Position numbers and translations under genes: made by a program
IMG/VR virus record: IMGVR_UViG_3300032236_001850
Location: 52,392-116,391 of that record
DNA: 64,000 nucleotides
Direction: 5' to 3' (one strand)
From: a virus
Shown here: positions 1-64,000 of the stretch, in pieces
How positions within the stretch are numbered: position 1 is the stretch's first letter
Layout of the letters: each line of letters starts with the position of its first letter
The notes under the pieces: model-generated
Databases searched by the model: none
The model's input: the letters and a program-made list of their open reading frames with translations, nothing else
What the model was told of the DNA's origin: nothing

Positions 1-9670: not shown

Positions 9671-9961
9671 ATGAGCGAGACAGTAAACAATTATTGGTTC
9701 TGTGAAATAGGGCCATTACATGAAGGTGAAAGCGTTGGTGATTGGCCATTGAGAAGAGCAGTAGAGGAAAAATTCAGTGAAGTATTGGGTAGGGATGCAT
9801 TGACATGTTCCTCCGGTTGGGGTTTAACCTACGAGATTAAGGATGTTATTTCAAGCATAAGACATCTGCATATAACTGACGAATCTGGTGAAAAGTTGAG
9901 AAAAATCAAGGAGATATTATACAATAAAGAATATCTAGAGTTTCCAAATCTCGAAAAATAA
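9671..9961 (+). CDS. hypothetical protein
   Basis: ORF track. Confidence 0.4.
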   Translation: MSETVNNYWFCEIGPLHEGESVGDWPLRRAVEEKFSEVLGRDALTCSSGWGLTYEIKDVISSIRHLHITDESGEKLRKIKEILYNKEYLEFPNLEK

Positions 9962-9971
9962 TTCACAAATA

Positions 9972-10010
9972 ATTTTTTTATATCGAAACTTTTTCATATA
10001 TTTGCATTGT
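9972..10010 (+). promoter_or_regulatory. conserved upstream motif before 10040
   Basis: tttttttatatcgaaactttttcatatatttgcattg. Confidence 0.5.
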
Positions 10011-10039
10011 TAATTTAAAAACAATTAAAAAATAACAAG

Positions 10040-10498
10040 ATGGCAAAAAGAGAACAAGTATTAGGAAACTTTAAAGCAGTAGAAAAAGAAATTGCAGCAA
10101 TCGAGTCTGCACCAGCAGTGGTTTATATCACAGCATCAAAATATATCCCGTCAGTTGGGTATGTGGCAGAATTAGCAGACATCAAACAAGTTGTTAAAGC
10201 ACAAAAGCTTATCAACGAACAAAAAGGTGGTTTGGATGAAGCTGCTAAGGCATTAGGTCTTAGTGAAGACGACTTCCAAGAGGAAGCTGCAACATTCATG
10301 GGATTCCCAATCTCAGTTTGGGAACAAGACATCAAAAATCGTTTGGCTGAACTTAAATCAGAGACGAGACTTGCTAAACTTAAAGTGGCAAGAAAAACTC
10401 TTAAGAAAAACCTTTCCAAAGACGACAAGTTCGAATTGGAAATGGGAGACATCAATGATGTACTTTCAACATTGAATATTGAGGAGGAATCTAACTAA
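10040..10498 (+). CDS. hypothetical protein
   Basis: ORF track; upstream conserved motif; followed by hairpin terminator. Confidence 0.45.
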   Translation: MAKREQVLGNFKAVEKEIAAIESAPAVVYITASKYIPSVGYVAELADIKQVVKAQKLINEQKGGLDEAAKALGLSEDDFQEEAATFMGFPISVWEQDIKNRLAELKSETRLAKLKVARKTLKKNLSKDDKFELEMGDINDVLSTLNIEEESN

Positions 10499-10518
10499 TC
10501 ATAGAAATATTTTATTCA

Positions 10519-10549
10519 CAAGCTGCATCTTTCTGGTGCAGCTTTTTTT
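10519..10549 (+). terminator. rho-independent terminator
   Basis: agctgca-tctttctgg-tgcagct hairpin + T7. Confidence 0.6.
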
Positions 10550-10567
10550 AACCATAAATTATTTTCT

Positions 10568-11212
10568 ATGAAGACAAAGTTAGACAAAGAGTTTGACTTT
10601 CCTTCACTTACAAACCTGAAAGCTCTCAGAGATGAATCTAAGAGAAGGAAGGAGCTGAAAAAAGAACTCGAAATAGTATCGGATAGTATAGACGACTACA
10701 TTCAAAAATTCATTGAGTGCAGTATGTTTAAATTGAATTCACTCCAGGATTTGGATACTGTGATTGCACCTCAAGACGTTCATAAATTTACACTTCTTGA
10801 CATACCATTCAAGAACTTTAAAAAATTGAAATTAGCCTCTGAGATCATTTCGGAAATACTTAAATTAAAGGGTGTTGAATATTGTATGGGGTGGTTTTGT
10901 AAAACCCAAAGAAAGATCGATCCGTTTAAGAACGTGATTTTCGACGATGCTGAACCCTGCTCAATATTTGTGGATTTTCAGAACAAGAGTATGTTTTTCA
11001 TCCCATCTGTTATCAATCCAGAAATTGGTGTGAATCACAAGGAAAACAAATTGGTTATAGCATATAGAAAAATGAGGGTTGGTGATCCTTATAACACATC
11101 TTCGTGGAACCACCCGGTTGATCAAATATATCCATGGCACTATACATTCCATATGAAATGCACTGTTGATATAGACACGTTAAATTTTGAAACTACAGAA
11201 CAAGGATGGTAA
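10568..11212 (+). CDS. tandem paralog family member 1
   Basis: ORF track; N-terminal DF..L..L..L motif shared with next three genes. Confidence 0.45.
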   Translation: MKTKLDKEFDFPSLTNLKALRDESKRRKELKKELEIVSDSIDDYIQKFIECSMFKLNSLQDLDTVIAPQDVHKFTLLDIPFKNFKKLKLASEIISEILKLKGVEYCMGWFCKTQRKIDPFKNVIFDDAEPCSIFVDFQNKSMFFIPSVINPEIGVNHKENKLVIAYRKMRVGDPYNTSSWNHPVDQIYPWHYTFHMKCTVDIDTLNFETTEQGW

Positions 11213-11793
11213 AAGAAAAAATAATAAAAGAGCTCAAGCAAGAATACGATTTTAAATCTTTAACCGATCTGAAGAAGCTTGTGGAGATAGTTAAGGAGAA
11301 AAATGAAGTTCTTAACATCATAAGAAAATCCGAAATAGAAATCAGAGATTATATTGAGAAATTAGCTGATAGTTTTGAATATGATCTGAATGAAATAGAT
11401 TCCTATATAGGTGTTAATAATTTTCCACAATTCTATAAGGACTCCGGGTTATCAGCTAAAGAGATCAAAAGTATAAAATCAATCTCCGAATTAATAAAGG
11501 ATAATTATTGGACATCTGATAAACAAAAATATTTTATTGACACTGTTAATAAAAAAATATACATGAGATCTCAGAGATCGGTAATTATTTTTGAAAATGC
11601 AATAGTCATAAAATACAAGGAAAGAAGAACAAGGTGGGTATGGAAAAAGGTTGACGGCTGGATGAAACATACAGATGAAGATTATGACGTTACGACCATG
11701 AGAATCAGAATCAATCTAACAACTAACTCAATAGAAGTATCAGAAGATTCAAAGACAGGAATAGGCATCAATCCTAGAGTTAAATCGAATTAA
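11206..11793 (+). CDS. tandem paralog family member 2
   Basis: ORF track; EYDFKSLTDLKKLVE N-terminus. Confidence 0.45.
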   Translation: MVKEKIIKELKQEYDFKSLTDLKKLVEIVKEKNEVLNIIRKSEIEIRDYIEKLADSFEYDLNEIDSYIGVNNFPQFYKDSGLSAKEIKSIKSISELIKDNYWTSDKQKYFIDTVNKKIYMRSQRSVIIFENAIVIKYKERRTRWVWKKVDGWMKHTDEDYDVTTMRIRINLTTNSIEVSEDSKTGIGINPRVKSN

Positions 11794-11797
11794 TATT

Positions 11798-12334
11798 ATG
11801 ATAACTAAAGAAAAACCTATAAAGATAAATCCAATCAAAGCTCCAGCTGATTTCAACGATCTGTTGGATCTACAAGATCTTAAGACACAAATGAGTGTCT
11901 TAGAGCATCTACAAAATAATCTGAAGAAGTACCAATTGGATTTTGTTAAATCATTTATCAAGACATCCCAGGAGGTAATAGATTGTATTCCACCAGAAAA
12001 TCTTGGGGATTATGAGATCTTTGATTATGATTTTAGTAATGTCGATAGCGTCAAAGAGTTTCTGAAATCCGGAAAAAACTGGGTGGTGAATCACAGGGAT
12101 AAAAGAATGATGGAAATCACTGAACCAGAGGAACTTAAATTCAAAATGAATGACAATATTCTTCTAGCAAGCGACAAGAGGGTTCTGAGGATAAACAAAC
12201 AGGCATATTACAGAATAGTTTATTTCAACGAGCTCAGAAGAGACGTTAGAATGTCATTTAGATTTGACACCAATGAATTAATCGATTGTAGTGATTATAG
12301 CTACGTAAGTGAAGGAAAGACAGAAAAATGGTAA
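11798..12334 (+). CDS. tandem paralog family member 3
   Basis: ORF track; KAPADFNDLLDLQDLKTQM N-terminus. Confidence 0.45.
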   Translation: MITKEKPIKINPIKAPADFNDLLDLQDLKTQMSVLEHLQNNLKKYQLDFVKSFIKTSQEVIDCIPPENLGDYEIFDYDFSNVDSVKEFLKSGKNWVVNHRDKRMMEITEPEELKFKMNDNILLASDKRVLRINKQAYYRIVYFNELRRDVRMSFRFDTNELIDCSDYSYVSEGKTEKW

Positions 12335-12978
12335 AAGAGGAAACGGTAAAAGTAAAGCTTCTAAAGTCACCTGCTGACTTCACAGAGCTTCTAAATATGC
12401 AGACGTTGCAAATGCAACTTGATGTATTTGAACTGATTAAGAAAAATCTTGAAAGCTATCAGGAGAAATTCTTTGAATCTTTCACTAAATCAGGTAAAGA
12501 GATTCTGGGATATATTCCAGTGGATGAACACGAAAAGTGGTTTAAACAATTCAAGGACGAGGATTGCAAAAATCTTGAACAGTACCTTAGAGAGAATGAA
12601 AGATCCTGGGAGAAGGGTAAAAGGGATCTTCAATGGAGTCTTATGCGTGAGGACATATCAGAGGTTGAATACACAAAACTTCTCAAGAACATGAAATTTA
12701 CCTGGGACAGGAGGTACATAGTTGACACCAAGAACAAGAAATTAATCCAATTGGACTATGGAGAAAGAAGAGGACATCAGCACTATTCCTGCAAGATTAA
12801 ATATAAAAGAAACGGAAAGGATAAACTAACGGTCCAATTTGCTTATGAGTGGACTCCGTGGCACAATAACAGAGGACCAAGTCAAACAAGAAATACTTAC
12901 TACCATTTCGACCTTGTAAACAACACCTATATTGGGATGTCGGAGGACAATGGTAATCAAGGTTATGGATGGGGATAA
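12328..12978 (+). CDS. tandem paralog family member 4
   Basis: ORF track; KSPADFTELLNMQTLQMQL N-terminus closely parallels member 3. Confidence 0.45.
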   Translation: MVKEETVKVKLLKSPADFTELLNMQTLQMQLDVFELIKKNLESYQEKFFESFTKSGKEILGYIPVDEHEKWFKQFKDEDCKNLEQYLRENERSWEKGKRDLQWSLMREDISEVEYTKLLKNMKFTWDRRYIVDTKNKKLIQLDYGERRGHQHYSCKIKYKRNGKDKLTVQFAYEWTPWHNNRGPSQTRNTYYHFDLVNNTYIGMSEDNGNQGYGWG

Positions 12979-13049
12979 AATAAATCAAAATAAATTTTTA
13001 TATCTCGAATCAAAATCATACATTTGCAATATAATTTAATAAAAAGATC

Positions 13050-13481
13050 ATGGCATCGGAAATGTTAGAAAAGATGAGAGCTTTCATGGAATCTCCAGAG
13101 GGTGTAGCTTCAATTGAAAGAATGAAGGCCAAAATGCAGAGGGAAGAGGACAGGAAGCGTAGAGCCTTCGAGTATATCGAGAGCCTATCCAGAGAGGAAT
13201 TCGAATCCAAGCTGGCAAAAGAAATTGCTAGACATGATGATGCATACGAAAGAAGATGTTACGCTAAAGGCCACATGCCGCATCCAAGAAATCTGATGTA
13301 CTTTGTATTCAATGCTGCTGAAATAGGCGGAAGACCTTATAACAAACAACTTGACAGCTTCGATGCAAGTTTTGGTGGTGGATCTATTAAATATAGAGGT
13401 CACTACTTCAATTGGATATTTGGACAGGGAACTGTTCTAAGAATATTCAATCCAAAAAAAGAATGTATTTTTTCACTATAA
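13050..13481 (+). CDS. hypothetical protein
   Basis: ORF track; upstream conserved motif. Confidence 0.45.
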   Translation: MASEMLEKMRAFMESPEGVASIERMKAKMQREEDRKRRAFEYIESLSREEFESKLAKEIARHDDAYERRCYAKGHMPHPRNLMYFVFNAAEIGGRPYNKQLDSFDASFGGGSIKYRGHYFNWIFGQGTVLRIFNPKKECIFSL

Positions 13482-13492
13482 AACCAAATAAA

Positions 13493-13690
13493 ATGGCAGT
13501 AACTAAACAAAAATTTTTAATTACCTCAAGTGGTAAAATTAATGCTCAGGAAGAAGTTGACGCTGTTCTGAATGACGGATGGAGAATCATCTCAGTAACA
13601 CCAAGAGCAGTATCGACCGGTAAATCCGGCGTAACCGAGCATGGTGCATTCGGAATTCTATTTGAAAAATTCTTTCCGGAAGAAAATTAA
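13493..13690 (+). CDS. small hypothetical protein
   Basis: ORF track (13412); ATG at 13493 (atggca) preferred. Confidence 0.35.
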   Translation: MAVTKQKFLITSSGKINAQEEVDAVLNDGWRIISVTPRAVSTGKSGVTEHGAFGILFEKFFPEEN

Positions 13691-13695
13691 CGGAC

Positions 13696-13938
13696 ATGGA
13701 AGATTCCTCTCAAAATCTAGAAATTCACGAGGCAGCGGATAGAATATATCCACTGATGGCCAATTACAGCTTTGATGCACAGGAAGAGATTATAAGGGAT
13801 TTGCTGAGGGTGATCTACACAAGAAAACTCGATAGTAAAAAATATCATAAAGAGCATCTGGATATAGCAACAGAGCAATCGGAAAAAATGAAAGAAAAAT
13901 ACCCATTTATATTTATAAAACAGGATGAAAAACTTTAG
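13696..13938 (+). CDS. hypothetical protein
   Basis: ORF track. Confidence 0.35.
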   Translation: MEDSSQNLEIHEAADRIYPLMANYSFDAQEEIIRDLLRVIYTRKLDSKKYHKEHLDIATEQSEKMKEKYPFIFIKQDEKL

Positions 13939-14773
13939 CCTTGGTGATCGTATGAAGGAATTCTACGAAGACCGTTTTAGATATTATGTTCCACGCAGAA
14001 CATACACATTAATCAGAATTGACGGGAAAGCCTTCCACACCTACACAAAAGGTTTGGAGTCACCATTTGATGCAGGATTAATTGCAGACATGAATGAGAC
14101 TACTGCCTACCTTTGTAAAAATATTCAAGGTGCAAAATTTGGCTATGTTCAATCGGATGAGATCAGCATACTTATTACTGATTTTGATGAGAGAGACACC
14201 CAGATGTGGTTTGACGGAAATCTACAAAAGATGGCTTCTGTTGCAGCTTCTATGGCTACATCAAAATTCAACGAATTAAGAGTAGTCAGAGTCCTTAGAA
14301 AATACGAATGCCAATTTGATACACCATTACAAATGGACACCGATTCGATATTAGAATTTCTTTCTAAGATTAAAAAAGCGGAGTTCGATGCTAGAGTATT
14401 TCAGATTCCACAAAAAAGCGAGGTTGAGAACTATTTCATCTTCAGACAACAAGACGGTACCAGAAACTCCGTCCAGTCGGTTGCTCAGAGCCTATATTCA
14501 CAAAGTGAATTAAATGGCAAGAAGGAGAAGGATATGCAGGAGATGATTTTTCAAAAAGGTATCAACTGGAATGATTACCACTTCAGAGAAAAAAGAGGTG
14601 GAATTATTGCTAAGGTTCCGACAATGATGGAGGGTAAGAATGGTCAGGTTGAAAGACTGAAATGGCAAATGATTCCAACTCCTATATTCACTCAGGAGAG
14701 AGAATTCATGGACATTATGATTCCAGAGTTTGAAATTAAATCACCTAAATCTGAAGAAGTTGAGGTACAATAG
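13925..14773 (+). CDS. Thg1-like protein (tRNA-His guanylyltransferase family, 3'-5' polymerase)
   Basis: N-terminal GDRMKEFYEDRFRYYVP...IRIDGKAFHTYTKG resembles Thg1 N-terminus (...RLDGRnFH.F). Confidence 0.55.
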   Translation: MKNFSLGDRMKEFYEDRFRYYVPRRTYTLIRIDGKAFHTYTKGLESPFDAGLIADMNETTAYLCKNIQGAKFGYVQSDEISILITDFDERDTQMWFDGNLQKMASVAASMATSKFNELRVVRVLRKYECQFDTPLQMDTDSILEFLSKIKKAEFDARVFQIPQKSEVENYFIFRQQDGTRNSVQSVAQSLYSQSELNGKKEKDMQEMIFQKGINWNDYHFREKRGGIIAKVPTMMEGKNGQVERLKWQMIPTPIFTQEREFMDIMIPEFEIKSPKSEEVEVQ

Positions 14774-14999
14774 CATAAATGAAATAGTGTCTTCTCCAGA
14801 ATGGAAGGAGTTCATTGATCTTGAAAATAAAGCAGCCGAGGAAAGATTAGCTAACATGACACTCAGAGAAAGAATGGCAGAGGCCATTGATAACATGACA
14901 GGACCACAGGATGGAGAACTAACCATGATTACTGGCAAGTCACAAAGTGGATCTTCGATGATACAAAAATTCTTAGAAAAATACCAAAAAGATGTATAA
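14730..14999 (+). CDS. hypothetical protein
   Basis: ORF track; overlaps upstream gene by 44 nt. Confidence 0.3.
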   Translation: MKLNHLNLKKLRYNSINEIVSSPEWKEFIDLENKAAEERLANMTLRERMAEAIDNMTGPQDGELTMITGKSQSGSSMIQKFLEKYQKDV

Positions 15000-15252
15000 A
15001 CCAAAATATATTATAGCAGACGGAAGTGCAATCATTTTCTCTGCAGCGATAACACATTCCACCATGGCTAGAGGAATGGGTAGAATAGATGGAGCTGGAT
15101 TTGTTGATTTTCAAACTGAGGTCGACAGCTTTGGTGAAACCATAATTAAAGCTGTTGCTTACGGTGAGAGCACCTCATTGGACATAAAATCAAGACCCAT
15201 AGAGGATTCAGCAATCCTGACAAGACAAATAACAAACGTATTCGGATATTAA
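14992..15252 (+). CDS. hypothetical protein
   Basis: ORF track. Confidence 0.35.
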   Translation: MYKPKYIIADGSAIIFSAAITHSTMARGMGRIDGAGFVDFQTEVDSFGETIIKAVAYGESTSLDIKSRPIEDSAILTRQITNVFGY

Positions 15253-15253
15253 T

Positions 15254-15670
15254 ATGACCATATCCATAGCTCAAGCTGATGTACCCAATCTAGTTGGTAA
15301 CATTTACACCAAAGAGGCAATAACTCAAATGTATGAGCAATGCAAGAGTGCGATGGAGAATGGTTTTTTCGGAGGTGTTATACGGGATGACGGCGTTAGT
15401 CCACTTGATCTATCAAAAGTGACACACCAGGTAAATCAGGTCGATGTGATTGATGGATTTTTAGTTGCTGATGTTTCTTTTATGAGCACACCAGATGGTG
15501 AGATTGCTAGAAACATGGTTGAATCCGCGGCTGGTGTTATAAGACCCACAATTCACGGTACTCTTGATCCAGTAACAAAGGAAATTAAGGTGGCTAAAGT
15601 AGTAAGTTTCGATGTGATACAATACCATGACGATTTTAGATTACATATAACTTGGAAACAAATAAAATAA
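15254..15670 (+). CDS. hypothetical protein
   Basis: ORF track. Confidence 0.4.
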   Translation: MTISIAQADVPNLVGNIYTKEAITQMYEQCKSAMENGFFGGVIRDDGVSPLDLSKVTHQVNQVDVIDGFLVADVSFMSTPDGEIARNMVESAAGVIRPTIHGTLDPVTKEIKVAKVVSFDVIQYHDDFRLHITWKQIK

Positions 15671-15671
15671 A

Positions 15672-16046
15672 ATGACAGATAAAATATTTCTTTTTATTCT
15701 GCTAATACACTTTCTAGCAGATTTCGCATTACAAACTGACGATCAAGCAAAGGGTAAAAGCACAGATCCAAAATGGTTAACCTACCACGTTGCTGTTTAT
15801 TCTGTGATATGGTTGATGGCTTCCTGGTTTTATTTTGGAGATTTCAGACAAGCAGCATTCTTTGCAATTGTCACTTTCATCTCCCACTGGTTTACCGATT
15901 TCATTACCAGCAGAATAGGAAAGCCTTTCTGGGACAAAGGTGATTACCACAATGGGTTCGTTGTTGTTGGGTTTGATCAGATCCTACATTATCTTCAATT
16001 ATGGTACACATTTAAAATCATATTGGAAATAAATGGGACAATATAA
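15672..16046 (+). CDS. membrane protein (multiple TM helices)
   Basis: ORF track; hydrophobic segments. Confidence 0.4.
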   Translation: MTDKIFLFILLIHFLADFALQTDDQAKGKSTDPKWLTYHVAVYSVIWLMASWFYFGDFRQAAFFAIVTFISHWFTDFITSRIGKPFWDKGDYHNGFVVVGFDQILHYLQLWYTFKIILEINGTI

Positions 16047-16272
16047 CGAGAATCACAAGAAAAAGAAAATCAAAAAGGAGATACAAAAGTGTATAGAATC
16101 TCCCGAATATTTTCGAGAAAACTATATTGGAATTATTGATCCAGAGACCTACGAGAAGGCATTTCCAAAAATAAAGGAAGGCTTTGAGGGCAAGGTGATA
16201 ATAACATCAACACCTAACGGAGACACACATTTTAAGGACCTTTGGGAAAAAAGCAAAAAAGATTCGGAATAA
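16033..16272 (+). CDS. hypothetical lysine-rich protein
   Basis: ORF track. Confidence 0.35.
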   Translation: MGQYNENHKKKKIKKEIQKCIESPEYFRENYIGIIDPETYEKAFPKIKEGFEGKVIITSTPNGDTHFKDLWEKSKKDSE

Positions 16273-16309
16273 ATTTTTTTATTTCGAATCTTTTTTTTAT
16301 ATTTGCATA
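16273..16309 (+). promoter_or_regulatory. conserved upstream motif before 16322
   Basis: tttttttatttcgaatcttttttttatatttgcatat. Confidence 0.5.
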
Positions 16310-16321
16310 TAATTTAATGAT

Positions 16322-17068
16322 ATGAACGAAGAATTATTTAATAAAGCACTTCCCAAATGGCCAGCAATAGTAGTTGTTGGTGAACCTGTCACTGAACAAC
16401 AAGCCATGGCTATCAATGTTATGACAGACAGATTTAGTTTCTGCACAAATGACAGAAAGTTTGAAAAACAAATTCATAAATTGATCTATGAAGTTGATGA
16501 ATCCTGGAGCGATCTCACTGATGCACTCAAGGAAAAACACAACACTGATTTCAATGGAGCATGGGACATAAAAGAATCAATCTCAAAAAAATACGGAGCT
16601 CTAGAACTTAACTACATGAGTAATTCCAGAATCGTTTCTTCATGGCTTGGCGGACCACACGGATGGTGCAACTGGGACGGCACAATAGGATCAAGCAACT
16701 ATAATATTGGTAAATGGCCTAGTGTTCGCGATGTTTATGAAGACTGCGTTAAGATAGCAGAAGCCTTTCCTTTCCTTAATATGAAAGTGCAATTGATGAA
16801 CCAGGAGGCTGGAGAAGACGACGAACAACTGGAAGTCATTGTTGAGTACTCAATAAAAGATGGCGAAGTCGACATGTACGAACCAACAGAAATTCTAAAA
16901 ACCCCTGCCTTTGGTAGTGCTGATATGTATGCCAGATTTAATAATCCACATGCCGAAAGAGGATGCACAATAGAAAAACTGGAGGAAGCTCTGAAAGTTA
17001 GTGAATTATATTCGTCAACCAAAGAGAGACTATACAAAAACGAATTTTGGAACAAATTAGAATCATAA
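16322..17068 (+). CDS. hypothetical protein
   Basis: ORF track; upstream conserved motif. Confidence 0.45.
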   Translation: MNEELFNKALPKWPAIVVVGEPVTEQQAMAINVMTDRFSFCTNDRKFEKQIHKLIYEVDESWSDLTDALKEKHNTDFNGAWDIKESISKKYGALELNYMSNSRIVSSWLGGPHGWCNWDGTIGSSNYNIGKWPSVRDVYEDCVKIAEAFPFLNMKVQLMNQEAGEDDEQLEVIVEYSIKDGEVDMYEPTEILKTPAFGSADMYARFNNPHAERGCTIEKLEEALKVSELYSSTKERLYKNEFWNKLES

Positions 17069-17080
17069 AAAATAAAAGCA

Positions 17081-18013
17081 ATGGTATTAAATCTTTCTGA
17101 ACCGTGCAGCTACGGTATCAAATTCAAAGTCTCTAAATTTCCTGATGGACAACAAGCCATCACTATATTAGAGGGAGAAGTTCTCAAATACAACATGTTT
17201 GAGAAATTGGAACCCGTGGTAATAAAATCAAGAATAACATCCTTCTTGGATCTTGAGTTAGTTATCTGTGCAAATAGAGCTCTTAAGGAACTTGGTGTTA
17301 AAGAAACTTCACTCGAGATATCATATTTATTGGGTGCAAGATCCGATAGAAAATTCGAAACCGGAAGCGTTAATTACATCAAGGAGATACTTGCTCCAAT
17401 CATCAACGCACAGAATTTTTCAAGAGTAACGGTACTTGATCCACATTCGGACGTAACTGAAGCGTGTATCAACAACTTCAAAAAGGAAACTCAATGGAGT
17501 CAAGGGTTGATAACATTTGTGCTACGTGATTATTTCGTCGGTGGAAGCACGGACTATTCCAAAATGAGATTAGTATCTCCGGATGCTGGTGCTCTTAAGA
17601 AAGTTTATGATGTTGCCGAGTCTATCGGGTATAGTCACGACATAGTTATAGCATCGAAACACAGAGATGTTAAAACTGGAAAAATCACACACACTGATGT
17701 TCCAATCTCGGTACATGACGTGGATAAAGATTTCTTCATACTGGATGATATTTGTGACGGTGGTAGAACCTTTATCGAGATTGCTAAGGCAATCAAAACG
17801 AAACAATCAATTTCCAGCGCGGTTCATCCAGAGAATCACGGTAAGATTTTTCTGGTTGTAACACATGGAATATTCTCAGCAGGTTTAAAACCACTAAATG
17901 AATATTTCGATGGTATTTATACAACGAATAGCTATGTTGATATGGCTGATCCTGAATTCTCATTAAGAAACGATAATGAGATGCACAAACTTAAACAATT
18001 AAAAGTTATCTAA
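17081..18013 (+). CDS. prs: ribose-phosphate pyrophosphokinase family protein (Prs; Adps-type ADP-ribose pyrophosphate synthetase not excluded)
   Basis: motifs FPDGQ, YLLGARSDRKF (YYGYARQDRK), LDPHS (LDLHA), VSPDAG, FILDDICDGGRTF (PRPP-binding loop), VTHGIFSAG. Confidence 0.75.
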   Translation: MVLNLSEPCSYGIKFKVSKFPDGQQAITILEGEVLKYNMFEKLEPVVIKSRITSFLDLELVICANRALKELGVKETSLEISYLLGARSDRKFETGSVNYIKEILAPIINAQNFSRVTVLDPHSDVTEACINNFKKETQWSQGLITFVLRDYFVGGSTDYSKMRLVSPDAGALKKVYDVAESIGYSHDIVIASKHRDVKTGKITHTDVPISVHDVDKDFFILDDICDGGRTFIEIAKAIKTKQSISSAVHPENHGKIFLVVTHGIFSAGLKPLNEYFDGIYTTNSYVDMADPEFSLRNDNEMHKLKQLKVI

Positions 18014-18014
18014 T

Positions 18015-18233
18015 ATGGTTAATGCAGAAGAAATTTTCGGTGGGTTTTTTAAATTGGTTGTAGCCGTAATCATCTTTGTATTTTTGGTCGCAGGGGCTTT
18101 AGGTATTTTTTTAGGCAATACAATTTGGGGTAATTCTGAATTTATAGAATCTAAAACAAAAATTGAACCAGCTATCAAATTAACAACTGACGGTAAAAAA
18201 GTTGACACGTTATACGTTTATAAAATAAAATAA
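18015..18233 (+). CDS. small membrane protein
   Basis: ORF track; TM helix. Confidence 0.35.
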   Translation: MVNAEEIFGGFFKLVVAVIIFVFLVAGALGIFLGNTIWGNSEFIESKTKIEPAIKLTTDGKKVDTLYVYKIK

Positions 18234-18235
18234 AA

Positions 18236-18496
18236 ATGAAAGGCATGTTAGAGATTATCATATTGGGAATTGTGTTAGTACTAGGATTCCTATTTATAGG
18301 AGACACTGAAATCACATTCTCTCCGTTCACCTTCAAAATGAATGCTCCATTAAATGCAGCAGGTTGGATCCTATTGTCAATTGGTGTTGCATTAATAAGT
18401 GCGAACGCTAGACAAAAAGGACGCAGAGAGGCTATTGATAACATCGTGGTTCACATCGATAGTAAAGGGACAACTAAACCGGAAGATCTTAAATAA
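18236..18496 (+). CDS. small membrane protein
   Basis: ORF track; two TM helices. Confidence 0.35.
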   Translation: MKGMLEIIILGIVLVLGFLFIGDTEITFSPFTFKMNAPLNAAGWILLSIGVALISANARQKGRREAIDNIVVHIDSKGTTKPEDLK

Positions 18497-19050
18497 TGGG
18501 AGCTGCTGTTTTAGGACACTCGGAGGAGAAACCAATCCACCCAGCATATCGGGAAGTAGTTGGTAATCTAATAACCATGGCACAACAAGGTAAATTCCAG
18601 GTGATCACACACGGATGCAATTGTTTCTGTACCATGAGAGCTGGAATAGCTCCACAGATGGCTAAGGCTTTCGGATGTGACAAGTTTCCAATGGAAGGTC
18701 ATCAACATAGAGGTGATTACAACAAACTCGGACAGATTGATTGGAAGATTAACACCTACACTGGTGGAACTGGTGAATTTGATTTTTTTGAATTTGACTT
18801 AGCTGTTGTTAATTTGTATTCCCAATATGGATTTGGACTAAATCATGATGGCGGGACAGCTAGACCTATCGATTATGATGCCCTCAGATTGGGCCTCAGA
18901 AAAATAAACCATCAATTCAAAGGTAGACACGTAGGACTCCCGAAAATAGGCGCAAAACTCGCGGGTGGAGATTGGGAGATTATAAAGGTGATCATCCAAG
19001 AGGAACTGAAAGATTGTAAAGTAACCGTTGTAATATACGATAAAGAATAA
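18496..19050 (+). CDS. macro-domain protein (putative ADP-ribose binding/hydrolase)
   Basis: HGCNCFCTMRAGIAPQMAKAFG resembles the NAAN..GGG..AI..AAG macro motif; VGLPKIGAKLAGGDWE resembles the FPaISTGiyGfP motif. Confidence 0.5.
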   Translation: MGAAVLGHSEEKPIHPAYREVVGNLITMAQQGKFQVITHGCNCFCTMRAGIAPQMAKAFGCDKFPMEGHQHRGDYNKLGQIDWKINTYTGGTGEFDFFEFDLAVVNLYSQYGFGLNHDGGTARPIDYDALRLGLRKINHQFKGRHVGLPKIGAKLAGGDWEIIKVIIQEELKDCKVTVVIYDKE

Positions 19051-19060
19051 AAAATTAAAC

Positions 19061-19288
19061 ATGACGAGAGATCAATTTAGAATAGTAGCAAAATATTACG
19101 ATACAAATTCATTAACTTATATCTTCTATCTTGACACCATTATAGGATATGTGGAGATCTATAGCGATCTTTATTTCAAGGAGGTCGAGAAGGACAAATG
19201 GGAGTCACAGAAGAAGAAAAGAAAACCTGATGCCATAAATGCTGAGTGTGAATCACTCATCAAAAAATACATCTCTGCAAATTCTTAA
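19061..19288 (+). CDS. hypothetical protein
   Basis: ORF track. Confidence 0.35.
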   Translation: MTRDQFRIVAKYYDTNSLTYIFYLDTIIGYVEIYSDLYFKEVEKDKWESQKKKRKPDAINAECESLIKKYISANS

Positions 19289-19299
19289 TTTGTAACATC

Positions 19300-19464
19300 A
19301 TGATAGACAGACTAATAAGTAGATTGACAATGAAGTATGAATATTCTCTATTCACAGACGTTGTTAATGGCAGATCAGTAAATCTATACACAGATGGATA
19401 TGGTGTAAAGTGGATGGCACAATCAAAATGGGGATTCAGAACTAAAAGAAAGGAAGATCAATAA
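19300..19464 (+). CDS. small hypothetical protein (54 aa)
   Basis: hand-translated ORF MIDRLISRLTMKYEYSLFTDVVNGRS... below the ORF-track size cutoff. Confidence 0.3.
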   Translation: MIDRLISRLTMKYEYSLFTDVVNGRSVNLYTDGYGVKWMAQSKWGFRTKRKEDQ

Positions 19465-19475
19465 ATAAAATCAAT

Positions 19476-19676
19476 ATGGCAACATTAAGCGAAGAAAACG
19501 CAGAACAATTATTTGCGGAAATCGACAACGAGGGACTAGGTTACTGGACTCAACATTATGGATATAAGGGAGAGGAAGATCCCAAGCTAAGGGAGCTTTG
19601 CGAAAAAGCTAAAAAAGCTATGAATGAGCTGGATTCTCATATTCAGGCTATTTTCGATGAATATGGAATAGGTTAA
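19476..19676 (+). CDS. hypothetical acidic protein
   Basis: ORF track. Confidence 0.35.
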   Translation: MATLSEENAEQLFAEIDNEGLGYWTQHYGYKGEEDPKLRELCEKAKKAMNELDSHIQAIFDEYGIG

Positions 19677-20523
19677 AATCATTTTCCCATATTGACACAA
19701 TATTATAACCAAGATCATTTAGATATTTTTCCCTGATCTTGGTTTTTCTATATAAATCACCAAATTTAGTATTATTTACGACATTCACGTCATCATGTCC
19801 GTAAATATCAGGATTTCCGTGCCAGAAATCGCCATTAAATTCATACACAGTTTTTGTCTTGCTACAATATCCATCAACAATATATTTACCTATTCTAACC
19901 TGTCTTTCCTTTATATTCAACGAATCCAACCAAAGATTTTCTTTCACACCAAATCTATCACCACATTTTGGGCATCCCTGTCCGTTAATGTGGTTTCTAG
20001 TACGTTGCTTAAATTCTCCATGCTCCCTACATACTATGGTTATCTTTGTCCTAAGATTTGAATATTCAACCAATGAATAATCATATTTTTCACCATGCAC
20101 AGATCTAAATAGGGATTTTATTTTTTCTGAGTGTATTCTTGTTGATTCTCTTGCACATTTATCACAAGTTCTTCCGCTTAAGTGATTAGCTGGGGATTGT
20201 CTGAATTCTCCATGTTTCTTGCATATTATAGTTACGTGTGGGAAAGATCCATTATATTCCACTTTGGAATAGTCATATTTGTTCCCATGAACTTCAATCG
20301 CTCTGTTGATGAAGTTTGGATCCTTTGGTTTCATTCTTCTGCATTGATTGCATCCTATACCCCTCATATGATTACTTGCTCTCTGTACAAATCTCCCATG
20401 AACTTTGCATAATATATTTACCATGGATTGATTGTTTTTATAATCAGCTTCAGAATAATCATACTTATCGCCATGAATACTAACTGAAGCCTCAATAAAA
20501 TCAGATTTTGTCAGTTTTTTCAT
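19648..20523 (-). CDS. putative homing-type endonuclease: three Zn-ribbon HGxKYDYS repeats + C-terminal Vsr/DUF559-like PD-(D/E)xK nuclease
   Basis: three copies of HG(D/N/E)KYDYSxxxY...(I/V)xCxxHGxFxQxxxxHxxGxGCxxC; C-terminal KYLNDLGYNIVSIWENDF resembles Vsr-like GW.V.RFWE; lone minus-strand gene in a plus-strand block. Confidence 0.5.
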   Translation of the reverse strand: MKKLTKSDFIEASVSIHGDKYDYSEADYKNNQSMVNILCKVHGRFVQRASNHMRGIGCNQCRRMKPKDPNFINRAIEVHGNKYDYSKVEYNGSFPHVTIICKKHGEFRQSPANHLSGRTCDKCARESTRIHSEKIKSLFRSVHGEKYDYSLVEYSNLRTKITIVCREHGEFKQRTRNHINGQGCPKCGDRFGVKENLWLDSLNIKERQVRIGKYIVDGYCSKTKTVYEFNGDFWHGNPDIYGHDDVNVVNNTKFGDLYRKTKIREKYLNDLGYNIVSIWENDFNLFHIHRK

Positions 20524-20656
20524 TCGTATATTTTTTTATTTCCGATTCTATAAAATTACGTATTCTTTTACTCATATCCATTCCATTCTCTTCCAATATC
20601 TTCCTGTATTTTTCGTATGTTAGGGAGTCTATCCTTACTGTTATTAATTTTTTCAT
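20501..20656 (-). CDS. ribbon-helix-helix (CopG/Arc-like) small DNA-binding protein
   Basis: hand-translated 51-aa ORF MKKLITVRIDSLTYEKYRKILEENGMDMSKRIRNFIE...; beta-strand + two helices pattern of RHH; overlaps start of downstream nuclease gene by 23 nt. Confidence 0.45.
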   Translation of the reverse strand: MKKLITVRIDSLTYEKYRKILEENGMDMSKRIRNFIESEIKKYTNEKTDKI

Positions 20657-20748
20657 ATTTTGATTTTTTGTATATACATATATATCAAAATATATTTTAT
20701 TTTACCGGAATAATGTTATATATTTGCAATATAATAATAAAATAAACA

Positions 20749-21822
20749 ATGGAAAATAATAAAAAGTTTTTAAAGAACTATTTAGATGCATTCTCCCCCG
20801 TAGGAAAAGAATTTGAAGGACAGAAAATTTGGATTGATTACGTTAGACCCTTTGTTAATGAAATGAGAGTAGATGCTTATGGTACAGCATACGGTCTTAT
20901 CAAGGGAACAGGAGAAAAGAAAGTAATCTTGGAAAGCCACGTTGATGAAATTTCCTGGATTGTGACAGAGATAGAATCAAATGGAATGATCCGGGTTAAA
21001 ACTAATGGTGGATCAGACAACATGATTGCCCCATCAATGACAGTGCTTGTCCACACTCACGAGGGTAAAAAGATACCTGGAGTTTTTGGATGGCCTGCTA
21101 TCCACGTTAGAGAAAAAAGAGTTGAGATGGGACCGGAAGTTCACGAACTTTGGGTTGACCTTGGAGTTGACACTGCAAAGAAAGTTGCAAAACTTGGTGT
21201 TGAGGTTGGAAACTGCGTTACTTTTGACCAACCTTTCTTTGAACTTGGTAAGTATTACGTTGGTAGATCACTAGACAACAAAATTGGTGGATATATCATC
21301 GCAGAGGTTGCAAGAGAGCTTAAAGAAGAGGGTACGGTTTTACCATTCGACCTTTACATCGTTAATGCTGTCCAGGAGGAAGTTGGTTTATTTGGAGCGA
21401 GATTGATTGCTCAAACAATTAAACCAGACATCGCATTGGTTCACGATGTTACACACAACACAAACTCTCCTAAGATGAACAAAGCCAAATCTGGTGATGT
21501 TAAGGGAGGTGCAGGTCCGGTTATCGAGTATTCATCTCAAAACCACAAAGACCTAATCAAGATTGTTAGAGACGTTGCTAAGAAAAAAGAAATCCCTATG
21601 CAGCTGTCTGTTGGATCATACGGAAACGACACTGTTTCTTTCTTCCTTGAAAACGTCCCTACGGTGATCGTAGCGAGTCCGTTGAAGTATATGCATACTA
21701 CAGTAGAGATGGTTCACAAAGATGACGTAGCGGCTGCAATACAAGTTTTTAAAGAGACATTAAAGCAGTTGACTACAGGTACTATCGTTACCATCAACGA
21801 CCAAACACATAAATACGTATAA
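20749..21822 (+). CDS. M42 family metallo-aminopeptidase (FrvX/glutamyl aminopeptidase-like)
   Basis: 357 aa; N-terminus and YVGRSLDNKIGGYII (cf. GkalDDRaGc) pattern typical of M42 peptidases. Confidence 0.7.
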   Translation: MENNKKFLKNYLDAFSPVGKEFEGQKIWIDYVRPFVNEMRVDAYGTAYGLIKGTGEKKVILESHVDEISWIVTEIESNGMIRVKTNGGSDNMIAPSMTVLVHTHEGKKIPGVFGWPAIHVREKRVEMGPEVHELWVDLGVDTAKKVAKLGVEVGNCVTFDQPFFELGKYYVGRSLDNKIGGYIIAEVARELKEEGTVLPFDLYIVNAVQEEVGLFGARLIAQTIKPDIALVHDVTHNTNSPKMNKAKSGDVKGGAGPVIEYSSQNHKDLIKIVRDVAKKKEIPMQLSVGSYGNDTVSFFLENVPTVIVASPLKYMHTTVEMVHKDDVAAAIQVFKETLKQLTTGTIVTINDQTHKYV

Positions 21823-21823
21823 T

Positions 21824-22072
21824 ATGGCAGTTTCACCAGAGTACTTAAATAAAGGTTTCCATAAGGAGGTCGATGAATTTGAAATTAAAATCGATTCTAG
21901 TCTCACCAAGAAAACCATAGCAAAAGGCGAGTCAATTAGTATTGATGTTCCGCCAGGCATGAGCAGAAAACATTTCGATCTATTAAAAACAAGATACATC
22001 TCGGCGGGATGGAGTGATGTTTCGATGAATTCCGATCAAAGAGAGGGTACATGGTTATCTTTCAATTATTAA
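21824..22072 (+). CDS. hypothetical protein
   Basis: ORF track. Confidence 0.35.
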   Translation: MAVSPEYLNKGFHKEVDEFEIKIDSSLTKKTIAKGESISIDVPPGMSRKHFDLLKTRYISAGWSDVSMNSDQREGTWLSFNY

Positions 22073-22082
22073 GATTTATGAC

Positions 22083-22253
22083 ATGGCAAGAATAGAAATC
22101 AAAGATCTAAAATTAAGCTCAATCATTAAGAGGTGTGAGTCTTTAAAATTAGATCCAAAGAGGGTCAAAATAGAAACCGCAATATTCGAGGACATATCAA
22201 ACCCCGACATGTATTACACTAAACTATATTTAAAATATGAAAACAACAAATAA
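22083..22253 (+). CDS. small hypothetical protein (56 aa)
   Basis: hand-translated ORF MARIEIKDLKLSSIIKRCESLKLD...; overlaps start of next gene. Confidence 0.25.
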   Translation: MARIEIKDLKLSSIIKRCESLKLDPKRVKIETAIFEDISNPDMYYTKLYLKYENNK

Positions 22254-22716
22254 ATACGTATTTTTCTGGAATGGGATATACTCGCAGTGGCATAAAGCAA
22301 ATATGACCATTGACAGAATAGAATATAATTCATGTGAACAGTACATGATGCATCAAAAAGCAATGCTCTTTGGCGACGAGGAAACTGCAGAATTAATCAT
22401 GCAGGAAAAAAATCCAAGAGAGCAAAAGAAATTTGGTAGAAAGATTCAGGGATTCGACAAAGCAATCTGGGACAAGAACTCATTGGCCATAGTTTATCGT
22501 GGCAACCTTGCTAAGTTCTCACAGAACGAGGGTTTAAAAAAGGAGCTTCTTGCAACAGGAGACAGAATCCTTGTTGAAGCATCCCCGGTTGATAACATTT
22601 GGGGAATAGGTCTAGATGAAAAAGCAAAAGGTGTGGAAGATCCAGCAAATTGGAAAGGTCTAAACCTATTAGGTCAAGCAATAACACTTGTGAAAAATGA
22701 ACTTCGAGGAGCTTAA
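22237..22716 (+). CDS. NADAR-domain protein (YbiA-like)
   Basis: FFWNGIYSQWHKANMTIDRIEYNSCEQYMMHQKAMLFGD matches the NADAR signature (F..G..SNW....F..dg..y.s.EqymmaqKa..FgD). Confidence 0.65.
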   Translation: MKTTNKYVFFWNGIYSQWHKANMTIDRIEYNSCEQYMMHQKAMLFGDEETAELIMQEKNPREQKKFGRKIQGFDKAIWDKNSLAIVYRGNLAKFSQNEGLKKELLATGDRILVEASPVDNIWGIGLDEKAKGVEDPANWKGLNLLGQAITLVKNELRGA

Positions 22717-23029
22717 AGAACAGGCAATCTTGTTTATCTACTGGTGTAATAAACTAAGAGAGGGTGAGTTTCTGGAAGGCGGACCAGTCATAACAGAAAA
22801 GGGTTTTGATATTGCTCTAGATCTCATCGAGAGTGGAGTTAAATTGACGGAAGAGAATGCATTAAAATGTTGCAAGGAATTGGATACAGATCCGGTTGTT
22901 ATTGATCTTATCATGGAGATGCAAGAAATAGGATATGTTGAATTTTTAAAGCTGTACGAAAAACTGGAAGGCATGTCAGAAGGCGACATAATCAGAGAGA
23001 CCGTAGATAAAGTTACTAAAGAAGAATAA
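22697..23029 (+). CDS. hypothetical acidic protein
   Basis: ORF track. Confidence 0.35.
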   Translation: MNFEELKEQAILFIYWCNKLREGEFLEGGPVITEKGFDIALDLIESGVKLTEENALKCCKELDTDPVVIDLIMEMQEIGYVEFLKLYEKLEGMSEGDIIRETVDKVTKEE

Positions 23030-23031
23030 TT

Positions 23032-23811
23032 ATGGGATTAGACATTTATTTGAAAAGATACGACGATTTCGAAGCAACAAGAAAAGCACAAGAGGAGTAC
23101 GAGGAACTAACCAACAAGATTTGGGATGCTGGTGGCACAAAGTACGATGATCTAACTGATGAGCAGAAAGATTCATTCAGAGCACAGGATAAGGCAAATT
23201 CTGAAAGACTGGGACTTGATGAATGGGGCACAGACGAAACCAATGTTGAATCGATAGAGAAACCACATCCGGATTATCCAGACCACTATTTCAAAATTGG
23301 ATACTTTAGGAGTTCCTATAATGATAGCGGCATTGAAAGAATCCTGGGAAACATGGGAGTTCCAACTTTGCATGACATATTCTCAGTCGATAGCGAGGAG
23401 TATTACATTCAACCAGATTGGGAAAAATCATTGGTTAATGTTAATTCAGCAATAGAGAAACTTAAGGCTGAACCTGCATACAGAGTTAGGGCAGTAGGAC
23501 AAAATATTTTCAGCGATCCCAAAGTTAATTCGGAGCAGGAGGCGATGGAAATATTCAAGGAAAAACTTAAAAAAGGAAATGACTATAACTATTCATGTTC
23601 AGAGGGAGAATTCATGATTGCTGAGCCAGAGAAAATTGTTGGACTTATACCTGGATACACCCACGTACTTAGAAAATCACCATGTGTTTATGCCGTAACT
23701 GAAAGCGATAACTCATGGTATATCCAGGCGTTGGAGATAGTTAAATCCACTATTGAGTACGTGTTAAGCAAAGATAAAAGAGAACAATATTATTTACACT
23801 GGAGCGGATAA
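23032..23811 (+). CDS. hypothetical protein
   Basis: ORF track. Confidence 0.45.
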   Translation: MGLDIYLKRYDDFEATRKAQEEYEELTNKIWDAGGTKYDDLTDEQKDSFRAQDKANSERLGLDEWGTDETNVESIEKPHPDYPDHYFKIGYFRSSYNDSGIERILGNMGVPTLHDIFSVDSEEYYIQPDWEKSLVNVNSAIEKLKAEPAYRVRAVGQNIFSDPKVNSEQEAMEIFKEKLKKGNDYNYSCSEGEFMIAEPEKIVGLIPGYTHVLRKSPCVYAVTESDNSWYIQALEIVKSTIEYVLSKDKREQYYLHWSG

Positions 23812-23813
23812 TT

Positions 23814-24389
23814 ATGAGACTAGAAGATCCAAAGAGAAATCCGGAAATGGAATCATTTATGTCATTCGAATTTCCGATAGCTAGAAACGTTAACGCCAGA
23901 ACTATAGCGGATTCATTAGAATCTGTTACACCCAAAGCTCCTGGAAAAATTAAAGAACAATATGAAAATCACTGGGGAGAAACTGTTACAAAGTACGAAG
24001 GAAGTATGTTTAGTAACATTACAAGCAATGAGTCGCACCTTATGTTTGGTGACAGAGGGCACGCCTTTGGCTTTGGTTATTACGTGGTTAACGAAAGGGG
24101 TGAAATGGTTTATTCCAGCAGTGAAGAATATGCTGAGCTTGTTGAGAAATGCTCTAAATACTGGGAAGCAATGGAAATTCTTCGCAGGAAATACAAGCTC
24201 CCAGACTACTCCGTTGAAAGAGGAAGAGGTAACCGTCTCGTTGTCAACGATAAAATCATCTACGGCATCCTCATCCACCCAGGGTCATTCGGGTCGGGAA
24301 TTATAACTTTCCTTGACACTGCCTTTGATTTAATAGACAAAGAAATAGAATCTGGGAGAATAAAACCAGGGGTTTATGGAAGAGAATAG
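23814..24389 (+). CDS. hypothetical protein
   Basis: ORF track. Confidence 0.45.
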   Translation: MRLEDPKRNPEMESFMSFEFPIARNVNARTIADSLESVTPKAPGKIKEQYENHWGETVTKYEGSMFSNITSNESHLMFGDRGHAFGFGYYVVNERGEMVYSSSEEYAELVEKCSKYWEAMEILRRKYKLPDYSVERGRGNRLVVNDKIIYGILIHPGSFGSGIITFLDTAFDLIDKEIESGRIKPGVYGRE

Positions 24390-24927
24390 ATTGATTAAGA
24401 AATATAAAATAAAGGTGAAAGCCTACAATTTCGGTGAACATTACGGAACTCATGTTGATATACAGGACAATCCACCATCGGGCCAAGATATAATTAATGC
24501 AATCATAGGATCAAGATTGACCCTAAAATATGGGACAAGGGAGGCATCGGTGGAGGAGATTTACACATTAACAAAAGATAATGATAAGAGAGATCCAGAG
24601 GAAATAAAAAAAGAAATAGCCGAATTAGAGTCGGAATTGAAAAAATCAACAGAATACCATAAATGGGAATGGCTTATTGGAAGTGATGAACCCGGGGAAA
24701 GCATAGGATTTTTCAATATGACAAAAACCAGATTGATATTAAAAGAACTAAGCAAAGGAAAGAGACTTCAATTTAGACACGGGGCTTTAGGAACTTATGA
24801 GGTTTATATGAATCCGCAAGGTAATAGAATATTGTTAGATGTCGAGAGTGAAAGCGTAAACGAGGGAACAATAATGGGATTCATAGTTTGGCATGCTGGG
24901 AATTGGTATAAACTAAAAGAGAAATAG
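24376..24927 (+). CDS. hypothetical protein
   Basis: ORF track. Confidence 0.4.
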   Translation: MEENRLIKKYKIKVKAYNFGEHYGTHVDIQDNPPSGQDIINAIIGSRLTLKYGTREASVEEIYTLTKDNDKRDPEEIKKEIAELESELKKSTEYHKWEWLIGSDEPGESIGFFNMTKTRLILKELSKGKRLQFRHGALGTYEVYMNPQGNRILLDVESESVNEGTIMGFIVWHAGNWYKLKEK

Positions 24928-24929
24928 TT

Positions 24930-25259
24930 ATGAGAAGATCCTATGCAAAACAATTAGCTGAGAATGTAACAAATCAGGAGCTGAGAGAAATGTTCTATAA
25001 TGCACAAAGAGCTATAACACAATGGGGAGGATGGGAAAAAGTTAGCAAAGTTAACAAATCAATTTCTACAGCAACCGCCTTCAATATACTTTCCTGTGGC
25101 GTTGATTCGGAGGATTTTCTTGAGCAAAAGATATCACCAATAACCAAGTTTAACATGATTCGGGAATTTGGTGAGTATTTACCTAATTATCAGCCGGAAC
25201 AAACCAAGACCAAACCAAATATAAAGATTACACATCACGAACCTAAATTTTTAAAATAA
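24930..25259 (+). CDS. hypothetical protein
   Basis: ORF track. Confidence 0.4.
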   Translation: MRRSYAKQLAENVTNQELREMFYNAQRAITQWGGWEKVSKVNKSISTATAFNILSCGVDSEDFLEQKISPITKFNMIREFGEYLPNYQPEQTKTKPNIKITHHEPKFLK

Positions 25260-25492
25260 TGACATCAAAAGACTTTTGTTTTTGGTTGCAAGGCTTTTTT
25301 GAGCTATCCGAATCCGAACAACTAACACCAAGACAAGTGGAGATAATTAAAAATCATTTAAAATTGGTTTTTTATCATGATATAGATCCATCATATTCAA
25401 ACAACCCCGAGGTACAGGAAGTGATGCAAGCCATTCATGATGGATCACCAAAGCCACCAAAAAGACAGGGATCATTAATAGTAAAATGTTAA
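25259..25492 (+). CDS. hypothetical protein
   Basis: ORF track; ATGA overlap. Confidence 0.35.
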   Translation: MTSKDFCFWLQGFFELSESEQLTPRQVEIIKNHLKLVFYHDIDPSYSNNPEVQEVMQAIHDGSPKPPKRQGSLIVKC

Positions 25493-25502
25493 ACAAAGAA
25501 TC

Positions 25503-25706
25503 ATGATTAAAGTAAACTGGACACCAGAAAAGAAAGAAGCTGCAATCCAAAAATTGACAGAGTATTTCGAGAAACACGGAATTGGCGAAATGATAATGCA
25601 AGATGATAATGCTTTAATAGAGGCACCGGAAGTATTATCAGATATAGCTGACGACATTCTGATTGATAACGAAGGAATAATTTTTATTGACGAGGACGAT
25701 GAATAA
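25503..25706 (+). CDS. hypothetical acidic protein
   Basis: ORF track. Confidence 0.35.
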   Translation: MIKVNWTPEKKEAAIQKLTEYFEKHGIGEMIMQDDNALIEAPEVLSDIADDILIDNEGIIFIDEDDE

Positions 25707-25950
25707 GCTACAAGGATTTGTAATGTGGTTGGATGGATTCTTAGCTGCATCAGGGGACAACTTAACAGTTGATCAAACAAAAACTGTTAAGGAAAAACTA
25801 AATTCTTTGTTTGAACACGAGGCAGAGCCACCAAAGAAACCAAATCCAACTCTTGCAGAATTGGGTGAACAACACGGATTTCCAGTGACACAAGGATTTC
25901 CAGGAGAGAATAACGGAAGAGACGAAGACGGAGTATTGTACAGATGTTAA
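25687..25950 (+). CDS. hypothetical protein
   Basis: ORF track. Confidence 0.35.
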   Translation: MTRTMNKLQGFVMWLDGFLAASGDNLTVDQTKTVKEKLNSLFEHEAEPPKKPNPTLAELGEQHGFPVTQGFPGENNGRDEDGVLYRC

Positions 25951-26273
25951 GAAGAAGAGGACTTGCGGTAAAAAAAGATGGTAAATGGTACGTTTCCATT
26001 TGCTGTGGTGTATGCAATGGTATTGACGAGGTTTGCAATCCAATCGAATACAAGCTGCATCACTCAGACCACAAGGACTTTGATTTTATACATGAAAACA
26101 CAATGAAAAACGTTCCGATATGGACCTCGGTTATTCTTATTGAGGAAGAGGATTTTGTGGGAGGGTGTGGGCATACAGGGTATCCAACTTATACAACCTA
26201 TGCAAAGCTTCCCAAGTCAGACCCACCAACATTCATGAACATTAATGAATTGGACAATTTAATAGATTTCTAA
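25944..26273 (+). CDS. hypothetical Cys-rich protein
   Basis: ORF track. Confidence 0.4.
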   Translation: MLRRRGLAVKKDGKWYVSICCGVCNGIDEVCNPIEYKLHHSDHKDFDFIHENTMKNVPIWTSVILIEEEDFVGGCGHTGYPTYTTYAKLPKSDPPTFMNINELDNLIDF

Positions 26274-26608
26274 TGGGAAAAATAATATATCTAGCGTCAC
26301 CTTATAGTCATCCGGATGATGATAAGAGACAAGAAAACTTTGAGAAGATATCAAAGATAGCTGCAGATTTATGTGCAGCAGGTCAGGTAGCGTTCTCACC
26401 AATAACATATGGTCACACCCTCGTCAATTTCAGAGGTGCAATGCCAACAGATTGGTCATTTTGGCAGAACTTCTGTCTAAGCTTTCTAGAGGTCTCTGAT
26501 GAACTTCATGTTTATAAAATGGAAGGCTGGAACCATTCGAGAGGGGTTGCGGAAGAGATAGAATTTGCCATTAAAAATGGCATAGAGGTGAAATATATTG
26601 ATTGTTAG
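26273..26608 (+). CDS. nucleoside 2-deoxyribosyltransferase-like / DUF1937-like protein
   Basis: N-terminal KIIYLASPYSH and small flavodoxin-like size typical of the NDT/DUF1937 clan. Confidence 0.45.
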   Translation: MGKIIYLASPYSHPDDDKRQENFEKISKIAADLCAAGQVAFSPITYGHTLVNFRGAMPTDWSFWQNFCLSFLEVSDELHVYKMEGWNHSRGVAEEIEFAIKNGIEVKYIDC

Positions 26609-26676
26609 TTAAAAAATTTCCGAATAATTTTTTTTATTCGGAAATTTTTTTTATATTTGCCTAACAATTAAAGGAA

Positions 26677-26778
26677 ATGAAAAAAGAAATACTTTTTATC
26701 GGCTTACCTGGATCTGGAAAGACAACCATTGTTCAAAGAGCACCAAAACACGAATTAATTTATAATCAACAAATATAA
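26677..26778 (+). pseudogene. 33-codon P-loop (Walker A) kinase-like fragment with its own promoter motif
   Basis: MKKEILFIGLPGSGKTTIVQRAPKHELIYNQQI then TAA; conserved upstream motif 26611-26660; downstream ORF is in a different frame. Confidence 0.3.
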
Positions 26779-27251
26779 TGGCAACATCAATTATCTCATC
26801 CGTATTATTGTCAATCATCTTCACATCTGCGATGCTGGTTCTAATATCAACCATCATGAACTGTGTAAATTATGGCAAATACAAGTACTCGTACAACCTT
26901 CTTACCAGTGGGGAATATCAATTCAACTGGAGTAGAGAAAACATGTATTTCTTTTCATACAAGGATCTTGTTGGTAAATTTTCATCAATAAGTGAAAATT
27001 CCGATCTATCTTTAGTTTTTACCTTCGACGAAAAAGGTAAATTTAGAGCATTAAGACTACCTTCAACCAATCGAAATTTTGCATTTATCCATGCAGGATT
27101 TATTCATATGGACCCGTATAGCATCATCTACAGAAGAAAATTTGTAAAATGGTTCGAAGCCAATAAGGAAACATTCCAGGAGAGAACTCCTGCTCAGTTT
27201 GAATTCACAGAGGATGAAATCAAAGATCTATTAGAAATCGAAAACAATTAA
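26778..27251 (+). CDS. hypothetical protein
   Basis: ORF track; N-terminal 30 aa hydrophobic. Confidence 0.4.
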   Translation: MATSIISSVLLSIIFTSAMLVLISTIMNCVNYGKYKYSYNLLTSGEYQFNWSRENMYFFSYKDLVGKFSSISENSDLSLVFTFDEKGKFRALRLPSTNRNFAFIHAGFIHMDPYSIIYRRKFVKWFEANKETFQERTPAQFEFTEDEIKDLLEIENN

Positions 27252-27255
27252 TAAA

Positions 27256-28941
27256 ATGAATAAATTAAACGAAACTTTTAAAATCAACCCGCTTTACGAA
27301 TCTGACGGGTACAAAGTTGGCCACAAAGCAATGTTGGCAGAAAACACTTCAGTTGAATATTGGACTTGGATCCCTAGAAGCATCAAGTACATGCACCCAT
27401 CAATCGATGGTATCATGTCAGCAGGTGAACAGCTAGTTTGGAGATACATCCACAGCAACTTCCAGGAGTTATTCTTCAACAAACCAGTGGAAGCTGCAGA
27501 AAAATTCGGAAGAGACATGGCTGCATATCTTATGATGGATTACGACGCCGATCATTTTGTGGAACTTCATAAACTTGGATATCTTCCAGTTAGAATCAAA
27601 GCCATTCCTGAAGGGACATTTACAAAACCAAATATTCCACACATGACAGGAATCAACACAGTTGATGGTTATGCTTGGCTTGGACTTTACTTAGAAACTT
27701 TGGTTTCTAAGTTGGCTTGGCAATTACCAACTGCTGCTACCATCGCACACAGATTCAAACAGAATGCTGTTGAATGGGTTACCAAAACAGATCCAGAGAA
27801 TCTTTGGTTAGCTGATTTCATGTGTCACGATTTCCACAGTAGAGGTGGTAACCCTTTCACCTCGATTGCAGTTGGTTTAGGACATGCCATGAGTAATTCA
27901 GGTAGCGACACATTAAATGTTATTCCAGCATCAAGATACTACTACGATTTTGATGAGAACGAGGTTCCTGTCTATAGTGTTAATGCTTCAGAGCACAGTG
28001 TGACATGCACAGGTATTTTCTTCTACGAGAAAAAATTAAGAAGCGGTTTATTAAACCACGAAATTGTTTCTTACTACACAAGCACTGCACCTTCAGAGGG
28101 ATCAGTTCAGGATCCTGACTATTTAGCAATTGCTGAATTACTTAATCTTCGTGATTGGTTGGAAAAATTTCCTAAAGGTATTCTTTCAGTTGTTTCTGAC
28201 ACGATGAATCTATGGAAGGTGATCACTCACATCCTACCAAGACTTAAAAAAGAAATCCTTGCAAGAGATGGCAAATTGGTAATTAGACCTGACAGTGGAG
28301 ACCCAGTTGATATCATTTGTGGAACAACAACTATTAATAACAAGTGGGTAGAAGGAATACTTCCGCAATCTGAGTGTGAAAAGAAAGGTGTAATAGAACT
28401 TCTTTGGGACATCTTTGGAGGTGAAGAAACTTCAACTGGATACAAAAGATTAGATTCTCACATTGGAGCAATCTACGGGGATTCAATCAACTTAGAAAGA
28501 CAAATCGCTATCTACACAAGATTAGCAGATAAAGGATTTTCAGCTACAAACATCGTGGTTGGTGTTGGTTCTTACACGTATGTTATGCTAACGAGAGACT
28601 CCGCTGGATATGCAGCTAAAGGAGCTTGGTTCGCTACTAAGGAATTTAACGGTGTTGATCCTGATGGTCAAACCGATTATATCACAACGGAGTATAACAT
28701 CTACAAAGATCCAGTAACTGATAACGGTACTAAAAAATCATTAAAAGGTTTCTGCCAGGTATTCAATAATAGACCAGATGCTTTACCTCACGAGATTAAG
28801 TACGACGGTAAGGATCAATTGGAAGTAAACACCGAATGCACTAAGGATCAAGAAGCTGGTGGTTTATTAAATATCATCTACGAAGATGGTAAATTCTATA
28901 ATCAAGTCACACTAACAGAGATTAGAGAAAGATTAAAATAA
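27256..28941 (+). CDS. nadV: nicotinamide phosphoribosyltransferase (NAMPT/NadV family; Namat-type not excluded)
   Basis: 561 aa; N-terminal NPLYESDGYKVGHKAM (cf. TDSYKVTH), length and overall pattern typical of NAMPT. Confidence 0.8.
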   Translation: MNKLNETFKINPLYESDGYKVGHKAMLAENTSVEYWTWIPRSIKYMHPSIDGIMSAGEQLVWRYIHSNFQELFFNKPVEAAEKFGRDMAAYLMMDYDADHFVELHKLGYLPVRIKAIPEGTFTKPNIPHMTGINTVDGYAWLGLYLETLVSKLAWQLPTAATIAHRFKQNAVEWVTKTDPENLWLADFMCHDFHSRGGNPFTSIAVGLGHAMSNSGSDTLNVIPASRYYYDFDENEVPVYSVNASEHSVTCTGIFFYEKKLRSGLLNHEIVSYYTSTAPSEGSVQDPDYLAIAELLNLRDWLEKFPKGILSVVSDTMNLWKVITHILPRLKKEILARDGKLVIRPDSGDPVDIICGTTTINNKWVEGILPQSECEKKGVIELLWDIFGGEETSTGYKRLDSHIGAIYGDSINLERQIAIYTRLADKGFSATNIVVGVGSYTYVMLTRDSAGYAAKGAWFATKEFNGVDPDGQTDYITTEYNIYKDPVTDNGTKKSLKGFCQVFNNRPDALPHEIKYDGKDQLEVNTECTKDQEAGGLLNIIYEDGKFYNQVTLTEIRERLK

Positions 28942-28953
28942 TAATCAAAATAA

Positions 28954-28988
28954 AAAATCCCGAATATATCATTCGGGATTTTTTTTAT
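28954..28988 (+). terminator. rho-independent terminator after NAMPT
   Basis: aaaatcccgaat-atatc-attcgggatttttttt. Confidence 0.65.
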
Positions 28989-29022
28989 TCGAAGGGATTT
29001 CATATATTTGAGGAATAATAAA
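28981..29022 (+). promoter_or_regulatory. conserved upstream motif before 29037 (directly after terminator hairpin)
   Basis: ttttttttattcgaagggatttcatatatttgaggaat. Confidence 0.5.
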
Positions 29023-29036
29023 GCAATTAAAAAATA

Positions 29037-30032
29037 ATGGGAAGTTTTTACACATTGTGTTCAATCACAAATCAGACAATAGTTGATAGTCAAGAATTAG
29101 TTGTTCAATTTATGGTACCAAGAAAAACACTCGACGAGAGTGGAGGATTCATGGTTAAGATGTTTCTAGAAAGCGCAAAGAAAAAAGGTTTAGAGGAAGC
29201 ACTTAAGACCTGGGAGGAAACAACAAAGGAATGGGGTAACCGCATGGACCATAAGGGTATGGAGGTTTCCAATGAAGGCGCCATCGTAGACTACATTCCA
29301 TTCGGTCCAGCTATTAGAGGAAAGTACAATGATTGCGGTGACGTGGTTCCGATGGACGATGAGGAAACACAAAAAAGAGTTAAGTTAATGGAAGGCATAT
29401 TCTGTGGAATTCCTTTTACAAGCTTAATGGATATAGCAACGGATGACAGATGGTATATCTACGGATTAAAAAGTGGAGACGATATGTGGAAGCTCAAAGG
29501 TGTTGATGAGAAACTACCAGGTTTCATACTTGATATCTGCAAGACCTTAACACTAACTTATTTCCATGCTCCAGTTTACGACGCCTTGATAGATCCGGAT
29601 TTCTCACCAGAAGGAAGAAAAGACAGCTACGAAAAGAAATGGCAAGACGAGTACATCGATGGCATGAGAAAAGGTATAGCTGCCATAATTAAAGTGGGCG
29701 AGGGTGACAGGGAGGATGAGGATTTCTCAGAGAATCTAATTAATGCTTTCAGAAGATCGAGAATTCATTTATTGGAAAGAATGAAGGAGGAATTTTCATT
29801 TGTTCTTATCACATCCTGTTTGAGAGAAGGTACAGATTTTGAATGGTTAATTGAAAACTCAAGATTAACATCATCAATGTCAGGAATGTGCTTCAAATTG
29901 CAAAGATCACAATACGGATCACAACACTTCAACTGGGAAGGTTGGAAAAAAATAAACGAATCTTTGGAGCCATCAGTAGCCAAAATGAAAGCATATTATG
30001 GTTATGATGAAGAAGACGAAGACGATATATAG
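29037..30032 (+). CDS. hypothetical protein with acidic C-terminus
   Basis: ORF track; upstream terminator plus conserved motif. Confidence 0.45.
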   Translation: MGSFYTLCSITNQTIVDSQELVVQFMVPRKTLDESGGFMVKMFLESAKKKGLEEALKTWEETTKEWGNRMDHKGMEVSNEGAIVDYIPFGPAIRGKYNDCGDVVPMDDEETQKRVKLMEGIFCGIPFTSLMDIATDDRWYIYGLKSGDDMWKLKGVDEKLPGFILDICKTLTLTYFHAPVYDALIDPDFSPEGRKDSYEKKWQDEYIDGMRKGIAAIIKVGEGDREDEDFSENLINAFRRSRIHLLERMKEEFSFVLITSCLREGTDFEWLIENSRLTSSMSGMCFKLQRSQYGSQHFNWEGWKKINESLEPSVAKMKAYYGYDEEDEDDI

Positions 30033-30050
30033 GTAAACTAAAATAATCTG

Positions 30051-30797
30051 ATGAGTATATATAACGAAATTTATGGTCTCTGTGCAGCCAAAAATGTAGG
30101 TCCAATTTTCGATAACGGAAAGGAACTTACCCCGAGATTGAAATTTATAATTTCAGTCCTTGAAAAAGAAGGTATTGATTACGAGATTGATAGATTCTCA
30201 GTTGACAATAAAACCGATGGTTTTAATATCAATCTACTTGGAAATTCCAATCAGTTTGTTGTAGCTCATCATGATATAGTTAATCCACATTCTGATAATG
30301 CAAACGATAATAGCTGCTCAGTTATTAATGCAATTGCACTTAAGAAATTGGTTCCCTCCGTAAACATTTCCATATTGGACGGTGAGGAATATGGAGGATT
30401 TGGATCTCAACATCTAAGCGAAAGAATAAACGCTGGAGATTTTGGTGACATCAAATGGGTACTTAATTTTGAATTAACAGGAAGAGGTGGAGAAGATTTC
30501 TTTATTGGAGACTACCCAGGGCCATTAACTGATCACATACAATCAATTTTCGATTGTCCTGTAGTTAGAACACCCTTCAACGATTCGGTTATATTCAGAA
30601 AAAATGGAATAGACTCAGTTGTTATTAATCCATTACCTCCAACAGACGAAAAAACACCAGTTGTTTGTTCTGATGGGACATGCTTAGATTTCAAAATTCT
30701 ATTTCTATGTCACAAGATGGAAGATTCTGTTGATAAAATATCACCAGAAGATATGAGAGCATTCGTTGAGAATGTAGCCGCAAAAATAATAACTTAA
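30051..30797 (+). CDS. putative M28/M20-like zinc peptidase
   Basis: VVAHHDIVNPHSDNANDNSCSV resembles H.D ... aDDnaSG metal-ligand spacing; weak. Confidence 0.35.
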   Translation: MSIYNEIYGLCAAKNVGPIFDNGKELTPRLKFIISVLEKEGIDYEIDRFSVDNKTDGFNINLLGNSNQFVVAHHDIVNPHSDNANDNSCSVINAIALKKLVPSVNISILDGEEYGGFGSQHLSERINAGDFGDIKWVLNFELTGRGGEDFFIGDYPGPLTDHIQSIFDCPVVRTPFNDSVIFRKNGIDSVVINPLPPTDEKTPVVCSDGTCLDFKILFLCHKMEDSVDKISPEDMRAFVENVAAKIIT

Positions 30798-30798
30798 A

Positions 30799-30939
30799 AT
30801 GAAAACTTTTGAGAATATAAAAAACTTTAAAACATTCATACAAAAGATTGATGAGGACATAGAAACACCTAAAAAATCAAAGGTTAAAAGGCCAAGGAAG
30901 GAAAAAATCGTAACGATTCCAAATTGGGGAATATACTAA
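30799..30939 (+). CDS. small basic protein (46 aa)
   Basis: hand-translated ORF MKTFENIKNFKTFIQKIDEDIETPKKSKVKRPRKEK...; followed by terminator hairpin. Confidence 0.25.
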   Translation: MKTFENIKNFKTFIQKIDEDIETPKKSKVKRPRKEKIVTIPNWGIY

Positions 30940-30941
30940 TA

Positions 30942-30973
30942 AAAAAATCCGAAATTATTTTCGGATTTTTTTT
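30942..30973 (+). terminator. rho-independent terminator
   Basis: aaaaatccgaaa-ttatt-ttcggatttttttt. Confidence 0.6.
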
Positions 30974-30974
30974 G

Positions 30975-31020
30975 TGATTTATTTTTTTTATTCGAATCTT
31001 TGTTGTACATTTGCAACAAA
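30975..31020 (+). promoter_or_regulatory. conserved upstream motif before 31047
   Basis: ttttttttattcgaatctttgttgtacatttgcaacaaa. Confidence 0.5.
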
Positions 31021-31046
31021 TAATTTAATAATTAATACTTAAAAAA

Positions 31047-32972
31047 ATGCACACACAAATTGCAAGTTTATTGGGCTATGCTTGGGTAATCATCCCAGTT
31101 TTAGCATTGCTATTCTACAAATTCACACTCCGAATGTTTTTCGGTATGGTGATAATCCCGGAGGACAAGATTGGTTTGGTTACCAAAAAATTCGTTCTTT
31201 TCGGTTCAAATAAAAATTTACCAGACGGTAAAATCATTGCTCTAAATGGTGAACCTGGTTATCAAGCAGACACATTAGCACCTGGTTATTTAGGATGGGG
31301 TTATTGGCCTTGGCAGTACACAATCGATCAATCGCCATTCGTAGTAATCGCAAAAGGAAAAATTGGTTTAGTTACAGCAAGAGATGGTGCCCAGTTACCT
31401 ACAGGTTCCATTTTAGCAAGACACGTTGACTCTGATAACTATCAATCAGCCAGAGAATTCTTAGCAAATGGAGGACAACGTGGTAAACAAGTTGGTTATC
31501 TTAACAATGGGGTATATCGTATCAATAAACACTTATTCGAAGTGTATGAAGCTGATATCACTTATATTGAGGATGGACAAGTTGGTATCATCACTGCCCT
31601 AGACGGTATTCCGTTGGATGCTGGAAACATTGCAGGTAACGTTATTGATGGTCACAACAATTTCCAAAATTTCGACAAGTTCTTAGAAAATGGAGGACAA
31701 CGTGGTCTACAAACACAAGTTGTACAAGCTGGTAACTATTCATTAAATCCATGGGCAGTGGAGGTTGAAAAAGTTGCAATGACACAGATTCCTATTGGAC
31801 ACGTTGGTGTTATTATCTCCTATGTTGGTGCAGAAGGTAAGGATGTAACTGGAGAAGGATTCAAACACGGTAATATCGTTGATAAAGGACAAAAAGGTGT
31901 TTGTATTACACCATTAGATCCAGGTAAATATGCGATCAATCCATATACACACAAAATTGAAGTTGTACCAACAACTAACTTAGTACTTAACTGGGCTAAT
32001 GCTCGTACAGAGTCACACAATTTGGATAAAGGATTAAGCACAATCACAGTGCGTTCTAAAGACGGTTTCCCATTCAACTTGGACGTTTCTCAAATCATCC
32101 ACATCCCATCAACTGAAGCACCTAAGGTTATTGCTCGATTTGGAGCCATGCAAAACCTTGTATCTCAAGTACTTGAGCCTACAATCGGTAACTACTTCCG
32201 TAACTCAGCACAAAATTCTGATGTTATCTCATTCTTAAATGATCGTCAAAAACGTCAAGATGCTGCTAAAAACGAAATCAAAAAAGTACTTGACGAGTAT
32301 AATGTACATGCAGTTGATACATTGATTGGAGACATCACACCTCCTGAGTCGTTAATGAAAACTCTTACTGACCGTAAGATTGCAGAAGAGGAGCAAACAA
32401 CTTTCAACGTGCAACAAGCTGCACAAGAGCAAAAACAAAAATTGGCTTCTGCAAAAGCTTTAGCTGATATGCAAGGTGAAATCGTACAAGCTGAACAATC
32501 GGTAATGATTGCCGATAGAAAGGCACAAACGAAGGTTAAGGAATCTGAAGGGGAGGCAACATCTATGAAACTTAAAGCAGCTGCACAAGCGGAAGCCAAA
32601 GAGATCATGGCAAAAGCGGATGCAACACAAATCAAATTAACCGGAGAAGCAGAAGCATCTAAGATTGAGGCGATTGGTAAAGCAACAGCGGAAGCTTACG
32701 AGAAACAGGTTAAAGCAATGGGAGCAGACAACTTCGGACAATTAAAAGTTGTTGAGTCGATTGGTATGAACAACATCAAAATCATTCCTGAGATTCTTAT
32801 CAGCGGAGGTGATGGTGGTAACGGACCTATCTCAGGTTTACTTGGAATGGAGTTACTGAACCAGGTTAATGCTAGAAAAGCAGAAGCAGCAGCTCCTGCG
32901 GTAGTAAAAGAAACACCTGCCTCGTCAGGACCTTCAATAACACAAGAAGGACCTAAAAAAGGTAACAAATAA
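31047..32972 (+). CDS. flotillin-like SPFH/band-7 family membrane protein
   Basis: 641 aa; N-terminal TM; C-terminal Ala/Glu/Lys-rich coiled region (AKEIMAKADATQIKLTGEAEASKIEAIGKATAEAYEKQVKAMGADN) typical of flotillin/YqiK tails. Confidence 0.6.
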   Translation: MHTQIASLLGYAWVIIPVLALLFYKFTLRMFFGMVIIPEDKIGLVTKKFVLFGSNKNLPDGKIIALNGEPGYQADTLAPGYLGWGYWPWQYTIDQSPFVVIAKGKIGLVTARDGAQLPTGSILARHVDSDNYQSAREFLANGGQRGKQVGYLNNGVYRINKHLFEVYEADITYIEDGQVGIITALDGIPLDAGNIAGNVIDGHNNFQNFDKFLENGGQRGLQTQVVQAGNYSLNPWAVEVEKVAMTQIPIGHVGVIISYVGAEGKDVTGEGFKHGNIVDKGQKGVCITPLDPGKYAINPYTHKIEVVPTTNLVLNWANARTESHNLDKGLSTITVRSKDGFPFNLDVSQIIHIPSTEAPKVIARFGAMQNLVSQVLEPTIGNYFRNSAQNSDVISFLNDRQKRQDAAKNEIKKVLDEYNVHAVDTLIGDITPPESLMKTLTDRKIAEEEQTTFNVQQAAQEQKQKLASAKALADMQGEIVQAEQSVMIADRKAQTKVKESEGEATSMKLKAAAQAEAKEIMAKADATQIKLTGEAEASKIEAIGKATAEAYEKQVKAMGADNFGQLKVVESIGMNNIKIIPEILISGGDGGNGPISGLLGMELLNQVNARKAEAAAPAVVKETPASSGPSITQEGPKKGNK

Positions 32973-32990
32973 TACCTTATGATATATTCA

Positions 32991-33018
32991 AAACCCGTGA
33001 GAAATCACGGGTTTTTTT
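32991..33018 (+). terminator. rho-independent terminator after flotillin gene (bidirectional with 33023 minus gene)
   Basis: aaacccgtga-gaaa-tcacgggttttttt. Confidence 0.6.
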
Positions 33019-33022
33019 ATAT

Positions 33023-34219
33023 CTAAATATATCCTAGCTTTAATTTTATATCATCTATTGTCATATCCCATTTTTTTATTTTTCTGTATAAATGTTCATT
33101 CATTGCTAATTCACTAAAATTATTATAATTACATTTTACCCTGATGAGATAATCAATATGCTCATCCTTTGTTTTAAATCTTTTTAATTTTTTTGTATCA
33201 TTTATAATACCAAGAATCCGGCAATCAATCAAATTATATTTTTTAATTCTCTTATATAAATCAAAGTCATTTTTTTTGAGTTCACTCAATTTAACATTTT
33301 CACATTTTTCAATATCACCAGATCTTAGCATAAATAGAAAATTCAAATTTGGTTTATAGTTTATGATCTGATCCTCACTAACATAAATTCCTGTAATTCT
33401 TTTTATATCATCAATCTGGTTAATCAATTGGGTTTTAATATTTTCTATATAATTTCTATAGTTTTTAGACTTTTCGTCAATTACAAGTAATTCTACGTTA
33501 GCTTCTTTGCAAATTTTTATTTTTTCCTTGTCCTTCTCCTCAGTATGGAATCTTTTACCGTTATATTCCCAACCAATTCTCCATTTATCAAAATAGCAAT
33601 CAATTTCAAGAGGGTATATGACATTTCTATTATTAAAGCTACATTCAGTGCTCAAAATATATTCAAGAATATCCTTTAGTATTAATTGGGGTATGCTAAC
33701 AGATCCACCGATTTTTAAATTCTCAAGCTCATCCAATAAGCCAAATTTTCTTGCTTTGTTATACACGTAATTATCCATATAAGAAAACTCACTTCTTGTT
33801 GTGTATTTTAAAGCTTCGCCTCTAACAAAATCGTATGACACATCTCTTCCATTTTCTTTACATTTTTTAGCTCTTAAAAAATCTATTTCCTCTTTGGTCC
33901 TCTTTATTCCCATGCGACCAATTTTTCTTATAACAGATTTTCTTGTCTTGTCTAATTCTAGTGCAATCTCAGCATTTGATAAAATTCTATAATTATTTAA
34001 TATAAAAATCTCCTCATGCTCACTCCATTCGGTTTGCTTGTATTGATTTCTTTTCTTCCTTGATTTCTTCATAAAATCCTCATTTTTATAAACACCAATA
34101 GAATTTGCTTTAGCAATGAGTGTTCTCCTTTTTATGTTAAGAATGTTAGACAATTCATCGTTATCCGTTGAAGGGTACAATTGAATGAGTTTTTTAGTTT
34201 TTTCCTCGGTCCAGATCAT
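33023..34219 (-). CDS. putative homing-type endonuclease (N-terminal HTH repeats + PD-(D/E)xK/Vsr-like core)
   Basis: two W(T/S)EE...L..L....N.E(L/I) HTH-like repeats; DCYFDKWRIGWEYNGKRFH...ELLVIDE resembles D...E.K nuclease core of DUF559/Vsr; lone minus-strand gene. Confidence 0.4.
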   Translation of the reverse strand: MIWTEEKTKKLIQLYPSTDNDELSNILNIKRRTLIAKANSIGVYKNEDFMKKSRKKRNQYKQTEWSEHEEIFILNNYRILSNAEIALELDKTRKSVIRKIGRMGIKRTKEEIDFLRAKKCKENGRDVSYDFVRGEALKYTTRSEFSYMDNYVYNKARKFGLLDELENLKIGGSVSIPQLILKDILEYILSTECSFNNRNVIYPLEIDCYFDKWRIGWEYNGKRFHTEEKDKEKIKICKEANVELLVIDEKSKNYRNYIENIKTQLINQIDDIKRITGIYVSEDQIINYKPNLNFLFMLRSGDIEKCENVKLSELKKNDFDLYKRIKKYNLIDCRILGIINDTKKLKRFKTKDEHIDYLIRVKCNYNNFSELAMNEHLYRKIKKWDMTIDDIKLKLGYI

Positions 34220-34295
34220 GCCAATTTTTATTATTTTATTCTATATATCCATCAATAAATAAAATATAAAATAATCGGAACAATAATCATTTAAT

Positions 34296-34835
34296 ATGTA
34301 TAACAATAAAGAAAATCAAATGATACACGAAATAAAACCAGATTCAAAAAATTTGGAAAATTTGGATTTTTCTGAAAATTCAATAAGCATCTTCCTGGCA
34401 GGATCAATTGATATGGGATCATCGAAAAAATGGGCTTCAGAGCTGGTTAATAGAATTACTGAAATCAACCCATTTGAATTTGATATTGTTTTTTATAATC
34501 CCAGAAGAGATGCGTGGGATAATACATGGGAGCAGGAGGAATCTAATCCGGTATTTAATTATCAAGTGAATTGGGAATTAGATAATATTGAGGATTCGGA
34601 TATTATATTCTTTAATATCCTACCAGAATCAAAAAGCCCAATAACTCTTATGGAATTAGGTCTATGTGCTGGTAGTAATGCTAAGGTTATAGTTTGCTGT
34701 CCAGATGGATTCTACAGAAAAGGAAACGTTGACATTCTATGTACAAGATACGAGATGCCACAATATCCAGATTTTGATTCCGCTTTCGGTGCTTTACTTA
34801 CCACAATAGGTAGAGAGGCCAGAAGGAAATATTAA
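34296..34835 (+). CDS. nucleoside 2-deoxyribosyltransferase-like protein
   Basis: ISIFLAGSIDMGSS...ELGLCAGSNAKVIVC pattern (cf. iYLAGP...E.G.A.alGKpV). Confidence 0.5.
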   Translation: MYNNKENQMIHEIKPDSKNLENLDFSENSISIFLAGSIDMGSSKKWASELVNRITEINPFEFDIVFYNPRRDAWDNTWEQEESNPVFNYQVNWELDNIEDSDIIFFNILPESKSPITLMELGLCAGSNAKVIVCCPDGFYRKGNVDILCTRYEMPQYPDFDSAFGALLTTIGREARRKY

Positions 34836-34897
34836 GGTAAGGGATCCTAAAAATCCCACGAGCTTCAAAGAAGCGATTTAGAAAATAACTTATGTAA

Positions 34898-35791
34898 ATG
34901 AGTGAAATTAAAAAACACATATCTGTTGTAGAGACAGATAATGGACACGGAATTCTGAGTTATCTAACAATGGAAATGTCAGATAAATTAAGTCCGGAGG
35001 GATTTCCAGAGATGGGATTGAAAATGAAAACAAAACACGTCGAGCTTGAAACACATCAAGTAAAATCGGTAATCAATTCCGAACAGATGCAAGATCTCGA
35101 AGCAATGGGAATTAACACTTTGGATACGTTAAATTCAACACTACTGAACGAATCCGAAATGGGACAGGAGAAGCAAATTTATAAAAAAATGAAATTGCTT
35201 GGTTATGAATCCAACAGAAAATTATGGACAAAGTTCCAAAATTTTGCACATAAATGGACGGGATATGTACCAATGTTAGATATCACAAAGGATGGAGCTT
35301 TATTAAGAAAGATGAATTTCATGTCACAGATCATAGCAACATCATCAAGACTTGGTCCTGCTAACTTTGTAATAATTGGTCCAGGTTTATTAGAACAGTT
35401 TGTTGCAGATCCAGGATTTGTGCACGTTCAACATGATTCTTCATCAACTCCGGGTAAAATCTATTTATGTGGTACATACAGAGATCAGTTTCAAATATTA
35501 ATAAATCCGGGACTTCCGTGGACGGATAAAAGAGTAGTTATGGGTAGGGACTCTTCGGTTCAAAATGAAGGCATATTTATGATTGAACACAAGGAAGGAT
35601 ATGTTTTTGATAAAAGAGAATATGTGAATCCAACATTTCTTACTCCTATGATCGAAATGGTACTAAGAAAAAGATATGCTTTAACGCACACGCAAAACGC
35701 AGCAAAAAATTACATAACATTAACATGTACTAATAAAAAACATAATGTTCTTACACACATTATTGAAAAGTACTTCAAAAAGAAAAAATAA
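34898..35791 (+). CDS. hypothetical protein
   Basis: ORF track, 297 aa. Confidence 0.45.
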   Translation: MSEIKKHISVVETDNGHGILSYLTMEMSDKLSPEGFPEMGLKMKTKHVELETHQVKSVINSEQMQDLEAMGINTLDTLNSTLLNESEMGQEKQIYKKMKLLGYESNRKLWTKFQNFAHKWTGYVPMLDITKDGALLRKMNFMSQIIATSSRLGPANFVIIGPGLLEQFVADPGFVHVQHDSSSTPGKIYLCGTYRDQFQILINPGLPWTDKRVVMGRDSSVQNEGIFMIEHKEGYVFDKREYVNPTFLTPMIEMVLRKRYALTHTQNAAKNYITLTCTNKKHNVLTHIIEKYFKKKK

Positions 35792-36258
35792 TGGTTAGTT
35801 TATATTCATCAATCCTTTGGGATAAAATTGGTCACGATCCCAACGAATTTAAAATACACGAAAAGGAATTTCCGGAGATATTCGAAGAATTCAAAAAATA
35901 CATAGAGGATAAGGGATCAGAACAATTTCTCGATGACGTTAGGGGAATAGAGGGAATAGTTGGAGATATTACTGAATTTAGTTACTATGACGGTCCGATA
36001 TACCAACACAAAACACACACTCACGAAAGCAACATCAAAGATCCGGAGGATTGGGAAGAAGGTAAGAAAAACGGATACAAGGAGATAAAAATGATTTTCC
36101 ATGAATCTGAAGTTCTTCCAAACGTTCTAAGGATGATGATGGAATTTCTTGGGCCCGACGAGGTTTCCTTTCTTGCTGATGTCCATAGGGAATACTATAA
36201 AAATAAGAAAGCAATAGCCGTTGAAGATTGTCAATTGAGGTCTAGCGATGAGCAATAG
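35791..36258 (+). CDS. hypothetical acidic protein
   Basis: ORF track; ATGA overlap. Confidence 0.4.
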   Translation: MVSLYSSILWDKIGHDPNEFKIHEKEFPEIFEEFKKYIEDKGSEQFLDDVRGIEGIVGDITEFSYYDGPIYQHKTHTHESNIKDPEDWEEGKKNGYKEIKMIFHESEVLPNVLRMMMEFLGPDEVSFLADVHREYYKNKKAIAVEDCQLRSSDEQ

Positions 36259-36814
36259 TAATTATACTCTTCATTCTGGTGGAGCATTAGGTGCAGATAT
36301 TACATGGGAGATAATAGGGAGGAGATTTGGATTAACCGAATTCAATCATTATTATATTGATGGATATAAAACAACAAAGGGCAATGCTTCGATAAAGATG
36401 TCGGAAAAGCTGGAGAGAATGATTGACGAAGATCTTATTAAAGCAAATAAAACTCTTAAAAGAAAATATCCAACAAGGAATGCCTATGTTAACAATCTTC
36501 TAAGAAGAAATTGGTTTCAGGTTAATAAATCTGATGCAATTTTTGCCATCTCGAGTATAGAGAATGGTCTCGTAAACGGAGGAACCGGATGGGCTGTTCA
36601 AATGGCAATAGATAAGGGAATGCAGGTTTTTGTTTTCTGTCAAATCACGAAGAAGTGGTATACACGTTCCTTGGGATCTTGGATCATTACAGAAATCCCA
36701 ATTTTAACCGAAAATTTTGCAGGTATAGGGACAAGGGAGATATATGAATCAGGTCAAAAAGCAATCGAGGATGTTTATAATAAAACATTCAATCACAAAA
36801 AAGCCGAAGTTTAA
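36248..36814 (+). CDS. DprA/Smf-like (SLOG clan) Rossmann-fold protein
   Basis: LHSGGALGADITWE resembles the DprA vSGgArGiDaaAH motif. Confidence 0.45.
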   Translation: MSNSNYTLHSGGALGADITWEIIGRRFGLTEFNHYYIDGYKTTKGNASIKMSEKLERMIDEDLIKANKTLKRKYPTRNAYVNNLLRRNWFQVNKSDAIFAISSIENGLVNGGTGWAVQMAIDKGMQVFVFCQITKKWYTRSLGSWIITEIPILTENFAGIGTREIYESGQKAIEDVYNKTFNHKKAEV

Positions 36815-36830
36815 ACTTCGGCTTTTTTTT
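36803..36830. terminator. bidirectional terminator between convergent genes
   Basis: aagccgaagt-ttaa-acttcggctttttttt. Confidence 0.6.
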
Positions 36831-37101
36831 AATCTGCTAAATCTTTTTGAATTCCTTCGTATCCAGGTTGACCTAACATTTCGTCTAGAACCTGATGACA
36901 TTCGTTGACATAATTATCATATGTGTGGCACTCGTCCAAATCATTATGGCATTCATTTGCCTCTCTAATTAGATGTTTCTCACAAAGCTTTTTCATTTTT
37001 GCTTTTGCTTTCTCACTCATAAGTGATTTTTTCTGTGTGTCAGCATCCCAATTTTCTCCAACATAATCGTTGAATCTCTCGTAACTTTTAATGTTTTCCA
37101 T
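36829..37101 (-). CDS. hypothetical Cys/His-rich acidic protein
   Basis: ORF track; shares bidirectional terminator at 36803-36830 with upstream plus gene. Confidence 0.4.
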   Translation of the reverse strand: MENIKSYERFNDYVGENWDADTQKKSLMSEKAKAKMKKLCEKHLIREANECHNDLDECHTYDNYVNECHQVLDEMLGQPGYEGIQKDLAD

Positions 37102-37103
37102 TT

Positions 37104-37370
37104 TTATGCAGTTTGATTTGGATCAGATGGTGTTTCATCTTTTCCTTTGTATTTTAGAGTTAACATCTTCTCAACAACAGTTAGTCCTAATCCACCACCA
37201 GCTATAAGGCAAAGTGAATCATACATAAATTCAGGAGTTATACCATCCTTAGATCTAAATGTTGCTACATAAGCTAATATAACCACATTAACCAGAACAA
37301 ACATAGAGGCAACTCTTTTTACTGATACCTCATTGTTGCTGGAGAGCATATCCAATATAAATTTTTTCAT
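37104..37370 (-). CDS. small membrane protein (holin-like topology)
   Basis: ORF track; two hydrophobic helices, charged C-terminus. Confidence 0.4.
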   Translation of the reverse strand: MKKFILDMLSSNNEVSVKRVASMFVLVNVVILAYVATFRSKDGITPEFMYDSLCLIAGGGLGLTVVEKMLTLKYKGKDETPSDPNQTA

Positions 37371-37420
37371 GGTGTTAAGTTTTTATCCTATATATCTTTA
37401 TTTGTTGGAATATATACAGT

Positions 37421-37834
37421 ATGGAAAAAATATTAAACTTTGATGCCTTCATCTATGAAAATTCAATGCCAGATCATCAGGATTGGGTTGAGGGAGGTAT
37501 ATTACTTGTTAGAGGTCTGAATATTAAGGGCATAACTAGAATGTACGCATTTAAAATTAAAAAGATAACACCAGCAGGTGGTGGTAGAATGGCTCATCTT
37601 GATTCTCAAATTTTTAGAATAGCAAAACAAGACGGAAATTTCAGAGCTGTATCTATAGTATTTGATCAAGCACACATTAAGAAAAATGTTGGATTGAGCG
37701 GTCCTAGAGTGATGTTAAATGCTAAAAATGGAAAAACACCACTTTGGAGAGAGTCTGTTATGGAAACAAACTTTAAAAAATTTCTAAACGATAACGCATC
37801 AATATTAGATTCCTGGAAAGATATAACTTACTAA
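37421..37834 (+). CDS. hypothetical protein
   Basis: ORF track. Confidence 0.4.
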   Translation: MEKILNFDAFIYENSMPDHQDWVEGGILLVRGLNIKGITRMYAFKIKKITPAGGGRMAHLDSQIFRIAKQDGNFRAVSIVFDQAHIKKNVGLSGPRVMLNAKNGKTPLWRESVMETNFKKFLNDNASILDSWKDITY

Positions 37835-38064
37835 TGAAACACTTACAAATATTTGAAGATTATTCAATAACTTCACCTTACGGAACAACAACGCTTGATA
37901 AATTTAAAGCCTTAAAAAGAGGGGACAATGTTAAATATATGGGTGATGCCTATGTAGTAGAGGAACCTGGCGAATTTGACGTGCTTTTAAGAAGCAGAGA
38001 CGTTGATGGTGGCGAGATAAGAGTCAACTACAACATGTTCAAAGCAAAAGGAATGATAGACTAG
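37834..38064 (+). CDS. hypothetical protein
   Basis: ORF track; ATGA overlap. Confidence 0.35.
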   Translation: MKHLQIFEDYSITSPYGTTTLDKFKALKRGDNVKYMGDAYVVEEPGEFDVLLRSRDVDGGEIRVNYNMFKAKGMID

Positions 38065-38633
38065 GATAGCAAATCCTTAAGAACCCATTCAGTTCTATCT
38101 TCTATTGGAATAAGTGAAAGATCCACATAAGGAATTCTTTCAAGCTCCAGGTAATTTTTAATTATAGAATCCAGTCTAATTATTTCCTCCCTATTATGGA
38201 ATCTAATTCCATCGTTCTCGTCATCCTCTAAGAATGGCGGAACGTAATAGATCTTATGCCACTGACCCAGTGATTTAAGTATTTCCTTTTGTATATGGTT
38301 AATAGTTGCAATATCCTTTAGTGACAATTGTTGACCAAAGAGAGATCTGAAGTAAAAGTAATTTAAAATGGTACTGGAATCGCAAATTACCCATTCCTTA
38401 GAATCAACATACATTCTTTCCCTTCCTAGCTGTTCATAAAATATAACTAGCTGATCTGTCGGAGTGTCTGGTATTCCCCATTCCGCAATATAATCAGTAG
38501 CAGCTTCACCAACAAATATAGAATTTTTCTTGTCAATCTTAAGTCTATAATGGACAGAGGTTGCTAAAGTGGACTTACCTGAACTTGGAGCTCCAATCAC
38601 ACAAACCAACTTGGATTTTTTTAATTCCTTCAT
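38061..38633 (-). CDS. NadR-type ribosylnicotinamide kinase-like P-loop protein
   Basis: VCVIGAPSSGKSTLATSV (cf. NadR RNK VAILGGESSGKSTLV); collinear similarity through ...DGIRFHN...IPYVDLS...DRTEWVLKDL to NadR C-terminal domain. Confidence 0.6.
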   Translation of the reverse strand: MKELKKSKLVCVIGAPSSGKSTLATSVHYRLKIDKKNSIFVGEAATDYIAEWGIPDTPTDQLVIFYEQLGRERMYVDSKEWVICDSSTILNYFYFRSLFGQQLSLKDIATINHIQKEILKSLGQWHKIYYVPPFLEDDENDGIRFHNREEIIRLDSIIKNYLELERIPYVDLSLIPIEDRTEWVLKDLLS

Positions 38634-38759
38634 GTATATTATTTAATTATTATATGATAAAATAAAAAAATAATTCCATAAATATTTTTTTATATTGAAT
38701 CTTTTTTGTATATTTGCCCTATAATTAAATAACAACAATTAATAATTAAAAAAGAAAAA

Positions 38760-39317
38760 ATGGACACTAGTAAAATTATCAAATTCGGTATTATTGGTTT
38801 AGTACTTATCGTAATCTTCGGATTATTCTCGAGCGTTATCTCGACAAGCAACGAAGAGGTTGATTTAAGAAATCGCTTCAAACAAAAGATGGATGAACGT
38901 ACAGCTTTCTATGACAAGATGTGGAAAACTATCTCTCAGAAATCACAAATCGCTGTTAAGAATGACAGCTCATTCGTTCGTAACGTTAACATCATCATGA
39001 GCGGACGTAAGGATGCTCAAGGTTTAGTTATGAAATGGGTTCAGGAATCTAATCCAAACGCAAACTTCGATCAAGTATCAGCTTTATATGCGGATCTTAG
39101 CCGTACCATAGAAGGTGAGAGAGATGGTTTCTTCATGCAGGAGAAGATGATTATGGATATTGTATTAGCACATGACAACATCATGACCAAATTCCCATCA
39201 GGATTTATTCTTTCAAGCTTCATGGGTAGAACCCGATTAGTCTACAAGCCAATCACGTCGGATAAAACAGACGATGTTATAAAAACTGGCAAAGACAACG
39301 ACACTAAAGTATTCTAA
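38760..39317 (+). CDS. membrane-anchored protein, paralog of 46229..47050
   Basis: N-terminal TM; shared blocks YDKMWKTISQK / YDNMWKSYTLK, MSGRKDAQGLVMKWVQESNP / MDGRHDGEHLTWKWLQENQP, ALYADLS / RFYADLS. Confidence 0.45.
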   Translation: MDTSKIIKFGIIGLVLIVIFGLFSSVISTSNEEVDLRNRFKQKMDERTAFYDKMWKTISQKSQIAVKNDSSFVRNVNIIMSGRKDAQGLVMKWVQESNPNANFDQVSALYADLSRTIEGERDGFFMQEKMIMDIVLAHDNIMTKFPSGFILSSFMGRTRLVYKPITSDKTDDVIKTGKDNDTKVF

Positions 39318-39329
39318 TAAAAACAAAAC

Positions 39330-39358
39330 AAAGGCAGACTTCGGTCTGCCTTTCTTCT
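39330..39358 (+). terminator. rho-independent terminator (UUCG loop)
   Basis: aaaggcagac-ttcg-gtctgcctttcttct. Confidence 0.6.
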
Positions 39359-39372
39359 AAAAAATAAATATC

Positions 39373-40584
39373 ATGTCTATCTGGTTATGTCTTCTAATAC
39401 CTATTATAGGCGCCATAGTGCTCCTTAAATTTTTCGCAAAGAAATTGACTTGGTGGGAGGTTTTGATTCCGCTATTGGCTTGTTTATCATTCATAGCGAT
39501 CTTCAAGGCAATTGTTGAGAAGGTGCAAGTGACAGATACAGAATATCACGGTGCTTTAGTTGAATCAGCAAGATACTATGAGCCATATACAACATGGGTT
39601 CAAAAGACTTGTAGCTACACAGTATCATGTGGTAAAGGTTGTACAAGAACAGTTTACTACGATTGTTCATACTGCGACGAAAACGGTCCGGAGTGGGAAA
39701 TTAAAAATGCACTAGGTCAAACCTGGAGCATCAGTCAAGCACAATATAACTACTTACAAAAGAAATGGTCAGCCAAACCTGAATTTGTAGAACTTAATAG
39801 AGATATCAATTATCACGGAGGATGCGGACAGGATGGAGATGCTTATCAGATTAATTGGAATAAACTTCCATTGAGCGCTGAATCAACCACAACATCAAAC
39901 AGCTACACTAATAGAGTTCAAGCTGCTCATACAGCATTCGATTATCCGATCATATCAGACAATGATAAAAAACAATTTAAGTTGTTTGATTATCCAGCAG
40001 TTGATGGGTATTCACAGAAAATGGTTCTTGGATTGGATAGTATCAAATGGGTTAATAAACGTGATAAATGGTATATGGACCAGTGGGCTACTTTTTTAAA
40101 TGGCCAATTAGGTGTTAAGAAACACGCAAGAATCTATTTCCTTTACTTCAAAGATATGCCATCGGTTGCTGCTGACATGCAGGAGGCTTATTGGGATGGA
40201 GGTAACGATAACGAGATAGTTATCTGTGTTGGTCTATCCAGCAAGTCCCGGCAAATTCAATGGGTTAGACCGTTTAGCTGGAGTCCTATTAGAAGAATCA
40301 TACCAGACGTTCGCGAAGATATCATGAAACAAATCAATTTCGATGCGACAAAGTTATCTAATGCAGTTTGGTATAATGTTGACCACGAGTTTAAAAGAAG
40401 ACACTTCGAAGAGTTTGATTATATTACTGTCGATCCACCAACATGGGCGAAATGGGTTACATTCTTCGTAACACTTATCATCACAGTTTGGATTTGTTAC
40501 TGGGCAGTAGTTAATGACATTGATGGCGATGACGATCCGCTTAGTGATATGTTTAACGGTAATCACAGGAATGGATATTATTAA
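39373..40584 (+). CDS. membrane protein with Cys-rich ectodomain
   Basis: ORF track; N- and C-terminal TM helices; CSYTVSCGKGCTRTVYYDCSYCDENG. Confidence 0.45.
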   Translation: MSIWLCLLIPIIGAIVLLKFFAKKLTWWEVLIPLLACLSFIAIFKAIVEKVQVTDTEYHGALVESARYYEPYTTWVQKTCSYTVSCGKGCTRTVYYDCSYCDENGPEWEIKNALGQTWSISQAQYNYLQKKWSAKPEFVELNRDINYHGGCGQDGDAYQINWNKLPLSAESTTTSNSYTNRVQAAHTAFDYPIISDNDKKQFKLFDYPAVDGYSQKMVLGLDSIKWVNKRDKWYMDQWATFLNGQLGVKKHARIYFLYFKDMPSVAADMQEAYWDGGNDNEIVICVGLSSKSRQIQWVRPFSWSPIRRIIPDVREDIMKQINFDATKLSNAVWYNVDHEFKRRHFEEFDYITVDPPTWAKWVTFFVTLIITVWICYWAVVNDIDGDDDPLSDMFNGNHRNGYY

Positions 40585-40939
40585 GGAGAAGGGAACCCAC
40601 ATAAATAGACATTCTGACAAGATCTTATTTGAAAGAATAGGACTTCTAAAATTCAGAATGACCGGATTTATGATCGGTGGACTTAGACAGATGGTGGATG
40701 AAAATGAAAAAATTCTTTTACTTGATCCTCCAGGAGGTCCAAGACTAACATCAATATCGGATTATCACGGATGGGGAGCTACCGATATGGGTGAATTCAA
40801 TAAAAAATGGAAGGGGATGAAAATAATTTCATTTGAATTTGCTCTCAAAAACGATGGTATATTGGATGGTGCAATCCTGATAGAATGTGAATACATCTTA
40901 GATAAAGTGAGATGGAAGAAAATAAAAAATCCAGCTTGA
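40571..40939 (+). CDS. hypothetical protein
   Basis: ORF track (40514); ATG at 40571 limits overlap with upstream gene to 14 nt. Confidence 0.4.
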   Translation: MDIIKEKGTHINRHSDKILFERIGLLKFRMTGFMIGGLRQMVDENEKILLLDPPGGPRLTSISDYHGWGATDMGEFNKKWKGMKIISFEFALKNDGILDGAILIECEYILDKVRWKKIKNPA

Positions 40940-40953
40940 TGCTGGATTTTTTT
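40924..40953. terminator. bidirectional terminator between convergent genes
   Basis: aaaaaatccagc-ttga-tgctggattttttt. Confidence 0.6.
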
Positions 40954-41572
40954 ATTTTAACCATTTGTCAAAAATGTTCAATGCTTTTTTATATTTTTCC
41001 TTCTTGTCTTCGAATTCAGAATTTGTCAATTTAATTCCCTTGAGAAATTTTTTCCTTGTTGGTTCATCAATCGCATCACTCATGATAAATACAGACCCTG
41101 GATTTTTTGAATATGTTTTAATCATATAATCAGCTATTTTACTGTTATCATTAAATTGGGCTTTATCAATATCACCATATATGCTTCTTATTCCCTTCTT
41201 TTTATATTGTTTTAGAGTCCAATCATAAATGTACAGAAATTGCTGATTCCATCTTAATAAAGTATCCTCACCATCAAATTTTTTCATTATTCTCGGTGAA
41301 CCTGGAAGAAATTGTCCCTGCCAAGCTCGTAAGGTTTCAGGTATTCTCCTAACTAACCCATTGGAATAAACCGTGATATTATTACTTGGTCTATCTAAGT
41401 CAAGCTCTTTATTATAAAGTCTCATGTTCATATGTCTCTTTATAACATCAGTGCTGGAATCATAATAGCCCATTGCAGTCAATAATAGAAAACCTGGGAG
41501 TTGTTTTATATCTTCGTATGTGTAATCATGCGAATTTGATTCAAACAGTTTAAAAGTCATTAAATTTTTCAT
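40952..41572 (-). CDS. hypothetical protein
   Basis: ORF track; convergent with upstream gene, shared bidirectional terminator 40924-40953. Confidence 0.45.
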   Translation of the reverse strand: MKNLMTFKLFESNSHDYTYEDIKQLPGFLLLTAMGYYDSSTDVIKRHMNMRLYNKELDLDRPSNNITVYSNGLVRRIPETLRAWQGQFLPGSPRIMKKFDGEDTLLRWNQQFLYIYDWTLKQYKKKGIRSIYGDIDKAQFNDNSKIADYMIKTYSKNPGSVFIMSDAIDEPTRKKFLKGIKLTNSEFEDKKEKYKKALNIFDKWLK

Positions 41573-41598
41573 AACATATATATCATAAAAAATAAAAA

Positions 41599-41787
41599 AT
41601 GATTGGAGCTATAGTTATAAAGGGATGGGACATACACCAGGCAAAGATTAGGTGGGGTGAAGAATTTGTGGATAACGTGATGCTGAAATGCAGCGGAAAA
41701 CATCCATCAGTTCTTTATAATGAAACGGAGGATCTGGAAATCAAGGAGTGTTTGCAACTTCTATTTAAAGAATCTCTTGATATATAA
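41599..41787 (+). CDS. small hypothetical protein
   Basis: ORF track. Confidence 0.3.
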   Translation: MIGAIVIKGWDIHQAKIRWGEEFVDNVMLKCSGKHPSVLYNETEDLEIKECLQLLFKESLDI

Positions 41788-41799
41788 TTAAATAATAGT

Positions 41800-42504
41800 A
41801 TGTTAAGAGACAAGATAACCATAGTAATACCTTGCAAGAACGAGGGAACTATAATTAAAAAGGCATTAGATCTAATAAATCTACAAAGAGGTATCGAGGG
41901 AACAAGAGTTATAGTAGCAGATTGTTCAGATGATGGATTCACCAGAAATTTAATATTATCAAATAGTGAAAAAAATGTCAACTTAGAAATAATAGATGGC
42001 GGATATCCAGCTTTTGGTAGAAACAGAGGAGCTGAAATTTCGAAAACACCATATATTCTATTTCTTGATTCCGATATGTTTTTGGAGGATCCAAACACTC
42101 TGTCAATAATAGTAAATGATTTCATCAAAACAGGAAAGCATCTGGCAACAACCAAGATGAGAACCAATGATGGCAAATACAACTACGTTTACAAAATATT
42201 TGATTTTATCCAAAAGGGTTCAAGTTTTACCACACCTTTTGCTATAGGTGGTTTCATGCTATTTAAAAGGGAGGAATTTAATAGACTTGGTGGATTTGTG
42301 GACGAGGATAAATTTGCTGAGGATTATCACCTGAGTTCAAAAATAAAACCATCCAAATTTAAAATCTATAATGAGATAGTTTATACAACATCCAGAAGAT
42401 TTAAAAACAAGGGATTGAAATATATGCTTATAATGATGCTAAAATCCTGGTTAAATAGAAACAACGAGGAGTTTTTTAAAAATGATCACGATTATTGGAC
42501 ATGA
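41800..42504 (+). CDS. family 2 glycosyltransferase
   Basis: ITIVIPCKNEG, VIVADCSDDG, FLDSDM (DxD) motifs. Confidence 0.65.
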   Translation: MLRDKITIVIPCKNEGTIIKKALDLINLQRGIEGTRVIVADCSDDGFTRNLILSNSEKNVNLEIIDGGYPAFGRNRGAEISKTPYILFLDSDMFLEDPNTLSIIVNDFIKTGKHLATTKMRTNDGKYNYVYKIFDFIQKGSSFTTPFAIGGFMLFKREEFNRLGGFVDEDKFAEDYHLSSKIKPSKFKIYNEIVYTTSRRFKNKGLKYMLIMMLKSWLNRNNEEFFKNDHDYWT

Positions 42505-43220
42505 AATATAAAACCATAATACTATCTGATATACATCTTGGTTCCAAATCAAGCAGAACTGAGGATGTTATAGACTTTCTAGAAAAAAACACAGCAGAAA
42601 GATTAATTCTAAACGGAGACATAGTTGACGGATGGGCTTTATCTAGAGGTGGTAAATGGAAAGACGTTCACACGAAGCTGATAAGAAAATTTCTAAAAAT
42701 TAGTGAAAAAGGAACATCAGTTATTTGGATAAGAGGCAATCATGATGATTTTATCAAGGACTTCATTCCAATAAAACTATCCAATATACAAATAGAGGAA
42801 AGCTACACATTCATCTCCAAAAAAGGTAAAAGAATTTACTGTTTTCATGGAGATGTTCTTGATGTGTTTATAATGAAAACAAAATGGTTAGCTCATATAG
42901 GTTCAATAGGATATGATGTTGCATTATGGATTAATAGAGTTTATAATAGCTACAGAAAATATAGAAATCTCCCATATTATTCAATTTCAAAGGACATAAA
43001 GAATGGTGTTAAGAAAGCTGTCAATTTTATAAATGATTTCGAAGACAATGCCATAAAACTTGCTTTATCAAAGCATGCAGATATTGCAGTATGTGGACAT
43101 ATACATCAACCAGATATTAAGCATAACTATATGAACTCCGGTGATTGGTGTGAAAACTGTACAGCTCTAGTGGAAACACTTAAGGGAGAATGGTTAATAA
43201 TAGAACACCATAAAAAATAA
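42495..43220 (+). CDS. LpxH-like calcineurin-type metallophosphoesterase
   Basis: IILSDIHLGS, LNGDIVDGW, GNHDDF, CGHIHQP metallophosphatase motifs in LpxH-like order. Confidence 0.6.
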   Translation: MDMKYKTIILSDIHLGSKSSRTEDVIDFLEKNTAERLILNGDIVDGWALSRGGKWKDVHTKLIRKFLKISEKGTSVIWIRGNHDDFIKDFIPIKLSNIQIEESYTFISKKGKRIYCFHGDVLDVFIMKTKWLAHIGSIGYDVALWINRVYNSYRKYRNLPYYSISKDIKNGVKKAVNFINDFEDNAIKLALSKHADIAVCGHIHQPDIKHNYMNSGDWCENCTALVETLKGEWLIIEHHKK

Positions 43221-43224
43221 AAAG

Positions 43225-43497
43225 TCAATCTTCAGATTGACTTTTTCCTTTTAACTTAGGTATATTAATTCTTTTTCCTGAAATCCAAAAATAGATTCCA
43301 AAGAAGAAAGCCGAGAGGCAATAAAATATACCATCTGTTATCAGATACGATCCTGTCCAATGCATCACTAATGCAAAAAGTGCGTCGAAACCCAGTGGGT
43401 TGAAGAATGTCGCCAGGATCAGCACAATTGTCTGAATGTTTTTTCTCTGCATTTTTCTTGGGAGTGTCGGTGTCCATAATGGAATTTTTTTGCACAA
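43225..43497 (-). CDS. small membrane protein
   Basis: ORF track (alternative frame 43265..43504 also open); hydrophobic. Confidence 0.35.
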   Translation of the reverse strand: MCKKIPLWTPTLPRKMQRKNIQTIVLILATFFNPLGFDALFALVMHWTGSYLITDGIFYCLSAFFFGIYFWISGKRINIPKLKGKSQSED

Positions 43498-43617
43498 TTT
43501 CCATCCTTAATGGAAAAAAATTGCGAGATTCAAGTTATCTGATCTATATATTGGAAAAAAATGGGAAACTTTTGACTTTTTACTCTATAATTATCATAAA
43601 CACAAAAACATAGCGCC

Positions 43618-43893
43618 ATGCTTAAATTACCAAAATCTCATAAAAGGACATTTGATCAGCTTGATTATGCAAGAGCGGTTAAGAAATTAGAATCATCCTA
43701 CCATGTGTTATCAAACGAGAAGATAGAGGAAATAAAAAGATTAGCTCCAGATGTTCCATTTAATCTACCATACTATGGTATGACATTTGATGAAGCAAAA
43801 TATGCTGAAGCGATTAGGAATTTAAGACATGGATATTATACACTTCCATCAGAAACAACAGACAGGCTTAGGGCTTTGGCCAAAGATTTATAA
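43618..43893 (+). CDS. hypothetical protein
   Basis: ORF track. Confidence 0.35.
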   Translation: MLKLPKSHKRTFDQLDYARAVKKLESSYHVLSNEKIEEIKRLAPDVPFNLPYYGMTFDEAKYAEAIRNLRHGYYTLPSETTDRLRALAKDL

Positions 43894-44279
43894 TGGATGA
43901 AATCACACTCATAGATCCTCTTGGATATGATTTAAGCGAGACCATCCTCATAGATGGTAGGCTCTACTATGCAAAACATCACGTTTGCCAGACGTGTGGT
44001 GTATCTGGGTGTGTTCAATATTGGGTTGAAGGTAACGGAGTAGCCAAGTGCGAATTGCCAGTCCTTAATGATGTTATGATTTACGGTAAACTTTTTGGAA
44101 GATGTTTACTGTGTAGAATACCAGATCCTAATAATAGGTATTTTTACCAGCCAAGATTGGATATCTTTAGGCTTGAGGAGGAGGGAAGACCTTTCTCTAT
44201 ATCAATGAATCTCTATGATCCTAATAGAGATTCGATCGTTTCGGATTCCACATTAATCGAGTGGAGTAAAATAAGATAA
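43893..44279 (+). CDS. putative zinc-binding protein
   Basis: CQTCGVSGC ... CLLCRIPD cysteine pairs. Confidence 0.4.
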   Translation: MDEITLIDPLGYDLSETILIDGRLYYAKHHVCQTCGVSGCVQYWVEGNGVAKCELPVLNDVMIYGKLFGRCLLCRIPDPNNRYFYQPRLDIFRLEEEGRPFSISMNLYDPNRDSIVSDSTLIEWSKIR

Positions 44280-44321
44280 AATTTATTTTTTTATTTCGAT
44301 TCCTTTTTATACATTTGCAAC

Positions 44322-44879
44322 ATGAAAGGAAAAGATCTAAACATATTCGTTAGATTCGGAGGGGTTAACCTAAAGAAGCAGAAGGGATACAAGTCTGAAC
44401 CGGCTACGTTTCATTCACCACCTGCTACTAGAGGTTTCTACGCCATGCCTAAAGTTGCACAAGAGTTTTTTCTTATCAGCTCAATGGAAAGATACCAACC
44501 AAGCGCTGTACCAAAGTCTGTCGAGTATGATGAAAATAGAACAGAAGAGGAAGCAGAAAAACTCTGGGATGATTACCACAGAAGAAGAAAGAAATCTATA
44601 AGCTCGATGAGAAAAGAGTTTACAAAAACTGAGGGGCATATCTGGCATCACTTAACCGAATACGTTAAACCCAATGAAGTTATTGAAAGACACGGAACTT
44701 GGGTAAAAACAGATTTAGCTGCATGGAAGAAAGCATTCTCTAAGGTCTCATTAAAATACCGATATGGTAATAATAGCTGGGATCTTTCAACTAATTCAAT
44801 CAATGAGACAGGACGTTCCGGTCTTTTTGGTTATTACTCAAGAGACGAATTTGAAGTATTTTTTGACGAAAAAGTTTAA
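44322..44879 (+). CDS. hypothetical protein
   Basis: ORF track; upstream conserved motif. Confidence 0.45.
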   Translation: MKGKDLNIFVRFGGVNLKKQKGYKSEPATFHSPPATRGFYAMPKVAQEFFLISSMERYQPSAVPKSVEYDENRTEEEAEKLWDDYHRRRKKSISSMRKEFTKTEGHIWHHLTEYVKPNEVIERHGTWVKTDLAAWKKAFSKVSLKYRYGNNSWDLSTNSINETGRSGLFGYYSRDEFEVFFDEKV

Positions 44880-44895
44880 ATAAAAAATATCAAAA

Positions 44896-44936
44896 AATAT
44901 TTTTTTATATCGAAAACATTTCATATATTTGCCTTG
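44896..44936 (+). promoter_or_regulatory. conserved upstream motif before 44955
   Basis: tttttttatatcgaaaacatttcatatatttgccttg. Confidence 0.5.
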
Positions 44937-44954
44937 TAATTAAAAAGAAACAAA

Positions 44955-46202
44955 ATGAAACTTTCAAATTTGCACACCACCAAATCTGGATACGCTTTAA
45001 AGAACATGATGCTCAACGAATCAAGAACCGTCATAATCGGTAAAGTTGAGGACAAAGATCAAATCAAAGAAAATCCGGATCAAGTATCTGAATATATCCA
45101 AGTTAAATGGGATATTGACAGAGAGAATAAAATATGTAAATGTCAACTTGGTATTGAGGAGTATGACATTAGTCTGGTAAACAAGTATATTCCAGACGTA
45201 ACACCTGAACCAAAACCAAAAAAGAATTTCTACACTTTCAAGAAAGATGCTTGGCATTGTAAAATTTACAAATGGGTTTTTGGTAAAGAACCTCATAAAG
45301 TTCACCCAACCATGTGTCCATACTTCTGGATTATGGTGGTGGTATTTTTAACCTTTCCCCTTATTTTGCTTGTTAAAATGACTGGCAAGATGGGAGCTAA
45401 CTTCATTGAATCTTGCTCCACATATTCTAAAAGAATGGACGAGAAAAGAAGAGCAGCTTTTGTTAAGATGTGCTTGGATAAACTACCAACCATGACCGAC
45501 AAGGAAGCATATAATCTTAAGCATAGTAGGATATACAAGAAATATTGCTATGAACTTTATCATAAGGAAAGATATGAGATAGAAGATAAAGGTTCTGCTT
45601 GGTATAATCAAAAATGCGAAGTGGAGAGACAAGCTAGAATGGAGAAGGAGGAAGCAGATAGAATCAAGAGAGAATTAAAATATGAGAAAACAGAGGCTCT
45701 AAGAAAAACCAAAGAGGAGAGGGAAGTAAAGATAGAGGAATTTAAGCAATCTAAAACTTCTAAAATCATTGGGATAGGTCTTGTGATTATTATATCCTAC
45801 TTTGCCATCTGGGGATTAGGTGTTGCAGCAGTGAAAACATACGAATGGGTTAACTGGAAGTATGTTGGATATGGGATTTTAGGAATAATGGGAATGGTAA
45901 CTGCAGGATTTATCATCTATATCACATTCAAATACATGGTAAATCCGTTTTTCAAATGGACATTCATGCAAATGAGTAAGATCAATCCGCCGAAACTTCC
46001 TAAAATACCTGTCTATAAATTCGGTAAAAAGATAGGTAAGGTTTTCAAATTCCTTCTCGGTTGGGTGAAACCAATGTTCAGAGCAATCGTTCAGGGTATC
46101 ATCTATATGGCGGATTTCTTCGGAATGGTTAGGGATTTGATTCACAGTATGTATAAAAAGAATTGTCCAGTCATTACATGGACTGACGATGACCAAAAAT
46201 AA
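44955..46202 (+). CDS. membrane protein with central charged coiled segment
   Basis: ORF track; several TM helices. Confidence 0.45.
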   Translation: MKLSNLHTTKSGYALKNMMLNESRTVIIGKVEDKDQIKENPDQVSEYIQVKWDIDRENKICKCQLGIEEYDISLVNKYIPDVTPEPKPKKNFYTFKKDAWHCKIYKWVFGKEPHKVHPTMCPYFWIMVVVFLTFPLILLVKMTGKMGANFIESCSTYSKRMDEKRRAAFVKMCLDKLPTMTDKEAYNLKHSRIYKKYCYELYHKERYEIEDKGSAWYNQKCEVERQARMEKEEADRIKRELKYEKTEALRKTKEEREVKIEEFKQSKTSKIIGIGLVIIISYFAIWGLGVAAVKTYEWVNWKYVGYGILGIMGMVTAGFIIYITFKYMVNPFFKWTFMQMSKINPPKLPKIPVYKFGKKIGKVFKFLLGWVKPMFRAIVQGIIYMADFFGMVRDLIHSMYKKNCPVITWTDDDQK

Positions 46203-46228
46203 AAAATTAACAATTAATAATTAATTCT

Positions 46229-47050
46229 ATGAGTATCTTCAAAAAAGGTAAATTAAGTAAGCCAGAATTCATCTCCAAGATGATTGGCGCAGTCATCTCG
46301 CTTTTGGCATTTGGCTTCATTTGGACCATCCAGTTTCCAGGTGACACAGTAAAGGACAATGGTTCCTTAAGTTTTTCAGCAATGCACACAACATTCAACA
46401 TTGCTTTCTTGGTAGGCTTATTTGTCTACATTGTTATCCTAATGAGAAAATCATTAGATCAAAATTTAGAATGGGAATTCAGGGAGACAAAAGACACTGA
46501 TAAAAACCCATTTGGTAGTGTAACCGGACTATTGATTTTATTGCTTCTATTCGTTGGAGCAAGTAGATTCTATAAGGACTCAAAAGCCATCTATAACAAA
46601 ACAGTGGTATACCAAAATGACTATGCACAAGTAAATCAAGAGAAGGAAACATATTACGACAACATGTGGAAATCTTATACACTTAAACATAATGTGCTAA
46701 TCGAGAACAAAGCCACATTCATCGAGGTAACTAAGATGATTATGGACGGAAGACACGACGGTGAGCATCTTACTTGGAAATGGTTACAAGAAAACCAACC
46801 GGTGCCATATAACGAATTTACACGATTCTATGCTGATCTATCACAGTTCGTAGAAAGCCAAAGAGCAGGATATTTAGCACTAGAAGTTAAGTCACAAAAC
46901 ATTGCAAAAGCTAATAATATATTGCTGCAGACTTTCCCGAACAATATATACAACAAGGTTCTGAACAGATCACAGATTGATTATAAACCTGGATTTACCT
47001 CAATCAGAACAAGACAAGTATTCGAACACGGAATAGAAGAAGTTGAGTAA
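46229..47050 (+). CDS. membrane-anchored protein, paralog of 38760..39317
   Basis: see 38760; longer N-terminal membrane region. Confidence 0.45.
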   Translation: MSIFKKGKLSKPEFISKMIGAVISLLAFGFIWTIQFPGDTVKDNGSLSFSAMHTTFNIAFLVGLFVYIVILMRKSLDQNLEWEFRETKDTDKNPFGSVTGLLILLLLFVGASRFYKDSKAIYNKTVVYQNDYAQVNQEKETYYDNMWKSYTLKHNVLIENKATFIEVTKMIMDGRHDGEHLTWKWLQENQPVPYNEFTRFYADLSQFVESQRAGYLALEVKSQNIAKANNILLQTFPNNIYNKVLNRSQIDYKPGFTSIRTRQVFEHGIEEVE

Positions 47051-47055
47051 CATTT

Positions 47056-47086
47056 AAAAAATCGGGATTGAAAAATCCCGATTTTT
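47056..47086 (+). terminator. rho-independent terminator
   Basis: aaaaatcgggatt-gaaaa-atcccgattttt. Confidence 0.6.
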
Positions 47087-47153
47087 CTTCCAAATTATTT
47101 TTTTATTCAAAAAGGATTCCTTATATTTGCCTTGTAATTAAAAACAAAACAAA

Positions 47154-47222
47154 ATGGGAAAAGCAATAATAGGAATAATAGGAATAGCAGCAACTGTAAT
47201 AGTGATGATGCTAACCAAGTAA
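47154..47222 (+). CDS. 22-aa hydrophobic mini-protein
   Basis: MGKAIIGIIGIAATVIVMMLTK; canonical promoter motif 47096-47135 at the usual spacing. Confidence 0.3.
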   Translation: MGKAIIGIIGIAATVIVMMLTK

Positions 47223-47231
47223 ATTAAAAAA

Positions 47232-47308
47232 GGTCCTTAAACTTAATTGGCATGGCGCCAAACTGGCTTCTAAACCCAGCGTCTCCGGTTCGAGTCCGGT
47301 AGGGATCA
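47232..47308 (+). tRNA. tRNA (candidate anticodon CUA, amber-reading; assignment unverified)
   Basis: acceptor ggtcctt/agggatc (2 GU); canonical T-arm tccgg-ttcgagt-ccggt with G53-C61; stem ctgg(c)/(c)ccag around loop ttCTAaa with U33 and A37; D-arm not resolved by eye. Confidence 0.4.
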
Positions 47309-47322
47309 CAAAAAACAAAGTC

Positions 47323-47655
47323 ATGAGAGAATTAACATGGACAACATATTACGGTGAGGTCAAAAGATTTTCAGAGATTGATCATCAACATCTATCAAAC
47401 ATTCTTTGGTTCAGAGAGATTCTAACAGGTGCAAATCTTTGTAACTGCGAAGTTCAAAGAGCATTAAATTCAGAATTGAAGAGATTTGGTGGTAAGCGAT
47501 TACCTTGGAAACCATTACCAATTCCACAGGAAATAGAATGGATAAGAGGAGCTGCTTATATAAACCAAAAAGGTGAGATAATAGGAACAATGAAAACACC
47601 ATCACATTATGGTAAAGTTATTGGATCCGTTGCTCATATAGAAAAACTCAACTAG
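47323..47655 (+). CDS. hypothetical protein
   Basis: ORF track; sits between tRNA and RNA island. Confidence 0.45.
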   Translation: MRELTWTTYYGEVKRFSEIDHQHLSNILWFREILTGANLCNCEVQRALNSELKRFGGKRLPWKPLPIPQEIEWIRGAAYINQKGEIIGTMKTPSHYGKVIGSVAHIEKLN

Positions 47656-47807
47656 CGGAGAGTAGGGGTAACCCAAAAATAGCTAAGCTGTGTTAAGCGA
47701 CAGAACTGATAATCTGTTAGAAGCTAGGTTGGATGGCGGAAAGCTTATAATGTGAGAAATCATGTTATAACGTGGCAGACGCTAGATTAGAGAAAGGACG
47801 CGATCGG

Positions 47808-47886
47808 GGTTGGAATACCGATAATGGCGAAAATGGAAGAACCAACGCTTTAATTACCATTGTGGGTTCGAATCCCACTTCAACCA
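47808..47886 (+). ncRNA. tRNA-like element (alternative 5' end at 47727 with class-II D-arm start)
   Basis: acceptor ggttgga/ttcaacc, T-arm gtggg-ttcgaat-cccac; ggttgga-tg-gcg-gaa also at 47727; D/anticodon arms not canonical by eye. Confidence 0.3.
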
Positions 47887-47899
47887 CAAATCAACGATG

Positions 47900-48060
47900 T
47901 TAACTACCTGTGGTATCTACGGGGGCTAGGGAGAAACCTAGAAACTTACTTCGGTAAGTTAAGGAGCAAATGAGTTACAGTTCGGATTTAAACCTTAAAA
48001 AAGCTACTGCTTTAATGATATGTAGATTCAGAATAGCTTGTACTATTTAGGTACCTGAAC
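47900..48060 (+). ncRNA. structured RNA candidate (hairpins incl. UUCG tetraloop)
   Basis: ctagg-gagaaa-cctag hairpin; acttac-ttcg-gtaagt UUCG-tetraloop hairpin; no ORF; GC above surroundings. Confidence 0.25.
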
Positions 48061-48128
48061 CATTCAAAGAAGTTTTAGCAGATGATGATATTTTTTAGCT
48101 GCGGCGGAAATTTTTTGATTCATCAAAC

Positions 48129-48220
48129 AGCCAGGTAGGCACAAGGTCGGTTCGAGTCCGATGGAAGGTCATGGATGACGGGTAGCACCCTGCATGGAGG
48201 TTCGATTCCTTCACTGGCTA
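48129..48220 (+). tRNA. class-II-length tRNA-like gene (92 nt; possible tRNA-Ser, anticodon-arm placement unresolved)
   Basis: acceptor agccagg/actggct (6/7 bp), U8A9, T-arm ggagg-ttcgatt-ccttc; internal hairpin gtcgg-ttCGAgt-ccgat. Confidence 0.35.
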
Positions 48221-48351
48221 CAAAAACATAACAGGATTAAGTTCGACCTTGCCGAGATTAAGCCTCGTATCTTATATTTTTATTACGGTCTTTGCCGACC
48301 CAGAAATATCGGATATCGCTAGCGTGGTAGCGGGATGTTATGTTTTTATTT

Positions 48352-48633
48352 GATCAGATGGCGGAATTGGTAGACGCACCCCAAAAAACAAAGCATCTGA
48401 GGGGCGGTTAAATAAGGAGGACGCAGACTCCGAATAATCCAGAACAGCAAGGACGTAAGATGAAATGACATCTTCAGCCTTGTGTCGGAAGTTGGGAATT
48501 AACCCGTGATACCAGAATAACCGATGTTCCAAGGTAGGTTATTCTTTAGGTGTGAGATGAAGACCGTTAAGGTTGAGTGACACAAGGGATTGACAGGGTC
48601 CAAATCGTACAGGTTCGAATCCTGTTCTGATCA
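48352..48633 (+). tRNA. class-II tRNA candidate whose halves lie ~280 nt apart (possible intron or insertion-containing tRNA)
   Basis: gatcaga-tg-gcg-gaattggtaga-cgc (acceptor, U8G9, 3-bp D-stem, class-II D-loop) at 48352-48377; acagg-ttcgaat-cctgt T-arm + tctgatc acceptor strand (perfect 7-bp complement) + discriminator A at 48609-48633. Confidence 0.4.
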
Positions 48634-48790
48634 CAAAAAAATGGAATATGACATTTGATGAATGGATTTATAAGGTTTGCTTACATATAAGCAACAGGAC
48701 AAGAAAGGAGATTACTGATGTTTATTCATCAATTGATCTAACAGATGCAAAGCTAACATTTCTGGACGGGATTAATCCGGAAGAATATAA

Positions 48791-49051
48791 TTGAGTATGA
48801 TTGAGTACTATGTAGGTATTGATCCTAAAGACAGAGAAAAGTTTGATTCTTATGTTGAATATCTGAATAATGATCAGCAATGCGACCCTAAATGTAAAAT
48901 AGAGGTTCTGCATGAATTTGATGATCCTGACGGATACTATACATTTATGATTCAGGGTCATTGGGATTCATACACTAAATTTTTAGGAGAAACCGGATAC
49001 GGTAGAGAAACGGATGGATTTGTTAAATCAATCAATCACTACGAGGAATAG
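48791..49051 (+). CDS. hypothetical protein
   Basis: ORF track. Confidence 0.4.
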   Translation: MSMIEYYVGIDPKDREKFDSYVEYLNNDQQCDPKCKIEVLHEFDDPDGYYTFMIQGHWDSYTKFLGETGYGRETDGFVKSINHYEE

Positions 49052-49054
49052 ATT

Positions 49055-49381
49055 ATGAACGTTGACTTATTTAGACACTGGATTCCAGATCTAAGACTAA
49101 CTCGGAATAAGAGTGCTTATGTTGCAAAACAGTGTCCAGTTTGTCCGCGTACACCGCATAGTAAATCATTTAGAATAAACACCAAACTTAAAGTTTGGAA
49201 ATGTTATCAGTGTGGCAGAAGTGGTAAATCATTTAACAAAATGATACATTACTTAAAGAAGAGAGACACTAAAAGAAAGGAGTTACAATATTTGAAGAAA
49301 ATAGGTCGTCGTCCAAAGTGTGTTCCTATTGACGTTCATTACGGGTGTGAAACGTACTATGAATCTACGTTACCGTTTTGA
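49055..49381 (+). CDS. zinc-ribbon protein
   Basis: CPVCPRTPHS ... CYQCGRSG CxxC pairs; followed by strong terminator. Confidence 0.45.
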   Translation: MNVDLFRHWIPDLRLTRNKSAYVAKQCPVCPRTPHSKSFRINTKLKVWKCYQCGRSGKSFNKMIHYLKKRDTKRKELQYLKKIGRRPKCVPIDVHYGCETYYESTLPF

Positions 49382-49386
49382 CATAC

Positions 49387-49424
49387 AGCCCGTGAGGACG
49401 TAAAGGCGAATAAGCGGGCTTTTT
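49387..49424 (+). terminator. rho-independent terminator upstream of PTH2 gene
   Basis: agcccg-tgaggacgtaaaggcgaataag-cgggcttttt. Confidence 0.55.
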
Positions 49425-49488
49425 AAAATTTTTACAAAAAGTGAAACAAAAAAGAAAATTGAATATATAATAATAAATTAAGAACACA

Positions 49489-49842
49489 ATGACTTAGATT
49501 AACAAATTTCAAGAAACAAAACTGGTAGTAATCACCAGAGCTGATATTCATCCAGGGTATCAAATTGTCCAGAGCACACATTCGCTCGCAGATTTTGCAC
49601 ACGAACATCCTACAAAGTTCAAAGAATGGAAAGAGACAACAAATTCTATAATTTGTCTCTCCGCAAAATCAGAATCTCATTTAATTAAACTTTACGAAAA
49701 ATTAAGACACGTCACAGAGGCATCATTATTTTTTGAGCCTGATGTTGACGCATATACTTCTGCGTGCTTTTTTGGCACTCCGCAGGTTAGGAAATCATTG
49801 TCCAACCTTTCGTTATCTCTAAAAAATCTACAAACATCATGA
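49489..49842 (+). CDS. PTH2-family peptidyl-tRNA hydrolase; in-frame TAG at codon 3 (49495-49497)
   Basis: hand translation (not in ORF track: no ATG after the TAG): KLVVITRADIHPGYQIVQSTHSLA, KFKEWKETTNSIICLSAKSESHLIKLYEKLRHV, FFEPDVDAYTSACFFGTP collinear with PTH2 (VVRtDL.MGkGK.AAQcsHAA ... W...G..KVvlKv..e.eL..L...A...GL ... DAGrT....g..TvlaIGP). Confidence 0.55.
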
Positions 49843-50249
49843 AAGGAATTCTAAAAGTTAGAAACATTGACTCTATTAAAAAGCTGAGTCTTAAAAGGGC
49901 CATCGGTAAACAGAAAGGCCTATGGTTTAGAATGATGAAGATCAGAACCACAATTCTATTTCTTGAAGAGCACAACATGCTCAAAATTCAACAGCTGTGG
50001 GATATACTGGAAGTTTATCTGAATTACCAAATCGAATATTCTAAATTGCAGTATCTGATCTACATTAGAAAAAGAGGCTCCTGGAGTAATTATTCTACAC
50101 TATCACAGGAAACTATGGAAGAGTATATTAAAAAGATCGCCGTTAATTCCCATAGAATGACCAGCAATCTTCCATACGAAATCTATTACAAGTACAGGGT
50201 ATCTATAGGTGAAATGGAAAGGAAAATAAATGAAAATAAAGGCATTTAA
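49839..50249 (+). CDS. hypothetical protein
   Basis: ORF track; ATGA overlap with PTH2 stop. Confidence 0.4.
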   Translation: MKGILKVRNIDSIKKLSLKRAIGKQKGLWFRMMKIRTTILFLEEHNMLKIQQLWDILEVYLNYQIEYSKLQYLIYIRKRGSWSNYSTLSQETMEEYIKKIAVNSHRMTSNLPYEIYYKYRVSIGEMERKINENKGI

Positions 50250-50359
50250 AGGGACAAAGATTAAAAAGCATACATTTATATAAACACACAAAAACAATTA
50301 AACAACGAGCTTTATTTAGGCTCACACGAACAATAAATTAACAAAAATAAATTAAAATT

Positions 50360-50665
50360 ATGAAAACAAAAGAACAAAACAGACAAGATGTAGTGAACTA
50401 CTTAAGAACAACTTCTAAACATGCATTCTTTAGAGGTGAAAAGGGAATCTTCAAAATCGAGGAGATTGAGGAAGGTGTATTTAATGAGATGGTTGGTGGG
50501 ATCCAATCCAAGACAAACATCAACATCAATTGGTTTGTTGATAATTACGGTAACGATGCAAAGAACGTTATCAGAAAAAGAATATTCTATGATGGACATG
50601 GTTACAAATCCATCAAGATGAAGTATTACAACAAATTGAATGAAACAAAAAAGGTGCTTATTTAA
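50360..50665 (+). CDS. hypothetical protein
   Basis: ORF track. Confidence 0.4.
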   Translation: MKTKEQNRQDVVNYLRTTSKHAFFRGEKGIFKIEEIEEGVFNEMVGGIQSKTNININWFVDNYGNDAKNVIRKRIFYDGHGYKSIKMKYYNKLNETKKVLI

Positions 50666-50675
50666 GCACCTTTTC
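50647..50675. terminator. bidirectional terminator between convergent genes
   Basis: aaaaaaggtgctta-ttt-aagcaccttttc. Confidence 0.55.
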
Positions 50676-51021
50676 TTATTAGTAATTCTCCCATGACCTC
50701 TATGAGACCAACGAGCTTCTGAAATTCAACCTGTTCCAGTTTTATAGATCCAGCTGTTCCTTTAACTAATGCTTTTACCAAAGCTTCCATCTCATCCTTC
50801 ATCTCAGCTGCATCGAATTTACCAGCAGCAGCTTTTTCATAAACCGGAAGTTTAACTCTGAAATGATGGTAGGTTAAAAGCGCATCCCCACCTTTTTCTT
50901 TAGCAGCTTCAGTTATCTTGGTTGCACCAGCTAATCTTGTTTTTGCAAACTCTTCGAAGCTTTCGCCTTTTTTATCTCCTTCGTTTAGAAAATCCGAATA
51001 TAATTTAATGTAGTTGTCCAT
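50662..51021 (-). CDS. hypothetical protein
   Basis: ORF track. Confidence 0.4.
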   Translation of the reverse strand: MDNYIKLYSDFLNEGDKKGESFEEFAKTRLAGATKITEAAKEKGGDALLTYHHFRVKLPVYEKAAAGKFDAAEMKDEMEALVKALVKGTAGSIKLEQVEFQKLVGLIEVMGELLIRKGA

Positions 51022-51866
51022 TATGATAAATTTCTTTTGTCTGTATTTAACGAACCAAGCTTTCCTTGATTTTTAAGTTTAATGTAACGATCTGTAGCAA
51101 ATCTAGGTCTTGCATAAGTCATTATATCTAATCCCTGATTATTTTTAACAATCTCCAATGCTTTCTCTAGTGTTTCAACCATATATCGGCAATCATAAAG
51201 AGCATCGTGTGCACCATTAGGATCAACACCCAATCCTGCGGAAACCTTAGGTAAAGAGGATGTAGGTAACTTACCACTATTAGATCTTCCTATCTTATCC
51301 AATATTGCAGCAGCTTCTGGTTCTGTTTCTGCAAGTTTCTCCAATGTAGGTAAAAGGAAATACCCAAAGAAATCTTTAGTGTCAAATATCTCATGATCCA
51401 ATCCACCAAATTCTTTTCTAACATTTATCATTGGCATATCGAAAGGAGCATTTTGAATAAGTAGAATAACATCACCAAATCCATCTATAAATTCTTTAAG
51501 TTCAGTAAGTACTTCCTGTTCATCGAAGTATTGTCCGCCACTTTCTCCGTATTTATTAAACTTTAGAGCTCCAGATATTCTAGATCCAGGTAATAGTTTT
51601 TCTGCTCTTATGTTTTGATTGAGTTTTATCTTCTTGTTGTAATCTCCTATCTCTTCAAAAGTCAAAGTATCAAAATCAAACTCATAGGCAACAGCAGCTA
51701 CTTGAGTTAATTGTTCTTGTCTTGGACCTCTAAGTCCAGTTGTTTCGGTATCAAGAGCAATAAAAGTGTATTCCTTTCTTTTTTCTAACCAATCTAATAG
51801 TTCTGATTGCGTTAAATTTTTAATGCTTTCATTTAAAAATTGCGAAAATGTTGATAAATTTTTCAT
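51021..51866 (-). CDS. DnaQ-like DEDDh 3'-5' exonuclease
   Basis: Exo I motif FIALDTETTGL; Exo III motif HDALYDCRYM. Confidence 0.65.
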   Translation of the reverse strand: MKNLSTFSQFLNESIKNLTQSELLDWLEKRKEYTFIALDTETTGLRGPRQEQLTQVAAVAYEFDFDTLTFEEIGDYNKKIKLNQNIRAEKLLPGSRISGALKFNKYGESGGQYFDEQEVLTELKEFIDGFGDVILLIQNAPFDMPMINVRKEFGGLDHEIFDTKDFFGYFLLPTLEKLAETEPEAAAILDKIGRSNSGKLPTSSLPKVSAGLGVDPNGAHDALYDCRYMVETLEKALEIVKNNQGLDIMTYARPRFATDRYIKLKNQGKLGSLNTDKRNLS

Positions 51867-51910
51867 TTATTAATTAATTTTTTTATATATCCGAAAAAAA
51901 ATCTCAAAAT

Positions 51911-51950
51911 AATTTTTTTATATCGAAAACATTTCATATATTTGCTTTGT
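51911..51950 (+). promoter_or_regulatory. conserved upstream motif before 51969
   Basis: tttttttatatcgaaaacatttcatatatttgctttg (identical core to 44896 copy). Confidence 0.5.
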
Positions 51951-51968
51951 AATTTAAAATTAATACTT

Positions 51969-52697
51969 ATGGAATTAAAAAGAAATCCTAAAGCTCCTTC
52001 TAATAACAGAAGCTGGTCAACAATGGACGATTCAACATTAATCAAAATGGCAAGAGGTGGTGCTTCGGCTGCAGAGATTGCAAAAATCTTAGGAAGAACT
52101 GTTATGGCGGTAACTACAAGAAAACACAATCTTCATGTTGATGTTCGTTTAACATCATCTAAAGGTAAAGGTGTGGATGCACCAAAATCAGTTTCTGTTA
52201 GAAATAGAAACAAGAAAAAAGAATTGCCAGTTAGAGTTATTTCAAGAACTGCTGCACCACAACCCGTTAATGTTGTTTCAGCGGGAATCACAAAGGTAAC
52301 AAAACCAGTTTGGACTAAAGAGGAAGACGCTAAACTTTTATCTTTGGCTGCTGAGGGTAAATCAGCAAAGGAGATTGGAAAGATTCTAGGAAGAACATCA
52401 GTTGCTGTAACTGTTAGAAAATACGGATTGAATAAATCTCAAGAGTTAACTAACAAAAAAGCAAACGTAAAAGTTGACAACAAAGCCGACGAGAAAAGAT
52501 CTGCAATGTTGGCGAGAATGGAAAAAATGAGAGCTGCTAAGGGTAAAAATAAAAAATTACCAGTAGTGGAAGAAGCTGCTTCGGTTCCAGCTACCAAAAT
52601 GGAAAAAATTGTTTCTTCAGCTGAAAGCGATTTTGATGCTCTTTCAAGAATTGCTAAAAGTACAGGAGCTACAATCACAGTGGTTTTTGGAAAATAG
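51969..52697 (+). CDS. DNA-binding protein with two HTH repeats
   Basis: ORF track (51942); ATG 51969 fits motif spacing; repeats WSTMDDSTLIKMARGGASAAEIAKILGRTVMAVTTRK / WTKEEDAKLLSLAAEGKSAKEIGKILGRTSVAVTVRK. Confidence 0.5.
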   Translation: MELKRNPKAPSNNRSWSTMDDSTLIKMARGGASAAEIAKILGRTVMAVTTRKHNLHVDVRLTSSKGKGVDAPKSVSVRNRNKKKELPVRVISRTAAPQPVNVVSAGITKVTKPVWTKEEDAKLLSLAAEGKSAKEIGKILGRTSVAVTVRKYGLNKSQELTNKKANVKVDNKADEKRSAMLARMEKMRAAKGKNKKLPVVEEAASVPATKMEKIVSSAESDFDALSRIAKSTGATITVVFGK

Positions 52698-52715
52698 TAA
52701 AAAACTAAATCAAAC

Positions 52716-52748
52716 AAAAAAGCCTGAGTTTATGCCCAGGCTTTTTTT
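52716..52748. terminator. bidirectional terminator
   Basis: aaaaaagcctg-agtttatgcc-caggcttttttt. Confidence 0.5.
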
Positions 52749-53448
52749 ATGATTCCATATATCTTACAAACGCACTAAATTTAAGATAATAATAGGCTAT
52801 AAATTCAAGCATGGATTTATCTTTTAATTCTACTAGGTATTCGTCAACCTCAACCTCGGTATAATTAAGATAAACACTTACCCAAAGATCAGGAAATTCA
52901 TCGAAGCTTTCAAGATCAAATTCATTATCAACTGGAGTTAGCACAGAAATTTGTTTTGCAACTTTCTCAGGAGTGTTCATCTTTATCCAGTCCATCACAT
53001 CCTTCTGTGTTTTCTGTAATCCAAATTTAAGTTCAGCCTTTTGCGCTTCAGCTTCAAGCTCGTCACTCATGTAGATTGCCAACATAAAATACTCCCAAAC
53101 TTCAGCATCTGATAAATTGGAAAATTCCCTAGTTGCATCCTGAGTAAATATTTCTAATTCACCTCTTTCTATAAATTGTAATGCGTGAACAAGTTCATGA
53201 GCCATAGTGGGATCATCAACATTTCCTGGTCCAACCTCAATGACTATATTATTAGGTCTGGATTCATGGGAATCGAAGCTAGCTTCAACACCAGGAACAT
53301 TAACTTGTTTCAATTCCAAATGAGGATTTAATCCCTCAACCTTCACCCTATTCCTCTTCCATATGTCGGTGTCACCAATAAGTCTTTCACATTGTGAAAT
53401 AAAATCACCAGCATCTCCAAAACTTTCAAACATTTTAATGTGCATCAT
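52747..53448 (-). CDS. putative HExxH zinc metallopeptidase
   Basis: MAHELVHALQF HExxH motif. Confidence 0.5.
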   Translation of the reverse strand: MMHIKMFESFGDAGDFISQCERLIGDTDIWKRNRVKVEGLNPHLELKQVNVPGVEASFDSHESRPNNIVIEVGPGNVDDPTMAHELVHALQFIERGELEIFTQDATREFSNLSDAEVWEYFMLAIYMSDELEAEAQKAELKFGLQKTQKDVMDWIKMNTPEKVAKQISVLTPVDNEFDLESFDEFPDLWVSVYLNYTEVEVDEYLVELKDKSMLEFIAYYYLKFSAFVRYMES

Positions 53449-53968
53449 TCTTTACTTTCTTTTTAATGGTTTCTATTTTTTTCATTATGTCGCCAACCTT
53501 TTTGCTGTTAATGCCAGCTTCCTGTATCACTATTGGTGTCTTTTCCATTTCATCAGGTTCAGGAGAGAATGCAACATCACCACAGCCTTCGCTGGATGTG
53601 ATATGTGCATGTGTTTTTAGAGGATAAGATTTGACAGTTCTTGCAGTTTTAGATTTACCTATATCATCCTTAAGTTCATCAAGCATTGCTACAAATTCAG
53701 CTTCCCTTTGTGCACTTTCATTTGTGAATTTCCTTTGATTTGTTACTATTTTCATATCGAGGGTATCCACAACCTTTTCTAGGTATGTTATTCTTTTTTC
53801 CTGTCTCTTGGTCTCAGCCACACACTCAGTGTTGCTTGTTGTTAGTGCATCTATTAGTTTTGGACCAAGTGTAACAAGAACTATAGTCATCAGAAGCATC
53901 AGAAGTGCTAATATCCTCTGTGCAAATGTGAATTTATCTAGTATTTCTGCTATTCCTTTGAATTCCAT
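53435..53968 (-). CDS. membrane-anchored hypothetical protein
   Basis: ORF track; N-terminal TM helix. Confidence 0.4.
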   Translation of the reverse strand: MEFKGIAEILDKFTFAQRILALLMLLMTIVLVTLGPKLIDALTTSNTECVAETKRQEKRITYLEKVVDTLDMKIVTNQRKFTNESAQREAEFVAMLDELKDDIGKSKTARTVKSYPLKTHAHITSSEGCGDVAFSPEPDEMEKTPIVIQEAGINSKKVGDIMKKIETIKKKVKNDAH

Positions 53969-54010
53969 GATTTATTTATTTGAATATATATCTGATATAA
54001 AAATTATCAA

Positions 54011-54346
54011 ATGTCAGAACATAGAGTCTATTTCACATGGGCAGGTAACACATTAATATTTGGGGATCAGGATGGCTATAAATGGGAAACCACATATAGA
54101 ATAGTTCAGGACGCAGCTTCCGCTGTTGACATGGCTGGAGGATATGGTTTACATCCTCTTGAGAACATCGAAAAGAAATTACCAGAGGAAGACGTTAGAC
54201 AATTCATAAAGATCGTTTGTGAAGTTAACGGAAAGATATATACAGAGACTAGACACAAAGACATAGCTAGAAAAGTCACTGTTGGTGACATACAAAAAAC
54301 TTTCGATAAGTACAACGTAAAGATCGAGGTAAAAGACAATAAATAA
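54011..54346 (+). CDS. hypothetical protein
   Basis: ORF track. Confidence 0.4.
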   Translation: MSEHRVYFTWAGNTLIFGDQDGYKWETTYRIVQDAASAVDMAGGYGLHPLENIEKKLPEEDVRQFIKIVCEVNGKIYTETRHKDIARKVTVGDIQKTFDKYNVKIEVKDNK

Positions 54347-54349
54347 GAG

Positions 54350-55063
54350 ATGATAACAAGATATTCAGATTTCGTTTTCGAGCCAAAGAAGGCAACAACC
54401 ACTCAAACTAAACCGGTTTTAGAGAGAAGAGAGCCTAAGAAGGATGAGAAACCCATGAATGAGGGTTTGCTTGACGATATAGTTTCATCAACTATGGAAT
54501 TATCTATTCCTGTTGATATAAGAAGAAATTATGGAGAGGACGAAGATGAGGATGAAACTGAAGATTACTACGAGGAGCCAAAAGAGAAAGTTATCACTGA
54601 CTTTGTTGATCCAGCTTATATAAAATCAACCAGACCCGCATTTATACCAGAACCTGAGGAAATAGAAGAGGAACCAGTAAATATGGAACCTCAGATTCCT
54701 ATGGATCCTCTTGCTTACAAAATATTCAGGGACAAAGCCGAATCATTTGAATGTAAGGTTATGATAGAGGGAAGCGATGTTAAAAACACAGCGGTTAGAC
54801 TTATACTGGAATCTGAAGAATGGAACATATTTTTCAAAGGCTCAATAAACGGTGGAATCTGCAGAATACCACTTAAAAAAATATCAATACTCTCTCCCGG
54901 ACTTAAGGGAATAATTAAATTAGAGGTTGTTGTCGATGGTGAGATTTTCTATCCTTGGTACGAAACATTCCAAGTACAAAACAGTAAGAATGTAAAGGTA
55001 GAAGTACTAACACAAAAGCAAAATAACCAGGCACAATCAGGCACTAGAGTTAGAATTGCTTAA
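54350..55063 (+). CDS. hypothetical protein (acidic linker + C-terminal beta-rich domain), possibly fibre-associated
   Basis: ORF track; immediately upstream of fibre gene. Confidence 0.4.
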   Translation: MITRYSDFVFEPKKATTTQTKPVLERREPKKDEKPMNEGLLDDIVSSTMELSIPVDIRRNYGEDEDEDETEDYYEEPKEKVITDFVDPAYIKSTRPAFIPEPEEIEEEPVNMEPQIPMDPLAYKIFRDKAESFECKVMIEGSDVKNTAVRLILESEEWNIFFKGSINGGICRIPLKKISILSPGLKGIIKLEVVVDGEIFYPWYETFQVQNSKNVKVEVLTQKQNNQAQSGTRVRIA

Positions 55064-55082
55064 AAGCAAAAAAATTTAATAA

Positions 55083-58000
55083 GTGTCAAATCCATTAAAT
55101 CTTACAGGACAGTTTATAGCCGACACATACGGAAGATTATTACAGGTACAAGGTAATAATGTCTATGACGGCGAGGGTAACTATTTATATACAATTGGAG
55201 GAACTGGTGGAGGTACAGTTGGACCGCAAGGGCCTACTGGAGCAACAGGTTCACCAGGATCCAACGGAGCTACAGGTTCACAGGGAGCAACAGGAGCTAA
55301 CGGTTCGACTGGACCACAAGGAGCAACAGGTTCACAGGGAGCAACAGGAGCTAACGGTTCGACTGGACCACAAGGAGCAACTGGAACTAGCGGTGCTACG
55401 GGAGCTACGGGTAGAACAGGTGCTACGGGAGCTACAGGTTCAACGGGAGCTAATGGTGCTACGGGAGCTACAGGTTCACAAGGTGTTATGGGCTCAACTG
55501 GAGCAACGGGTATAACAGGTACAGACGGATCCAATAGTGGAAAATGGATATTATCAACATCATCAAGCCCATCACCAGGTACCTTCTTTACAAATTCCAC
55601 AAATACCGGTGACACCTCACAGATAATAATCAGCAATCTAGCGGACAATCTGACAAACTATTATGGCTGGAATCAAGCTGCTTCGGCTGCAACTGCATTG
55701 GGTAATCCCCTTTATTTGCAGATTTCCGAAGTTGGTAATGCTACAGTCAGCGGAATTTACCAAATAACAGCGGTGAATGATAATACAGGGTCATACTCTT
55801 ATGTTGTTTTATCCATATTATCGGCGGGAGGATTATTTACAATAGGAAAAGAATATACAATATCATGGGTATATTCGGGTAAGAATGGGGTGGATGGATT
55901 CCAAATAGTAAATATTGAAAACAATGAGGAATTAGTTCATCTTATAAATACTAGTCATCTTTTAAGTGGATGCTATTATAACATAAAAAGTGTGGATTTT
56001 AACTTGGATTACAGATTCGATTCAAAATCATACACAAACATTCTTTTGCTTGCATTAGCTAATAATAAAATAGCGGAGGATGGATATGGTATATTCTACA
56101 CACCCAAATATGATCAGTTCCCAATATTTTCATCCAATATTGCTTATAGTGTTGGAGATAGAGTCATATGGGGAGGCTACGTATGGACGTGCACGGTGTC
56201 AACATCACCAGTGACTGCACCGAGTCCATTTGAACTTAATCCAGATTATTGGACAACAGGATATTACAAGGACAATACAAATTTCTATAATGTTTCATTG
56301 GATTCCATAAAATATGACTATATAAACGATAGAATAATTTATAGAGAGGAAAAAAATACAAATATTGTTAGCACTAATAATGAAAATATATTATATTGGG
56401 AAAGCTTATTTGGAACATATAACTCTCCTATAAACGGCGACATAAAGTTCTACAATCCCATAAAATCATTCCAATGGGGTAACGTCTACGATGGCCAATA
56501 TGGTATAGGTAACCAGTACATTGAAAATTCATACAATGAAAATATAAATTTTAGTGGCGATTATCAAACTAATATAAAATTTACAAATCTATCATATCAA
56601 AGATTTTATAGTATATCGAATGATACTTCATCAATCTTTGTTGGTGGTGGATTTTCATCCTATACAAATCCAAGTTCATTGATTACAGAGGCTCACGGAT
56701 TAATCGAAATAACACCAACATATTACACTGATCAAATTTTTGATCAAGGATATGGATTTGATAATGGTTCGATGACCTCAGTAATACAGAAAGACCAAAA
56801 AATAATAATTGGCGGTGACTTTACAACTTACACTAACGGGACAACTTACACAGTTAATCGTATAATAAGATTGAATCAATGGGGTTCTATTGACACAACT
56901 TTCGCTACAGGAGGCGGTTTCAATAGTGCTGTTTTTGCTTTAGCTTTACAGGAAGATGGTAAAATTTTAGTTGGTGGAAGTTTTGATGCTTACGATGGAA
57001 GTTCTGCTAAATATATAGCCAGATTAAACCCCGATGGACAATTGGACAACTTTAATCTGGGGGAATTTGGATTTGATAACGATACCTATGTTAGCTGTTT
57101 AGCGGTACAACCAGATGGAAAGATTTTAGTTGGTGGAGGTTTCAATTCATACAACAGTAACACAGCAATAAAAATAGTAAGGTTAAATCCCGATGGAACT
57201 TACGATAACACATTTTTAACCGGTGATGGATTTAACGGTGATGTTAAATCAATAGTTATCCAGAAGGACGGAAAGATTTTAGTTGGGGGTCAATTTGACG
57301 CATTCAATGGTGACTCTGCAAATTACATAGCTAGGCTAAATCCTGACGGATCCAACGATGGCACCATAGGAACAACCGGATTTAATGGTGGTGTTAATTG
57401 TATAACTTTACAAAGGGATGGTAAAATTTTAGTTGGTGGTCAATTCAGTCAATATGATTCGAATACAATCAGTAACATAGTGAGACTAGAAAGTTCTGGA
57501 GCATATGATCCAACATTTGCTTATCTGGCGGAAAATCAGGGCGAAGTTAACGTGATAGTGGTGAATGATAACACCATAATCGCAGGAGGTAAGACTGAAA
57601 ATTTCAATCTAATAAAATTTGATTTGCTTGGGAATGATCTCTATTACTATCCAATAGATAATGGAGTTAGTACAATACAGATAGTACAAAAAACATACCA
57701 ATCAAATCTAACTTTCGATAACGGATCGCATCAGGACAGCGTAAGATTAAGATCAGGATCACAAGACACGATCAATCTAACAGATGGATCTTACCAGGAT
57801 ATGATTGGTCTTAATTTTTCTTATCAATCAAAATTAAATCTCAGAAATTCAAATCAAAATATTAAATTTCTAAACAGAGTTTATCAGAATGAGATTGAGC
57901 TAAAAAATTCCAACCAGATACTCAATTTAGCATTCGGAAGCTACCAAATTAATTTGGATTTATACAATTCCGAACAGCTTATTCCCGAACAAATTGAAAA

Positions 58001-60602
58001 CGTTATTCAGGAGAATATAAGCATAAAGAATTACAACTATGATAGGACAGTTCATCCAATAACTGGTTCGGAGTATAATCAATCATTCATGAATGATCTG
58101 GAGGTGAACAATTCAGCTCCTAAATTAATAGCTATCTCGAATAATAAATTATATGAACTTGAGGTTAGTTCGATTAGTGGAGGTACTGGTGCAACACCAA
58201 CAATTAATCAGGTATTAGGAGCAGGCGAATATGCAACGGATAAAAATATGGTGCTAAATACGTCGACAGATGCATTTAATACGTATCTTACACCAGGTCA
58301 GGTTGCAGTAAATAATGGTGTTGAGAGTATAAGAATGACTCCATCAGCCATCTCATTTTCAACACCATCCGGAGGCTCATCATTTTTAAAACCAAGTCTA
58401 ACACAACCATCTGCATTTTCTCCTACGTTTTACTTACCTGAAAAAGCAAGCACGTCAAACTATACGTTAGCTACCACTGCTGATTACAATCTACAAGCTG
58501 TAACAGCCAATGCCAACACAACAAATCTAGATATACAATTTCAGCCAGTTACCAATACAGGTGCAACTGGTACCAAATTTGTAACGATACAAAACACTGG
58601 TATTTTTCTATTGGGTACCAACCAGACAACTACAAATGTTTTCAACGATAGAATAGAATGGTCTCAATATGGAAATACCATTACTCTAGGAGCAACTACT
58701 GCAGCTGCTTCCAATAGTGCTAATTACATATTCCCAATAAAACCATTCTCAGGAACTCCCTATACATTAGCAACAACTGCTGATACCATTTCAGTATCTT
58801 CAGGTAACACTAACAATCTACAAATTTCCTCAATAGGGACAAACAGAGTATTTTATTCAAAAGGTCTAGTATCCTCAAATGGGTCAGTTACAGTGGGAAC
58901 TACAGGAACTACAGGAGGTACATCATGGGCATGGGATCTTAAGGTAAACGGTGTGACTGGTGCTACTGGCTCCAATGGAGCAACAGGAGCTACAGGATCT
59001 AACGGTTCTAATGGAGCAACGGGAGCAACTGGATCACAAGGTATCCAAGGTGTTACTGGAGCAACGGGAGCAACTGGATCACAAGGTATCCAAGGTGTTA
59101 CTGGAGCTACAGGATCTAATGGAGCAACAGGTTCTGCCGGAGCTACTGGAGCAACGGGATCACAAGGTATTCAAGGGGTTACTGGAGCTACAGGGGCTAC
59201 AGGAGCAAATTCAACAGTTCCTGGACCAACAGGAGCAACTGGTGCAACAGGATCACAAGGTATCCAAGGGGTTACTGGAGCAACTGGAAATAGCATCTCA
59301 GCAAGTTTCATGAGAGGATCTAGATCCGCCATGCAAACTCTGAATCTAACACCTAATAGTTTAGTTGCATTCACACAAATAGATCTTTCAACAGGTTCGG
59401 ATATTTCTTTGAACGCGTCAACCGGTCAGATAACACTAGCAGCTAATAGAGTTTATAGAATACTCGGACAAGTTCCAAATGGTATAGCAAGTGGTTCCAA
59501 TATAAGACCATCGTTCTCCTGGTATAATGAAACAGCAGGTACCTGGATAGGAAGCCAATCGGCAATCTATCAACCTTCAGACGCTGCGGGATATTGGTCA
59601 TCAGGAGGTCCATCTGATGCACTATTATCAACCAGCACATCAACTGTTATATCATATAGAATTCTTTCAGCAAGTGGTAGTATAACCGGTCTTGGAGCTA
59701 ATACAGATTTTGGTCTTACTGGTTCATATCCATGGTTTGATATACAAGTAATATCTGGAAATTCACCACTTCTAAATGGAGCTACAGGAGCAACCGGTGC
59801 AACGGGAGCCAGTATAACTGGACCAACTGGTGCAACGGGAGCCACTGGATCTGTTGGAGCAACAGGACCAACTGGTGCTACTTTCAATACAGTTCCTGCT
59901 ATCAACTGGGGTACTAACACTTTTACTAAATCTGGTTCAGGTAATGGTGATCAATTGCTTGATAATGGAACTAACGATACACCGGGAGTTCTTTTATATT
60001 ACGGAAATAACTCAAACTATGGTATTGATAGTTATAATGGTTCTTACAATGTTTTAAGCGGTCAGTTATTGAGATTTGTTACTAATCTAAATGAAGCTGG
60101 TGGTGCTATAAAAGCTGCATTCGATACATCGGGTAATTTAGCTCTTAGTGGATTTATAAATCCGAGCTCGTGGCGAGCTGGACAGACAATACAGACGAAA
60201 TTATTTAGTGCTAGCGATTTAGGATTTACAACAAACTATACCAACAGTACGAACACTTATACCTCCATAGTTACCGGTACTTATACCCCTCTGTCCTCAT
60301 CCTCGTACATTTTCTTTGAAGTTTATGCAATGTATGATGTTGGTGGTGCCGCTGCCGACTCATTCTTCTCCCAAATAACATGGAATGGTGGGGAAATTGG
60401 GGTTCAACGTCAAGTTTGGGCTAACGGTGCGGGTGGTGGTACACGTAGTGGTACATTATTTCCATTGGCTGGTAGAGTAACGAACTCCTCCACGACTGGT
60501 TATGGATGGGCAGTTAATACCAGAAGAGATTCTTCCGATGATGGTATTACTGTATATCCTAACGGTGGATTCTATGTGAAAATAACAGAAATCGCTAGAT
60601 AA
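55083..60602 (+). CDS. giant tail-fibre-like protein (1839 aa) with collagen-like G-X-Y repeats, delta-60-type beta-propeller repeats and short periodic repeats
   Basis: G-X-Y runs at aa ~40-155, ~1295-1410, ~1560-1600; ~8 repeats of [11 protein letters not shown]....I.RLNPDG..D..F (aa ~560-830); ~11-aa periodic xSxQxxIxLxN repeats (aa ~870-960). Confidence 0.7.
58956..59292 (+). repeat. tandem ~45-nt coding repeats ([15 protein letters not shown] units) in fibre 1
   Basis: repeated ggatcacaaggtatccaaggtgttactggagc(a/t)ac(g/a)gga units. Confidence 0.7.
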
Positions 60603-60659
60603 TCAACATAATCTCCCAAACTATGCGTAACGATATATAGATAAAATTAAAGTTACGAT

Positions 60660-64000
<3,341 letters not shown>

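What the first reader, a model, noticed from the sequence alone, without database searches (positions are those of the whole stretch)
49489..49842. PTH2-family peptidyl-tRNA hydrolase gene with an in-frame TAG at codon 3, invisible to ATG-based ORF calling
Hand translation from ATG 49489 gives M-T-TAG followed by 115 sense codons. These are collinear with PTH2 peptidyl-tRNA hydrolases (VVITRADIHPGYQIVQSTHSLA ... SIICLSAKSESHLIKLYEKLRHV ... DAYTSACFFGTP), ending in an ATGA overlap with the next gene. There is no in-frame ATG after the TAG. The upstream context (terminator, AT-rich leader) fits a real start at 49489. Options are TAG read-through via the nearby CUA tRNA candidate (a regulatory coupling between suppressor and hydrolase), initiation at ATT 49498, or a fresh nonsense mutation. 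A phage PTH2 alongside a Thg1-like enzyme and a tRNA cluster suggests a translation-apparatus rescue toolkit.
Basis: seen in the sequence. Interest (0 to 1): 0.75.

Follow-up and report, generated by a model that had tools for sequence, protein, structure and literature searches.

The report
Amber-gated phage hydrolase with dedicated suppressor tRNA
A giant-phage gene for a PTH2-like tRNA hydrolase always carries a TAG stop codon just after its start and travels with an oddly shaped amber-suppressor tRNA gene, so the enzyme is probably made only when that tRNA reads through the stop.

Summary
No ATG or GTG follows the TAG.

It is not a mutation. All 129 related loci with a complete N-terminus (48 clusters at 80% identity) have ATG, 0-7 variable codons, TAG (never TAA or TGA), then a codon starting with a purine. 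These include cultured Tenacibaculum phage pT24 and the 635-kb phage LR745206.1. The 'Q' at this site in database homologues comes from code-15 gene calling.

The window and both complete genomes otherwise use the standard code, with TAG as an ordinary terminator. This gene is the only credible stop-gated ORF in them.

A covariation-supported, non-canonical 8/4 tRNA(CUA) lies at 47232-47308. ARAGORN and Rfam both miss it. A CUA tRNA is co-oriented with the gene in 82 of 129 loci, often 17-100 nt upstream. Each complete genome has exactly one.

The protein has the PTH2 fold, but Tyr replaces the PTH2 'GK' lysine.

Best reading: translation of the hydrolase is gated by a dedicated phage amber suppressor. 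This is inferred, not shown. I found no description of it in the searched literature. It can be tested in pT24.

The parts
47232..47308 (+). Non-canonical amber-suppressor-type tRNA with anticodon CUA. It has an 8-bp acceptor stem, a 7-nt connector (AACTTAA), a 5-bp D stem with a short loop containing TGG, an anticodon stem with loop C-TTCTAAA-C, a 5-nt variable region, a 4-bp T stem and A73. No CCA is encoded.
   Evidence: Found by a hairpin plus T-loop scan and read directly. Covariation over 16 homologues: 92.6% of cells paired, 19 of 23 pairs with changes on both sides, 0 of 500 shuffles reach the observed values, and slid controls give 30-44% paired. Covariance model R1 gives 79 bits, and this is the only strong hit in the window. 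However, this sequence was one of the 16 used to build the model. Not detected by ARAGORN or Rfam.
49443..49470 (+). Conserved upstream motif GAAAC-N15-ATATATAA, ending 18 nt before the ATG. It may be a gene-specific promoter or a leader element; its function is unknown.
   Evidence: A TATATAA-type motif lies 7-36 nt upstream of the ATG in 61 of 95 distinct upstream regions of homologues, often preceded by GAAAC. The bipartite motif occurs only once in the 64-kb window, at this position.
49489..49842 (+). Full reading frame of the PTH2-like gene: ATG, ACT, TAG, 114 sense codons, TGA.
   Evidence: Family alignment A1. PF01981 hits. AlphaFold2 model with mean pLDDT 81.5. Foldseek top hits are PTH2 structures 2zv3, 1q7s and 1xty.
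49489..49494 (+). Start codon ATG plus one variable sense codon (ACT). Across relatives this pre-TAG stretch is 0-7 codons long and not conserved in sequence.
   Evidence: Distance from the ATG to the TAG, in codons counting the ATG: 1 (1 locus), 2 (84), 3 (22), 4 (8), 5 (5), 6 (4), 7 (3), 8 (2).
49495..49497 (+). In-frame TAG 'gate' codon at codon 3, followed by ATT.
   Evidence: TAG is present at the equivalent site in 129 of 129 loci, never TAA or TGA. The next base is a purine in all 48 clusters, against 50% after genuine TAG terminators (p=6.6e-12). It lies in the low-confidence N-terminal tail, before strand 1 of the model.
49498..49839 (+). The 114 codons that encode the PTH2-fold domain (INKFQETKLVVITR...LQTS).
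   Evidence: (phrog_1866, E=1e-13).

Best explanation
The gene encodes a PTH2-fold (peptidyl-tRNA-hydrolase-like) protein. Translation starts at ATG 49489 and must pass an in-frame TAG at codon 3. The phage's own structurally non-canonical tRNA(CUA), at 47232-47308, decodes that TAG, so the enzyme is made only when, and in proportion to how well, this suppressor tRNA is expressed, processed and charged. Together the tRNA and the gene form a dedicated two-part module. In most relatives an HD-domain gene lies downstream as a third part; the window lacks it. The module sits in phage genomes that otherwise use the standard code. What is shown: the anatomy, its invariance, the linkage, the tRNA structure and the PTH2 fold. 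What is inferred: that the tRNA reads this TAG, which amino acid is inserted (Gln is only an assumption), and the physiological logic. My preferred reading of that logic is that the TAG acts as a sensor coupling hydrolase supply to amber-suppression activity. The enzyme would then either clean up peptidyl- or damaged tRNAs produced by read-through and drop-off (feed-forward), or act on the suppressor tRNA itself (feedback).
For: (1) Invariance. All 129 loci with a complete N-terminus (64, 48 and 26 clusters at 90, 80 and 70% identity) have ATG, 0-7 non-conserved codons, then TAG. TAA and TGA never occur there, although TAA makes up about 74% of terminators in the window.
(2) Database homologues that show 'Q' at this site carry TAG in their DNA.
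(3) The codons after TAG (ATT, ATA, ATC, GTA, GTT = Ile/Val, plus AAC, ACT, ACA) behave like an ordinary, conservatively evolving sense codon. The universal in-frame ATG upstream points to elongation through the TAG.
(4) A tRNA with anticodon CUA lies in 82 of 129 loci, and in 32 of the 43 loci that have at least 3 kb of upstream flank. It is always on the gene's strand, and in 32 loci it ends 17-100 nt upstream of the ATG. CUA is by far the commonest anticodon near the gene: 25 of 107 ARAGORN tRNAs, plus about 65 non-canonical ones.
(5) A prediction that could have failed held up. LR745206.1 belongs to a clade with no adjacent CUA tRNA, yet it encodes exactly one 8/4 tRNA(CUA), 169 kb from the gene (58.5 bits).
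(6) The code is otherwise standard. In the window, TAG ends 18 of 106 ORFs, with no other gated ORF and no excess of tandem stops. pT24 is 92.5% coding and LR745206.1 93% coding under table 11, and this gene is the only credible stop-gated ORF in each.
(7) The tRNA is a real structured RNA with invariant U33-C34-U35-A36-A37.
(8) The TAG sits in the disordered N-terminal tail, so the identity of the inserted residue should not matter for the fold.
(9) The base after the TAG is a purine in 48 of 48 clusters, against 50% after genuine TAG stops. From memory, classic E. coli work found that a 3' purine favours amber suppression.
Against: There is no direct evidence of read-through: no proteomics and no ribosome profiling. 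47 of 129 loci show no CUA tRNA within the DNA held, although many are short contigs and LR745206.1 shows that the tRNA can lie far away. The tRNA is structurally unusual (8/4 stems, a long connector, a mispaired position 31-39 or a 9-nt anticodon loop, and non-U33 in a few relatives), and its charging and ribosomal competence are untested. The strong preference for ATT after the TAG (106 of 129) is also what a weak AUU restart codon would look like. More distant homologues lie next to suppressor tRNAs without any in-frame stop (L041-43 with UUA, L048 and L137 with CUA). So the tRNA linkage does not require the gate and might reflect an enzyme-substrate relation instead. The PTH2 catalytic lysine is not conserved, so 'hydrolase' is itself an inference.
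Confidence: 0.7

Rival explanations
1. Mini-ORF with termination and reinitiation. Ribosomes start at the ATG, translate 0-7 codons and terminate at the TAG, then restart at the adjacent AUU (or AUA). The protein therefore begins at window 49498, and the tRNA(CUA) linkage has another cause, for example that the tRNA is the enzyme's substrate.
For: ATT follows the TAG in 106 of 129 loci, and ATA or ATC in 4 more. AUU is a known rare bacterial initiator (E. coli infC and pcnB, from memory). The pre-TAG peptide is variable and looks dispensable. More distant homologues keep the suppressor-tRNA linkage without any in-frame stop.
Against: In 19 of 129 loci the next codon is GTA, GTT, AAC, ACT or ACA. 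None of these is an initiator, and no other start codon lies within 25 or more codons. The model gives no reason why the stop should always be TAG in genomes where TAA dominates. Taking the 48 clusters as independent and a TAG share of about 0.17, chance is below 1e-30. The interchange of ATT/ATA with GTA/GTT is a typical Ile/Val substitution pattern at a decoded position.
Confidence: 0.12
2. A sensor of release factor 1 or general read-through that does not depend on the phage tRNA. The TAG would be read by a near-cognate host tRNA when RF1 activity is low, in the manner of prfB autoregulation, so that expression reports termination capacity rather than the phage suppressor.
For: The position at the very start of a translation-related gene is analogous to the infC and prfB sensors. 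47 loci show no CUA tRNA in the DNA held.
Against: Both complete genomes examined encode a CUA tRNA. The tight, co-oriented adjacency, 17-100 nt in 32 loci, would be left unexplained. No conserved read-through-stimulating structure was seen downstream: the hairpin at 49522-49538 is not conserved in L001.
Confidence: 0.1
3. The phage uses genetic code 15 (TAG = Gln) genome-wide, and this TAG is just one ordinary recoded glutamine codon.
For: Gene callers translated homologues under code 15. Recoding in large phages of Bacteroidota is well documented (bioRxiv 10.1101/2021.08.26.457843). Only 64 kb of this particular genome can be seen.
Against: In the window, 18 of 106 ORFs end in TAG, and making TAG a sense codon gains less open frame than making TGA a sense codon. 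No other interrupted or gated gene turned up in the window, in about 600 kb of related loci, or in the complete pT24 and LR745206.1 genomes, which are 92.5% and 93% coding under table 11 with intact structural and lysis genes. A neutral Gln codon would drift to CAA or CAG, yet TAG is kept in 129 of 129 loci.
Confidence: 0.04
4. The gene is a pseudogene or carries a recent nonsense mutation, or the TAG is a sequencing error.
For: A single C-to-T change turns CAG into TAG. The ORF is invisible to standard gene callers.
Against: The same TAG is found in 129 independent assemblies from lakes, oceans, sludge and a cultured phage. The downstream 114 codons are conserved at the protein level with 21 invariant residues.
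Confidence: 0.01

Closest known systems
PTH2 peptidyl-tRNA hydrolases (Pfam PF01981: archaeal Pth2, human PTRH2/Bit1) and the PTH2 homologues noted in jumbo phages (Iyer et al. 2021, PMC7824862)
   Same: Same alpha/beta fold: Foldseek top hits are 2zv3, 1q7s, 1xty and 1rlk, with TM 0.51-0.62. The profile matches PDB PTH2 entries at E=4e-4 to 0.6, and PF01981 is the only Pfam family matched by all 39 members. As Iyer et al. describe, the gene sits among tRNA-repair and translation genes: Thg1 in the window, and RNA ligases, PNKP, a CCA-adding enzyme and SmpB in the relative L002.
   Different: The window protein scores just below the Pfam cutoff (22.0 against 23 bits). The PTH2 'GK' lysine aligns with Tyr, giving a PGYQ motif. 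The family has its own invariant residues: H28, W44, K45, N49, S50, C53, E80-P81-D82, T87, C90 and R98. Neither the obligatory N-terminal TAG, nor the linkage to a CUA tRNA, nor the HD-domain partner appears in that paper's passages on PTH2, and the word 'suppressor' does not occur in the paper.
Stop-codon recoding (code 15/4) as a translational timer in phages (Borges et al., bioRxiv 10.1101/2021.08.26.457843; Peters et al. 2022, PMC9523058)
   Same: A phage-encoded suppressor tRNA plus an in-frame stop codon make a gene's expression depend on a change in decoding.
   Different: In those phages many late genes carry many recoded stops, and coding density under table 11 is low. Here the genomes use the standard code, TAG still terminates 12-17% of genes, and a single conserved gene carries a single TAG at codons 2-9. 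The word 'hydrolase' does not occur in that preprint.
Autoregulatory recoding sensors at the start of translation-factor genes: prfB in-frame UGA with +1 frameshift, and the infC AUU start codon (from my own knowledge, not checked in the library)
   Same: A non-standard decoding event early in the ORF of a translation-related gene sets its expression according to the activity of one component of the translation apparatus.
   Different: The component sensed would be a suppressor tRNA encoded next door, not the gene's own product. No frameshift is involved. Whether the product feeds back on the sensed activity is unknown.
(8/4) tRNAs and allo-tRNAs (Mukai et al. 2017, PMC5389517)
   Same: A 12-bp acceptor branch split as 8 + 4. 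Such tRNAs occur in bacteria and phages, and versions engineered to carry a CUA anticodon work as amber suppressors in E. coli.
   Different: The phage tRNA(CUA) described here has a short 5-nt variable region instead of the long arm of allo-tRNA-Ser. It also has a 7-8-nt connector between the acceptor and D stems and a mostly unpaired 31-39 position. That paper does not report it with a CUA anticodon in the passages read.
Lambda bar-type minigenes and Pth (from my own knowledge)
   Same: An AUG followed by one to a few codons and a stop is the classic situation that produces peptidyl-tRNA drop-off, which is the substrate of peptidyl-tRNA hydrolases.
   Different: Here the 'minigene' is in frame with, and directly continuous with, the hydrolase ORF. 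Its stop is always UAG and it is paired with a CUA tRNA. No link to drop-off has been tested.

Membership tests
PTH2 peptidyl-tRNA hydrolase (PF01981) | Match to the Pfam model at or above the gathering score | tested here: inconclusive
   The window protein scores 22.0 bits against a cutoff of 23 (E=2e-4). All 39 aligned homologues match PF01981 and nothing else (best E=5e-8). Profile A1 hits PDB PTH2 chains 24bt, 2zv3 and 1wn2 at E=4e-4 to 0.03.
PTH2 peptidyl-tRNA hydrolase (PF01981) | PTH2 alpha/beta fold | tested here: met
   The AlphaFold2 model has pLDDT 81.5 and pTM 0.77. The best PDB matches are 2zv3 (E=5e-4, TM 0.56-0.61), 1q7s Bit1 (TM 0.60-0.62), 1xty (TM 0.61) and 1rlk.
PTH2 peptidyl-tRNA hydrolase (PF01981) | Conserved Lys of the 'GK' motif. 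From memory, this is reported as catalytic Lys18 in S. solfataricus Pth2; I could not verify this in the library. | tested here: not met
   In the HMM alignments the family's 'sPGYQvvQStH' lines up with 'sTGKKcvQScH' (24bt) and 'GKGKmvaQggH' (2zv3), so Tyr occupies the lysine position. The downstream Q..H is kept.
PTH2 peptidyl-tRNA hydrolase (PF01981) | Hydrolysis of the peptidyl-tRNA ester bond | not testable with these tools
   This needs an enzyme assay.
Genome-wide TAG-recoded (code 15) phage | Many genes interrupted by in-frame TAG, with low coding density under the standard code | tested here: not met
   The window has one such gene only. pT24 is 92.5% coding and LR745206.1 93% coding under table 11, each with one TAG junction between long open stretches, against 16 and 33 for TAA.
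Genome-wide TAG-recoded (code 15) phage | TAG not used as a terminator | tested here: not met
   TAG ends 18 of 106 ORFs in the window, 36 of 293 in pT24 and 78 of 907 in LR745206.1.
Genome-wide TAG-recoded (code 15) phage | Phage-encoded tRNA with anticodon CUA | tested here: met
   Window 47232-47308; pT24 tRNA-Sup; LR745206.1 at 507,340-507,420.
(8/4) non-canonical tRNAs (Mukai et al. 2017) | 8-bp acceptor stem plus 4-bp T stem | tested here: met
   The acceptor helix of 8 pairs is 98.4% paired, with 7 of 8 pairs covarying. The T helix of 4 pairs is 100% paired.
(8/4) non-canonical tRNAs (Mukai et al. 2017) | Long variable arm of the allo-tRNA(Ser) type | tested here: not met
   The variable region is 5-6 nt long.
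tRNA-Pyl / pyrrolysine decoding of UAG | tRNA-Pyl architecture (3-nt variable loop, one base between the acceptor and D stems, no G18G19 or T-psi-C; from memory) together with PylRS | tested here: not met
   The tRNA has a GTTCGA T-loop, a TGG in its D loop, a 7-8-nt connector and a 5-nt variable region. I did not search specifically for PylRS. Nothing in the pT24 annotation is so named.
Autoregulatory recoding sensor (prfB/infC type) | The recoding site lies early in the ORF of a translation-related gene | tested here: met
   The TAG is at codon 2-9 in 129 of 129 loci.
Autoregulatory recoding sensor (prfB/infC type) | The gene product changes the activity that the site senses | not testable with these tools
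   This needs biochemistry or genetics on the tRNA(CUA) and the enzyme.

The most novel reading that the evidence does not exclude
The tRNA(CUA) and the TAG-gated PTH2-like gene (with its HD partner) form a self-contained, naturally orthogonal 'suppression homeostat'. The enzyme would act on the aminoacyl or peptidyl form of the non-canonical tRNA(CUA) itself, so the TAG at its own codon 2-9 closes a negative-feedback loop. That loop would hold amber read-through at a set level in a phage that still uses TAG as a terminator. This would be a natural tRNA-based autoregulatory circuit, with a dedicated tRNA whose only obligatory client in the genome is its own regulator.
Probability: 0.2. Interest if true: 0.9.

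Novelty: new variant of a known kind. Interest (0 to 1): 0.8.

Why it matters
Suppressor tRNAs turn up in many phages that use the standard code, and nobody knows what they are for. Here, the only gene in each of two complete genomes that appears to need the amber suppressor (the only credible stop-gated ORF found) is a conserved tRNA-hydrolase-like gene. It is often placed directly behind the tRNA gene.

Several consequences follow:
- It gives a concrete and testable function for such tRNAs: gating, or sensing by, one translation-related enzyme.
- It supplies a natural example of a single-gene amber 'lock' operated by a structurally unusual 8/4 tRNA, which is of interest for genetic-code engineering.
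- It fits the proposed early step, suppressor first and recoding later, in the evolution of alternative codes in phages.
- It exposes a systematic annotation error. The gene is missed or truncated under table 11, as with pT24 gp293. Short contigs are wrongly called code 15. Standard tRNA finders miss the tRNA.
- Phage pT24 is cultured, so the hypothesis can be tested directly.

Tried and rejected
1. Default ARAGORN and Rfam at gathering score find no usable tRNA near the gene. ARAGORN with introns allowed gives two forced 'intron' models that I do not trust.

2. I first took the 'Q' in database homologues as evidence for TAG = Gln. The DNA shows TAG, and the Q comes from code-15 gene calling.

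3. Genome-wide recoding. Open-frame gain with TAG as a sense codon is smaller than with TGA as a sense codon. TAG-joined ORF pairs are rare. The pairs at 2478..3062|3066..3947 and 48791..49051|49055..49381 look like ordinary neighbouring genes, and the second ORF of the latter pair has a different upstream neighbour in L007-L011.

4. Tandem 'backup' stops after TAG terminators: no excess (9 of 18 against 30 of 88, p=0.28). Avoidance of purines after genuine TAG stops: none.

5. A regulon of N-terminally gated genes: none found in the window, the related loci, pT24 or LR745206.1. The other hits are antisense, low-complexity ORFs.

6. Covariation between gate codon and anticodon in distant homologues. 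L041-43 have a UUA tRNA next to the gene but no in-frame TAA. L137 has a CUA tRNA but a plain GTG start. So there is no covariation, although the linkage persists.

7. Stop-hopping or frameshifting. The frame is unchanged across the TAG, and the codons on either side do not match.

8. A read-through-stimulating hairpin. The stem at 49522-49538 is not conserved in L001.

9. The GAAAC...ATATATAA motif as a general promoter class: it occurs only once in the window.

10. The literature on Pth2 catalytic residues could not be retrieved, so that point rests on memory plus the alignment.
Full report
OBSERVATION. The sequence reads ATG(49489) ACT TAG(49495-97) ATT AAC AAA ... and stays open for 114 codons to TGA 49840-42. 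That TGA overlaps the ATG of the next ORF (49839..50249) as ATGA. After the TAG there is no in-frame ATG or GTG, and the first canonical start is a TTG about 100 codons in. This is why the ORF lister does not report the gene. Otherwise the description is accurate.

WHAT THE PROTEIN IS. The 114-residue product matches Pfam PTH2 (PF01981) just below threshold: 22.0 bits against 23, E=2e-4. A database search returned 38 close homologues. All 39 aligned sequences match PF01981 and no other family (best E=5e-8). The family profile finds solved PTH2 structures (24bt, 2zv3, 1wn2, 1q7s, 1rzw). The PHROG match is phrog_1866, of unknown function. An AlphaFold2 model (pLDDT 81.5, pTM 0.77) has a disordered N-terminal tail followed by an alpha/beta domain. 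Its best PDB matches are PTH2 enzymes: 2zv3, Bit1 1q7s, Sulfolobus 1xty and 1rlk, with TM 0.51-0.62. So the fold and the superfamily are PTH2. However, the lysine of the PTH2 'GK' motif aligns with Tyr in this family's PGYQ motif. From memory, that lysine is catalytic in Sulfolobus Pth2. The family also has its own invariant His, Cys, Asp and Arg residues. 'Peptidyl-tRNA hydrolase' is therefore a reasonable working name, not a demonstrated activity.

THE TAG IS NOT A MUTATION. The only DNA-level hit among deposited phages, the 634,780-bp uncultured phage LR745206.1, reads ATG AAC AAT TAG ATT AAT... at the homologous start. Database homologues appeared to have Gln there (MTQIN, MKQIN, MLQIN). 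Their contigs, however, carry TAG, and the look-up reports that the genes do not translate to the stored protein under table 11. The Q is an artefact of code-15 gene calling.

I then collected loci from IMG/VR, JGI/ENA metagenomes, GTDB genomes and GenBank phages. In all 129 loci with a complete N-terminus the gene begins ATG, 0-7 sense codons, TAG. These fall into 64, 48 and 26 clusters at 90, 80 and 70% identity. TAA and TGA never occur at that position, although TAA is the dominant terminator in these AT-rich genomes (78 of 106 ORFs in the window). The pre-TAG codons vary in number and identity. The codon after the TAG is ATT in 106 loci, GTA in 12, ATA in 3, AAC in 3, GTT in 2, and ACT, ACA and ATC in one each. 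It therefore always begins with a purine, compared with 50% after genuine TAG terminators (p=6.6e-12). The set includes the cultured Tenacibaculum phage pT24. There the gene reads ATG AAA TAG ATA ACC... and is fused to a C-terminal HD-like domain. The annotated CDS (HYP10_gp293) starts 129 nt downstream of the true ATG.

THE GENOMES ARE OTHERWISE STANDARD-CODE. In the window, TAG terminates 18 of 106 ORFs, with no excess of backup stops. Treating TAG as a sense codon gains less open frame than treating TGA as one. A scan for 'ATG, a few codons, a stop, then a long startless ORF' finds only this gene in the window and in about 600 kb of related loci. I assembled two complete genomes from the phage collection. 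pT24 (234,670 bp) is 92.5% coding under table 11. Its stops are TAA 247, TAG 36 and TGA 10, its structural and lysis genes are intact, and it has one credible gated ORF, which is this gene. LR745206.1 is 93% coding, with stops TAA 658, TGA 171 and TAG 78, and again its only credible gated ORF is this gene.

THE PARTNER tRNA. ARAGORN finds CUA-anticodon tRNAs close to the gene in many loci, but none in the window. A scan for a CUA anticodon hairpin followed by a T-loop found one at window 47232-47308, with the same unusual type in many relatives. Sixteen of these align into a cloverleaf with the following parts:
- an 8-bp acceptor stem;
- a 7-8-nt connector;
- a 5-bp D stem with a short loop containing TGG;
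- a 5-bp anticodon stem whose position 31-39 is usually unpaired, giving a 9-nt loop with invariant UCUAA;
- a 5-nt variable region;
- a 4-bp T stem, and A73.

In this alignment 92.6% of cells are paired, 19 of 23 pairs change on both sides, no shuffle out of 500 reaches the observed values, and slid controls give 30-44% paired. A covariance model built from the alignment gives one strong hit in the window (79 bits). It also gives strong hits (50-91 bits) in dozens of loci that were not used to build it.

Overall, 82 of 129 loci hold a CUA tRNA, as do 32 of the 43 loci with at least 3 kb of upstream flank. The tRNA is always on the gene's strand, and in 32 loci it ends 17-100 nt before the ATG. 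In the window it lies 2.18 kb upstream. A relative (L010) has the compact arrangement, and the window appears to have gained inserted ORFs and irregular tRNA-like elements in between.

One test could have failed. LR745206.1 belongs to a clade with no nearby CUA tRNA, and ARAGORN finds 59 tRNAs there, none of them CUA. The model nevertheless finds exactly one 8/4 tRNA with the loop C-TTCTAAC-C, at 507,340-507,420. pT24 has four annotated tRNAs, one of which is tRNA-Sup. Tracts of 8/4 tRNAs are known in bacteria and phages, and versions engineered with a CUA anticodon suppress amber codons in E. coli (PMC5389517).

OTHER MODULE PARTS. An HD-domain-like gene (weak PF01966 match, E=4e-4) follows the PTH2-like gene in 72 loci and is fused to it in pT24. 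The window has no copy. A GAAAC-N-ATATATAA motif precedes the ATG in 61 of 95 distinct upstream regions and occurs only once in the 64-kb window.

MECHANISM. Shown: the anatomy, its invariance, the linkage and co-orientation, the tRNA structure, the standard-code background and the PTH2 fold. Inferred: that ribosomes start at the ATG and the tRNA(CUA) decodes the TAG, so that synthesis of the enzyme depends on the suppressor.

Four points support read-through over a restart at the next codon. The in-frame ATG is universal. The stop is exclusively TAG. The next codon shows an Ile/Val-type substitution pattern, including codons that cannot initiate, in 19 loci. The TAG lies in a disordered tail, where the inserted residue would not matter.

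The inserted amino acid is unknown. The physiological logic is also unknown. I favour a sensor that couples supply of the enzyme to suppression activity, by analogy with the prfB and infC sensors. The enzyme would either clean up peptidyl- or damaged tRNAs (compare Iyer et al., PMC7824862) or act on the suppressor tRNA itself.

More distant homologues sit beside suppressor tRNAs without any gate: UUA in L041-43, CUA in L048 and L137. This suggests that the enzyme-tRNA partnership is older than the gate.

NOVELTY. PTH2 homologues in jumbo phages, suppressor-tRNA-driven recoding as a regulator and 8/4 tRNAs are each already known. Full-text searches combining these themes found no description of three things: a universally TAG-gated PTH2-like gene, its cassette with a non-canonical tRNA(CUA), or a standard-code phage whose suppressor has a single obligatory client. 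Within the limits of that library, this is a new variant of known kinds of system. It can be tested directly in pT24.

Noticed in passing
window 47655-48640: A stretch with no ORFs holds several irregular tRNA-like elements. Each has a perfect T arm and a matching acceptor strand, but long insertions in between. The element at 47727-47886 is 160 nt, scores 27.9 bits against Rfam tRNA, and has an internal repeat of the GGTTGGA 5' strand at 47808. The element at 48352-48634 is 283 nt, with a tRNA-Leu-like 5' end and an insert of about 200 nt. There are two adjacent T arms at 48146-48162 and 48196-48212. Relatives are mosaic here: L010 replaces about 880 nt with 58 nt. Rfam reports no group I intron.
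   Followed up: partly
window 4271-4327 and 4530-4655: A second tRNA-like region. One element is a 57-nt Rfam tRNA hit (34.2 bits) that seems to lack an anticodon arm. The other is a 126-nt element with a good acceptor stem and T arm that ARAGORN can only model with an 'intron'. The 3950-5050 region is otherwise non-coding.
   Followed up: partly
window 47655-47727; L010 5602-5690: A conserved element of about 75 nt (TAGCGGAGAGTAGGGGTAACCC...GACAGAACTGATAATCTGTTAGAAGCTA) lies between the tRNA(CUA) region and the next tRNA-like gene. It is 93% identical between the window and L010, and it contains a hairpin with an 8-nt loop. It may be another non-canonical tRNA or a small RNA.
   Followed up: no
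L003 9783-9875; L047 10213-10310: ARAGORN reports tRNAs with four-base anticodons (UACA in L003, AUAC in L047), that is, 8-nt anticodon loops. In L003 this tRNA lies immediately upstream of the gated gene.
   Followed up: no
L052 (pT24) 2956-3909; L001 4031-4582: An HD-like domain is fused to the PTH2-like domain in pT24 and is a separate downstream gene in 72 loci. In L003, L004 and L014 only a 40-residue remnant survives. The window's clade (window, L002, L006, L010) lacks it nearby.
   Followed up: partly
window 49443-49470: The bipartite motif GAAAC-N15-ATATATAA is specific to the upstream region of this gene family. In loci where the tRNA ends about 18-45 nt before the ATG, the motif fills the whole spacer, so it may not be an ordinary promoter.
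   Followed up: partly
L094 114-194, L096 1938-2018, L027 5177-5258, L038 5850-5932: Some of the 8/4 CUA tRNAs have G, A or C instead of the near-universal U at position 33.
   Followed up: no
window 13925-14773: A Thg1-family gene (PF04446, E=8.7e-25). Thg1 enzymes extend tRNA 5' ends. Its presence alongside tRNAs with 8-bp acceptor stems may not be a coincidence.
   Followed up: no
L137 1190-1240: On a contig with a canonical tRNA(CUA) and an ungated distant homologue, a short reading frame ATG CTG TAG ATG AAA ACC ... TGA follows an AGGAG. It is another ATG-N-TAG start of unknown meaning.
   Followed up: no
window 58000-64000: G+C rises to 0.41-0.47, against about 0.36 elsewhere. ORFs of similar length overlap on both strands after the 1839-codon ORF at 55083..60602.
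   Followed up: no
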